Part shown: positions 1 through 64,000 of the stretch, one piece after another
Layout: the number at the start of each line of letters is the position of its first letter
Position numbering within the stretch: the first letter of the stretch is position 1
Assembly: GCA_030390025.1 (NCBI GenBank)
Contig: CM059432.1
Location: forward strand, 6,262,001 to 6,326,000
Reading direction: 5' to 3'
DNA from: Squalus acanthias
Taxonomy: Eukaryota
Length of the DNA: 64,000 bases
The notes under the pieces: generated by a model
Seen by the model: the letters and a program-made list of their open reading frames with translations, nothing else
What the model was told of the DNA's origin: nothing
The model's database searches: none
Translations under genes and position numbers: made by a program

Positions 1-3000
1 GGCACTGACTTGTGATCGACGAAAGTTGGAGAAAAAAAAATTCCAAACGAAATATTTTGTGAAGCAACGATTTTAAATACAAACCCCCCTTTTTTTTTAC
101 TAATAATGAATAACAATCGTTCATTCTATCAGACAGCAGCAACTCCGTTCCCCGGGGTTGGATCAATTCACGTTTCGACACTTCGTTAACACCGAGTTTA
201 TGGGGCAAATTAAATTCTTCACATCTGTGTTAAACTCCGTTTCACACAAAAAATGTTGCTTAATAGTGGAGACTGTGAAACGAAAACTATGCGGTTACTT
301 CATCTGAAATGTGATCTTGTGTTCTGCATTTTTTTTAAAACAATCAGTTATTAATAAAGGAGGTGAGAGATATTCTATATTCAGAATGAGGGGAAATTAA
401 GCAATTACATTTTTGACTGTTCCTAACACAAAATACCGTGAAGTCTTTTGTTGTTCAGACTATTGATGCTGCATTCGTTTTTTGTCCTGCAAATTGTATT
501 TTGTTTAACATTGGAAACTTCTAAAGTAACCTTACTCTCTCTCTCTCTCTCTCTGCGGGCCGCAAGATGTGAGGACCAATGTTAATCTAAACACCCCAAA
601 AAATCCGAGGTAAAATTTGAGGGGCTAGTCTTCATTGGGGAAATCACGTGTTGCGTTTCGCCTCTGGTTCAGATTTGCTGCGCATATTTTTCTTTTTAGA
701 TCATCGATTTTCTTAATCTGGCATGCATTAGTTGGTGGAAAATATTAAAGTGAAGTTGGGTTTTTTATTTGGGGCGGGGGGGGGGGTCGAGTGTATCGTT
801 CCCTTTCGCTTCTGTCCATCAGTGGCGGGTGCTGGCCGCTGGGCGGCGCTCCAGTCCGGGGGCCCGTTCACAGGTTGGTCGCTGCCTCAACCTGTCCACA
901 GCATCTACTTCAAGCACTTACAAGGGGGGGTTTCGACTCATGCATTTCCAAAGGACTCCTAGCACCCACCTTTCACACCAATTCCGATAACACTACCACG
1001 ATTCTACAGCAGCGCCGCAGCTTAATGTGTTCTTCGAAAATACCCTCCCTGGTTCCTTGCCTCCTATCATTCCTCAACCATTTCACGACCTGCTCTGTAT
1101 CTCAGGATCCAATGTGCTCGACTAATCGTTACACTTGTACCCGCGAATAATACAAAAAATATTCCACTGTGGGCTCCGGTCACCCGGTTAAGGAGCTGTA
1201 TTTTACTCAAATCTGCTTTTTTCGCTTTTAAAAAAAATAGACAGAACAGAGGAAAAAGCATGCACCCCTCAAAGACTGCACCGAGAATGAGAAAGTACAA
1301 GGAATAATGGAAACTGAACGTGAACTATGGAGCAAAAATAATTATTTAAAACAAAGCCTGGGCGGGCATATATGGGTCTTATAAATTGAAGTGATCCCAG
1401 GAACAATGCAGTGTGTTTGAGAAATGTACCATTGTCTGTTGAGATATTCAACTATTGGTGCGGAGTGGATGATGGCATTGTGTCAGGTCAGAAACACTTA
1501 AAGTTTTGTACATTTAACAAACACCTAAATAAATAGGCTTGACTTGCCTGGTGTATTCAGGGTTTAATTTGCGGGGAATTCAGCTGACAGATTGTTGCAT
1601 CTTTGTGCGTTTAAATAGCAAAAATGCTCAACAATTTCTGAATTAGCTCAAAATACACATTCTTATTAAATGTGTTTTGGGGACAATAAACCTCCCCTTC
1701 CATTTGTTCGCAGTCCCCATGAACTTCCAAGTTCCAAGTGAGTGAAAGGAGTTGGCTTCACACTGAATCTCACCCGTAATTTTCCAGATTGGATCTGATA
1801 GCTCCAGTAGGTGGAAGGAAACCTGGTTGGTTAGCAATAGGGCAAATTGTTTATTGTGATAATAGAATTAAGTCGTTTCGGTTTTTAAAGAGAAAACGCT
1901 GACGCTCTCCAGTCTGGGTTAGACTTGCGTTGTGATGGACACAAGGTTAATATGCAATCACTGCCACTGCTCCTTGAAAGGCAATCGATTCTTCTGATTA
2001 ACAAAGCTTGCTGACTAAGTTGCCTTCATATAATCGCAACTGTACACGCGCCTTCTGAACCAGACACAAGTCGTGCACTGAACGATTTGGGATCCATTTG
2101 ATTTAATTCTAAAAATGTGCGAAACAGCAGCCAACAACTGAAAACGAATTATAAATAGCTTTACACTTTATACCAACCCCCAATTTCTGATATCTTCTTG
2201 TATGTTTAATGTTTTTTTTATGTAAAAAAAACTTTACGAAAATCAAATCGAATGTGTTTTAAATCATATTGTTTTAAAGGGTCGCTTTTTCTTCAAATTA
2301 TATATATATATATATCACCGCCTCAATATTAAGTTAACAAGCACCATGACAAATAAAGCAACGCTGCCTATTTGGAGAGACCTCAGTTGGCATATTAATT
2401 GGCAACTTATATTTACTAATCCCCGTTAACTGGTGCTAACTTAAAATGCTGTTGAGATTGTAGATGTTCGCTGATATTTTCTTGTGGTTAATATTAAATT
2501 AAAATGGACCCCAATAAGGTGTGGCATTGGCTGGAGTTCATCGTCTTGTTGGTAGTTTTGGGGGACAATTGCACATCATCTGGAGATACCATACGAGTGA
2601 CTGGCGATAACCAGTCCAAGAAAGCACAGTAATTATTGGCTGAGTATCTACATTTCTGAAAATATATATGTTGGTTTGCTCGGGCACATTTTAAATTGCA
2701 GAGCAAAACTCTACGGGAAAAAAAAGTGAATTGTGCGTTGTCGACTTGCATAACTTGTTTGCAGCCATTGTCCCCGTCGATTTTATTCTAACTGGAATAA
2801 ATAAGTGCAGCAGCAAAAAAAATCGTTTCCATCTCGCTGCTAAACCGGTAGGAGTTGCACCTAGTTCACTGGGGATTCCCTGATACCTCAACAAGGAAAT
2901 TGATCGGGAAAATTACAGCTATTTGGACAAAGGGGAGTTACTTCGCTGTAATTGAAGGTGGTGCGTCGACTTAAGGTGCTGTCGATTCTCTCTTTCTAGG

Positions 3001-4545
3001 GTTACAAGGACATGTCAAGGACGGAGGTAATACTAGCCCGCTTGCACACACACAAACACACATCGCAGCAATTTTTTTTTGCAGAGAGGTTTACAGTCTC
3101 TGCTCCTTGATGTCAAACCTTACCAATCTCCCCAATAGGATACCTACAATCGCCCAACTACCGGTAAGACCAAAAAAAAAACCAGGCACAGGTCAGAGGT
3201 ACACGATATGTGATGGACGAATGTCACAGTCCGTGATATCTTCACCCACATTACCAGCTGCCTAGTTTGGTAAAGTTTAATTGAACAAGCACATGCCCCG
3301 GATCCTTTCAAATCCACTCGTTTTCTCAAGTCCCGTAGTCGAAACATAACTTCGTTTCACCTTTGCCTTCACCTGGTGTGAAATTCCCGCAATAAAAATA
3401 TATATATTCAGCGAGTCGCGCGATGTGTCTAAAAAAAGTAAAAGATGCCTTTGACTCGCGCTCTAACACAAGGCAAAAACCCACTCGAATAGAGAAAGAG
3501 CGGCGATCAAATGTGAAAGTACAGCCGGAGTGCGACATTAGAGAAAGGTTAGGATCATTATAAAATATTATTCCAGTGATTAATGCACAGTTTTAATTGA
3601 ACTAACCGGGCCTTTGGGAAATAAGGGCTGAGTGGGTTATCTGAGCGGGGTGGGGGAAATAGGACGTCTTTTGAGATTTTTTGAGATTTCTGCCTGAAAG
3701 AGTCACTCGTATCAGTTGAAGCAATAACTATTTCCGAAGTATCCGTGCAGCTGAATATACAGGGGATTATTTTAAAATCATCAGAGTATTTTTTTACTTT
3801 CTTTAAAAACAACTCAAACCTTTTGATTCTACCAGTTTCAAACGCTTCGCAATATTTACCCTCAATTCCTTTAGATAAAGCAATCCTATTTGTTGTTCTC
3901 CACCGCCCCCCCCCCCCCCCCCACCCCCCAAGCAATGAGTATGCCTTCCTTGCAACGATGATGCGCGTGTTTTGTTGGTCTGTGTGAGCAATGCGGTGTC
4001 TTCAGGTAAGTGCGTTGAGTGAGAGGTTCTGGTCCCATTATGTAATCGTGACAATAGAGAGAGAGGCGGTGGGGAGAGGAGCCGCGCTCTTAAAGACGCA
4101 TTCTGACTGCTCCTGCGAGAGCTGTTCCGAGAAATACATATATATTTATATATCGAATCCCTGCAATATTTTGCAATACAACGGATCCTCGTCCAATCAA
4201 ATGTTCGGAGTGCTTGAAACTAATCTGATTTTTTTAAGTAATAATTTGTCAGCGCTAATTGTAAATTCTTCATTGACGGAGCGAGGGCACAGAGTTAGAG
4301 CTCGTACCTTCAAACTTTGAATCAGCAAAGCACCGGAACTTTAAAGGGAATTTCATAACTTTTTCTAAAAAATTATTAAACTACAGACAGGCAGCGCTTG
4401 AATAACCCTCTCCCCCCAAAAAAAACCGCCCCGCATTAAACACCAGGATGCATAAAATGAATTATGGAAGGTATAATACATAGAAATTTACAGATATAAA
4501 AATGAATTGTCCAAATCGGAGCGTTCATTAACGATGGGAAGTTAT

Positions 4546-4576
<31 letters not shown>

Positions 4577-4669
4577 GATGTGAAATTTTACACAGATTAT
4601 TTTGCCAGGTAGTCTCTCTCTCTCTCCCGCCCCCCCTTTTTTCTTAACTAATTTCCTTGCTGGTAGAAT

Positions 4670-5570
4670 GAACATTCACGTGTGTCGGGAGGCGAGCGGG
4701 GATCCCGGGGCCGCCCGTTCACTACTTTCTTGATCCTGAATAATTCAGCAAAATAATTGGCGTGTGATCCGGCTGACAATTCTGTAAGATTAGCAGGTTT
4801 TTTTTAAACAAAAAAAAAAGAAACATTTAAATGGTGATTTCCAAATCCGATTCATCCAGAATTTCCTCCAGGGAATTTGTCTCCATTTGACTTCTTCTCT
4901 AACCACACTTATTAATCCGGTGGAATTGTTTTTTGGCACAGATTTCTCCCCCCCCCCCCCCCTCTTCCCACCTCCTCCCTCCCCCCCCCCCCCCCACTTA
5001 GTCTTGACATCCTAGACAAATCGTGTTTTAAAAAAGACGGTGTCGTCCCTTTAAGGACGTGTTGCTATCCAAACAGGAGTAAACATATCGCTGAGACATT
5101 GAACCCATGTCCACAATCACTGCTGGAGTTAATCATCCCGCTGGCTGTGCGCAGGCGCGCTGCCTGCCCTGGGCTGCAGTGAAATGTGATGGAGCGGGAG
5201 ACCGAGTTCAGAGGGAAATCCGAGTGCAGGAGAGAAAAGACACACCATTAGCCCACCCCCCCCCCCCCCGATCGCAGCCTGTTTGTTAACCACCCACCCC
5301 CCTTCCCCACCCCCCACCCCACCCCACCCCCCCACCCACCCCCCCAAAAAAAGCCCTCTCCACGCACTGTCACAGCTCCTGTACAACAAGCCTTTCCTTG
5401 GCAGAGCATGCGGTGGTCGAGCAGGGACGAGTTGGAGAACTTTTGCTAAAACTCGCTGGATGTTGCGCCCTTGACGCTGTGGATTAAATAGTCGGCAGTT
5501 AAAAAGTCTCGTGTTGTGCTTCGCAGAAACTGTTGGACACGTTGGGGATTTTCTGTGTCACCGGGTAAGG
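4670..5570 (+). promoter_or_regulatory. Candidate OSR2 promoter and non-coding first exon
   Basis: GC/CpG-rich block with C-tracts, ending in the donor-like CGG|GTAAGG at 5565, about 6.3 kb upstream of the acceptor at 11831. A second perfect donor CAG|GTAAGT is at 4006. TSS not determinable. Confidence 0.4.
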
Positions 5571-6201
5571 ATTTGTGTGTGTGTGTGTGTGTGTGTGTGA
5601 AGTCTTGGAAATACAGCTTCAAAGTGTAAGGAAATTAGTCCTTAGATGGAAGCAACCCGTACGTACGGATCAGGAATTCCAAGGCAAAGCCCTTTGCAAT
5701 AAATTAGATTCTCTCCTGCTTTGCAATGGCGTTTAAAGCGAGATCTTTATCTGGCCTGAAATTATTCATTTGCACAATTCCGACAGCAGTCGAGTTGTGC
5801 TTAACCTCTTGTTCCGTGTTTGTGTGTGTGTGTGTGTGTGTGTAAAGCAAAGATTTGTGTCGAAGCTTTCGGTCTTTCCCTTGCCCCCCCCCCCCCTCCC
5901 CATTGAGGCCAAAGGACTCTGGTCAGTGCAGTCACCTAACAATACAACCTGGCACCAATAAACACGGCACAACTGAGGTCCTCATTCTAACCCCGCTGAG
6001 AGCTGGGGAAAGCGGTGCGATGGGACAGTGGTAGCTGGCGCTTTTCGGGTGTGTGTATGTGTGCCAGTCGGTGGCTCTGTCGAAAGAAAACTGTTAGCCA
6101 AGAACAATAGGAAATGGGGAAGGCGCTTTCGTAGCAATAATTAGTCATTTATTACAGTGACACTGAATTGAGGCTCCCAATTAGAAAAGTTTATGTTTGT
6201 G

Positions 6202-6239
<38 letters not shown>

Positions 6240-9200
6240 TAAGATCAGCAGCACAAACTCAAGCCAGTACAATCTTCACACATCTCAAAGTGCAACAGAT
6301 TGTGTTCGTTTCTCGCTTGCTTATTTCTTTGCTTTGCTCGCCTCAGAATACTGATTTGTCCCGTTTTGGGGGGTACAGTGATCAGAATGGCAACCCCCCT
6401 CCTCTTAGAGTGTTTCTATCATTTATATTTGATGGAATATTGCAATAACAATTTTCCTATTTGAATTTCAATTGTCAGGTTAAAATAACAGCGTCCTTTC
6501 TCCTCTGAAAGTGTGCATTCCTCGATATAAAGGGTGCGATGATGGTTGCGCTTGCCCCAAGCACTCTCTGCTCGGTTTCCACAAACTCTAAAAACAATTG
6601 TTAAAACAATTGGAATACTGTAAAGGTTTCCTCCCATCGTGTTAGTTTACTTTCCCCTCTCCGGGTCCCAATTTTTAAGCGCTTTTCATGTGAAAGGATT
6701 TATGACGGGGATCCTCGCGGTGTACAGCCAGCGGCAAACTCAATGGGATGGCTTTGAGGATCTCCAGCGACTCTCTCTCTCTCCTGATGTGTCGACGCTC
6801 TCAATTCGGCCGGTGGGATTTTACACAGATAAGGGAGGGTTACATTGGTTGAAGTTACACCGTTGTGACCTCACACGTTGACTTTGGAAAGCTAAAGGGA
6901 ACGGCGAAACCAACCATCTCCTGTCGCCCCACCACCTCCCAGCCTCTCTCTCTCTCTCTCTCTCGCTGTCCTCTTGGCTGAATCCACCGAGTTAATCTGA
7001 CGATTAGTCGGGGAATGGTCAATTAGAAAGAGCGATAAAGTGACACGTTGTGCTCATTTTCCAACTGGTAATCACGCATTCCATTAAATGCCTAAAGTTG
7101 GGGAGAGCCGCTTTGGGAGGTGATAGTTGCTATTTTGGAAAGGGCAAGCGGACTGCTCCCATTCCGGCGTTAGTCCATCAGAACAGGGTTTTCCTAAATC
7201 ACTCAAGCCAACTCTAGTTCAATAAACCTTTTGCATCTTTCAGTTTATTCAGATATTCCCTCAGACTATCCTTTTTCCATGCAGACAGTCGCATATTCGA
7301 TTATGGAAAAAGATTCGCACATACGCGCGCCATACACACACACTAATGTCCCATTTCTAAAATTATTGTACAATATTTAAGACAGTAGTTCACAGTTAAC
7401 ATTAGTCCTTTTAGTAAGATGACTGGAAAAATTAATAACAATATTTTTGGCCTTTTCAAAGCTATTTTTATCTGACTTTCTGTTGCACAGTGCAGCTTAG
7501 CTCCATAGTACCGTATATTTATAAAAGAACATTCCTCGAATGGGGATACAAGGTCGATAACAAGGCCGGTCACCCAGCGTGGCTGTGAAATACCTTGATG
7601 GGGAGGGGAGAAGGGGAGGGATGGGGAGAAAGCTGAAGAACAGGGACTTAAGTCGAGCGAAGCTAGGTTTTAAGTGCTTTGCTGAGATTTTACTTTTAAC
7701 AGATTTGATCGAGTGTTTTCAAAGGTGCACTGGGCATATCCCAGTTGGGAGCGTGTAGGAGCAGCGCCGAATTAAACCAGGGAGAAAGCGGTGATGCATT
7801 TGGGAATTCTCCCAGGTATAAAAGGGGACCCACGCAAATCCTATACACCAGGAGAAGGAATGGGAAATGCAGGATTAGGGAACGTTAACCCGGGGTAACC
7901 TCAGCGGGGTCGAGGGACACTGTCGAGATCTCAATGTAACTCTTCAGCGAAGCTGCTTCGCTGATTTACAGCTGTTTTAGGGATTGTATTACACACAATA
8001 TTTCCCACAGAAAACACTGACTGAAGGAAAGCACTCTGGAGAGCATGTCTTGCGATGTATTCTCCGGCTGGAATTTATTTTAAAACTGAAAGCATTTATT
8101 CTGGTCACTGATCAGAAGGGCTCGGTGTTATTTCCCCTGTTGTTAGTGAATTCGGTCAGAATTGGGCCTGTGTCAAAAAATGTAGACAGAAAAACGCGAT
8201 GCAATTTGCATAGGGCACACCTAACTCGGCCATTAACATTTAGAAATGGCGTGACATTAAATACACCAACCTGGTGTGTAACAGAAAGTAAAACAAAACA
8301 GCATTCATGGACTGTGGTTTCTCGCCAGTGACTGGACCAATGGAGATCCAGCGACACAAGGCTGGCACCAGCTTTTTTTTTCACATTACACACAGCAATT
8401 TCAAGGAAAATAAGAAACTCACAGCTCACAATACACTGAACAAAATACCACCCTTTTTTGTCAACTTTGGAATTTCTTTAAAACATGTTTTACTCTTAAT
8501 TCGGCCACGGGTTGTTTCATGTTAGAATACTTTTGTGTCACATTTGTTGAGGCCTAGGAATAAAATAAATCTTTGGGTTATACCAAGCTCTCACCCCCTC
8601 CCTTTAGCCGGATTGTCTGTAGAATCGTAAGTGACCTTAATTGTCATGTTTTTTGAGGGTGATTTAAAATTGGCTAATAGTGAAATTTGACACAAGCTGA
8701 GATTTGCTGGAGGCAATAAGGCCAAGGAGGTTGGGATCGTTGGGTAGGCTAAAGGAGTGAGTATTGGGGGATGTATTCATTGATTGCTAGTTCTGTGTCA
8801 CGGAATACACCGAGTGCAGTTTGCTGGGGTGGGGGCGTGTGAAGGCGTTGAAGGGTGTGAGAGATTCATTCGCTGGGAATATTGTTAAACAGGTTATTTT
8901 TTTAACAGTAGTTTCGCTCCAGTGCTTCGGACTGAACCCGCTGCCAGTCACACACACACACACACACACCTTCATTAACTCACAGAGCAGCAGGAGGTTT
9001 CTCAGGCTTCGTTGAGAGCAGGGGGATAAAAAACCCATGGGGTCGTTCCACTGGACTGGGCGGCCATTCAATGCTGCAAAAACAGCCCGACATAAACTGC
9101 GGAGGAAAGCCCTTCAGTCCTTACTACGAGAGGGCATTGGGGTTCATTCCTGGAACTGACACCAGCCTAAATGTGCGCACTCGCTGTGTGCAACGTATTT

Positions 9201-9399
9201 AGGAGGAAAAAAATACCAATACGAGAACAGCGTATTTTAAATGCAAGTTTTGATGAACGAGAAGGTGCAATGGCGATTTCATTTTTATTTTTATTTAAAA
9301 AGCAAACAGGTAATACATGCCCAATATTCTGGGGCCCATATTAGAACTGAACGTTGAATCAAAGCAAACGCACCTTTCCTCATTTAAAAAGTACTTTTG

Positions 9400-9510
9400 T
9401 TTCTTTCCCACATTACAACAGTGACTGCACCTCAACAGTACTTCATTGGCTGTAAAGCGCTTTGGGACATCCTGAGGTCATGAAAGACGCTATATAAATG
9501 CAAGTCTTCC
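9400..9510 (+). mobile_element. 3' fragment of a Deu-type tRNA SINE
   Basis: Matches the 3' part (cattacaacagtgact...gtaaagcgctttggga...tataaatgcaagtct) of the full SINEs at 22565 and 27234. Confidence 0.75.
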
Positions 9511-11895
9511 TTTAATATAATATATAGGGTGACCCCACCCCCCCCCCCCCAAGAGATAATCTAATGACTAATTGTTCCGAATACACAATTTGGAATTAAT
9601 TCCACTTAAATTACCATTTATGTATCGATGAAGTACTGAGTTGTCCCGATTAAGGTGGGATTTAAAGAGGCCTTTGTAAATACAATGGCATCAGCATTCC
9701 AAGAAACTGATTTTATCACTCTTTCAAAAAAAATCAATTGGCAATAGGCGTTTGTAAATTGGTCGATAAAGTGCTAGAGGTTTGCAAATTGATAAGCATA
9801 ATCATGACGAGGAGACGAGCTGGAACAGATAAGATTCGCAGCCTGTAGGAATCAGGGGAGTTGTGTGAGTTGACAGGGCGATCTAATCACCTCGCTTCTT
9901 CCAGGTCAGTGCAGAGGAATTCAGTCTAAGCTCCAATTGAACAGCCTGCGTTTAGAAAGGGGGCAGATTTCAATCACCATCAGACAGAATGCGATTTGAA
10001 AAAAGTTTTTTTTTAAAGAAAAAAACACATCTTAAGGGCCATCGATTCTCCTGGCGGCGCATCGCACTCGTCTGATAATGTTTGTCAAAACTTTGTAACA
10101 TTATCCTTATATCAAGGGTGTTGTCCTGACGCCCTATTGAGTGCAGACCTTTGGTGTGTGTTTTTTTTTAACCTGCATCGAGCAGTTATAATCTGTACGG
10201 CTAGAACCCTTAAACATTAAAAAAAATTAAATAGAACTGTGTTTGTGAGGATTCGCGATTTTAATATTTAACATAAGCTCTTTAATCCTGAGACCCACGT
10301 CACATCAAAACGCCGCATCCACAGAAAACCCATTTAAAATAATCTTTCAAATAATTTATTCAATCTTCACCTGAATTGTCAAGTGGGGCAGATTTAGAAC
10401 CGCTCCGTTTCGTTTGTTAAAATACTGTGGCCATCAAGACAAGCACCCGTTTGCAGAGATGTGTTCCCAGTCCACTGTGTTATGAATTTAAAAAGCTCCA
10501 GGTCTGAAATATTTATTATTTGAAATTCTCCCCATGAGGATTACGAACCAGTATGTAATTAAACACTTTCGATGCTGAAATATTTAAAAAAAAACTAGTG
10601 TCTTTTAATCTGGACACCGCACAAACTGTTTTTCAAATTAAAAATGTTGAGCTAAAAATACTCGAGTAAAACAAACACGTTTCACGCTGTAGAGAATCTT
10701 GGCCGAGAGCTGGGTTTGTTTAGAGCATGAGGCACCGGTGATGTGTTGCTTTTTTTTCTCCCCCCCTCTCCCTTCAATTATCTTGATGAATGAGTTGTTC
10801 TTGAAGGAAGAAAAATAAACAGGCGAGTTCGAGACCCGGCAGCGCCCGATTCCTGCACCTCCCTCCCCACCGTCCGGCGTCGCGCGTCTCCGCAATGACA
10901 CTGGCTGCAACTTTCACCAGTTGCTCACAAACCCTTCCCAAAAAAAGTGCATTTAGTTAAAAAAAAGGTGGAATCTCCGCCGCCCGCGTAACATCAAAGC
11001 TTTCCTGGAAATAGATCTGTGTGTGTGTGTGAGTGAGTAACTTCTTCGGAGTACATACAACTCGTGTTTTCAAAGGACTGATCTCAGGGGTTGAATAAGG
11101 CGAGACCAGGCGTGTTTTTGCAGTTAAGTCGCCCCCACACCCACCCAAGATGGTGATCGACAAGGAACTTTAACTTGCCTCGCTGCATTTTCGAAATGTT
11201 CGATTTTATTTGGGCTCGAAGCGTGTTTATTGACCGTCTCCAGCACCTCGTAAAGTTAAAGTGGTGAAGCATTAAAAGCTGTTTGTGTGTGTGTGTGTGT
11301 GTCGGGGGGGTCTCGCACGGGAATTGCTCGCTTGCAAAATAACCAGTTGCCTTCTGAAAGTACATTATTAATTTATTATCTTTTTTTGTTTAGCGTCAAC
11401 CTCTACATGTAACACATTTCAAGTGAAGTCCTTGCTTGCTTGAAGCTTTCTGTTGCTGTCTCTCCAGAAAGCATATTTCAGGATTTTCTGTGGCCAACGT
11501 GAGCTGGTAGCGCCTTTTCAATATAATTTTGGAGGGATTTATTTCATGTTTCAGGTCTTGCTCAAACTATTCCCCATTCCTCGACATTAGAGAGGCGCAT
11601 AACCGAGCGGAAAATTGCCATTTCTGCCGTGATTTCTTTCTGGGGGCAAGGATCGAGACATTCCGATTGAAAAACAATCGATAATAAAGGAATTCGGAAC
11701 TGTTGGCGCTGGAATTAACACATTAAAAAAATTCCATTTAAACTCTTCAAGGTTGAATGTCCCCCTTGTCAAGAATGGTCCTAAAGCCTCACATGTTTCA
11801 ATTCTCCCTCTTTTTCTGTTCTTCTTTTCAGTCCTCGGGCGGAAGGGTTGTCCAGCACCTGCCAAGGCCTCAAGAGTGTTGACCATTGGAGCGCA

Positions 11896-12554
11896 ATGGG
11901 CAGCAAGACTTTACCGGCTCCAATCCCCCTGCACCCGCCCCTGCAGTTGACCAACTATTCCTTCCTGCAGGCGGTGAACACTTTCCCATCGGCCGTGGAC
12001 CAGTTGCAGGGCTTGTACGGGCTCAGCACGGTGCAGACCATGCACATGAACCAGTGGACGTTGGGTTACCCTCACCTGCACGGCATCGCCCGGTCGACCT
12101 TCACCGAGATGGCCGCCGCCCAGGGCTTCGTGGACGGCAGGTTCCCCTTCCCGGCCCTGCCCTTCAGCGCTCACGTCTTCCACCCCAAGCAAGGGACGGT
12201 CGCCCACATCCTCCCCGCCCTGCAGAAGGACCGGCCCCGCTTTGACTTCGCTAACCTGGCCCTGGCGGCCACCCAGGAGGACCCGCCCAAGCCTGGAGAC
12301 TTCCCAAAGCTCAGCTCCGCCGCCCCGGGAGGCTCGCCTGGCGAGCTCGCTAAACTCAGCCTGGACAGGAAACCTGCCAGGGGACGGCTGCCTTCCAAAA
12401 CCAAAAAGGAATTCATTTGCAAGTTTTGCGGCCGGCATTTTACCAAATCCTACAACCTCCTCATACACGAGAGGACCCACACGGACGAGAGGCCCTACAC
12501 CTGCGACATCTGCCACAAGGCGTTCAGGAGGCAGGATCACCTGCGAGATCACAG
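11896..12554 (+). CDS. OSR2: OSR2 coding exon 1 (N-terminus, eh1-like FDFANLA motif, zinc finger 1 and most of finger 2)
   Basis: ATG at 11896 gives [31 protein letters not shown]...[18 protein letters not shown]...[52 protein letters not shown]2-type residues ([37 protein letters not shown]) rather than OSR1. Acceptor ttttcAG at 11830-11831 after a long pyrimidine tract; phase-2 donor AG|GTtcgt at 12555. Confidence 0.97.
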
Positions 12555-13419
12555 GTTCGTACCCAAGCCTGTAGAACTCACTCCATCCACAATTGGGGCG
12601 ATTAGTAACAGAATCAGTGCGAGCTGGGCGAGTTCTCAGTAAATACATTCTCGCTGCCCGAGGAACAAGGGGGGTGTTGCATTATTTAGGCTGTGACAGT
12701 AATAATGGACATTTGTAGCAGGATTTGTGGATGGGGATTTTTTTGGGGGGCACTCACTGCTGAAATGCAGAAAACGGGTGAGGAGGGAATTCTTTTTCAT
12801 AAATGGGGATTTTGTTTTTTTTTAAAAGAGGAACATTTTTATAATTTATTTATCCCATAACTACCCTGGCCCGTTATTTAAAAAAATCAATGTCAAATGT
12901 GGACTGTTTCCATCATTTTCTGTTTTTATTTTATTTTTATGGCCCCTAGTTTTGTGCTCCTCCCCACGAGTGGAAACATCTTCTCTAGGTCTACCCCACT
13001 TTGATACCTCCAGACCCTAATACCGAGTCGTATATCCCCCCGCTCTCCCCTCAATGACTTGGAACTCCACGGCCTAGTCATGGCTACCAAATAACGAGAG
13101 ATGAGAGAAATGTTGGTGAATTTGACAAAACCATGTCCAGGCATCTTGTTGTGCGTGTTATTATTAGACCCCCCCACCCACCCCTGAATAATTTCAACCT
13201 CTGGCCGTGGAGCTGTGATGTGGGTGGGGGGGGGGGGGTGGTGTTTGAAAGGCCAGTCAGGGTTAATCTAACAAAGATACGGACCCTCTTCTGTGCCCCT
13301 GGCGACCTTGTGTGCAGTAACCAGGCTGTCTCCTGGATGGTTGTCTGGGTGAAGATGGTGTCACGGGCTGAAGGGGGCGCTGTCTCGGCGCCTGCTCGAC
13401 AACCCTCACCAGATCCTGA

Positions 13420-13713
<294 letters not shown>

Positions 13714-14090
13714 TGAGTATCGAGAATCCCAACTTTGACAAGTCCCGTGGGAAGTGTTGGGGATTATTTTAGCAGTATTGTGCAGACCACAAGTTATTTA
13801 TAACGAAAAGTTGATCCATGTCTGGAAAATGCATCAAGTCTGTCATTAATGTCTTGGGAGCCAATGCATCTTTTTTTGCTTGCTCTCTTCAATAGCGATT
13901 CTAATTAACAGTCATCGGTTAATTATTGATTTTTTAAAAATAAGACGATAAAAATTATATGTACAGTACACGATTATTCCATGGGCTCTGGGCAAACCTC
14001 TGTAAAATAAAAGGAGATCACAGTAGTTTTCTTTATTTTTTAACCCAAAAAAAAAGGAATTAATCCTTTGCTTGCTTCAAATCTGAACAG

Positions 14091-14273
14091 GAATCTCCTC
14101 ACAAATGTCCCACGTGCGGAAGAACCTTTAATCAAAGAAGTAACCTGAAAACTCACCTTCTTACCCATACAGACATCAAGCCCTACAATTGCGAGCAATG
14201 CGGCAAAGTGTTCCGGCGTAACTGCGACCTACGGCGGCACAGCCTAACTCACACCCCCCGGGCGGAATATTGA
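14091..14273 (+). CDS. OSR2: OSR2 terminal coding exon (zinc fingers 4-5; five-finger OSR2A form)
   Basis: Acceptor gaacAG|GAA; ESPHKCPTCGRTFNQRSNLKTHLLTHTDIKPYNCEQCGKVFRRNCDLRRHSLTHTPRAEY then TGA at 14271-14273. Joined CDS is 942 nt, 313 aa. Confidence 0.96.
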   Translation, partial: ESPHKCPTCGRTFNQRSNLKTHLLTHTDIKPYNCEQCGKVFRRNCDLRRHSLTHTPRAEY

Positions 14274-14545
14274 GCGAAGCGACACAACCAAGCCACTCCG
14301 CCTTTACTTGAATTTGCTGTGAATAGTTGTACAAAAATAAATAAATAACCAACCAAAAAAAAAATGTACAGACAAAATAGCCACATTCATGTAATTCAAT
14401 TGTTTTATACATACTCCTGTTCATGTCAGGGCTTTGTGTACATAAAATGTTTTTTTTTTACCTGTTATATTTGGAATCAGCGGATGAGAGAAATTGGAAG
14501 CATGTGAATAATAACAAAATAAATGCCTTTTATCATTTCATCTTT
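14274..14545 (+). terminator. OSR2: OSR2 3' UTR with candidate polyadenylation signals
   Basis: AATAAA at 14336 and 14518, the latter followed by a U/GU-rich tract; another at 14641. Pumilio-type TGTACATA at 14437-14444. Confidence 0.6.
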
Positions 14546-17500
14546 AGTACTTTTTGTTTCTATTAGACACTGTCAAAATATATATATTTTTTTTAAACTG
14601 CGCCTACCCGGAAACATAAATACTTAAAAACAAAAAGCAGAATAAAATGACAATATTTATGTCAATGTTCAGAACCAAAGCACTTGTAAGGAGACTGAGC
14701 AGCTTATTCAGATTTTTTTTAATGAGTTTCGCACCAGTATTCCATCTCTTATCTTACAATGTGAGTGAATGATGCTGGGTAGGCTGATACATTCTTCTTA
14801 ATTATATTGATAAAGATGTCGAATTCTGAATCAGTTGCAACACCCTTTAAAAGGAAAGTCTAACAGTGCTAGACTACAAATCCTGACCCCAGTTATCACC
14901 GGCTGAAAAGGAGGTTTTTTTTTCTCATAGCCGCCCACGCCATTGGGTTTAAATCCCCACTCAGGCCATTCTGCGAGGTACTGAACGTGCCAGGAACATT
15001 ATTACTGGCTTTCCCGTTATGTCCCTCTCAAAAGTTTCAGGGGCTTGCTAATAAAGTGGGAGAGTGTAATTTGCTCCAACAGTCCAACCTCTGTACTGGA
15101 GGCTCAGGTTAATGAAAGGCGCTTTTTTCCCGTTGGTTTTACTATTGTAGATCACTGGGAAACCACAAACCCGAGCACCTGGACTAACAGCTCCGAACTT
15201 CATTGTGCCCGCCCCAAGGAAAAAATACCCACGATATCCACCCCCCCCCCCTCCCACCGCCACATTCACATTTAATGTGAGCCATTGATGGCTCCCCTAC
15301 TTTGTGATTAATCTTCATGCGGAGTACGAACTGACTCCCATTTTTACCGTCATTTTTTTTGGAACAAATCAGACATTTAAACGCATTTCAGTCATCAGAA
15401 CTTCCCAACTCAACATAGAAAGGGAATAGCGCTCCAGATTTAATACTAAGTTTACTGTGAGCAAGAGATCGTTTGCTCTGTTATACACACAAACTCAATG
15501 CCTAACATTTTTGCTTTAACTATTATATATATTTTTTTTACATAGAATTTATAGGCCGTTCGGCCCAACTGGTCCATGCTGACTCCACTGTCATGACCTC
15601 TCCCACCTTGCCCCCGATTCCCTCTATCCCCTTCGCCCCCATGTCTGCTTCTTTATATTTGATCTTCTTGGTGACATCCAACATACTATTTTTTTTCCTA
15701 CAGTTCATATAAGGACAGCAACTGTTGCGAGTGATTACAGTAAGATGGCTGCACATGAAAGGATTGAATGGAAAAATAACTTTCCCCAGGAGACAACCTC
15801 TTGCAACGACTCTAATATAAATATATTCGTCTTTGGTGATTTGATACCATAATTGGTTTGAAGACTAAAAGATTGAGTATAGCAAAAAGGTTCTTTATAC
15901 TTTGGAGCGTTCGAGTTGTCTATAAATCATTTCACATCGTGGAGCCAACACAACGGTTTAAATTACAGGCAGTACAGCATTCTAAAAATGCTGCGATTTC
16001 ATTAACCATTTGACGACTGTTGTTCTCCAATTAAAACAAATTATATTCAAACTATCAGGGAGTTACATAGAGAATAGGTGCAAGTGCATGTTACAACCGT
16101 CATCAGCATTTCATTCTTTTAACCCTATTTAGTCTAAAGGTAAACTAAGAAAACACCTGTTGTCTGGGTTGGGGGGAGGTGGGGAGGGGGTTAAGGCGGG
16201 GTTTGCAATGATCAAAAGATGCATTGTTGATAAGAGAGTTAGGGTGAACTCGCCCTTGGCCGGCGTGTTTGATTGGAAAAGCCGCTTTCTGCATTTCCTT
16301 TATATTTACCAGCACCCTGGTCTGGCCCGTACTGTCCTTTATATCTTCAGAAAGAATAGAAAGGTCTATTTTTCCCTATGTTTTCTGTGTTGCCCAAATG
16401 CTCTTCCCATTTCCACCCTGGAAAATTGGACAATAGTTAGGCTGAATAGGAAGGGTTTATTACCGTTAATGCAGCAGCCTTTTAGGCTATTACAAAATTC
16501 AGTCGATTGAATTAAATTGTTTTACACCGACAGTTGAATGATGCCGTTTTTGACAATTACCTGTCCCGGCGTTATTACAGCCACAGACAAGCATCATTGA
16601 TTCCATTCGTATCCCGTGAGTTCTCAATCTGAGTCCCCTGATTAAATCACGGTTATTCGCCATATTCGCTGAAGACAGCGCCTGTAATCTTTGTCTTTTG
16701 ATTATCTCTGCTCTTTTTTTGTATAATGTTGTTATATTCGCGCTATGATCGGTAGAACCCAAGTATGTATTTATATTTGCACGATTGAAATATTTGGTCT
16801 GTTAGAAAGGGCGGGTTTAAACATTTACAATATGAAAAAGACTCCACAATAAAAGGCATGAATGTCTTTGCGAGCACCACGCCACACTAACCGCATTACG
16901 ACGAGGCTTTTAACACCGTCATTTACATTCCGTAATTTATTTGTTCAACGCCCATTTTTTTTTGGATTAGTGAATTATTTCTTGACATATTTGGATGGTA
17001 GTAATTTTTTGACGACAACCTGGCCTCCTTAAATCTTTCCAAACCTCTATCGTCATCGGGCTGGAACGTCAGTGGGTTGGGTGGAGGGAAAGCAACGCTG
17101 GGATCAGTCGCAGGCAAGACTTGCAGGATACATTTGCTGTACTTTGGGTATATCCCAATATTACAAAAAAAAAGGGAGGACAAGCTTCACAGGAACTCGC
17201 ATGCCTATGCAAGTCAAGGATTACACATGTACACACACAGACATAAATACGTATAGTAACACATGCGTGTGTATACGAACACACACACACGCAAATGCAC
17301 AGACATGTATAGAAAGCAAAAAATAAGCTAGCGATGCAAAGAGTTTAGCAAAAAATCTTCCAATTTAAGCGGCAAGGGGAAATCGGTGTGTGAATCACAG
17401 TGCCCATGTTCTGAACCGCATCCAGCTGTTGTTTTAGTTTGCTAAGGTTTAAGAATGAAATATAGGACATTATACGTGTATGAAATGATGCACGACATAC

Positions 17501-20500
17501 ATGTATCTGCTTAGGGCTGATTGGTCAGTTATGTGCCACAGAATTATGACAGTAAAGGACTTGAATTTCTATACATCGAGGGACAAGATAAATAAAAAAC
17601 ACCAGCATTACTACAAACACATTGCTTGAGAAGACTTTTAGGAACAAAATCCACTTCTCTAGACTTCCGCTCGTTTTCTTGTATCATATGTATCCTAAAT
17701 CTTTCTCCGGCCAGAGGTCAAACGGAAAGGGAATAAATGATTTGAAAATGTAACCGTTTTAATGAATTGTCTGAATAAATTATATTTTATTACATTCCAA
17801 ATGCGCAGATCCTCCTTTTTCGCTTACCACTCGATGCAGTTTGCGTTGTAATGAATCGTTGTAGCTTAATAAGGACATTCAGTTAGAATATAAATTCCAA
17901 TCATAAATAATAATTTGGAATATATTTGACGAACGTATACCTTCAGAAAATGGGATATACAGTGATCGATTGAATAAAGGGTGTCCCAATGAACAACATA
18001 GTCTGAATTAAGAGGATTGGAAATTCACCTACTATCTTCTGAAAAATCCCAACAGTTTGGGTTGACCGGCGTATCTCAGTCGTCACTCCATCAACCCTAA
18101 GCAAGGAAGCCGAACTCAGTGTAAAGAGCCCGACACGTATAACTTCCGAATGTTGCATTATTAAATTCTTGCTTTAATGAGCAGATTCCTAAAACAGACT
18201 GACTGAATTCCGGGGGGGGGGGAGAGGAAAAAGAGCAGGTTTATATTTCTGAAATATTGATGGCATTGGCTCACGTTAGAGAGGTTCAGGCGGTCGAGTC
18301 ACCAGGCAGTAATTATGTCCCTTATTACCAATGCGACCAGTTTCATTGAATTAGGGCTGAGACAACGAGATCAGAAGGTTGTCATAAAGGCGCTGAGGTC
18401 GGCGCTGAAGTGAAGGGACAGAACCCTTTACACTTGAGACGCCGCGTATCTGCTGATCTGCAGCAGCAGAAACGGCTGGACGGCTTCAATTATGTCACAA
18501 AAGCGGAGGACCTTTCAAACTTTTCTCTGACGATTCACCCGCACAACCTTCGAGTTCTCCTGACTCACACTTTGTCTCAAAGTCGCAACACACCTTCAAT
18601 AGATGTATGCTGCATCTCTTCTGCATTTTACACAGGCAGAGAAACTCTTGCATTCGTGTCGTTTATAATTTGAAGTCCATTTAATGAAAGTGCAATGTGA
18701 TAAAACTCAATTCACAAGCGAGGCTGACCAGAAGATCTCCACATATACGAAGTAAACGGTGAATTGTGGTTTTACATAGGAATGGAGGGGACCGGAAAAT
18801 AAACCACTGTGGTCCATCTGGTCGGTCCCAATGTTAATCTCAGCAATGGAGATTATCGTATCACACCGCTAAACTGTCATGCTCAATTTAAAACAACAAC
18901 AGGACCTTTCCGGATGAAAACATATTTAGTATTAATGTTGTTCTTTAAAACTAAAAACGCTCAGGAAAATCATGGTGAATTAGCAACTGATGTCAAATTG
19001 TTGTGATGTGAAAATAAGATGCGTATTCCTCCTGGAATCCCTTTATTTTAGTGTGATCGGTGTGTATATATATATATATATATGCACACGGGTTTGATTA
19101 CCCCTCTTTCCGTGTTCTCCTTTGGGTAGAGATTTTGTCTGTACACTATCTGTAACGAAACTGTAAGTCTGCTGATAAAGACAATCCTTCCGAATTCCTT
19201 ACATAAAGTGCACAGAGAATATTTTCTTTCATGATTTCTTCTGTCGCATTCTTAACGGCATTAATTGGAGATGATGCATTTTCTACATTATTTAATTTTC
19301 CCTTAAAAAAGGCCCCCAAGGAAATATATGGTTGTGCCATAAATTCAATCCCCAATATGTCAACAAACACTTTAAAAGGACATTGTCTTGGGCAAGGAAG
19401 CACAGAATAGTCTAAACAAGTGAAAGTGACTATATCATAAACAGCAGACCTTTTCAACCTCTATCGCATCAAGGTATGTCATTATAATTCATGTGCGATT
19501 TTAAATCACCCTCATCTCCCGGAGGCTTCAGGGGTAAGAATTCCTATGTATACTAAAATCATAAACGTATTCTTTATAAATGGGGTTGCTGCTTAGTTAC
19601 AAGTAGAGCACAAGTAACACATGGATGCGAACCCTAGACTTCATTGGGTTGCCAAGGTCAATGCTTTGCGATTGTATTATTAATGGGAAATTACTATGTT
19701 TGGATTGTAAATATAATCCCTACATTACGAAACTAGATTAAAATGTAATCATCGCGGGGTAACAATTCCACTGGTTGTGCAGTAACAGTTCTGAATATCT
19801 TGGTAATTTATACTGTTGGGTATTTCTGCCCCAATCTTCCGGCAGGAATTAACGATTTCCCTCGGAATACCGAACAGAGAAAAGTTCCGGAAGGTGTCGC
19901 TTCACCAAGCGACCAGAGGAGTTGTTGCACTTATGCTATTAAAGCGAAATATAAGTGTTTAGGAAATTCAGGCGAGTTAATTGAAGACTACACTAGCGAT
20001 GAATTGGCGAAATAAATCATGCATAACCCATAAACCGTGATGGACTTTTTAACGGAGTTTCCAAATACGATTCGTCAGATTTTATCATTGTTTTGATAGA
20101 TTGTTCCCTCTGTCAGTACCCCTCTGAGCAGCAGTTTTTAAAAAAAAGTTAAAAAGAAATAAAAAATTTGAGCTCCTAATATATATTTTTCCTCCGATGT
20201 TTTCTTCCAATAATTATTGCCACCGTCTCTATCTCATTATTGTGGTTCTGATTGCTATTTGCCCAGTCGAAGTAAAGGGGGAAAAAAAACTTCAATCAAA
20301 GATCAGATCAAAGCAAATGATCACACTCCAAAATATCAATTCAACTTTGAAATCCCAACCTAAATATAAGTCTATCTTGGAATACAAGTCTTGGGTTTAT
20401 TTAATCTAACTATATTACTGCTATTAGTTATTGATATTGATTAAGGGGAAAAAACACAACATTAGATTATGTCCAATTAATTAGTGCTGTCTCGGGGGTT

Positions 20501-21902
20501 GATTATCATTTTGAACTAGTTGAAAAAATATATACAGTATTACTGTAAAAAACCTTGAGATATAGATTCCGATTTGAGCCCATTTCCTGCCCTGGCTGCA
20601 AGCATTTCACGAAACCCTCCCAGTTTTGTTATTTGTAGCCACAGAGTTTGCGAAAAGTATTCAATTGGCCACAGTTCTCTCTTCCAATTTTCCCTCAATG
20701 TTTTGAGATGAATTTGCAATAGCTAAAATACTGGATTAGAGAAGTGAAGCTAATATATAAGGAAGCCTAGATCAAAGAGGAACCGAGAAGAGATGAACAC
20801 ATCGGAGCTGACTGCTCGCTTTTAATCATAACATCATTATCCAGAAATTGTTAATAAAATGCCTCTCCCTGTACGGTACCTCTGAACAAACGTGCACCGT
20901 TTGTGGCGAGGTAGGATTTCAGCTTATTTATTCTGAAATTAATCAGTGGTCGCATTAATCTTAACAGTGACAATGTCCTGTTCCAATTTTATTCAATATA
21001 GCGGTGTGCGGGCTGTTAATTGTGTTAAACTGTGTGCTGCCAGCCGCTTGCTATTTTTTGAGCCACAGCCGGTGAGACTCCCTATTATTTGTGTCCGAAA
21101 AGGCAGATTGCTGTATCTCCTCGACAAACGTGCAGGCGGAGGGCTCGACCGTTTAATATAGTTTCAAACCCCTTTTATTTTTTTGCATTTGACTGAAGCG
21201 GGGAATGTGCAAACTGAGCATTGGACCCTGATCAAGAGCAGCCAAGTGCCAAAATAATTCAGCCTCACACCCTGTTAACCAATTCACCTTCGGAAGAGGG
21301 TGCGAGTAAAACTTGCTAAAATGCAAATTGCAGCCTTGAGTCAAAGCGAGAGACGCCTCCCCTTTCCCAGTTGTGTCATCTTGGTGCTTTCCAAAGAGGG
21401 CGTCACAAGGCTGTTGTGTTCTCCGATTTGGCCGGGGGTTGCAGAAATTGGAGAACAGGTTGGGCGCTGGCTGGAGATGATGCCTGAAACATGATTGTGA
21501 GAGACTGTGCAGAGCCGGTGTACTGACCACTTCTCAGCCTGAGCTGAATCTTATCCGGCTGCACAGTTGTGAGTGAAATCCATGTTGAGATGTCACTCAA
21601 TGTCCTATCCTCATCAGACTGGCCCCATCACCATCATTTAGCTGCCAGATAGCCACCACCGTCAGCGAAAGGGCCAACTGGACTTTCAGGGTTTCCTCTC
21701 TCTCTCTCTCTCTATCACGTCGTTTGTTTCTGGGAAACTAACACTTGCTTATTTCTCTCTTAGAAATAAATGGACGGGGCCAACCAACCAGAACCAGGTT
21801 GTAGACCCACATTTTCAAGACACTTCACTAGCTCTGAGTTACTGAAAGCAACGTTCTGCCCTTGTTGGTCTCATTTGAAATAAGCTTTGAAAGCCAATTA
21901 TC

Positions 21903-22000
21903 CTAGAATCATAGAAATTTACGGCACAGAAGGAGGCCATTCGGCCCATCATATCTGTGCCGGCCGAATCCCACTTTCCAGCTCTTGGTCCGCAGCGCTT
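21903..22000 (-). mobile_element. CR1 3' tail fragment
   Basis: tagaatcatagaa tail repeat plus ggcacagaaggaggccattcggccc stem motif. Confidence 0.65.
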
Positions 22001-22564
22001 CAAGTACTTTGGAGATGTGCGTAAGCACCAGCGTAACTTAAAACGTAAAAGAAAACGTGAGGTTTGACCCACGTTTTATTATTTCCCCCTTTTCAATCTA
22101 AAAGGGGCAACGCCGATTCGGCAAGAATTAGAGTTCAGTCGTGAAACGCGCTCATATCCAACGAGACAAGTTGATTTGGGGCATTCGGAGCCGATCAGCG
22201 CTCTCTCCATCGAAACCATCCTTTCAGGAATTTACAACACATTTCAGATTCATGCGGGAGATCTCCACAATTTCCCCAAACGCCTGCTAAATACCGAAAA
22301 ATCACACAAAATCCATCTAAGCATAGTCCTTCTCTTAATAACAAACATTGCCCGCTTTGATTCAACAACTTCACAGTCACAAAACCTACCTAACTTCAAT
22401 AAAAATCATAATTTTTGATATCAAAAATCACGTTCACCAGTTGCATACAGTCAGGATAGGTCTGAGTCTGAGGCCGCATTTTATAAATTGTTGCACGAGG
22501 GTTTCGCCGTCGAGATATGAAACCAATATTAAACTTCCTGCACGTGTCACAGCTTCCTTTTCAG

Positions 22565-23078
22565 GTGTGAGCTGTGGCTCAGTGGGTAGCACCCTCGCCT
22601 CTGAGTCAGAAGGTTGTGGATTCAAATCCCACTCCAGGGACTTGAGCACAAAAATCGAGGCTGACACTCCAGTGCATTGCTGAGAGAGCGCTGCACTGTC
22701 AGAGGTGCCGTTTTTCCGATGAGAGGTTAGAAGGACATAAAAGATATCATGGCACTATTTCGATAGAAAAGCAGGGGAGATCTCCGTGCCTTGACCAATA
22801 TTAATCCCTCAATCAACATCACTAAAAACAGATTATCTGGTCATTATTACGTTTCCTGAGTTTTTCCAGCGTTTTCTGTTGTTATTTCGGATTTCCAGCA
22901 TCAGCAGTATTTTGCTACATTATTACATTGCTGTTTGTGGGAGCTTGCTGTGTGCAAATTGACTGCTGTGTTTCCTACATTACAACAGTGACTACACTTC
23001 AAAAGTACTTTTGTCAAGGATTTGGGGCGTCCTGGGGTCGTGAAAGGTGCTATATAAATGCAAGTCTTTCTTCTTTCT
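22565..23078 (+). mobile_element. tRNA-derived Deu-type SINE (SacSINE1-like) with a small Penelope-derived insert
   Basis: A box TGGCTCAGTGG, B box GGATTCAAATCC, (TCTT)n tail. About 70 bp insert at ~22853-22918 between duplicated CATTATTAC. Confidence 0.8.
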
Positions 23079-23214
23079 TACAATGTGAAAAGTATAAGCT
23101 ATCAAATTTTCACAAGTCACTTGCGGGCCACCTGTACCAGTGGAAGCCTGACTCTCTGATAGAACCGAACCTCCCCACCCCACTCAGCTATACCAAGGTT
23201 AATGTCATAGAGAT

Positions 23215-23370
23215 TTAACATAGGGAGAAGGGAATCGAGGGTTATGCTGATAGATTTAGATGAGGAAAGACGGGAGGAGGCTCGAGTGGAGCATAAACGC
23301 CGGCAGGGACTGGTTGGGCCGAATGGCCTGTTTCTGTGCCGTATATCCGATGTAATCCTATGTCATCCTT
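23215..23370 (+). mobile_element. CR1 3' fragment
   Basis: ...gagcataaacgccggcagggactggttgggccgaatggcctgtttctgtg, same 3' UTR as 24415 and 37590. Confidence 0.7.
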
Positions 23371-24414
23371 TGCTGATTCTATTTCTGACCGGCCCAGGGG
23401 TTTCTACTGTCTGATGCTGTAACTATTGGACGGAAGCGCTTTGGATTTGAACTCAATTTGCCACTCGGATCAAACGCGCCTGGTGCTTATTAGAATCGGG
23501 GGCCAAATTACAGCGGAATTTCATTTCTCCTGGAATCACTGCAGCGACAAATTGAATGACATTGAGCCATGTTGGGAACAAAATCTGCTTTAAAGCTGGG
23601 GTAATTCTGGTAAATGGTCACATTAAATCTACCCACTGGAGGCGAGAATACCATCAAAGTTCGTCAGAAAAGTCTGCTTTATACAAATCGACGTGTGTGA
23701 CAGTTTAACCGGCTGTAAAAGGTGCGAAGGATGGAAAAAGGCAAAGCTCCAGGCGGCCCACTTGACTATTATTCACACGCCGAGCAAAGAAGGCTTGTTT
23801 CAAAGACAACTCTATCCTTTCAAAAACATTTTTATCCCAGGGCGTTTGAAAGTTGTATCGTAAAACATACCTCATTGGCCACAGATACTGCGACCTGAGA
23901 GTTTATGCCAGAAGAGCCACAATGAAGTTAATGTCTTCGCAATGTCTGAATTGAAATGCGGCTCTTGTACCGGGGAGGGGATGGTGGAGGGACTGGATGG
24001 TGACTCTTGGAGCTTGTTTGATTCCAGTGGGGGCCCGCAGTCGCGATGCACCCACGCTATGTTCCGGATGAGGGTTAACTAGTACCTGCGGGCCATCATT
24101 TGCTGCTTAACCGAGGGTTGATGTAGTTCTACAATACACTATAACCTGCCGAAACAGCACATTGAACTCATGGTCCAAATACATTACCTGCAGACTGTGG
24201 TGATGGGAGTTCTGGCGCGGTCTCGCCCCACTGTTTGTAACTAAAATCACCCCATGTGGCCACTTTCTCGGCGGCCTGTCATCCACGTTATGAGTTATAT
24301 TTCAGCACGTGTCATCTTTCAGAGGAAAATAAAAGGGGGATCTTCCAAGTATTAAAGGACCCAAGTCATTTAAGTCGTCGGCCATTTGAGGGGGAAACCT
24401 GTAAAATACATTAA

Positions 24415-24685
24415 ATAGGATTACATCGAACTTACAACCCAGAACCAGGCCATTCGGCCCAACTGGTCCATGCCGGTGTTTATGCTCCTCCCCCACCCCT
24501 CTTCATCTCACCCTATCAGCATATCCTTCTATTCCTTTCCCCCTCATGTACTTAGCGAGTTTCCCCTTAAATGCATCTGTGCTATTCGCCACAACCACCC
24601 CCTGTGGTAGCGAGTTCCACATTCTCACCACTCTCTGGGTAAAGAAGTTTCTCCTGAATTCCCTATTGGATTTATTAGTGACTAT
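24415..24685 (-). mobile_element. CR1 3' fragment
   Basis: Reverse strand encodes FFTQRVVRMWNSLP and carries the CR1 3' UTR stem. Confidence 0.8.
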
Positions 24686-25344
24686 TTTAAAAATGCAATG
24701 CTATTGGAAGTCCACCCAACTATTTACAACCCCAGAAATTAACACGAGGCAATTTCAGCTGCTTTTGGCAGAAAATTGAACAGAAAAGTGAAGCCAAATG
24801 ATCTTTAGTTCTTATTTCATTATTTTTTTGGAATTTGGGGTTTGCGCTCACCAAAGCAGCCCTAAAGCTGTTTTGACAAGGCCCGGGTGATAACAATATA
24901 GTCACCAGAGCTGCAGCTGCTCTTTTTTTTAACGTATTCTGTCAAAAAATAAAATGATCTGTCTTCCACTTAAAGCGGCCAGGGTTGAAAAGCGTCCCAG
25001 AGCCGTAGAATTCATTTTTGGTCAACAACTTTTCATTTATATAATCAACAGACTGCGTATTTTGTATAACACAGGATTAAAAACATAACGCTGAGGACCG
25101 GAAAAGGACCACGGTCTACCAAGACTGCTCCTTTGCCAGCCCTGTGCATAATTACCTCAATCGTGGACTACCTACTCCCTGCCCGAGATCTCGAGTGACT
25201 TCCGGAACCCATGTAAATCAAACAGATCTATTAATGTTTCATAGCTTTTAATCACCTTTCTCAATTGGCATTTGTCCAGTAGCATTGACTCCACAAACTA
25301 CATTTCTGAACTGTAATATATATATATATTTTAAAGTTTCTAGA

Positions 25345-26090
25345 TTTTTTTACTAGAATGGTACCAGGGGTGAAGAGTTTCAGTGGAGAGACAAGAGAAG
25401 CTTAGATTGTTCTCCTTAGAGCAGGGAAGGTTAAGGGGAGATTTAATAGAGGTGTTCAAAATTATGAGGGGTTTTGATAGAGTACATAGGGAGAAACTGT
25501 TTTCAATAAGACCATGGCTGATCTTCGACCTCAACTCCACTTTCCCGTCCTATCCCCATATCCCTTGATTCCCTTAGTGGCCAAAAATCTATCGATCTCT
25601 GTCTTGAATATACTCAACGACTGAGCCTTCACAGCTCTCTGGGGTAGCGAATTCCAAAGAGTCACCAGCCTCCAAGTGAAGAAATTTCTCCTCATCTCGG
25701 TCCTTATCCTGAGGCTGTGCCCCCTAGTTCTAGACTCTCCATGCAGGGGAAACAGCCTCTCAGCATCTACCCTGTCCAGTCCTCTTAAGAATTTTATACG
25801 TTTCATTCTTCTAAGCTCCTTTAAAATAATTGGCAAAAAACCAGGAGCGATGAGGAGACATTTTTATGCAGCGAGTTATGATCTGGAATGCATTGCCTGA
25901 AAGGTGGAAGCAGATTCAGTTGTAATTTTCAAAATGGAATTGGATCTCTACTTATAAAGGAAACATTAGCAGGGCTGTGGGGAAAGAGCAGGGGGAGTGG
26001 GACTAATTGAATTAGCTCTTTCAGAGAGCCGGCACAGGCAGGAGGCGCCGAATGGCCTCCTTCTGTGCTGTATGATTCTATGATTCTGGT
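25345..26090 (+). mobile_element. CR1 3' fragment with a nested opposite-strand CR1 fragment (~25505-25815)
   Basis: + strand LFSLEQGRLRGDLIEVFKIM; - strand ESRTRGHSLRI...LWNSLPQRAV; ATTCTATG tail at ~26075. Confidence 0.8.
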
Positions 26091-27233
26091 ATCTAATTAT
26101 TATGAGATGGGGGTTGAGAAACAGTCTGTGGCTGAGACCCGCCACTCTCAGCGCTGTGGGGCTTGTCTTCCAAACCTTAAACCGCAAAACTAAGAGAAAC
26201 GACAGGGACTCTCTTTCTTGTCTCTTTCAGTGTGTGGTGCACCAAATCGGGACTGAGATACCTTTCTCTCCACCCTACTCCGACATGTTTCTTTTTTGTC
26301 GCAAAATATTTCTGAACAAAATTCGCACATGCTCTAAGTAAACATGGTCGGTAGCTTAATGTGCTCCAAATATCATTGCCGAAGACTACCTTTTCACCAG
26401 GTACACCAAGGGCATATTCGGACGACTCTAAGGAGTATCTGACAGCCCGAAAGGATCGAGAGCTTTCATCTGATAAGCATTAGCACTAACAGTGAAGAGC
26501 GAGAATTTCCAAGTTACTTCCAAGGTGTATTATTGAGAACGGGCCTTAGGGAGATTCTTTGTACAACAATGAACAATGCACATTTAAGATACTTGTGAGA
26601 TTAAAGATCAGTCGAGGTCAAATAAATACTCCTCAGAGATTAAACGCCGTGTCGATCAAACAGCTGCAGCAGCAAAATAAAATGACGGGTCTCACCGACA
26701 CCGACATCAGGAAGGCAAGTATTATTGGGCTGGGTCCTGGCATTAATGCACTTATCATTTGCGCCATATACCAATCAGCTACTGCGGCCGATGCTGTTTA
26801 GTTACTCTGCTAGATGTTCACTCTGAGGAATATCTATGTGGGCTTCTATTATTGTCCTAAATGGAGATTTTGACAAGCAGCATGTGTTAAGTTTTGCTGG
26901 CAAATGTGTCGGATAACTGGCAACATAAAGCCTAATCGATGGGTAAAGCTACAGCGAGGACGATTCCAGGGCACAAGCCGACCAAATCCCCAATCGGGTC
27001 TCCGGATACAATGAATAAAACTTCCCACTGTCTCTGGCCTTCACCAGCTCAACAGAAATTGATCCCAGAATTGCTCTATTTTACTAAGGAATGGTGCACA
27101 AAGGCAACTCCAAGCGATTAGCTCTCGGGTTTACTGCGTGCCTGGAGAGCCGATTGACATTGGCACTCCACAATCACACTCAGTCTACGATTCGGAAGGT
27201 GTTTCTCAGCTCAGCTCACATTCCCTGGCTTCT

Positions 27234-27697
27234 GTGTCAGCTGTGGCACATTGGGTAGCACACTCGCCTTTGAGTCAGAAGGTTGTGGGTCCCACTCCAG
27301 GGACTTGAGCACATAAAGCTAGGCTGACACTCCAGTGCAGTGCTGAGGGAGTGCTGCACTGTCGGAGGTGCCGTCTTTCGGATGAGACGTTAAACCGAGG
27401 CCCCGTCTGCTCTCTCAGGTGGACGTAAAAGATCCCACGGGCACTATTTCGAAGAAGAGTAAGGGAGTTCTCCCCGGTGTCCTGGCCAATATTTATCCCT
27501 CAACCAACATAACAAAAACAGATTATCTGGTCATTATCACATTGCTGCTTGTGGGAGCTTGCTGTGTGCAAATTGGCTGCCTCGTTTCCCACATTACAAC
27601 AATGACTACACTCCAAAAGTACTTAGTTGGCTGTAAAGCACTTTGAGATGTCCGGTGGTCATGAAAGGTGCGATATAAATGCAAGTCTTTCTTTCTT
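27234..27697 (+). mobile_element. Full-length tRNA-derived Deu-type SINE
   Basis: tRNA head, central gtgctgcactgtcggaggtgccgtctttcggatgagacgttaaaccgaggcccc domain, (TCTT)n tail; homologous to 22565-23078. Confidence 0.85.
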
Positions 27698-28011
27698 GAC
27701 GCTGGCTGAGTTCCTATCGCAATGTTCAGCATTGAGGCAACTCCAGACTGGGCGCGGGAATTTCACCAAACTGGCCGGGGTTGCGCTTCTGGTGCGAAAC
27801 TATCCAGAATTGGCATTTGAATCTGCACCTAGATTTTGAAAATGACAACCGCTGTAAACCAATGGAATGATTAGCTCAACGCAGACCAATCCCACTCCTC
27901 CCCGCCTCGCCAACATATGGCTCCCAACAATAAATTTACACTGGGTGCATTTAACACATTGGCGGTGATGTTTCACTGCGAATCGACTCCCCAACCGACT
28001 TGGAACTGAAA

Positions 28012-28402
28012 AATAACAACAACAACTTATATTTATATAGAGCCTTTAATGTAATAAAACGTCCCAAGGTGCTTCACAGGCGTGCTGTAAAAAAAATTGA
28101 CATGGGGCCATTTAAGGAGATGTTAGGGCAGATGACCAAAAGTTTGGTCGAAGAGGTAGGTCTTAAGGAGCATCTTAATGGAGGAAAGAGAAGTAGAGAG
28201 GCAGAGAGGTTTAGGGAGGGAATTGCAGAGCTCAGGGCCTTGGCAGCTGAAGGCACGGCCACCAATGGTGTAGTGAAGGAAATCGGGAATGCTCAAGAGG
28301 CCAGAATAGGCGGATCGCAGAGGTCTAGAGGGATTATAGGGTTGGAAGAAATTACAGAGATAAGGAGCGGGAGGCCATGGAGGGATTTGAAAACAAGAAT
28401 AA
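28012..28402 (-). mobile_element. L2 LINE 3' fragment
   Basis: (AAC)n tail and cgtcccaaggtgcttcacagg 3' UTR shared with the L2 copies at 30640, 35630, 48525 and 61660. Confidence 0.75.
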
Positions 28403-28774
28403 ACATATCCACTAACTCTCTTAGCTCAGTATAAATATGACATTCAGTAGCTTGGGGGGGGGGGGGGTAGGGAGGGTGGTTGGGGGGTCATTAACTCTTC
28501 TGCCTATTATGGACAGCTTTGCAACGTCGTGATGTCTGAACATCAGATGGGTTGAAAATGGGGTGAAAATAAGGAAATGAGAACAGGTTTCGAGAAATCA
28601 GTGTAAATTTCTTCTCCAAACCCACAACAAGCCAAGAGCAGCAATATCATGGAGACACCATCACCTCCAAAGTTCCCCTCCAAATCACTCACCATCTCAA
28701 TTTAGACATATATCACCATTCCTTCATTGGCACTGGATCAAAACCCTGGAATTCCCTACCTAGCACCATCATGG

Positions 28775-28875
28775 AATAAAATCAGAAAATGCTGGAAATA
28801 CTCAGCAGGTCAGGCAGCATCTGTGGAGAGAGAAACAGAGTTAACGTTTCAGGTCGATGACCTTTCGTCAGAACT
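28775..28875 (-). mobile_element. Penelope-like pseudo-LTR fragment with a minimal hammerhead motif
   Basis: Reverse strand AGTT-CTGACGA-A-AGGTC atc GACCT-GAAA-CGTT-AACT. Confidence 0.7.
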
Positions 28876-29444
28876 ATCATGGAATTGCCTGTATTACCGC
28901 AAACACCTGGACAATCTTCCACTCAACTGGACATCAGAAATGGACAATGCCCATCGAGACAGCATGTTTCGATTTTGATGTTAGGGGGAAAAGTGGACCA
29001 CAGGTTGCCCTGATCCTGATAAATTTAGTTTGCAGCTACATCAAGCTGTTTATCGCCCCTCAGCCTGTGAAGAACTGGTGTCACTGTGTGCTGAGGTTCT
29101 ATTTGTTCCTGGGGATGAAAGGTTAGGTTTGTCCGCACTGCTCCATTCAGTTAGCGTGTACCAAATGGGTCTATTCTTCATGGACAAATGATTGCAAAAG
29201 AACATGTAACACCCTTGAGTCCCTCCGAATGAAGGATGAGGCTGATTGTGTCAGAAAAATTCTTGAGCAGATGGCCACAGTCATTTGGCAGAACATGTCA
29301 TCCCAAGTCTGTCAAACAAGCACAGAAATGTTGCATGTCTGGTGGTAAGATGGGCCCTTCTTTTCGAGTCCTTCATGTGAAAGCCAATCTCTGCAAAAGA
29401 GGATGCAGCCCACCTCCTCCTGGATTGTGCATTAACAAAGAAAA

Positions 29445-30092
29445 TGAGAGATTGAGTAGAATGGGCCTTTACTCTCTGGAGTTTAGAAGAATGAGAGGTG
29501 ATCTCATTGAAACATATAAGATTCTGAAGGGGATTGACAGGGTAGATGCTGAGAGGTTGTTTCCCCTGGCTGGAGAGTCTAGAACTAGGGGGCATAGTCT
29601 CAGAATAAGGGGTCAGCCATTTCAGACTGAGATGAGGAGAAATTTCTTCACTCAGAGGGTTGTAAATCTTTGGAATTCTCTGCCCCAGAGGGCTGTGGCG
29701 TATATTCAACAACAACAACTTGTATTTGTATCGCGCTTTTAACGTAGTAAAACGTCCCAAGGCGCTGCACAGGAGTATTTTAGGACAAAAAATTTGACAC
29801 TGAGCCACATAAGGATAAATTAGGGCAGGTGACCAAAAGCTTGGTCAAAGAGGGGGGTTTTAAGGAGCGTCTTAAAGGATGTAGGGTTTTAGGCAGGGAA
29901 TTCCAGAGCTGAGGGCCTAGGCAACAGAAGGCACGAGATAGATATAGATTTTTGGACTCTAGGGGAATCAAGGGATATGGAGATCGGGCGGGAAAGTGGA
30001 GTTGAGGCGGATGATCAGCCATGATCTTATTGAGTGGCGGAGCAGGCTCGAGGGGCTGTACGACCAACTCCTGCTCCTAATTCTTATGTTCT
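29445..30092 (+). mobile_element. CR1 3' fragment interrupted by an L2 3' fragment (- strand, ~29707-29935)
   Basis: ERLSRMGLYSLEFRRMRGDLIETYKIL...LWNSLPQRAV; TTCTTATGTTCTT tail at ~30081. Confidence 0.85.
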
Positions 30093-30224
30093 TAAAAAAA
30101 ATCTGGAGAGAAATGCAATGTTTTTTGTCAAGGTTTGTTCCCAACAGCTTCACAACACAGGCACTCTGTTCTATGAACTGTTCCTGGGGATGTACACAGA
30201 AACAAAAGTCAATATTTTATATGT

Positions 30225-31830
30225 TATATATTATATTTTACACTAGTTCGGCCCCAGCTGGAGTATTGTGTCCAATTCTGGGCACCACATTTTAGGAAGG
30301 ACATGAAGGCTTTGGAGAGGGTGCAGAAGAGATTTACTAGAATTGTTCCAGGGATGAGGGATTACAGTTACGTGGATAGACTAGAGAAGGTGGGGTTGTT
30401 CTCCTTGGAGCAGAGAAGGCTAAGAGGAGATTTGATAGACATTTAGATAGAGTAAATAAAGAGAAACTGTTTCCAATGGCTGAAGGGTCGATAACGAGAG
30501 GTCACAGATTTAAGGTGATTGGCAAAAGAATCAGAGGCGACATGAGGAAAAACATTTTTATGCCACGAGTAGTTAGGATTTGGAATGCACTGCCTGATAG
30601 GGTGCTGGATACAGAGTCAATAGTAGCCTTCAAGTATCTATCCTTGGCCCCCTCCTATTTCTCATCTACATATTGCCATTTGGCGACATCATCCAAAAAC
30701 ACAGCATCAGCTTCCACATGTACGCTGACGACATCCAGCTCTTCCTCATCACCACTTCTCTCGACCCCTCCGCGGTGTCTAAATTGTCAGACTGCTTGTC
30801 CAACATCCAGTTCTGGATGAGCAGAAATTTTCTCCAATTAAATATTGGGAAGACAGAAGCCATTGTTTTCGGTCCCCGCCACAAACTTCGTTCCCTAGCC
30901 ATTGACTCCATCCCTCTCCCTAACATCTGTTTGAGGCTGAACCACATTGTTCGCAACTTTGGTGTCATATTTGACCCTGTAATGAGCTTATCCACAGCGT
31001 AACTAAGACCACCTATTTCCACCTCTGTAACATCGCCCGTCTCCACCCCTGCCTCAGCTCATCCGCTGCTGAAACCCTCATCCATGCCTTTGTTACCTCT
31101 AGACTTGACTAGTCCAACGCACTCCTGGCTGGCCTCCCACATTCTACCCTACGTAAACTTGAGGTCATCCAAAACTCGGCTGCCTGTGTCCTAACTCGCA
31201 CCAAGTCCCGTTCACCCATCACCCCTGTGCTCGCTGACCTACATTGGCTCCCGGTTAAGCAACGCCTCGATTTCAAAATTCTCATCCTTGTTTTCAAATC
31301 CCTCCATGGCCTCGCCCCTCCCTATCTCTGTAATCTCCTCCAGCCCCACAACCCCCCTGAGATACCTGCGCTTCTCTAATTCTGCCCTCTTGAGCATCCC
31401 TGATTATAATCACTCAACCTTTGGTGGCCGTGCCTTCTGTTGCCTAGGCCCTAAGCTCTGGAATTGCCTACCTAAACCTCTCCGTCTCTCCTCTTTTAAG
31501 GTGCTCCTTAAAACCTCCCTCTTTGACTAAGCTTTTGGTCACCTGCCCTAATTTCTCCTTATGTGGCTCGGTGTCAAATTTTTATCTTACAATACTTCTG
31601 TGAAGCGCCTTGGGACGTTTTACAATGTTAAAGACGCTATATAAATGCTAGTTGCTGTTGTTGATCAAAAGGGAATTGGATAAATACTTGAAGGAGAAAA
31701 AAATGCAGGGATATGGGGAAAGGATGAGGGAGTGGGACTAACTGGGTTGCTCTTCAAAAGAGCTGTTGCAGACTCGATGAGCCGAATGGCCTCCTTCTGT
31801 GCTGTACTATTCTATGATTCTATGTTTGTT
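30225..31830 (+). mobile_element. CR1 3' fragment carrying an L2 insertion (~30640-31663) with the RT motif YADD
   Basis: CR1 [15 protein letters not shown] motif; L2 part FHMYADDIQL...NFLQLNIGKTEAI...SRLD...LHWLPV with (GTT)n tail; CR1 resumes at tcaaaagggaattgg and ends ATTCTATG. Confidence 0.85.
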
Positions 31831-31839
31831 CTCAGAAGG

Positions 31840-32640
31840 TGGTTGTCGCATTTATTGCCCATCCTTAGCTGCCCTGAGAAGGTGGTGGTGGGGCTCATTT
31901 TTAAACTTTTACACTCCTTGTGATGATGGCGATTCCATGATGGTGCTGGGTAGGGAATTCCAGGGTTTTGACCCAGTGACAATGAAGAAATGGTGATATA
32001 TGTCTAACTTGGAGGGGAACTTGGAGGTGATGATGTTGCTGCTCGTCCTTCTCACTGATAGAGATCGTGGGGTTGGGCGATGCAGTCAAAGTAAGCTTGA
32101 TGGATTGCTGTAGTTCATCCTGTAGATCAAACATACTGCAGCCACAGTATATTGGCTGTGGATGGGGTGGATATAGAGTCCAATGGATGGGGCACCAATC
32201 AAGTGAATTTCATTCCTGGATGACATCAAGTTTCTTGAAAGGTGTTGCAGTTGTATCCATGCAGGTGAGTGGTGAGTATTCCTATCACACTCCTGACTTG
32301 AGCCTTGTGAATGGTGGAAAGGGTCAGAATTGAGTCATTCATCACAGAATACCCAGCCTTTGTCCTGCGCTTGTAGCCACAATGTTAAAATGACTGGTCC
32401 AGTTACATTTGTGGTAAATAGTGACCCCCCAGGATGTTGATGGTGGGAGACCTAGGAGTTGTTGTCCTGTTTAACGGCAGAGCGAAGTTATTGTGCTTCT
32501 TTTTATCGACATGGTCTTTACCTGGCATTTATGTGGCACGGATGATATCTGCCACTTGTCAGCTGTACCCTGGATATCCAGGTCTTGCTGAAGACTGGCA
32601 TGGACTGCTTCATTATCGGAGGATGTAAGAAGTGAAAAAC
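31840..32640 (-). mobile_element. Degraded LINE 3' region (third family, gggcaataaatg tail)
   Basis: HHHLQVPLQV peptide on the - strand; related to 28640-28770 and 48180-49260; same tail as the SINEs at 34048 and 45931. Confidence 0.6.
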
Positions 32641-34047
32641 ATTGTGGTCAGGAAACCCATAAACCTTATAGAGTATACTTGCTAAAAAAAGGATCAAATG
32701 GATCCACAACTTCTTCACTTTATCTCCTCATCAAAGAATCATCTGGGATTAACCACTCATATTTAGGGGGTTATTAAAAGCCTAAATTTGGCTCCTGTGA
32801 AATGCTTAAAATGAACTGGTGCAAATTATATTAACCTTTCTGCAGCCAAGCACCCTCCAGATGGCCAATGGGTGAGTGAGTGAATGAGACAACTTCTTCT
32901 TGCCAAATGATGAAAGAAGAATTCAGACAATTAAATAATGAATAACATTTCTTTATTGACACATAATGTAATACATGAAGCAGTATTTTTATACTGAACA
33001 CTAAACATTTCTGAGCTACTTAAGCAGTTGCAATTCACTGAGGGAATGAATAAACTTAAGGTTAAGGTTACAAAGGTAATTGAGCATCAGCTGGACATTA
33101 TTGAGTCCAAATTAACATTACACTTAATGTCCAAAATTGGCACTAAGTTGACGCGACTTGTTTACTGTTAGACTCCTCGTATAATTGACAAGTTAACAGC
33201 TCTGAATTGCAAGGCTAGCAGTTGTGTTGCTGTCCAGCTCAGCATATTACTGACAAGCTTGTAGCTTTAGCAATGATTCTTGAATCTTACATAATCCCAT
33301 CCTTCTGAATTGGTGCAGTAGAGTTATTTATCTCGCCTCCCTCTGGGACGCTCGGATTGGCCTTTTGGGACGTCAGAGCGCTGAATCTTTGTCTGTAGAA
33401 GTGGTATCCATTTCCTCTAGGATTGCCTGTCTCTCCTGGTTAGATTCACCTTGCATGTCGGTACATATATTGGGACTAAAGCTCATTCAAATCTCTCTTC
33501 CCTTATACGCAGGGATTTTTCTTTTACGTCAAATGACACGTAACATTTTGCCTAGATCTGACTGGACATCTGAACTTTTCTTCAGCTCTGTTCCAGATTC
33601 TCTATAACCTGTCTTTCTCGGACACTTTCTGATCATCTTAAATTGTCTGAAATCATCTCTTTAGATTTTCTTCTCCCACTCCCTTTCACTCTTTATTTTA
33701 GGTGTTGCACACACCAACTTGTGTGCCTCTAATTTTCACAAAATAAACTCGTCTGACAGTTGGCCGTCTGAGTGATACATGTACTGCAAGAGTTCACCTT
33801 TTAGGTGACAATCACCTTAAGCAGACACCTGTCTAATACTTATAATGACTGAATTTTAATTACAAAACAAAAACCACACATGCTAGCTGACCGGTAACTC
33901 CATATAATCTCTTGGATTTCAATAACAAGAAAACTGAACAACACCAAATAAAAGTGGCACTTTCCTGAGTCACTTTAGCATCTCTCTAAGTTTGTGGTGT
34001 TAGCAACCTAGGCCTAATGGCTCTATGTATATGGGCTCTTTGTCCTC

Positions 34048-34580
34048 ACAGTGTAGCATTGTGGTTATGTTACTAAACTAGTAATTCAGAGGCCTGGACT
34101 AATGATCCAGAGACATGAGTTCAAATCCCACCAGAACAAATGGGGAATTTAAATCAGTTAATTAAATAAATCTGTAATTAAAAAAAAAAAGCTAGTGTCA
34201 GAACCCGGAAACCAGCTGACCCGCACCCATCCCGACACCGAACGCAAAATCGCGGCCGTGAGTTCAAATCCCACCACGGCAGATTAAATAAATCTGGAAT
34301 TATCAGTAATGGTGACCGTGAAACTACCGGATTGTCGTAAAAACCCATCTGGTTCACTAATGTCCTTTAGGGAAGGAAATCTGCTGTCCTTACCCGGTCT
34401 GGCCTATTTGTGACTCCAGACCCACAGCAATGTGGTTGACTCTGCCCTCTGAAATGGCCGAGCAAGCCACTCAGTTGTACCAAACCGCTACAAAAAAAGA
34501 ACAGCGGTTCTTCTCATGGGCAATAAATGCTGGCCTTGCCGGCGGCACCCAGATCCCATGAACGAATAAATTAAAAAAAA
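34048..34580 (+). mobile_element. tRNA-derived SINE (second family) with a partial internal duplication
   Basis: gtagcattgtggttatgttact A-box-like head; GAGTTCAAATCCCACC B box present twice; gggcaataaatgctggcc tail and poly-A. Confidence 0.75.
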
Positions 34581-35627
34581 GATTCAAGCTGAACATTGCT
34601 GCTGGAAAGCCATTAACTCATGAAGATACCTGTTGATCTGCCTGAAATATCCCGGTATTCCAGAGCAAAGACATGCCGAGACTGAGTTTTGCAGACTTGT
34701 AGGTTCCAATCTCCAGACTAGGTGCTGAAGGATGCATTGAACCTTGTTGCAGCTGCTGCAGATGCAAAATGGGGAATGGACCCAAAATGAGGCCCTCCTG
34801 TCATTGTCTATAGATTAATTTCTGTAGTTGGAACCTAAAAGGTAAATGTCCAGTTAAAATGTTTATATAGAAACCAAATGTGTTAATGCGAGCATAACCC
34901 GAGTTTGTCTACTTCAAAAACACCTTATGAATTATGATATAATTTTACACAGCACAGAATGCTTTTTTGACAGAGTTTTTTATATTTGATCAATGAATAA
35001 AGCTTTCTTTAGGAAAAAAGAGCCATTAACTCTCAGTCGGCTATGTAAATGCAACCTTCGTGGTTGCAATGGGAAAAATATATGCGAGATTCAAAATGTA
35101 GTAAAAAACATACAAACAGCCAAGTTCTGCCCCTGATAGTGACAGCATCCAGTAAATATTTCCTGGAATTTCAGTATACTTCCAAGAAAGTCATCTTTAT
35201 AGCATTAAAACTATACTGAAAATTCAGCACCTGCCAAGTGGAGGTGTATTGGTCAGCAAAGAATTTTCTGCAACATCTCCTGAATATCATCTGTCTCGAT
35301 CCCTTTGTGTTTGCGATTCCGTGCCTGCTTTTCCATACTTACATAATTGTTTGCATTGCTTTAAAATGTCAAAAAAGTCTAAGTGGTTAGAATATATTTT
35401 CACTGCCTTATTTACCTGTAAATGATAATTTTCTGAATAAAGTATCTATCTGATTACACAATGGGTCGATGCAAGAGAAGTTAAATCTCTGTTTCCTTTC
35501 CGTGTCTCTTCTGAAAACATTTGAATATAACTCTAAAAATGTTTTCTATATGTCAGTAAAGTTACCATGTTTCACTTGGAATGAGCTTTAATGTCACTTT
35601 CAAATATGCAAAGGCTCAGCTACTTTG

Positions 35628-36090
35628 AGACAACAACAAGAACCTGCATTTATATAGCGCCTTTAACATAGTAAAACGTCCCAAGGCGCTTCACAGGAGC
35701 AATTATCAAACAAAATTTGACACTGAGCCGCATAAGGAGATATTAGAACAGGCAATCTAAAGCTTGGTCAAAGAGGTAGCTTTTAAGGAATGTCTCAAAG
35801 GAAGAGAGGTAGAGAGGTGTAGAGATTTAGCTATGAAAATTGGGAATGTGCAAAAGACCAGGATTGGAGGACTGCAGAGATCTTGGAGGGTTGTAGGTCT
35901 GGAGGTTAGAGGTAGGGAGGGGTGAGGTCATGAAGGGGTTTGAAGACAAGGATTAGAATTTTAAAAATCGAGGTGTTGCCGGACTGGGAGCCAATGTAGG
36001 TCAGCGAGCACAGGGGTGAAGGGTGAACGGGACTTGGTGCGAGTTAGGATACGTGCAGCAAAGTTTTAGATGAGCTCAAGTTTACAAAGG
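35628..36090 (-). mobile_element. L2 LINE 3' fragment
   Basis: (CAA)n tail; reverse complement of the LHWLPV-encoding L2 3' region. Confidence 0.8.
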
Positions 36091-36321
36091 GGTGCAAGGT
36101 GCAAACCTATGACATCCAGATGTTACTACTGAGATTTGTTGTATCGCAAGATGGAAACTAACTAAATTGCAGCTTATTTCACAGGTGTGCTACTTGTGCA
36201 TATTTGTAGGACATGAACAAGAGTTGATACCATTCCTCATCGTCAAATCAGCACTTCGTTTTTTGATCTGAAAGACTGATCTTGTAAAAGCTTCTTAATA
36301 TTCTTGTGGTTCAGCATTAGA

Positions 36322-37475
36322 ATGTAAGAACATAAGAAATAGGAGTAGGAGTCGGCCATTCGCCCCCTCGAGCCTGCTCCGCCATTCAATAAGATCATGG
36401 CTGATCTTCTACCTCAACTCCACTTTCCTGCACTATCCCCATATCCCTTGATTCCTTTAATATCCAAAAATCTATCAATCTCTATCTTGAATATACTCAA
36501 CAACTGAACCTCCACAGCACTCTGGGGTAGAGAATTCCAAAGATTCACCACCCTCTGAGTGAAGAAATTTCTCCTCATCTCAGTCCTGAATGGCCGACCC
36601 CTTATTCTGAGACTGTGACACTTGGTTCTAGACTCCCCTGCCAGGGGAAACATCCTCCCTGCATCTACCCTGTCAAGTCCTGTAAGAATTGTGCATGTTT
36701 CAATGAGATCACCTCTCATTCTTCTAAACTCTAAAGAATATAGGCCTAGTCTACTCAATCTCTCCTCATAGGACAATCCCTCCATCCCAGGAACCAGTCT
36801 GGTGAACCTTCGTTGCACTCCCTCTATGGCAAGTATATCCTTCCTTAGGTAAGGAGACCAAAACTGTACACAATACTCCAGGTGTGGTCTCACCAGGGCC
36901 CTATATAATTGCAGTAAGACGTCTTTACTCTTATACTCAAATCCTTTGTAATAAAGGCCAACATACCATTTACTTTCCTAATTGCTTGCTGTACCTGCAT
37001 GTTAACTTTCAGTGATTTGTGTACAAGGACACCCAGGTCCCACTGAACACCAACCTTTCCCAATCTCTCACCATTTAAAAAATACGCTGCTTTTCTATTT
37101 TTCCTACCAAAGTGGATAACTTTACATTTCTCCACATTATATTCCATTTGCCATGTTGTTTCCCATTCACTTAGCCTGTCTATATACTCTTGAAGCCTCT
37201 TTGCATCTTCCTCACAACTTACATGCACACCTAGCTTTGTATCATCAGCAAAGTTGGATATATTACATTTGGTCCCCTCATCCAAATCATTGATATAGAT
37301 TGTGAATAGCTGAGGCCCAAGCACAGATCCTTGCGGTATCCCACCAACCCGAAAATGACCCGTTTACTCCAACTCTCTGTTTTCTGTCCGTTAACCAATC
37401 TTCAATCCATGCTAGTATATTACCCCCATCCCATGAGCCCTAATTTTGTTCAATAACCTCTTGTGTGACATTGCT
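36322..37475 (-). mobile_element. 5'-truncated CR1 (RT C-terminal half and 3' UTR)
   Basis: ORFs 36890-37324 (LGPQLF...FADDTK) and 36414-36893 ([13 protein letters not shown]); ATAAGAAC tail. Confidence 0.9.
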
Positions 37476-37589
37476 CCTTATGGTTTGCTTGCTACATGAC
37501 ATAATGGTGAGCAGATGTTTAAATACATGGCAAAAAACTATTTAAACAAAACATACTGAAAATCAGTAGTAATTTTTAGACACCAGTTC

Positions 37590-38790
37590 AAGAATTATAC
37601 AAAGTATTTACAGCACAGAAACAGGCCATTCGGCCCTACAGGTCCATGCGGGTGTTTATGCTCCACACGAGCCTCCTCCCACCCCTCTTCATTTCACCCT
37701 ATCAGCATATCTTTCTATTCCTTTCCCCCTCATGTGCTTATCCAGCTTCCCCTTAAATGCATCTATGTTATTCGCCTCAACCACTCCTTTTTGTAGCGAG
37801 TTCCACATTCTGACCACTCTCTGGGTGAAGAGGTTTCCCTTGAATTCCTTATTGGGTTTATTAGTCATGATGCGGAGATGCCGGTGTTGGACTGGGGTGG
37901 GCACTCGGGTTTATTAGTGATTACCTTATATTTATGACCCCTAGTTCTGGTCTCGCCCACAAGTAGAAACATCTTCTCTACATCTACCCTATCAAACCCT
38001 TTCATAATCTTAAAGACCTCTATCAGGTCACCCCTCAGTCTTCTCTTTTCTAGAGAAAAGAGACCCACCTTGTTCAATCTTTCCTGATAGGTATAACCTC
38101 TCAGTTCTGGTATCATTCTAGTAAATCTTTTTTGCACCTTCTCCAGTGCCTCTATATTTTTTATAATATGGAGACCAGAACTGTTCACAGTACTCCAAGT
38201 GTGATCTAACCAACATTCTATACAAAACTTCTCTGCTTTTCACTTCTATCCCTCTAGAAATGAACCCCAGTGCTTCGTTTGCTTTTTTTTGGTCTTATTA
38301 ACCTGCGTCATTACTTTTAGTGATTTGTGAATCTGTACCCGCAGATTCCTCTGTTCCTCAACCCCATTTAGACACTTATTTTCCAAGAAGTGACCTCCTT
38401 ATTCTTCCTACCAAAATGTCTATATTGCCACAAAGGTATTTCTACTTCCAGATAATCTGAACATACATTTTTGCACCCAACAATCTAGCAATATAGAATC
38501 ATAGAATTTTACAACACAGAAGGAAGCCATTCAGCCCATCATGTCTGTGCCGGCTCTTTGAAAGAGCTCTCCAATTAGTCCCACTCCCCTGCTCTTTCTC
38601 CATAGCCCTGCAAATTTTTCCTTTTCACTCATCCCTGGGACCTTTCTTGTAAATCTCTTCTGGACTCTCTCCGAGGCCATGATATCCTTCCTAAAGTATG
38701 ATGCCCAGAATTGGACACAATCCTCCAGCTGAGTCTGAACCAGTGATTTATGAAGGTTCAGCATAACTTCCTTGCTTCTGTACTCTATGC
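37590..38790 (-). mobile_element. Two adjacent CR1 3' fragments (~37590-38420 and ~38490-38790)
   Basis: EKVQKRFTRMIPEL...RGDLIEVFKIM; LEDCVQFWA; separate 3' tails. Confidence 0.85.
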
Positions 38791-38794
38791 CTAT

Positions 38795-39480
38795 TAAAGA
38801 TTAAAGGGTGTGGAATTGGGGGAGGTTAGCAAACTGGATTCAAAATTGGTTCGAAGCGAGAAAGCAGAGATTAGAAGTTAAGGGAAGCTTTTCAGAGTGG
38901 TTGCAAGTGGGTAATGGTGTCCCACAGGATTTAGTTCTCTGGCCACTTCTCTTCACTGTACATATTAATGACTCGGACATGGACCGTGCGAAATTTGCAG
39001 CTGATACGAAAATAGGAGGTACAGTTAATTCTTTAGAAGACTAAAGGAAGCTGCAAAACAATATGGATAAGATGGGGGAATGGGATAAAAAGTGACAGAT
39101 AAAATTCAATATCAATAAGTGTCAGGTTTGCTTTTTTTTGGTCTTATAAAAAAGCAGTAATTATACTCTGAATTGAAGTAGGCTTGGTGCTGTGGAAGAG
39201 CAGAGGGTCTTGGGGGTACAGGCTCACAGAACATTAAAGTCATCACCTCAGGTGGGTAAGGCTTTCAAAAAAAAAGTTAATAGATGTTTAGGTTTTCCCT
39301 CAAGAGGTGTAGAATATAATAACCAAGAGGTACATGAGGCCTAATTTAGAGTACTGTGTGCCGTATTGGGCTTCGCACTAATACAAGGATATTGTGGATT
39401 TAGAAAGGATACAATGCAGATTAACAAGGATGCTGCCAGATGTCAGCCGTGGCTCAGTGGTTAGTATGCTCGCCTCCGAG
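38795..39480 (+). mobile_element. Older degraded CR1 RT fragment followed by a SINE head fragment
   Basis: WIQNWF...GVPQDLVLWPLLF...KFAADTK; gtcagccgtggctcagtgg at ~39442. Confidence 0.7.
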
Positions 39481-40083
39481 TTACCATATCTTCTGATGCT
39501 GTCCAAAGACTTTCAGAATTTTTGTCCCCTCGCTATGTAACTCCCCTTTAATTATCCTCATCCCTTTAAATTTGTCGTTCACATGATTATCCGCTCCACT
39601 ACTTGCCTGCTCTTGAGAGCCATCCAAATTTACACCAGAAGCTATGCTAATGTGCTGACCCAGAAAAATTGAATGTAAAACAGCCCACTTTCAATTTCTG
39701 TCTGTCTAAACACATTGATGTTTCATTCTGGCAGCAATAACACTGAAAGGGGGAAGTCTAGGCCTTTCTGTCCAGCTTCATACACGGGATAGTCAGGCAG
39801 CCACTGACACCAGTGGTTTGGGAACATACCCCAACAATAGTCATTGCATTCAGAGGCGAGGAGGAAAGTGGAAATAAAAAGTTTTGAAGTTAGGAAATTG
39901 CAAGATAGATTTCTGGATCATATCACCTGTTTGGTGTCCACCTTTCTGGAAACATTCTGAGATACTGTTAGCTTTATGAGTGGTGCTATATAAATGCAAA
40001 TTATTGTTGTTATCTTGAACTAAATATTAATACCAAAGTGCATAATGGAGATAAAATAAAAATTGTATTACTGGGCAACTTTT

Positions 40084-40515
40084 AACATAGAAACATAGAA
40101 TCTAGGAGCAGGAGTAGGCCATTCGGCCCGTCGAGCCTGCTCCACCATTCAATACGATCATGGCTGATCATCCAAATCCAGTACCCTGTCCCTGCTTTAA
40201 TCCCCACAGTACACATATCCCACCCTACCCCCGTAACCCCACGTATTTAATTCCCCCTAACATATCCCATCCTATCCCCATAACCCCACATATTTAATCC
40301 CCCCCTAACACTAAGGGTCAATTTATCATAGCCAAATCAACCTAACCCGCACATTTTTGGACTGTGGGAGGAAACCGGAGCACCCGGAGGAAACCCACGC
40401 AGACACAGGGAGAATGTGCAAACTCCACACAGACAGTCACCCGAGGTCAAGATTCGAACCCGGGTCCCTGGCGCTGTGAGGCAACAGTGCTAACCACTAT
40501 GCCACCGTGTTGCCC
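40084..40515 (-). mobile_element. HE1/V-SINE with a CR1-derived tail
   Basis: Reverse strand tRNA head (GGCAACACGGTGGCATAGTGGTTAGCACTG...GGTTCGAATC) and V-domain (tgtgtggagtttgcacattctccc...gggtttcctccgggtgctccggtttcctccc); tail acatagaaacatagaa. Confidence 0.85.
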
Positions 40516-40569
40516 TTTTGGCTTTCCTTTGAAACTGGTCAAAAAATTCTGTTGTTTGGCATACTACTT

Positions 40570-41040
40570 CTTTTGTTGTGAAATAAAAAGGAAAATTCTG
40601 GAAACATTCAGTTGGGCAGGCAGCATCTGTAGAGAGAAACAGAGTTAACTTTTCAGGTCGATGTCCTTTTAGAATCATAGAATGACACAGCACAGAAGGA
40701 GGTCATTCGTCCCTTCGTACCTGCTCTCTGAAAGAGCTCTCCAATTAGTCCCAGTCCCCCCTGCTCTTTCCCCATAGCCCTGCACATTTTTCCATTTCAA
40801 TTATTAATCCAATTCCCTTTTGAAAGTTACTATTGAATCTGCTTTCAGGCAGTGCATTCCAGATCATAACCCGCTGCGTCAAAAGATTTCTCCTCATCTC
40901 ACCGCTGGTTCTTTTGCCAATTACCTTAAATCGGTGTCCTCTGGTTACCGACCCTCCTGCCACTGGAAACAGTTTCTCCTTTTTTACTCTATCACAACCC
41001 TTCATGATTTTGAAATCTCCCATAACCTTCACTGCTCTAA
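40570..41040 (-). mobile_element. Penelope pseudo-LTR remnant followed by a CR1 3' fragment
   Basis: cagcatctgtagagagaaacagagttaac; CR1 GSVTRGHRFKVIGK...WNALPE. Confidence 0.75.
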
Positions 41041-41938
41041 GGAGAGTTTTGTTGTGAGTTTTGGATTGGACACCTGTTCCTCGGCCTCTGCCAGTGCTGT
41101 TTGACTGGGAGCTGCAAGACAGTGGCTGGGATTACCGGCAACTTTGATTTCCCTTCCTTTACTTGCCATCTACAACAGCAAAGCTGAAAACTCACTAAGT
41201 GTGACCCTGCATCCATCCGTTCCTTAGTGCAGTCTGTTGGAGTACCATAAAAATCAACCTAACACAGTTCCTTAATTTGTAGCAAAACTCCCCTGGCATC
41301 ACTGTTTATAACAACAAATAAAGGCCAGCTTTGTTTTGAAATTTGACTTGTTTGGCAATATAACCTGTCAAATCTTGAATTCCTAATTGCCACTGACATA
41401 AACCAGATCTCATGCTAGTGCGGATTCCAATGCATTAGTACTGTAGACCTCCACCCACCAGGACCTGGATGAGCCTGTATACAATTATTTTGCCCTTTTA
41501 TTTATCATCAGAGAAATGAGACTTACATCATGCTAGGTTTGATCTCGATCCTTGAAGTAAAAGGACAGCTCTCTAACCCATTGTGTTGCCCCATTATATA
41601 TCACAACATCGCACTTTAAGAATAGTCCAATAATCAAAAGTGAAAGCACCAAGATTGTGATTAGTGGCTCAGAGAATAATATCCATGGTCTAGGAATAGC
41701 AGAGGAAGTTATCAATGGGCACCGTGCCTGATCGACACTTACTTTGAATACATTATTCTAATTTTGCTTCATTTTTCCTTTTAGGTTGTTTTAAATAAAC
41801 AATATTTGGCTAACTCTTTAGCCTGAGGCTAGTGATATTTCATTTCCAAAAAATACATTTGTGGTAGGTCATACCTGTTGCCAATTAGGGAATTCATTTG
41901 ATTTGCCTGATGTGGTGAGCATGGTACCGATCTAGGAG

Positions 41939-42496
41939 ATGTCAGTAGGGACACATCTTTTTAAACTTATGCTGTTTCCTCCCTGCCCCGCAAGCTAGCC
42001 ATCGGTATTCATGCACTCCTCTTTGGTTAGGAGGATAGGCAATCAACTCCACAAACATCTTCATAGATGGCGTCAATATGGAGAAGAACACTTCTCTGGT
42101 CACCTTTCCTTCCCACTAACTCTCGCATGATGACAGCTATGACCCGAGGGGAAGTCGAAGTGCAAATGTCAAATTAAACTGTGATTTGAAATCGAGGTGC
42201 ATGCTTGGATGCATGAAATTACAAAGCAGCGTATCAGTACACAACGTATTTTAAAATGTATTTAAAAGTCCAAAATTTCAAGCTTATTAATTAAATACTA
42301 GCAGATTCCTGTGGCTTTGGTTCACAGTAAATTGGGTGATGGGCTCTTTTAGACTGAGAGGAGCATTACAATATGTAATGCACATTGTGTTGTGCTCGTG
42401 CTAGGTTTATAAGATAATGAAGATTGTAAGTGAAGATTGAAGATTGGGGCAGGGAGGAAACAGCAGAAGTTTAAAAAGATGTGTCCCTACTGACAT
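41939..42496. mobile_element. Putative MITE with 51-bp inverted repeats
   Basis: 41939-41989 and 42446-42496 are reverse complements at 50 of 51 positions. Confidence 0.6.
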
Positions 42497-42541
42497 TTAT
42501 AAGATTGTGTTCCTGTTGACAGTTTGTTCCAATTAAATAGG

Positions 42542-43037
42542 AAGTCGCACAACACCAGGTTATAGTCCAACAGATTTATTTAAAATTACAAGCTTTCGGA
42601 GCTATCGATCGCCCCTTCTTCAGGTAAAGTTACTATGAGTGAATCTACAACAGTTCACAGAATATAAACACAGAAAATGCAGAGATACAATCTTTCCTTA
42701 CATCAAAGACACACCAAGAGCACAGCCAAGACAATGAGATGTATCCCAGGGGGTCCAACGTGTCAAATCCTGCTGTCTGCATATCCTCTCCATATCCCTT
42801 CCTCTCTCTCCGTCCTTTTTGTGTTTGTTTTTTTGTGTTTGTTTTTTAAAAACTGGAAAGACAGACAACGATGTCAAGTCACGTTCTGTAGCGTGACATG
42901 AACCCGATATCCCTATTGAGGCCGTCCTCATGAGTGCGGAACTTGGCTATCAGTTTCTGCTCGATGATTTTGCGTTGTCGCTTGGAGAACGCTAACCCGC
43001 AGATCCGAGGCTGAATGCCGGCATCTCCGCATCATAG
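42542..43037 (-). mobile_element. Penelope-like element fragment with a 13-bp target-site duplication
   Basis: TSD CCAATTAAATAGG at 42529-42541 and 43038-43050; reverse strand encodes RKIIEQKLIAKFRTHEDGLNRD (GIY-YIG C-terminus); hammerhead motif at 42586-42627. Confidence 0.85.
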
Positions 43038-43054
43038 CCAATTAAATAGGTTAG

Positions 43055-43805
43055 GGAGGTCCAGGGTCACAAATTTAAGTTTAGTGGACCTCTGGAACAG
43101 GCTGCGGTCTCATGGTGGACACGGATTCGCTGAATTCCTTCAAGTGAGAGCTGGACTTATTTCTGGCTGGGGCGGAGATCAGCTCTTACAGAAGGTAGGT
43201 ACTGCAGGAAATTCAGGGCCAGAGTGATCTCCTGGACTAGTTTCGATCGCCTAGATGGGTCGGAGAGGAATTTCCCAGATTTGTTCCCCCCCAAATTGGC
43301 CAGGGTTTTTTTTTTAATCTATTCTTTTTGCCTCTCCCAGGAGATCATATGGTTTCGGGTGGGGTGGGGAGTCTATATCACAGAATCACAGAATCCCCAC
43401 AATGCAGATAGAGGCCATTTTGGCCCATCGAGCCTACACCGACACATATCCCACCCTATCCCCGTAACCCCACGTATTTAATCCCCCCCTAACACTAAGG
43501 GTCAATTTATCATAGCCAAATCAACCTAACCCGCACATCTTTGGACTGTGGGAGGAAACCGGAGCACCCGGAGGAAACCCACGCAGACACGGGAGAATGT
43601 GCAAACTCCACACATACAGTCACCCGAGGCCGGATTCGAACCCGGGTCCCTGGCGCTGTGAGGCAACAGTGCTTACCACTATGCCACCGTGTTGCACGGT
43701 GGCATAGTGGTTAGCACTATGATACACAAGGTATCGCAATTGTGTGGGACAGGCTGGATGGACCAGAGGGTCTTTACCTGTCCGTCATTGTTCATATGTC
43801 CATAA
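43055..43805 (+). mobile_element. CR1-type 3' fragment interrupted by an HE1/V-SINE (- strand, ~43378-43720)
   Basis: VDLWNRL peptide and ggctggatggaccagagggtc 3' UTR; V-SINE body close to 40084-40515, with an inverted head at 43695-43718. Confidence 0.75.
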
Positions 43806-43995
43806 GTTCTGAGACTTAGCTAAGGTGCAACCTGGGTTGTCCTTTTTAGGCCACACAGTTTAATTTCTTCATACAAGGTCATTGAAAGCTTAATTGCTGT
43901 AACATAGGAACAGGAGAAGGTTATTCAGTCCCTTGAGCCTGTTCTGCCATTCAATTATATTATGACTGATCTATACTCAACTCCATTTATCTGTC

Positions 43996-44173
43996 AACAG
44001 AAAATGCTGGAAATACTCAGCAGGTCAGGCAGCATCCGTGGAGAGAGAAACAGAGTTAACGTTTCAGGTCTGTGACCCTTCGTCAGTTCTGACAGATGCT
44101 GCCTGACCTGCTGAGTGTTTCCAGCATTTTCTGTTGTTATTTCAGATTTCCAGCATCCTCAGTACTTTGCTAT
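43996..44173. mobile_element. Palindromic (inverted) Penelope pseudo-LTR insertion in a CR1 tail
   Basis: aacagaaaatgctggaaatactcagcaggtcaggcagcatc followed by its reverse complement; flanked by TCCATTTAT(C/G)TGTC at 43982-43995 and 44174-44187. Confidence 0.75.
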
Positions 44174-45157
44174 TCCATTTATGTGTCGTTGCTCCATATC
44201 CCTTGATACCCTTAGTTAATAAAAATTCATCAACCTCAATCTTGAAAATTTCTGGTCACATCCCACCAGTCACTCCCTTTACCCCTACTCTCGGTCTCCT
44301 CCCTCCTAACCCTGTCATAAGGTTAACTCCGATTCCATGCATTCTCACTTGTGCTAATAATCACTTGTGCAGAACCTTATCAAGTGCCTTTCATTTCACT
44401 TTTGCTAATCATCTCTATTTGCAAGGGAAGTTTGCAGATTGCAACAGGTGATTGTAAATTTCCATCTCCGTGTCAGAAGAAAACAGAATTAAATGACTGG
44501 CTTTCTCTTCGCTCTACTTTTAAAACTTCAAATTTGTCGGAGCACAGACATTTATCTGTAGTACAGGATGAGCAGCTGGGAGACACAAAACGGAAATGCT
44601 ACAGCGCCATCACTGGTGTTAGGTGTAATTGCAGTGTGACAAGTTTACATATGCAATTCCCATTCTAAATGATTTTACTTGAAGGCCTCAGCCTCTCTCA
44701 CTAGTACAGCAAACCCCCATTGCCCCTCCTCAACACTGCTAAATACCAGATAGTTACCTCCAATTGGTGCATCTTGCGTACCATCTTGCTCTGTATTTTC
44801 AACTTTAGAAATGGTAAGAGATATAAATTAAAGACATAGGTGAAGGAGAATATATAAATTATAAACGGCACTCATTTATGGATAGAGTAGTGAAATTCAA
44901 TCCCCAAAGCATCAACAAAAATCCCAGAATATTTTTTAATAGAATGGAATTTGACTTGTTTAGTCAATGTAAATCAGTGGCCCTGATTTATCTGCTACAT
45001 GGCTTAAATACCCGTATTGAGAGGGAGAGAGGAGATGGTTTTACTTTATAGTCAGCATGTGCAAATACAGTTCTGTAAGTTATCCTGAGAAAATGGGCAT
45101 TTAAAGGAGAGCTCGATAAAGTTCAGGATCTTTTTAGAATTATTACCCAAACATAAT

Positions 45158-45921
45158 GGCCCGAAAATTAGACCTAATGCGGGAGAGTACGCACTGTGTA
45201 CTCTCGCGTATTAGGTCCCGAAGTGCCGGTTTCCTGCATGCACTGCGCATGCGCGGGAAACCGGCACTTCGTGTATGGCAAAGGGGGCGGTTCCTAAGTG
45301 AACCGCGTGCGCGCTACAGGTTGCGCGCACGCAGCACACTTAGTTTTTTTTTCAGGTTTGAACGCGCAGGTAAGTGTTGAAGATTTTACACATAAAGAAA
45401 GCAGGCGTAAGACCCCCTTTTAACAAGGTAAGTAATTAATTAAGTATTATTTAAAATTTTTTCAACAGGTTTATCTTTTTTAGAGACTTTAAAGAAAGGT
45501 AAGTTTATTTTTATAACTTTTAAAAAGAATTTAAATTTTTTCAAAAATTTAAATTTTTGTTTAAAGTGGTTAATTTATTTAACTATAGTTATTTTATTAA
45601 TGTGATGGCTTTTTTAAAAATTTAATTGAGGTTTAGCTGTTCTTTTGGGGGCTTGTTGTATTCATAGTTTTGACAGCTCTTGCTGTCAAAACTATGAATG
45701 AAAGATGGTGTGCTGCCATTGGCTCTAACTGGCCCACGTGATCCCAGAGGTCGCATCGCACTAACTGTGCCTCTGGGACACGCACACACTGCGCGCCGGC
45801 ACCAGGGAGAGGCCCAGGAACTGAAGTTCGTGTGGGCCAAAACCATAAAGGTAGGCGCGGAGTGCGATATCGCGGGGGATCCTTACCCCCGCGGCAACCA
45901 TCGAACTCCAATTCCTGGGCC
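45158..45921. mobile_element. Non-autonomous DNA transposon (MITE-like, GGCCC termini) with many internal hairpins
   Basis: Imperfect TIRs aatGGCCCGAAAATT / AATTCCTGGGCCatt; GC-rich hairpin arms around an AT-rich core. Confidence 0.6.
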
Positions 45922-45930
45922 ATTGCCATT

Positions 45931-46280
45931 TAAAAAAAAAAATTCATTCACGGGATGTGGGCGTGGGCCAGCATTTATTGCCCATCCCTAATTGCCCTCG
46001 AGAAGGTGGTGGTGAGCCGCCTTCTTGAATGGCTTGCTAGGCCATTTCAGAGGGGCAGTTAAGAGTCAACCACATTGCTGTGGGTCTGGAGTCACATATC
46101 GGCCAGACCGGGTAAGGACGGCGGATTTCCTTCCCTAAAGGACATTAGAGAACCAGATGGGTTTTTACGACAATCTGGTAGTTTCATGGTCACCATTACT
46201 GATACGATAGTATATATATATATATATATTGATATATCAGGGGTACGGTAGCATAGTGGTAATGTTACCTGTAAGTTATC
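45931..46280 (-). mobile_element. SINE (second family) with an inverted 5' head and an 11-bp TSD
   Basis: TSD CCATTGCCATT at 45920-45930 and 46281-46291; body homologous to 34048-34580. Confidence 0.75.
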
Positions 46281-46443
46281 CCATTGCCATTGGACTATAA
46301 GAATGATACTGATATGTAATTATATATTTTCAATTATTTTTCTCAGCTACTATAAATTGTTTCCTTGACTTGCTTTCCCTTACCTGAAGAAGCACCCCAC
46401 CTGTGATTTGTACCTTTTCCAGAAAACGTGGTTTTTGAACACG

Positions 46444-47170
46444 GGGTAGTGCTTCTGCTAGTTTTGTGCCCAGATTCCAGCGCAATCGGCCGAACCAACG
46501 CAAAAGGTCAGGGAATTTTAAACCTAAGTGAGTTACGCCCCAAACCGCTTACATGTTTTCCGCGAGCTTTTACAATGGTTTAAAATTCAATTCGCTCAGA
46601 TCAGGTCCTGCCCACAAATCCGGCCACGCCCCCAGGTCGACACTGCGAGATTCCGCTGATAGCGCTGGTTCAGGAAGGCTCTTCAAATTGCGCTTATTTT
46701 CTTAGCCGCACAGGCACCAGTTTCCACGTTTCAGAAGATTTTTCATATCAGAAAATATATAATGTACTAAGAAACTGACTCGTGTACACCAGTGAAATGA
46801 TTAAATGGTTCAGTGTAGTTTTTTTAAAGTCATTGCCAGTGATGTTAAATCAGGTTACTCACAGGTGGTGGACTGGACACCCTTATTAAAAATGCTTATG
46901 TTTTGTGATAAACCCATTTTCAGCTGTATTAATAAAACTGCACCAGGTTACCACTCTTAAACACATCAAGGAATACCTTTTAATGGAAAGAGAAAAACCC
47001 CCCAATTATGTTCTATTACAATGTCCGATTGCGCTGGCTCATGGAAGATTTTACGTTTGCGATTATGCAAATAAATTTGAGCAGAAACTTGAACTCTAAC
47101 CTAACCAGCGCAATTTCAAGCGCATTTTGGGCGCAATTTCCCAATTTTGACCAAAGCGGAACCTCTACCC
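46444..47170. mobile_element. Non-autonomous DNA transposon (PIF/Harbinger-like GGGTAG termini)
   Basis: TIRs GGGTAGTGCTTCTGCT / AGCGGAACCTCTACCC (13 of 16); CpG-rich interior with no ORF. Confidence 0.55.
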
Positions 47171-48179
47171 TTACATGTCCCATTATATAACAATCAGTGC
47201 ATCCGTAACAGTACTTCACAGAATTTTAAATCAGAATGCATGCACATCGACTATCAGTATTTGAAAGACTTCATTAGTGACACGGTTTAGGTTTTAAAGT
47301 AATATAAAATTTCTAATCATAGGTTCACATACCTAAAGAAATCACAAGCCATATTACTGCTGATTTTAAACTTACACAAAAATATATTCAGGGTCAAGTA
47401 CATTACTTGCAGTATATTGTATTACAAAAATTATATAGAGATACACTACTTTTAATGCTTATGCACTAGTCTTCCAGCTGTTAAAGCACATCTGGCACTG
47501 ATAGAATTTAACTGTTCTCTTTATGTTTTCCAAACGTAACTGAGCTTTCCAACTGCAACATTCTTTTTATGGAGTCTCAATACTATTGATGTATATTGGC
47601 TTCAAAAGGGCATGCCTAAACTTTTACTTTGATATTTTAATTGTATTTCTACTTGAGATAAAGCCAGACTAAACTGGGAATTGCTTATTATTAAGTCTTG
47701 TACACAAACTTTATTGTAATGATCTATTTTTTTTTAGGTCTACCATTCCCCGGCTGAATGGTTATTCAGGCAAGATGCTCTTCACTGTGCTGCTTCACAT
47801 CTGGCCACAGGCAGTTGCTGAAAGCATCATACACTGATCTGATGTACTTTTATGCCTTTCATTTCTGCTCCATGCCTTCCATTAATGGCACAATCAAGAC
47901 TGGGAGTCCACCATGTGGGGATTGCAGGGGTAGCTCGGCATTCTACTACTTCAACGGGATTTTAATATATCATATTTGCATATTACATTATGTTCAGACA
48001 GTGCATCAAATATAATTTTTATTTCTTTGTTGAGCACCATTCATAATAGACAAATGATAAAGTTCATCAACACTTTTTTTTAAAATTGAAGAAAATAAAA
48101 GGACTCAGTGTAATTTATTACACAAATGGACCATCTGCATGCACAAAAGTACATCAGATTGTTTGGAAAGCAAATCAAT

Positions 48180-49260
48180 TCTCAGGATGTGGCATTGTCA
48201 GCAAGGCCATCCCTAGTTGCCTTTGAGAAGTTGGTGATGGGCCTACTTCTTGAATCGCTGCATTCTGTGTGCTGAAGGTGCTCTCGCAATGATGTTAGGT
48301 AGGGAGCTCCAGGAATCTGACCCAGTAATGATAAAGGAACGGGGATATGTGTCCAAGTCGGTATTCCATCACACTCCTGACATGCCTTGAGGGTGGCGGA
48401 GAGGCTTTGGGTAGTCAGGAGGTGAGCCAGTCACCACAAAATACCCAGCCTCTGACCTGCCCTAGCAGCCACAGAATTTATGTGGTTGGACCAGTTGAGT
48501 TTCTGGTCAATGGTGACCCCCCAGGATGCCTTTGTTACTTCTAGGCTTGACTATTCCAACGCACTCCTGGCTGGCCTCCCACATTCTACCCTACGTAAAC
48601 TTGAGGTGATCCAAAACTCGGCTGCCCGTGTCCTAACTCTCACCAAGTCCCGTTCGCCCATCACCCCTGTGCTCGTTGACCTACATTGGCTCCCGGTTAA
48701 GCAAGGCCTCGATTTCAAAATTCTCATCCTTGGTTTCAAATCCCTCCATGGCCTCACGCCTGCCGATCTCTGTAATTTCCTTCAGCCCCACAACCCACCC
48801 CCCGACCGCCCCCCCCGAGATATCTGCACTCCTCAAATTCTGCCCTCGAGTTTCCCTGATTATAATCTCTCAACCATTGGTGGCTTTGCATTCTGTTGCC
48901 TAGGCCCTAAGCTCTGGAATTCCGTGCCTAAACCTCGCTACCTCTCTTTCCTCCTTTACGAAGCTCCTTAAAACCTACCTCTTTGACCAAGCTTTTGGTC
49001 ACCTGCCCTAATTTCTCCTTATGTGGCTCAGTGTCAAATTTTTTGTCTTATAATACTCCTGTGAAGCGCCTTGGGACTATTTACTATGTAAAAGGCGTTA
49101 TAAACATACAAGTTGTTGTTGTTGTTGATGGTGGGGGACTCAACCATGGTAATGCTATTGAATGTCAAGGGAGGTGGCTAGGCTTTCTAGTTGGAGATGG
49201 TCATTTCTTTTCACTTGTGCGGCACAAACATTACTTACCACTTATCAGCTTAGCAAGCAT
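48180..49260 (-). mobile_element. Degraded third-family LINE interrupted by an L2 3' fragment (+ strand, ~48525-49127)
   Basis: L2 peptide AFVTSRLDYSNALLAGLP...IQNSAAR...LHWLPV with (GTT)n tail; flanks related to 31840-32640. Confidence 0.8.
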
Positions 49261-49573
49261 CGGCTAGAGTAGAGAAAACTGCTGCACAAAGTAAGAGGGG
49301 AAAACTTTTCTCCCTGTACCTTATTTTTCACAGTACATTACCCTATTAACATAAGAACATAAGAAATAGGAGGAGTAGGCCAATTGGCCCCTCGAGCCTG
49401 CTCCGCCATTCAATAAGATCATGGCTGATCTGATCCTAACCGCCAATCTACTATCACAGAACCATCTCCTGAACCTAACAGAATTGGACACACGAAATAG
49501 GAGCAGGATCAGGCTACACGGCCCCTGGGCCCGCTACGCTACCCACAGGGCCATGACCGATCCGAACCTAGAC

Positions 49574-52525
49574 TCATGTCCAAATTCCTGCCCGCTCCCT
49601 GTAACCCTTAATTCCCTTTACTTCTAGGAAACTGTCTATTTCTGTTTTAAATTTATGTAATGATGTAGCTTCTACAGCTTTTTGGGGCAGTATATTCCAT
49701 GGACCTACCACCCTCTGAGTGAAGTAGTTCCTTCTCATCTCAGTTTTGAAAGAGCAGCCCCTTATTCTAAGACTATGCCCCCTAGTTCTAGTTTCACCCA
49801 TCATCGGGAACATCCTCCCCGCATCCACCCGATCCAACCCCTTCACAATCTTATATGTTTCAATAAGATCGCCTCTCATTCTTCTGAACTCCAATGAGTA
49901 GAGTCCCAATCTACCCAACCTCTCCTCATATGTCCATCTCCTCATCTCCGGGATTAACCGAGTGAACCTTCTTTGTACTGACTCGAGAGCAAGTATGTCT
50001 TTTCTTAAGTATGGACACCAAAACTGTATGCAGTATTCCAGGTGCGGTCTCACCAATACCTTGTACAACTGAAGAAATACCTCCCTATTTTTATATTCTA
50101 TCCCCTTAGCAATGAAAGCCAACATTCCATTGGCCTTCTTAATCACTTGCTGCACCTGCATACTAACCTTTTGAGTTTTGTGCACCAGGACCCCCAGATC
50201 CCTTTCTACTTCAGTACTTTCCAGTTTCTTGCCATTTAGATAATAACTTGCTCTACTATTTTTCCTGCCAAAGTGCATAACCTCACACTTTCCAGTATTG
50301 TATTCCATCTGCCAAATCTCTGCCCACTTACTTAGCCTGTCTATGTCCCCTTGCAGATTTTTTATGTCCTCCTCACTCACTACTTTCCCTCCCATCTTAG
50401 TATCATCTGCAAACTTTGATATGTTACACTCGGTCCCCTCCTCCAAATCGTTAATATAGATTGTAAAGAGTTGGGGACCCAGCACTGACCCCTGCGGAAC
50501 ACCACTAGTTACTGATTGCCAGTCTGAGAATGAACCATTTATCCCAACTCTCTGCCTTCTGTTAGATAGCCAATCCTCTATTCATGCCAGAATATTACCC
50601 CCAATCCTGTGATTTTTTATCTTAAGCAATAATCTTTTGTGTGGCACCTTGTCAAATGCCTTTTGGAAGTCTAAATACACCACATCCACTGGTTCCCCTT
50701 TATCCACCCTGTGTGTTACTTCCTCAAAGAACTCCAGCAAATTTGTCAAACATGACTTCCCCTTCATAAAACCATGCTGACTTTGTCCTATTAAATTATG
50801 ATTATCCAAATGTCCCGTTACTGTCTCCTTAATAATGGACTCCAAAATTTTACCTACCACAGATGTTAGGCTAACCTATCTATAGTTTCCAGCCTTCTGT
50901 CTACTGCCCTTTTTAAATAAGGGTGTTACATTAGCAGTTTTCCAGTCTGCCGGGATCTTTGCTGAGTCCAGGGAGTTTTGGAAAATTATTACCAATGCAT
51001 CCACAATCCCTACCGCCACTTCCCTCAAGACCCTAGGATGTAAGCCATCAGGTCCAGGTGATTTATCCGCCTTGAGTCCCATTATTTTACCGAGTACCAC
51101 TTCCTTAGTGATTTTGATTGTGTTTCGCTCCTCCCCCCCTATAGCCCCCCGTTTGTCCAGTGTTGGGATATTCTTAGTGTCCTCTACTGTAAAGACTGAT
51201 ACAAAATATTCATTCAGTGTATTTGCCATCTCCATATTTCCCACCATTAATTTCCCGGTCTCATCCTCTAAGGGACCAACATTTACTTTAGCCACCCTTT
51301 TTCTTTTTATATAACTATAAAAACTCTTACTATCTGTTTTTATATTTTTTGCTAATTTACTTTCATAATCTATCTTCCATTTCTTAATCAATCTTTTTGT
51401 TACTTTTTGCTGTCTTTTAAAGTTTTCCCAATCCTCTATCCTCCCACTAGATTTGGCTACCTTATAACCCCTTGTTTTTAGTCGAATACTATCCTTAATT
51501 TCTTTACTTAGCCACGGATGACTGTCTTTTCTTTTACACCCTTTTCTTCTCAGTGGAATATATTTTTTTGGGAAGCTGTAAAATAACTCCTTAAATGTAC
51601 ACCACTGATCATGTATCGTCTTACCCTTTAATCTATTTTCCCAATCCACTCTACTAAATTCCGCTCGCATACCTTCATAGTCTCCTTTATTCAAGCTTAG
51701 CACGCTTGTTTGAGATCCAACCTTCTCACCCTCTAATTGAATATGGAATTCAACCATGTTATGGTCACTCATTCCAAGGGGATCCTTTACTAGGACATTT
51801 TTAATTAATCCTGTCTCGTTACACAGGACCAGATCTAAGGTTGCTTGCCCCCTGGTCGGTTCAGTTACATACTGCTCAAGAAACCCATCCCTAATACACT
51901 CAATGAACTCATCCTCAAGGCAGCCCTGCCCAATTTGATTTGTCCAATTAATATGATAGTTAAAATCCCCCATAATTATAGATGTTCCCTTATTACAAGC
52001 CTCAACTATTTCCCGATTGATACTCCGTCCAACAGAGTTGCAACTATTCGGAGGCCTATAGACTACGCCCACTAGTGTTTTTTTCCCCTTATCATTCCTT
52101 ATCTCCACCCAAACTGTTTCATTATCCTGATCTTTTGACCCAATATCATTTCTCTGTATTACAGTGATTCCTTCCTTTATTAACATAGCCACTCCACCTC
52201 CCCTTCCTTCCTGCCTGTCCTTCCTGATCGTTAAATAACCTGGTATATTTAATTCCCAGGCATTGTCACCCTGCAGCCATGTTTCTGTAATGGCCACAAG
52301 ATCATACCCATATGTAATTATTTGTGCCATTAACTCGTCTATTTTGTTACGAATGCTATGTGTATTCAGATAGAGAACTTTCAAATATGTTTTGTGACAC
52401 TTAGTTCCTGCTTTTGCCCTTTTTATTAGTTTACCTTTTACTCCATACCTTCTGCCCCTTCCTGACACACTCTGGTTTTTAATTTCCCCACTGCTACCTA
52501 AGTCTATGACCTTCTCTGTTGTCAT
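49574..52525 (-). pseudogene. CR1 ORF2 (APE endonuclease and reverse transcriptase); single frame with two in-frame stops (50876-50878 TAG, 50582-50584 TGA)
   Basis: EN motifs LYLN, ITETW, GGGVA, GDFN, SDH; RT motifs PGPDG, NYR*VSLTS, QHGF, YLDFQKAFD, LGPQLF, FADD. The three ORF-track segments share one frame. Confidence 0.93.
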
Positions 52526-52563
52526 TTTTATTATTTGCTCTCTAGGAACCTCCCCCCCACTAG

Positions 52564-53503
52564 TTAGTTTAAAGCCCTCTCTACAGCCCTAGTTATATGA
52601 TCCGCCAGGACTCTAGTCCCAGCACTGGCCAAGTGAAGCCCGTCCCAACGGAACAGCTCCCTCCTGCCCCAGTACTGGTGCCAGTGCCCCAGGAAGCAAA
52701 ACCCATTTCTCCCACACCAGTCTTTGAGCCACTCATTTAACGCTCTAATTTTATTTGTCCTAGCCAAATCCGCTCGTGGCTCAGGTAATAATCCAGAGAT
52801 TATTACCCTTGAGGTTCTGTTTTTTAATTTGACCCCTAGCTGCTCATACTCCTTTAACAGAACCGGCTTCCTTGTCCTATCTACGTCGTTTGCACCAACA
52901 TGGACCACGACAACTGGATCCACCCCCTCCCACTGCAAGTTTCTTTCCAGCCCAGAGGAGATGTCCTTAACCCTGGCACCGGGCAGGCAACACAGCCTAC
53001 GGGACTCTCGCTCTCGGCTGCAGAGAACTCTATCTATCCCCCTAATAATACTATCCCCTACCACTACAACATTTCTATTTACTCCCCCCTCTTGAATGGC
53101 CCCCCATTCCACGGTGCTCATCCTCCCTGCAGTCCCTGCTCCCGTCCCCACAGGGAGTAAGAACCTCAAACCTGTTGGACAAGAGCAAGGGCTGCGGCTC
53201 CTCCAACACTACCTCCTGGATCCCCGTACCTGCCTCACTCGTAATCACACCGTCCTGTCCCTGACCATGGGCTACATCTGAATTAATTAACTTCATAGGT
53301 GTGACCACCTCCTGAAACACAGAGTCCAGGTACTTCTCCCCCTCCCTGATGTGTTGCAGTGTCGGAAGCTCAGACTCCAGCTCATCAACACGGAGCTGGA
53401 GTTCCTGTAGCAGCAGACACTTGTCACAGATGTAATCACCGTGAGCCTCAATGGGGTCCACCGGCTCCCACATCTCGCAACAGTAACACATCACCTGCTC
53501 CAT
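52564..53503 (-). pseudogene. CR1 ORF1 (Cys-rich zinc finger, coiled coil, SGNH/GDSL esterase); one frameshift near 53110
   Basis: CYCCEMW...CDKC plus LQELQLRVDELESEL coiled coil; VVVVGDSIIRG, HVGAND and DGLHL SGNH blocks; ends RALN-stop. Confidence 0.9.
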
Positions 53504-53906
53504 TCTATGTAATTAATTAAATTTTTTATTGTTAGTTATGGACACTCTCTGCCCGATTATAGATGCTAGTATCCCCTCTAATTAATTGGATTTAAATTAA
53601 ATCAATCCCTCTAAATTATACCAGTTAAATGGTTTACCAACAGTCACTCTGCACCAGAAAGGCCTTATTAACTACAACTCACAGAGTTTAAGTTTAAAAA
53701 GAGCACCCGACACTCCACTCACCCGAACTCCCACTTACCCAAACTCAGCACTCTCTGCTGACTTGCACTCAATGCTGGCTCGCACTCACACTGGTCTTTT
53801 TATACTGTTTGTTTGTTTACAGCCAAATGAGTCACCCCTGCTGATTGATTAGAAAACTGGTTTCCACTGCCTGCTGTGCCAATTTACTCCTGCTGCAGTG
53901 TAACCT

Positions 53907-54514
53907 TGTTTTACTCTTCTTTCTCTTTTTGATAAAACCAATTAAATATCTGTAACTCAGTAAAACTTTAAAGGAAACTTAACAAATCAAATTAAAATTT
54001 GGTAGTCCGGGGTGACGATGCACTCCAGTCCCCGCGGCGCCCACCGGTCGCGGAAACACTCAAGCGTGCCGGCGGACACCGCGTGCTCCATCTCCAGGGC
54101 CACCCGGGCGCGAACATGGCCGCGGAAGAGAGGCAGGCAATCGGGCCGAACGACCCCCTCGACCGCCCGCTGCCTGGACCAATTAATGGCTTTCTTAGCC
54201 AGGCCATTTTACTCTTCTTACTATTTTGATCAAACCAATCAATCATCTGTAACTAAATAAAACTTTAAAGGAAACTTAACAAATCAAATTAAAATTTGGT
54301 AGTCCGGGGTGACGATGCACTCCAGCCCCCGCGGCGCCCACCGGTCGCGGAAAAACTCAAGCGTGCCGGCGGACACCGCGTGCTCCATCTCCAGGGCCAC
54401 CCGGGCGCGAACATGGCCGCGGGAGAGGCAGGCAATCGGGCCGAACGACCCCCTCGACCGCCCGCTGCCTGGACCAATTAATGGCTTTCTTAGCCAGGCC
54501 GTTTTACTCTTCTT
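53907..54514 (-). repeat. ~297-bp tandem duplication in the CR1 5' UTR containing a Tx1-clade ORF2 C-terminal fragment
   Basis: ggtagtccgg at 54001 and 54298. Reverse strand 54205-53987 reads GLAKKAINWSRQRAVEGVVRPDCLPLFRGHVRARVALEMEHAVSAGTLECFRDRWAPRGLECIVTPDYQILI-stop. Confidence 0.85.
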
Positions 54515-55959
54515 AAACCAACAGAATCCCAAATAGTTAACTTTTCCCCTTCACTTAAACTGCTTAAGTACTCTTATCAAGAATGATTTAAAGAGAACTA
54601 ACAATTAAAGAACTACTCCCACTTACCCAAACTCAGCACTCTCTGCTGACTTGCACTATTCTTTCTCTAATTCCAGTCCCTCTTTACCACAAATTAACTT
54701 TTGAACTACAAATCAATATTTTACTTGGAGCAATTGCAACCATTCTCTTGCACTTGAGCAGCTGCTGCAACCCACTTGTAGTGTGGAGTTACAGTCAAAT
54801 CTTATTCCCATCTTTTCTGCAAATGCGCATATGGCAGGAGTGATGAAAAGAATTAACTAGAAGACATTTCGGGGTCTTAGATTTGTCTCTGGTTCAATCA
54901 AAAACTCCTCCTCCAATAAAAGCTTTGAAGCCACTGGGTTAGATTTTCAACATGTCGCCTCGGTGGAAGACTGGTGTTGTGGATCAGTTGCCTATTATAA
55001 ATTGTCATAATTAACTTTCCATTGATTGTAACGCAACTGAAAATCGGGTTTTATAACTTGCGGCTGATCCACAAAGCCAACTTGGGTGGCAAGTTAAAAT
55101 TCTACTCCACGATCTCAAGTAAATTTCAACCAATGCAAAGCCCAAAGGAGATCACTTCGACAGTAGCAGGATCCAGTGTTGTGAGCCACCTTCATTGAGT
55201 TTCACAATGACTGCTCAACCTTTCCTAATTGACTTGCTTTCCTGGCAACCTCTTTCACCTCCAGCCAACTTCTCTCTCCATTGCAATCCTTTCTTGCCCT
55301 TCTCTCTACGTTACTGGTCAAGTTACCTCTGAACTTTTCTTTCTTGTCCATGCTAAGTTCCAAATATGCCATTCTACATGCGTCCTCCCTACAGCTTCAC
55401 TGTTGAAATCAATACTCAATGAATATTTTCTTATTCTTGTACATTATTTCCCTAGATCTGAAAACGATGGAACTCCTTATGACTTCAAGTCTTTGCTTTT
55501 CTACACAATCCTGGAATTATAAAACCCAAGCTTGACATCACCTAATAGCTACTTTTTGATTTACCTTGTCTTCTCTTTTACTGTTTTCAACTATGGCGAT
55601 GTCCTTCTGCTCAGAACATCGACCATTTCTCTTAGTTTCTCGAAAAGATATTTTTAATTCAATTTTCAATAGGTCTGCTGTTACGTCACTTCTTATTTCA
55701 CTCCTAGAAAACCTGAATAATGGAGGGTGTTCTGAAGCAATGACGAAAAAGGAATTGCTAGATGAAGAAAGATCAAGGTTCATCTTGTTCCTCTTCTACC
55801 ATCCTGGTAGTCTCATGGTACAATGATAATGGAGTTGTTGACTAATCACAGCAATCAATCTCTATCAATGAGTCTACAACAGACCCAGACATGACATGAA
55901 GAAAGCCCCAGTGGTGGAGAGCTTTGGGAACCATAGGTCCAAAGTCCCCTGTTCCTCCC

Positions 55960-58900
55960 AAGCATGCTACACTTACCACGTCATGTCTCAAATTACTCAT
56001 ATACTGTATCCCAAAATGTTATTTTCTGAAAGAAATCTGTTTAATTTGAATGAATCAATACTAACTGCTTCCACAGTCTTCCTAGGGAGCCTGTTCCATA
56101 GATTAACCACTCGCTCACTGAAATATTATTTCCACATATGTGTTTTGAATTTACCCCTCTTGAAGTCCAGGCTGTGTCCTCTGGTCCTACTTTTGTGGAA
56201 AAGGTGAAATAGATGGTCATGGTCTACTTTATCTAGTCCCTTTAGAATCCTAAAAACAGCAATCACATTACTTGGAATCACCTGGAGAAATACAGAACCA
56301 TTAGAGGGAGCCAGCTTTATGGGAGGCAGATTATACCTGATGACTCTTCTGGAGTTCTTTAAGGAGATAGCAAACCTTGTGGATAGGAGGAAATTAATGG
56401 ATGTTGTTCATTTGGATTTTGGCAATGTAATTTGATACAGTGCAATACAGGAAACTGGTCCACGATGTTGGAAGTTCTGATATAGGTAAAGTGCTTTTGA
56501 AATTTATTGAAAATTGGCTGAAGCAGAGGAAGAAAAGGATGGCTGGATCAGCATGGAAGCTGGTAACTAGTGCTGGGGCTGTTGTTTATAATGTACATAA
56601 ATGACTTGGAAGTGAGGACATGAAAAAAAACTCTCCAAATTTGCAAATTATTTCAGAAACAGGCTGATCTAATGCAGAAAGATCCGGCTAGATTGGGCAG
56701 CTGGGCTGATCAGTGATAGATGTCATTTTATGTGGACAAATGCAAAGTCGTAAGATTGGGAAATAATATACAGTAGCAATATAAGCTAAATAGGTATAAT
56801 AACAGTAAAAGGGTTGTCAGACGAAAATGGAGATTATTGGTGAAGGCAGAAGGCATGGCTGAGGTACTAAATGAGTACTTTGTACCTGTGTTTACCAAGA
56901 GGACTTTGCCAAAGCCACGGTAAATGAGGAGGTTGTCGGGATACTGGATGAGATAAAAATAGATAAGGAGGTACTAGAAAGGCTGGCAGTACATAAAGTG
57001 GATAAGTCACCTGGTCCAACTGGGATGCATCCTAGGTTGCTGAGGGAAGCAAGGGTAGAAATTGCAGAGGTACTGGTCAGAATCTTCCAATCCTTCTTCG
57101 GGATATAGGAGTGGTGTCAGATGACTGGATGATTGCAAATGTTACATCCTTGTTCAAAAAAGGGGAAGGATAAACCTGACAGTTACAGGCCAGTCAGTTT
57201 AACATCAGTGGTGGAGAAGCTTTTAGGAACACTAATCCGGGAGAAAATTAACAGCCACTTGGACAAGCATGTACTAATAAAGGAGAGCCAGCACGGATTT
57301 TTTAAGGGCAAATCGTGTTTGACTAACTTGATTGAGTTTTTTGATGAAGTAACAGAGAGGGTGGATAAGGGCAGTGCAGTTGATGTTGTATATATGGACT
57401 TTCAAAAGACGTTTTATAAAGTACCACATATTAGGCTTGTTAGCAAAATTGAAGTCCATGGGCTAAAAAGGACAGTAGCAGCAAGGATACAAAATTGGCT
57501 AAAGGATAGAAAAGAGAGTGTGGTGAAAGGCTGTTTTTCAACTGGAGAGAGGTATACAGTGGAGTTCCGCAAGGTTCAGTACTAGGACCACTGCTGTTTT
57601 TGATTTACATTAATGACTTGGACTTGGGGACAATTTCAAAATTTGCAGATGACACGAAACTTGGAAGAGTAGTAAACAATGAGGAAGATAGTAATAGACT
57701 TCAAGAGGACAGACAGGCTGGTGGAATGGGTGGAAACATGGCAGATGAAACTCAACACAGAAAAGTGTAAGGTGATACAATTTGGTAGGAAGAGTGAGGA
57801 GAGACAATACAAGCTAAATGGTACAATTTTAAAGGGGGTGCAAGAACAGCGAGACCTGGGAGTGTTTGTGCACAAATCTTTGAAGGTGGCAGGACAAGTT
57901 AACAAAGCAGTTAATAAAGCAGGTGGGATCCTGGGCTTTATAAATAGAGGCATAGAGTACGAAAGCCAGGAAGTTATGCTAAACCTATATAAAGCACTAG
58001 TTCGGCCCCAGCAGGAGTATTGTGTCCAATTCTGGGCACCACACTTTAGGAAGGACGTGATGGCTTTGGCGAGGGTACAGAAGAGATTTACTAGAATGGT
58101 TCCTGGGATGAGGGAATAGTTACGTGGATAGACTGGAGAAGCTGGGGTTGTTCCCTGGGGTAGAGCAGAGAAGGCTAAGAGGAGATTTGATAGAGGTGTT
58201 TAAAATCATGAAGGATTTAGATAGACTAAATAAAGAGAAACTGTTTCCAATACCTGAAGGGTCGATAATGAGAGGGCACAGATTTAAGGTGATTGGCAAA
58301 AGAACCAGAGCAGACATGAGGAAAAACTTTTTTTTAACGCAACGAATGAGTGGTTAGGATTTGGAATTCACTGCCTGATAGGGTGGTGGAAACAGATTCA
58401 ATAGTAGCCTTCAAAAGGGAATTGGATAAATACTTGGAGAAGAAAATTGTAGGGAATGGCCCCCTTCTATGCTGTGCTATTGTATGATTTTATAAATGGT
58501 ATTACTCTACAGGATACTGAAAGTGATTTGGGGTTACTGTTGGCCAGCAGCACAGTGTGTAGCAGCAGTAAAGACAGCAAATAGGATGTTGGGTTGTATA
58601 GCCAGAGGAAAAGAGCTGAAATCTTGGGAAGTGTTTCTGAGTTTGGACAGAACACTGATCCAGCTCAGTCTGGCAAATTGCGCACAATTCTGGTCATCGT
58701 ATTATGAGACAGACATCTAGGCACTGGAGAGGGTGTAGTAAAGGGCGACTAAATTGATAGCTGGCATTAGGCACCTGAATTATGAGGAAAGACTGAGTAG
58801 AATACAAGGGGGTAGAAGTTATGCGACAGCTATACAAAGCCCTGGTTAAACCACACCTGGATTACTGAGAGCTGTTCTGGGCACCACACCTTAGGAAGGA

Positions 58901-59760
58901 TATATTAGCCTCGGAGATATATACTGGCTTAGGAGGGAGTGCAGCGTAGATTCCTGGACTCCAAGGGATAAATTACGAGGAAAGATTATACAAATTAGGG
59001 TTGTACCTGGAATTTAGAAGGTTAACAGGTGATTTAATCGAACTTTTCAGGATATTAAGGGGAACTGAGGGTAGATAGAAAGAAAGTATTTCCATTGGTT
59101 GAGGAGTCTCAACTTGGGGGCATAGTCTAATAATTAGAGCCAGACCTTTCAGGAGTGAAATTAGGAAACACTTCTACACACAAAGGGTGGTAAAAGTTTG
59201 GAACTCTCTTTCGCAAACGGCAATTGATGATAGGTCAATTGTTAATTTTAAATCTGAGATCGATAGATTTTTGTTAACCAAAGGCATTAAGGGATCTGGG
59301 GACAAAGGTGGGTATATGGAGTTAGGTCACAGATCAGCCGTGATCTTATTGAATGGCGGAACAGGCTTGAGGGGTTAAATGGCCTACTCCTGTTCCTATG
59401 ACTGCAGGAACTAGGAATGCTCATACTGAGGAGAAGGCTCAGGGTGGTATTATTGAAATTTTCAAGATCACAAAGTTTACGTAATAGTCATGATAAACAC
59501 CAACATGTTCAACAGTCACAGATTCAACAAAAGGGCACAACCTCAAAACAGAACAGGGAGGGTGAAAAGTCAGTTTGCAATGAACTACTTTATGCACAGG
59601 GAATAGAATTCAAAAGGAGGCAGTGGGGCAAATTGTAGTGAGGGTTGGATAAGTACTGGACAAAGAATTTCATGAGTGTATGAAAGGTATGGTAGGATAT
59701 ATTTTCTCGGCACCAGGATTGGCCACAATGGTTTTTTCTGGTTTTGTACATTTCCATGTA
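55960..59760 (+). mobile_element. Nested CR1 cluster: old copy (~56290-59760) interrupted by younger CR1s (~56790-58495 and ~58800-59400), plus a - strand remnant (~55960-56280)
   Basis: [45 protein letters not shown] motifs with many frameshifts; separate 3' tails near 58470 and 59395. Confidence 0.85.
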
Positions 59761-60785
59761 CAGCATTTTCTTTCTCTATAAGATCTGGTCATTGCACTCT
59801 TTTTTGAAAATAGCATGGCCTTTGTTGTTTCTATGTCAAAGAGCAAAACTTTAACCTCTTAAAAGAAATGTATTTTTCTTGCCTTCTTTTCTGGCGAGGT
59901 TCCAAAGACAACCCATTTTCAGTGGTTCATGATTAACTCTGGTGTACGAAGGGAACACAGCTGCATCAAGTTAAATATTATTCTGATTGATCAAAACATC
60001 AAAATACTTTATTATACAGAGTTCAAGGGGAATGATAAGTGAAGTTGTACAACGAGTTTGCTTGAAGACTTCAAGAAAATTCATACACTGAAGCAATCAG
60101 CTATCACTTTCACATGCAGAATGGGTTTGAGCAATCAGGAGATGCATTTGAAGAGCCAACATCTGATCTCTCAGTACTTTTTGCTGTGTTCTGATTATAC
60201 AGTTCCATTCAACTGCTGAAAGAGCTGCTCGAATGCCAAGAGGTTCAGTTGCGCGCCAGATTCAGAAATTTGTGCTACACTGTTAGTGTGGCATATGTTT
60301 CAGCTTTTGTATAGTCGCTGCTAGCAGTTGCAGTTAACTGAAACTAGGCTACTGTTGCATGAATGCTTTAAGAAGTTGGGACGAATTAAAAGCTGAATGT
60401 CACTCCATCTTTGATGGCTGTACAATGTCAATGGATGTATTTACACACCAACTCTACCACTGCAGCAAAGTGGTTTCGGTGCCATGAATCTGGTGCGTAA
60501 ACAGAAAATGACGCTGACAGTTTCAAACTGCATCTCACTGGAGCTGCGGAAGTGAATCTCCCAGTAAATGTGGTTTTCTGCACTTCCAAGTTCAAAGTGG
60601 CAAAAAGGCACGTGTGCCAGAACGGAACAGGTAATTTAGTCAAAAACTTTTGAATGTGTGCAAGTAGATAGGCTATCAATGATCAGCAGATAACTCATTG
60701 TACCATTTTCTTGTTCACAACAAAGCAATTAAAAGGTGTTTAGAGATAGAGAATACAAACAGACGCTGGTCTCCATTTGATATGA

Positions 60786-61502
60786 TGCGGAGATGCCGGT
60801 TGGACTGGGGTGGACAAAAGTGAGAAGTGACTGCTGAAGTGTTCCCCGACTGGGAGGTAACACTTCAGCAGTCAAGGACATTCAGCCTCCGATCTTTGGG
60901 TAAGCGTTCTCCAAGGCGGCCTTCGAGACACACGACAACGCAAAATCATCGAGCAGAAACTGATAGCCAAGTTCCGCACTCATGAGGACGGCCTCAACCG
61001 GGATCTTGGGTTCATGTCACGCTACATGTAACCCCACCTGACGTAGAGTCATCCAGACTCGAGTCGTCGTTGGCTTGTTCACAGATGCGGCCGGACCTGC
61101 TGTGATTTCCAGCAAAAAAAGTAAAAAGTTTAAAGTTTTTGGTTTTCTATACAGACTGCAGCATCTGCCACATTAGACCCCTTGTGACCCCACCTCATTG
61201 TCTTTGTTGTATTTTGCCATTGTCTTTGATGTAATGTCTTCCTGACTGACCTGGTTGGACACCATCCACACCTTTGATTGCCGTGATTGTCTCTCTGCCG
61301 AGGTGTGATAAAGGGCAGTTAGAAAGATTAACTGTAGTCGTCTGGCATTGTTCTCTGCACAGGCATTGTTCTCTGTCTATATATGCTGTGCCCATTTGTA
61401 TTTCTTCACTTCACCTGACAAAGGAGCAGCCGCTCCGAAAGCTTGTGATTTCAAATAAAGCTGCTGGACTATAACCTGGTGTTGTGCGACTTCTCACTTT
61501 TG
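60786..61502 (+). mobile_element. 5'-truncated Penelope-like element with an inverted tail and a 14-bp TSD
   Basis: TSD TCCATTTGATATGA at 60772-60785 and 61503-61516; peptide GHSASDLWVSVLQGGLRDTRQRKIIEQKLIAKFRTHEDGLNRDLGFMSRYM-stop; hammerhead-like motifs at ~61038 and 61411-61448. Confidence 0.85.
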
Positions 61503-61654
61503 TCCATTTGATATGAAAGCCTATTGGGTGTGATGCTGATCCATTTCCTTGCCCCAATAGTCAGGACCGTTACGGTGTGGCAAGCACTGTGTGCAGTCTC
61601 CTGCTTCTTCCCCACATTGGAAGATATAGTACACATTTTCTCCATCTTATTACT

Positions 61655-62130
61655 GCTACCCGTATCCTAACTTGCACAAAGTCCCGTTCACCCATTACCC
61701 CCGTGCGCACTGACCTACATTGGCTCCCGGTCCGGCCTAGATTTTAAAATTCACATCCTTGTTTTCAAATCCCTCCATGGCCTCGCCCCCCTCCCCATCT
61801 CTGTAACCTCCTGCAGCTCTACAACCCTCAAGATCTCTGTGCTTCTCCAATTATGGCCTCTTACGCATCCCCGATTTTCATCCCTCCACCATTGGCGGCT
61901 GTGCCTTCAGCTGCCTAGACCCCAAGCTTTGGAATTCCCTCCCTAAACCTCTCTGCACCCCCCCTCCTCCTTTAAGATGCTCCTTAAAATCTTCCTCTTT
62001 GATCAAGCTTTAGGTCAGCTGTCCTAATATCATGTGGCTCAGTGTCAAATTGTTTGACAATGCTCCTGTGAAGTGCATTGGGACGTTTCACTACGTTAAA
62101 GGTGCAATATAAATGCAAGTTATTGTTGAG
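61655..62130 (+). mobile_element. L2 LINE 3' fragment
   Basis: HITPVRTDLHWLPV-like coding remnant, shared 3' UTR, tail aaatgcaagttattgttg. Confidence 0.8.
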
Positions 62131-64000
62131 GAGGAATGGCCAAGTGGACCTTGTCTGGCTTCGAACCCAAGATGTTCTGGAACCATTTTCAATCTTGATT
62201 TTATTTTAAAAGCTTGCATACTATTAAAACATCATCTTCTTGTCATTCCTGCAAAACATTAAAGTTTCATAATTTCTCAATACCCTAACTGAAGGTTCTC
62301 GTCTCTGAAAATCAATACTGCTGCCCATCCGCCATTCTACTGATACTGTTACATAAAGACTCAAAGCAGGGCAGCAGAGTTCGAGTTTTGGGGATCGGTA
62401 GCCTGTTAAAATAAAATTAGCCATTAGCAAGGGTAGAGTGGCATATTTTGTTATTGTCTACATTATCAGCAGTGTGAAAGATTGAATTTCACTAAAAACT
62501 GTATTTTGTTCAGTCATGTATTTCATGTCAAATAAGGTTTACAATTGACCTGGTCTCACTAGCGCTGATCAGTGTGCCTTCAAGAAGATAGGAAAAATTA
62601 ATATGAGGCATGTACAAGAAATGAACGTGGAGCACAGAATCCAGTATTCGCAAGTCCTATTGTTTTAGCCTTTGGGTCACGCTATCATGCAACTAGATAT
62701 TTGGCAGTAAAGGTACACTCCAGTTTGTAGGCGATGAGAGGTCCACTTATGAGAATGACTGATGTCTTGAACCTGAGAGAATAGCTAGTGCAGACCCAAA
62801 GTTTGCAACACTGGTCTCTGGGTGTACCCTCTTGCTCTACAGTGATTTAGACATAGATTCCTGGATAGATCTGCAAACTATATTATTCCTGACAAATTTG
62901 AATATAGTTATGGATAGTTAATTAAGCTGTATTATTATTAGGCCAAATAAATACACTGATCAGTAATTTCACTCAAGAATTTAACAGATGTATTTAATGG
63001 AGAATGGTTACTTCAGCACAGCAGTCTGTTTTCCTAAACTGAAAATGTTGCAGAAAATCTTATACTCAAATCTTTGACCGTTCTGTGAACAATCAGGCAT
63101 GACCATACAAGTATCTTAAGAGTTTCAATTAGAAAAGAATTAAAGGAGTTCATGTATTTTAAGATTGACAGCTATGATAAGTAAGTGAATGGCACTCTGC
63201 AAATTTACCTATAAGATGTATGCAGGAAGCAGGAACCTATTTGTATTTAATGTTTATACATCTGACTCTTCCAGGTCTGGTTGTGGAATGCTGTAGTTGA
63301 AACCCCAGTAAATGTCAAGTATCTCAGGAATATCTAATGAGTCTTTCACCGAATAATAAAAGCAGTAACTATTTTTTGACATACGTAGGATCTAAAGTAT
63401 AGGACACAGTGAATAAAACCATAAACATTGCTCAATTTAATTGAAAATTGATTACATTAAATTGTACAAAAGAATTACAATTTACAGATAAGGTTTGTTT
63501 TAGAATTTGAAACATAATTTAGTTATCTCTGGACTATGTTTCAGAACATTGACAGGCAACCACAAAAATTACTAGCATGTTGCAAACTGCATTGAGATTT
63601 ATTTATTTTACAAAAATGTTATGCAGCATAGCAGATGGTCACTGGAACAAAGACAGATGTCTGTGAATTTTATCTGCCAGGAACACAGAAAGAAAGCGGC
63701 AAACTCCAACTTGCCACAACCTGATGGAAGCCCCACCAACCCTGGTTCAAGTGGTGATTGTTAAATGCTGGAGCCGAGATGGCAGAATGCATTACAGCAC
63801 CACCTTCAGCTCTATGAAGAGGTGCGATGGATACAGGTTCAATTTTTCTGCATGATACAATGCCTGATCTGAGTTGCATTCCCTTGGGCTATTAGATTCC
63901 TCCTATTGATGGAGAATTGAGAGCAGGTTAATTCATCCAGAGAATGGGGAGAAAGCAGGATTCACAATTTCACAGACAAATTAAAAAAAAAAGGCACACT

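What the first reader, a model, noticed from the sequence alone, without database searches (positions are those of the whole stretch)
53907..54514. CR1 5' UTR has captured and duplicated the 3' end of an unrelated Tx1-clade LINE
Seen: two ~297-bp tandem units, each with ~220 bp of very CpG-rich sequence. In the same sense as the CR1, one unit gives a 72-aa open stretch (GLAKKAINWSRQRAVEG...FRGHVRARVALEMEH...FRDRWAP...QILI-stop) plus a T-rich tail; the other has a 2-nt deletion. From recognition, this matches the ORF2 C-terminus of L1-Tx1 elements (LAKxAI...R...F...W pattern). CpGs are undecayed although the surroundings are CpG-poor. Inference: a cross-clade LINE chimera in which Tx1 coding DNA was co-opted as a repeated CpG-island-like 5' UTR monomer.
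Basis: partly seen in the sequence, partly recalled or inferred. Interest (0 to 1): 0.75.

Follow-up and report, generated by a model that had tools for sequence, protein, structure and literature searches.

The report
Tx1 double-hit in CR1 promoter region
The two GC-rich repeats are short tail fragments of one jumping gene (Tx1 type) stacked at a landing spot it uses often in the front end of a different jumping gene (CR1); they likely arrived in two separate insertions, the second likely copying its front junction from the first, and they are not a repeat unit of the CR1 family.

Summary
Observation confirmed; interpretation mostly wrong. The units (54500-54220 and 54205-53922, minus strand) are 5'-truncated ends of a young Tx1-clade LINE. 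The peptide is 71/72 identical to the end of an intact 1299-aa ORF2, which is 51% identical to Xenopus YTX2. Three copies of a 14-bp target duplication frame the units. The genome holds 276 exact empty and 79 exact Tx1-filled copies of this site in the CR1 5' UTR. All 19 truncated inserts with a readable 5' junction stop at different points, and the window's junction occurs nowhere else. So this is target-preferring insertion, not a co-opted UTR monomer. The two units share a 5' junction but carry different tail haplotypes, each recurring elsewhere; 14 of 17 unbiased tandem pairs show the same pattern. The best reading is re-insertion at the upstream duplication, with the new cDNA pairing with the resident copy. 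CpGs decay 4.4-fold faster than other C/G across the family, so their richness reflects youth. The host CR1 is dead and absent at the orthologous locus of three relatives. The scan reported this Tx1/CR1 system before, at other windows of this genome, and the same-junction tandem pattern here and in another genome.

The parts
54515..54657 (-). CR1 5' leader, first copy (starts AGTGCAAGTCAGCAGAG); 5' boundary of the whole CR1 insertion
   Evidence: Empty CR1 copies begin at or near here in 9 of 10 loci; relatives' contigs join 49342/49344 to 54656/54659
54501..54514 (-). Target-site duplication copy 1, AAGAAGAGTAAAAC
   Evidence: single copy in 276 exact empty sites
54220..54500 (-). Upstream Tx1 unit (U): last 72 codons of ORF2 with a 2-nt deletion, plus a 3' tail of the AATAGT haplotype; inferred to be the later insertion
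   Evidence: tail within 1 edit of 7 other loci
54206..54219 (-). Target-site duplication copy 2, AAGAAGAGTAAAAT (C>T at a junction CpG)
53922..54205 (-). Downstream Tx1 unit (D): same 5' junction, open 72-aa ORF2 end (53990-54205), tail of the AAAGAGA haplotype; inferred resident copy
   Evidence: tail identical in 6 other sampled units, within 1 edit in 19
53908..53921 (-). Target-site duplication copy 3, AAGAAGAGTAAAAC
53770..53907 (-). Remainder of the CR1 UTR repeat unit: second Tx1 landing site TACAC (53902-53893), CCAAT-like motif (53848-53840), TGACTCA (53834-53828), TATAAAAA (53804-53797); promoter role inferred from motifs only
   Evidence: TACAC-site insertions in L100, L160, L161
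53727..53769 (-). Second copy of the 43-bp leader start, 35 nt downstream of the first base of the TATA motif
52564..53503 (-). CR1 ORF1 (Cys-rich N-terminus plus SGNH esterase), frameshifted in this copy
   Evidence: Pfam Lipase_GDSL_2; PDB 4c1b ORF1 protein E 2e-30; frame continues further in L231 and L219
49574..52588 (-). CR1 ORF2 (APE endonuclease plus RT) broken by two in-frame stops
49343..54657 (-). Whole CR1 insertion, including both Tx1 units; absent at the orthologous locus in organisms B, C and F
   Evidence: single contigs bridge the two flanks in runs X6, X7, X11 (table 8)

Best explanation
The two units are 5'-truncated ends of a young Tx1-clade LINE sitting at one of its preferred landing sites, a 14-bp site in the 5' UTR of a young CR1, and they likely came from two successive retrotransposition events. 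Step 1 (anatomy shown, event inferred): target-primed reverse transcription put in a 284-nt copy (D) with a 14-bp duplication. Step 2 (inferred): an RNA with a different tail re-inserted at the upstream duplication, which recreates the target. Its cDNA paired with the resident copy just downstream and finished by copying the resident's 5' part, so U has D's exact 5' junction but its own tail. The host CR1 is dead, the structure has left no progeny, and no function is needed to explain it.
For: Target duplication present three times. 276 exact empty versus 79 exact filled sites, with 0 hits for the reversed controls. 19 of 19 truncated inserts with leader and duplication readable have different 5' ends (positions for five of them). 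The window junction has 2 hits at up to 1 mismatch, both here. U and D tails are 8 edits apart, and each recurs at other loci. In the unbiased set (loci), 14 of 17 adjacent truncated pairs share the 5' junction, and all 14 differ in the tail by 2-21 edits. In L086/L087, L121, L156 and L017, rare variants shared by neighbours cluster near the junction, mostly within ~130 nt, and the units then diverge. In 5 of 5 same-junction pairs that include an old, substitution-rich unit (under 91% to the reference: L087, L114, L121, L156, L017), that unit is downstream. L057 has an AAG-tail unit opening 19 bp upstream of a TACAC-tail resident yet sharing its junction, which duplication through the target repeat cannot give. 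Precedent for insertion into the 5' duplication: Drosophila R1 (PMC2718515, sections 11 part 1 and 15 read) and SINEU-3 (PMC4494074, section 14 read).
Against: In the window itself U and D share no rare variant, so the copied-5'-part step is shown only at other loci. The order U after D is inferred from those loci. No one-unit allele of this locus was seen; only contigs were available. Specificity is loose: only 11 of 96 unbiased 3' ends lie in the CR1 UTR. Counts are exact-match lower bounds made with different patterns.
Confidence: 0.8

Rival explanations
1. There was one Tx1 insertion, then a local tandem duplication through the 14-bp repeats, then gene conversion of one tail by another of the >1000 copies.
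For: Identical 5' junctions are what duplication predicts. Donors are abundant (1168 exact 3' matches). A few tandem pairs have identical tails (L002, L010, L011).
Against: All 14 same-junction pairs in the unbiased set differ in the tail. The old unit is always downstream (5 of 5). L057 shows units opening at two different sites.
Confidence: 0.12
2. One reading: Tx1 coding DNA was co-opted as a repeated CpG-island-like monomer of a CR1 subfamily's 5' UTR.
For: CpG o/e is 1.0 and neither unit has lost a CpG. At least 79 copies of the CR1 UTR site carry Tx1 DNA.
Against: The junction is unique to the window, and insert lengths vary at every locus. CpGs decay 4.4-fold faster family-wide. Zero CpG changes in 96 positions is expected about 8% of the time (from the 2.6% rate), and the CpG at the junction of D has decayed. 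The host has a frameshift and two stops.
Confidence: 0.03
3. The Tx1-in-CR1 association is amplified mainly by hitchhiking: Tx1+CR1 composites retrotranspose as one unit.
For: 26 of 29 full-length Tx1 copies that begin with the CR1 leader end in the CR1 UTR, and none ends at an unrelated site (traced). Two composites (L214, L229) start inside Tx1 with no leader within ~10 kb upstream. L042 and L231 share a rare leader variant and pair in both small trees.
Against: No linkage of rare variants between the Tx1 and CR1 parts in 31 composites (rho 0.05, p 0.17). An earlier significant value came from one locus counted twice. Mantel test on 12 loci p 0.27. L214's flanks did not rejoin into one site, and L218 was an interrupted full-length copy. 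Both leader types occur with both CR1 bodies. This model does not explain distinct truncations that each keep their own duplication. Power is low because the trees are star-like.
Confidence: 0.05

Closest known systems
Tx1L of Xenopus laevis (UniRef YTX2) inserted in the piggyBac-type Tx1D; crocodilian Tx1-Mar, Tx1-8_Crp, Tx1-4_AMi, Tx1-9_AMi and SINEU (PMC4494074; passages and section 14 read)
   Same: Tx1-clade ORF2 (51% identity over 100% of the length). Preference for a site inside another transposon, ~14-16 bp duplications, tandem copies sandwiching a duplication, preference ranging from strong to weak, and possible transcription from the host repeat.
   Different: The host is the 5' UTR of another non-LTR element (CR1), whereas the passages read name DNA transposons, LTR elements, RNA genes, satellites and microsatellites. 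Tandem units share 5' truncation points. One family splits into three tail/target groups.
Drosophila R1 tandem arrays (PMC2718515; section 11 part 1 and section 15 read)
   Same: New copies insert into the 14-bp duplication at the 5' end of a resident copy. Target-derived sequence at the RNA ends is proposed to anneal to the target.
   Different: R1 targets 28S rDNA. The sections read do not describe an upstream unit inheriting the resident's truncation point.
Templated or chimeric L1 insertions by SDSA-like pairing of nascent cDNA (bioRxiv 10.1101/2024.08.27.596794, one passage read; earlier cell-culture work recalled, not read)
   Same: Nascent cDNA pairs with nearby homologous DNA and duplicates a genomic segment.
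   Different: A minor outcome for L1 (22 instances in that passage), but the majority outcome among tandem pairs here (14 of 17).
Mouse L1 5' UTR monomers (recalled)
   Same: This CR1 UTR has a ~295-bp unit present in one or more copies (L005; 293-bp spacing on C7).
   Different: That unit is the AT-rich leader/TATA-motif segment, not the Tx1 DNA; the similar length is coincidence.

Membership tests
Tx1 clade (insert) | APE endonuclease + RT + C-terminal zinc-binding ORF2 closest to Tx1L | tested here: met
   Pfam Exo_endo_phos, RVT_1, zf-RVT; best named full-length hit YTX2_XENLA, 51% identity, 100% cover; L1 ORF2p best in PDB
Tx1 clade (insert) | RT phylogeny against the Repbase/RTClass1 reference set | not testable with these tools
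   No Repbase or Dfam library is available; placement rests on similarity
Target-preferring Tx1 | Fixed 3' junction, variable 5' truncation and target duplication at a recurring site | tested here: met
   79 exact filled junctions; 19 of 19 distinct 5' ends
Target-preferring Tx1 | Strict single-site specificity | tested here: not met
   96 unbiased 3' ends: 34 TACAC, 29 AAG, 28 AACAC, 5 other; 11 of 96 in the CR1 UTR
CR1 clade (host) | ORF1 with esterase, APE-RT ORF2, short-microsatellite 3' tail, little or no target duplication | tested here: met
   4c1b; TTCTTATG tail; near-blunt empty site; that these features define CR1 is recalled
CR1 clade (host) | RT tree placement in CR1 rather than L2 | not tested
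   Label rests on domain layout and recall
Co-opted 5' UTR monomer (as in mouse L1) | Same unit with the same boundaries shared by many family members | tested here: not met
   2 hits in the genome, both in the window
Co-opted 5' UTR monomer (as in mouse L1) | Promoter activity or protection from methylation | tested here: inconclusive
   Family-wide CpG decay 4.4-fold; window units have 0 CpG changes where ~2.5 are expected; no direct assay

The most novel reading that the evidence does not exclude
This Tx1 family steers itself with its RNA ends rather than only with its endonuclease. Three 3'-tail haplotype groups map almost one-to-one onto three landing motifs (AAG 26/26, AACAC 30/31, TACAC 37/37). 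ORF2 of the AAG and AACAC groups is 97-98% identical and differs at only two endonuclease positions. Full-length copies begin with DNA matching their host repeat. Target choice would then be inherited through read-through RNA that pairs with the target, letting a Tx1 LINE parasitise the promoter region of a CR1 LINE and rebuild its 5' end from DNA already at the site.
Probability: 0.25. Interest if true: 0.7.

Novelty: new variant of a known kind. Interest (0 to 1): 0.4.

Why it matters
The locus itself is a dead double insertion with no sign of function. The system behind it matters more. A LINE lands repeatedly in the promoter region of a LINE from another clade, and its tandem copies usually inherit the resident's 5' junction. 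That makes it a natural record of how second-strand priming is solved by cDNA-DNA pairing, a poorly resolved step of retrotransposition. Intact ORF2 copies exist (6 found), so the tail-versus-endonuclease question is directly testable. It also warns that same-length tandem LINE fragments with identical ends need not be duplications or UTR monomers.

Tried and rejected
Pfam scan of the 72-aa peptide: no family. Tandem Repeats Finder did not list the two-unit array. Rfam on 53400-55000 gave one chance-level hit, so the target is not an RNA gene. Rfam on four other target loci found no ribozyme family, so the 'Penelope-like' label for the AACAC target is from recall and earlier scan notes, not tested here. 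Hitchhiking tests: not significant at n=12; the p=0.009 was an artefact of L084 and L212 being one locus; after dropping L084, 31 loci gave p=0.17. Three leader-less composites gave one interrupted full-length copy (L218), one whose flanks did not rejoin (L214) and one not resolved (L229). Splicing as the origin of the short leader-Tx1 junction was considered because of GG/GTAAGT in the leader, and rejected because no AG precedes the join; it is a TTGG microhomology. Expression: no RNA holder listed. One run guessed to be RNA holds the empty junction as a contig and is not counted as evidence. Contigs could not span the two-unit region, so allele states in a second individual are unknown. Paper searches listed no paper on Tx1 targeting a CR1 UTR. 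The library lacks most subscription journals and Repbase Reports, and Kojima & Fujiwara 2004 was seen only as a citation.

Full report
Setting. The window is G000:C8:6262001-6326000 of a 3.7-Gb vertebrate genome. A CR1-type LINE lies on the minus strand from 54657 to about 49343. It has an esterase-bearing ORF1 (Pfam; PDB 4c1b E 2e-30), an APE-RT ORF2 and a TTCTTATG tail. The CR1 label rests on this layout and on recall. ORF1 is frameshifted and ORF2 has two in-frame stops. Single contigs from three related organisms join the two flanks directly (runs X6, X7, X11), so the whole insertion is absent there and lineage-specific. A second sample of the same organism has the flank-to-leader junction (X5).

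Observation. The two units are real, 95.5% alike, and CpG-rich (o/e 1.0 against 0.39 in the CR1 body). The 72-aa peptide is 71/72 identical to the end of an intact 1299-aa ORF2 from L225. The best named full-length relative of that ORF2 is Xenopus YTX2, at 51% identity, and the peptide alone matches the YTX2 C-terminus (E 4e-10). The compared host RT fragment has no significant similarity to this ORF2 (best E 0.16). The layout on the minus strand is leader - TSD - U (281 nt) - TSD - D (284 nt) - TSD - rest of UTR, where the TSD is AAGAAGAGTAAAA(C/T).

Is it a family monomer? No. The empty site occurs 276 times and the Tx1-filled 3' junction 79 times as exact patterns, with reversed controls at 0. 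I examined 30 of the 79 with 1.5-kb flanks and 20 with about 8.7 kb upstream (three of these were among the 30), plus hits. Inserts range from a tail-only fragment to a full-length 7.1 kb. All 19 loci where leader and TSD run straight into a truncated Tx1 have different 5' ends. The window's junction has two hits at up to one mismatch, both in the window. The true repeat unit of this UTR is the ~295-bp leader plus TATA-motif segment, doubled in L005. Across 208 young units, CpG positions differ from the majority at 2.6% against 0.6% for other C/G, which is the usual mark of germline methylation. The whole Tx1 ORF2 is CpG-rich (o/e 0.87). The window units have no CpG change where about 2.5 are expected, which is unremarkable, and the CpG at D's junction has decayed.

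How specific is the targeting? The 3'-end pattern has 1168 exact matches. I took the first 100 listed and recovered 96 distinct ends. They fall into TACAC (34), AAG (29), AACAC (28) and other (5) starts. Eight lie at the window's site and three at a second site 19 bp downstream, so 11 of 96 are in the CR1 UTR. That is far above chance for a site present some hundreds of times in 3.7 Gb, but it is a preference, not strict specificity. Tail type tracks target class almost perfectly: 26/26, 30/31 and 37/37 among units over 90% identical to the reference in loci L078-L162. Between 21 AAG and 5 AACAC full-length copies, the endonuclease differs at two positions (113 and 167), with further differences in and beyond the RT; only one TACAC copy was recovered. 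Neither RNA guidance nor endonuclease change is excluded.

Why two units with one junction? U and D differ by 8 edits in the tail. U's tail is within one edit of 7 other loci; D's is identical to 6 sampled units and within one edit of 19, so two different templates contributed. In the unbiased loci, 14 of 17 adjacent truncated pairs share the junction and all 14 differ in the tail; over all fetched loci, which include query-biased ones, a few pairs have identical tails. Where units are long or old, shared rare variants sit next to the junction and the old unit is downstream (5 of 5). L057 has units opening at two different sites yet sharing a junction. The inferred mechanism is re-insertion at the upstream TSD, with the nascent cDNA pairing with the resident's top strand. 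Insertion into the 5' TSD is described for Drosophila R1 (PMC2718515, section 11 part 1 and section 15 read), and sequential tandem insertion for SINEU-3 (PMC4494074, passages and section 14 read). cDNA pairing with nearby DNA is noted for L1 (bioRxiv 10.1101/2024.08.27.596794, one passage read). In the window U and D share no rare variant, so this step is not shown here directly.

Cross-clade sharing that does exist. Full-length Tx1 copies at this site begin with the CR1 leader, in a short (~33 nt) or a ~150 nt form. Of 13 plus 16 exact junction matches, 26 end in the CR1 UTR, one ends in another Tx1's leader and two could not be traced. AACAC-group copies likewise begin with about 45-60 nt of their own target. 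Which element donated the leader, and whether it drives Tx1 transcription, was not shown. Hitchhiking of composites found no support at low power (one search contained a duplicate locus).

Earlier notes. I wrote the insertion model into the notebook before any look-up. The scan's notes report the same Tx1/CR1 system at other windows of this genome and the same-junction tandem pattern here and in another genome. One gave the R1 paper as a lead. They are unchecked AI notes and are not counted as evidence. One claims composites travel as cargo, which my limited test did not support. A look-up by sequence returned nothing.

Verdict. The feature is real and the Tx1 identity is right, but the co-option reading is wrong. 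It is a new variant of a known kind: a transposon-targeting Tx1 whose host is a CR1 5' UTR, with junction-inheriting tandems. The listed paper searches showed no description of this host, but Repbase and most subscription papers could not be searched. Supplements of PMC4494074 (target figures S3-S5) were not opened and may list further hosts. Interest 0.40.

Noticed in passing
L031, L032, L036, L039, L041, L047 versus window 53834-54657: Two CR1 families only ~68% alike in ORF1 share the same ~250-bp 5' module at ~97%, then diverge into different TATA-bearing segments: a recent 5' UTR swap.
   Followed up: partly
L164, L165, L179, L184, L190 (5' ends); L137, L142 arrays: The AACAC tail group inserts mostly into one other abundant repeat (26 of 31) and forms arrays of full-length 7.17-kb copies, each led by 45-60 nt of target sequence; the host is called Penelope-like in earlier notes, not confirmed by Rfam here.
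   Followed up: partly
L140 (G000:C2:150174900-150184700): Four 2.29-kb Tx1 units in tandem; the three with a visible 5' end share one truncation point, and the first and last tails differ.
   Followed up: partly
L015:1700-1800: A young Tx1 unit is inserted in the 3' UTR of an older, diverged Tx1 relative.
   Followed up: no
L078, L196, L222: Tx1 copies are inserted into the leader remnant at the 5' end of another full-length Tx1.
   Followed up: partly
L081, L097, L164 tails versus target upstream: The AACAC-group tail contains ATTTGTCCA, complementary to TGGACAAAT lying ~14-23 nt upstream of its landing site in many target copies; seen by eye, no shuffle test.
   Followed up: no
L010-L012, L016 (G000:C3256:709590-715576): Long array of ~290-bp and ~230-bp Tx1 ends repeating as a higher-order block, apparently amplified again after formation.
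   Followed up: no
window 56700-59400 (+): Another, older and broken CR1-type element on the plus strand.
   Followed up: no
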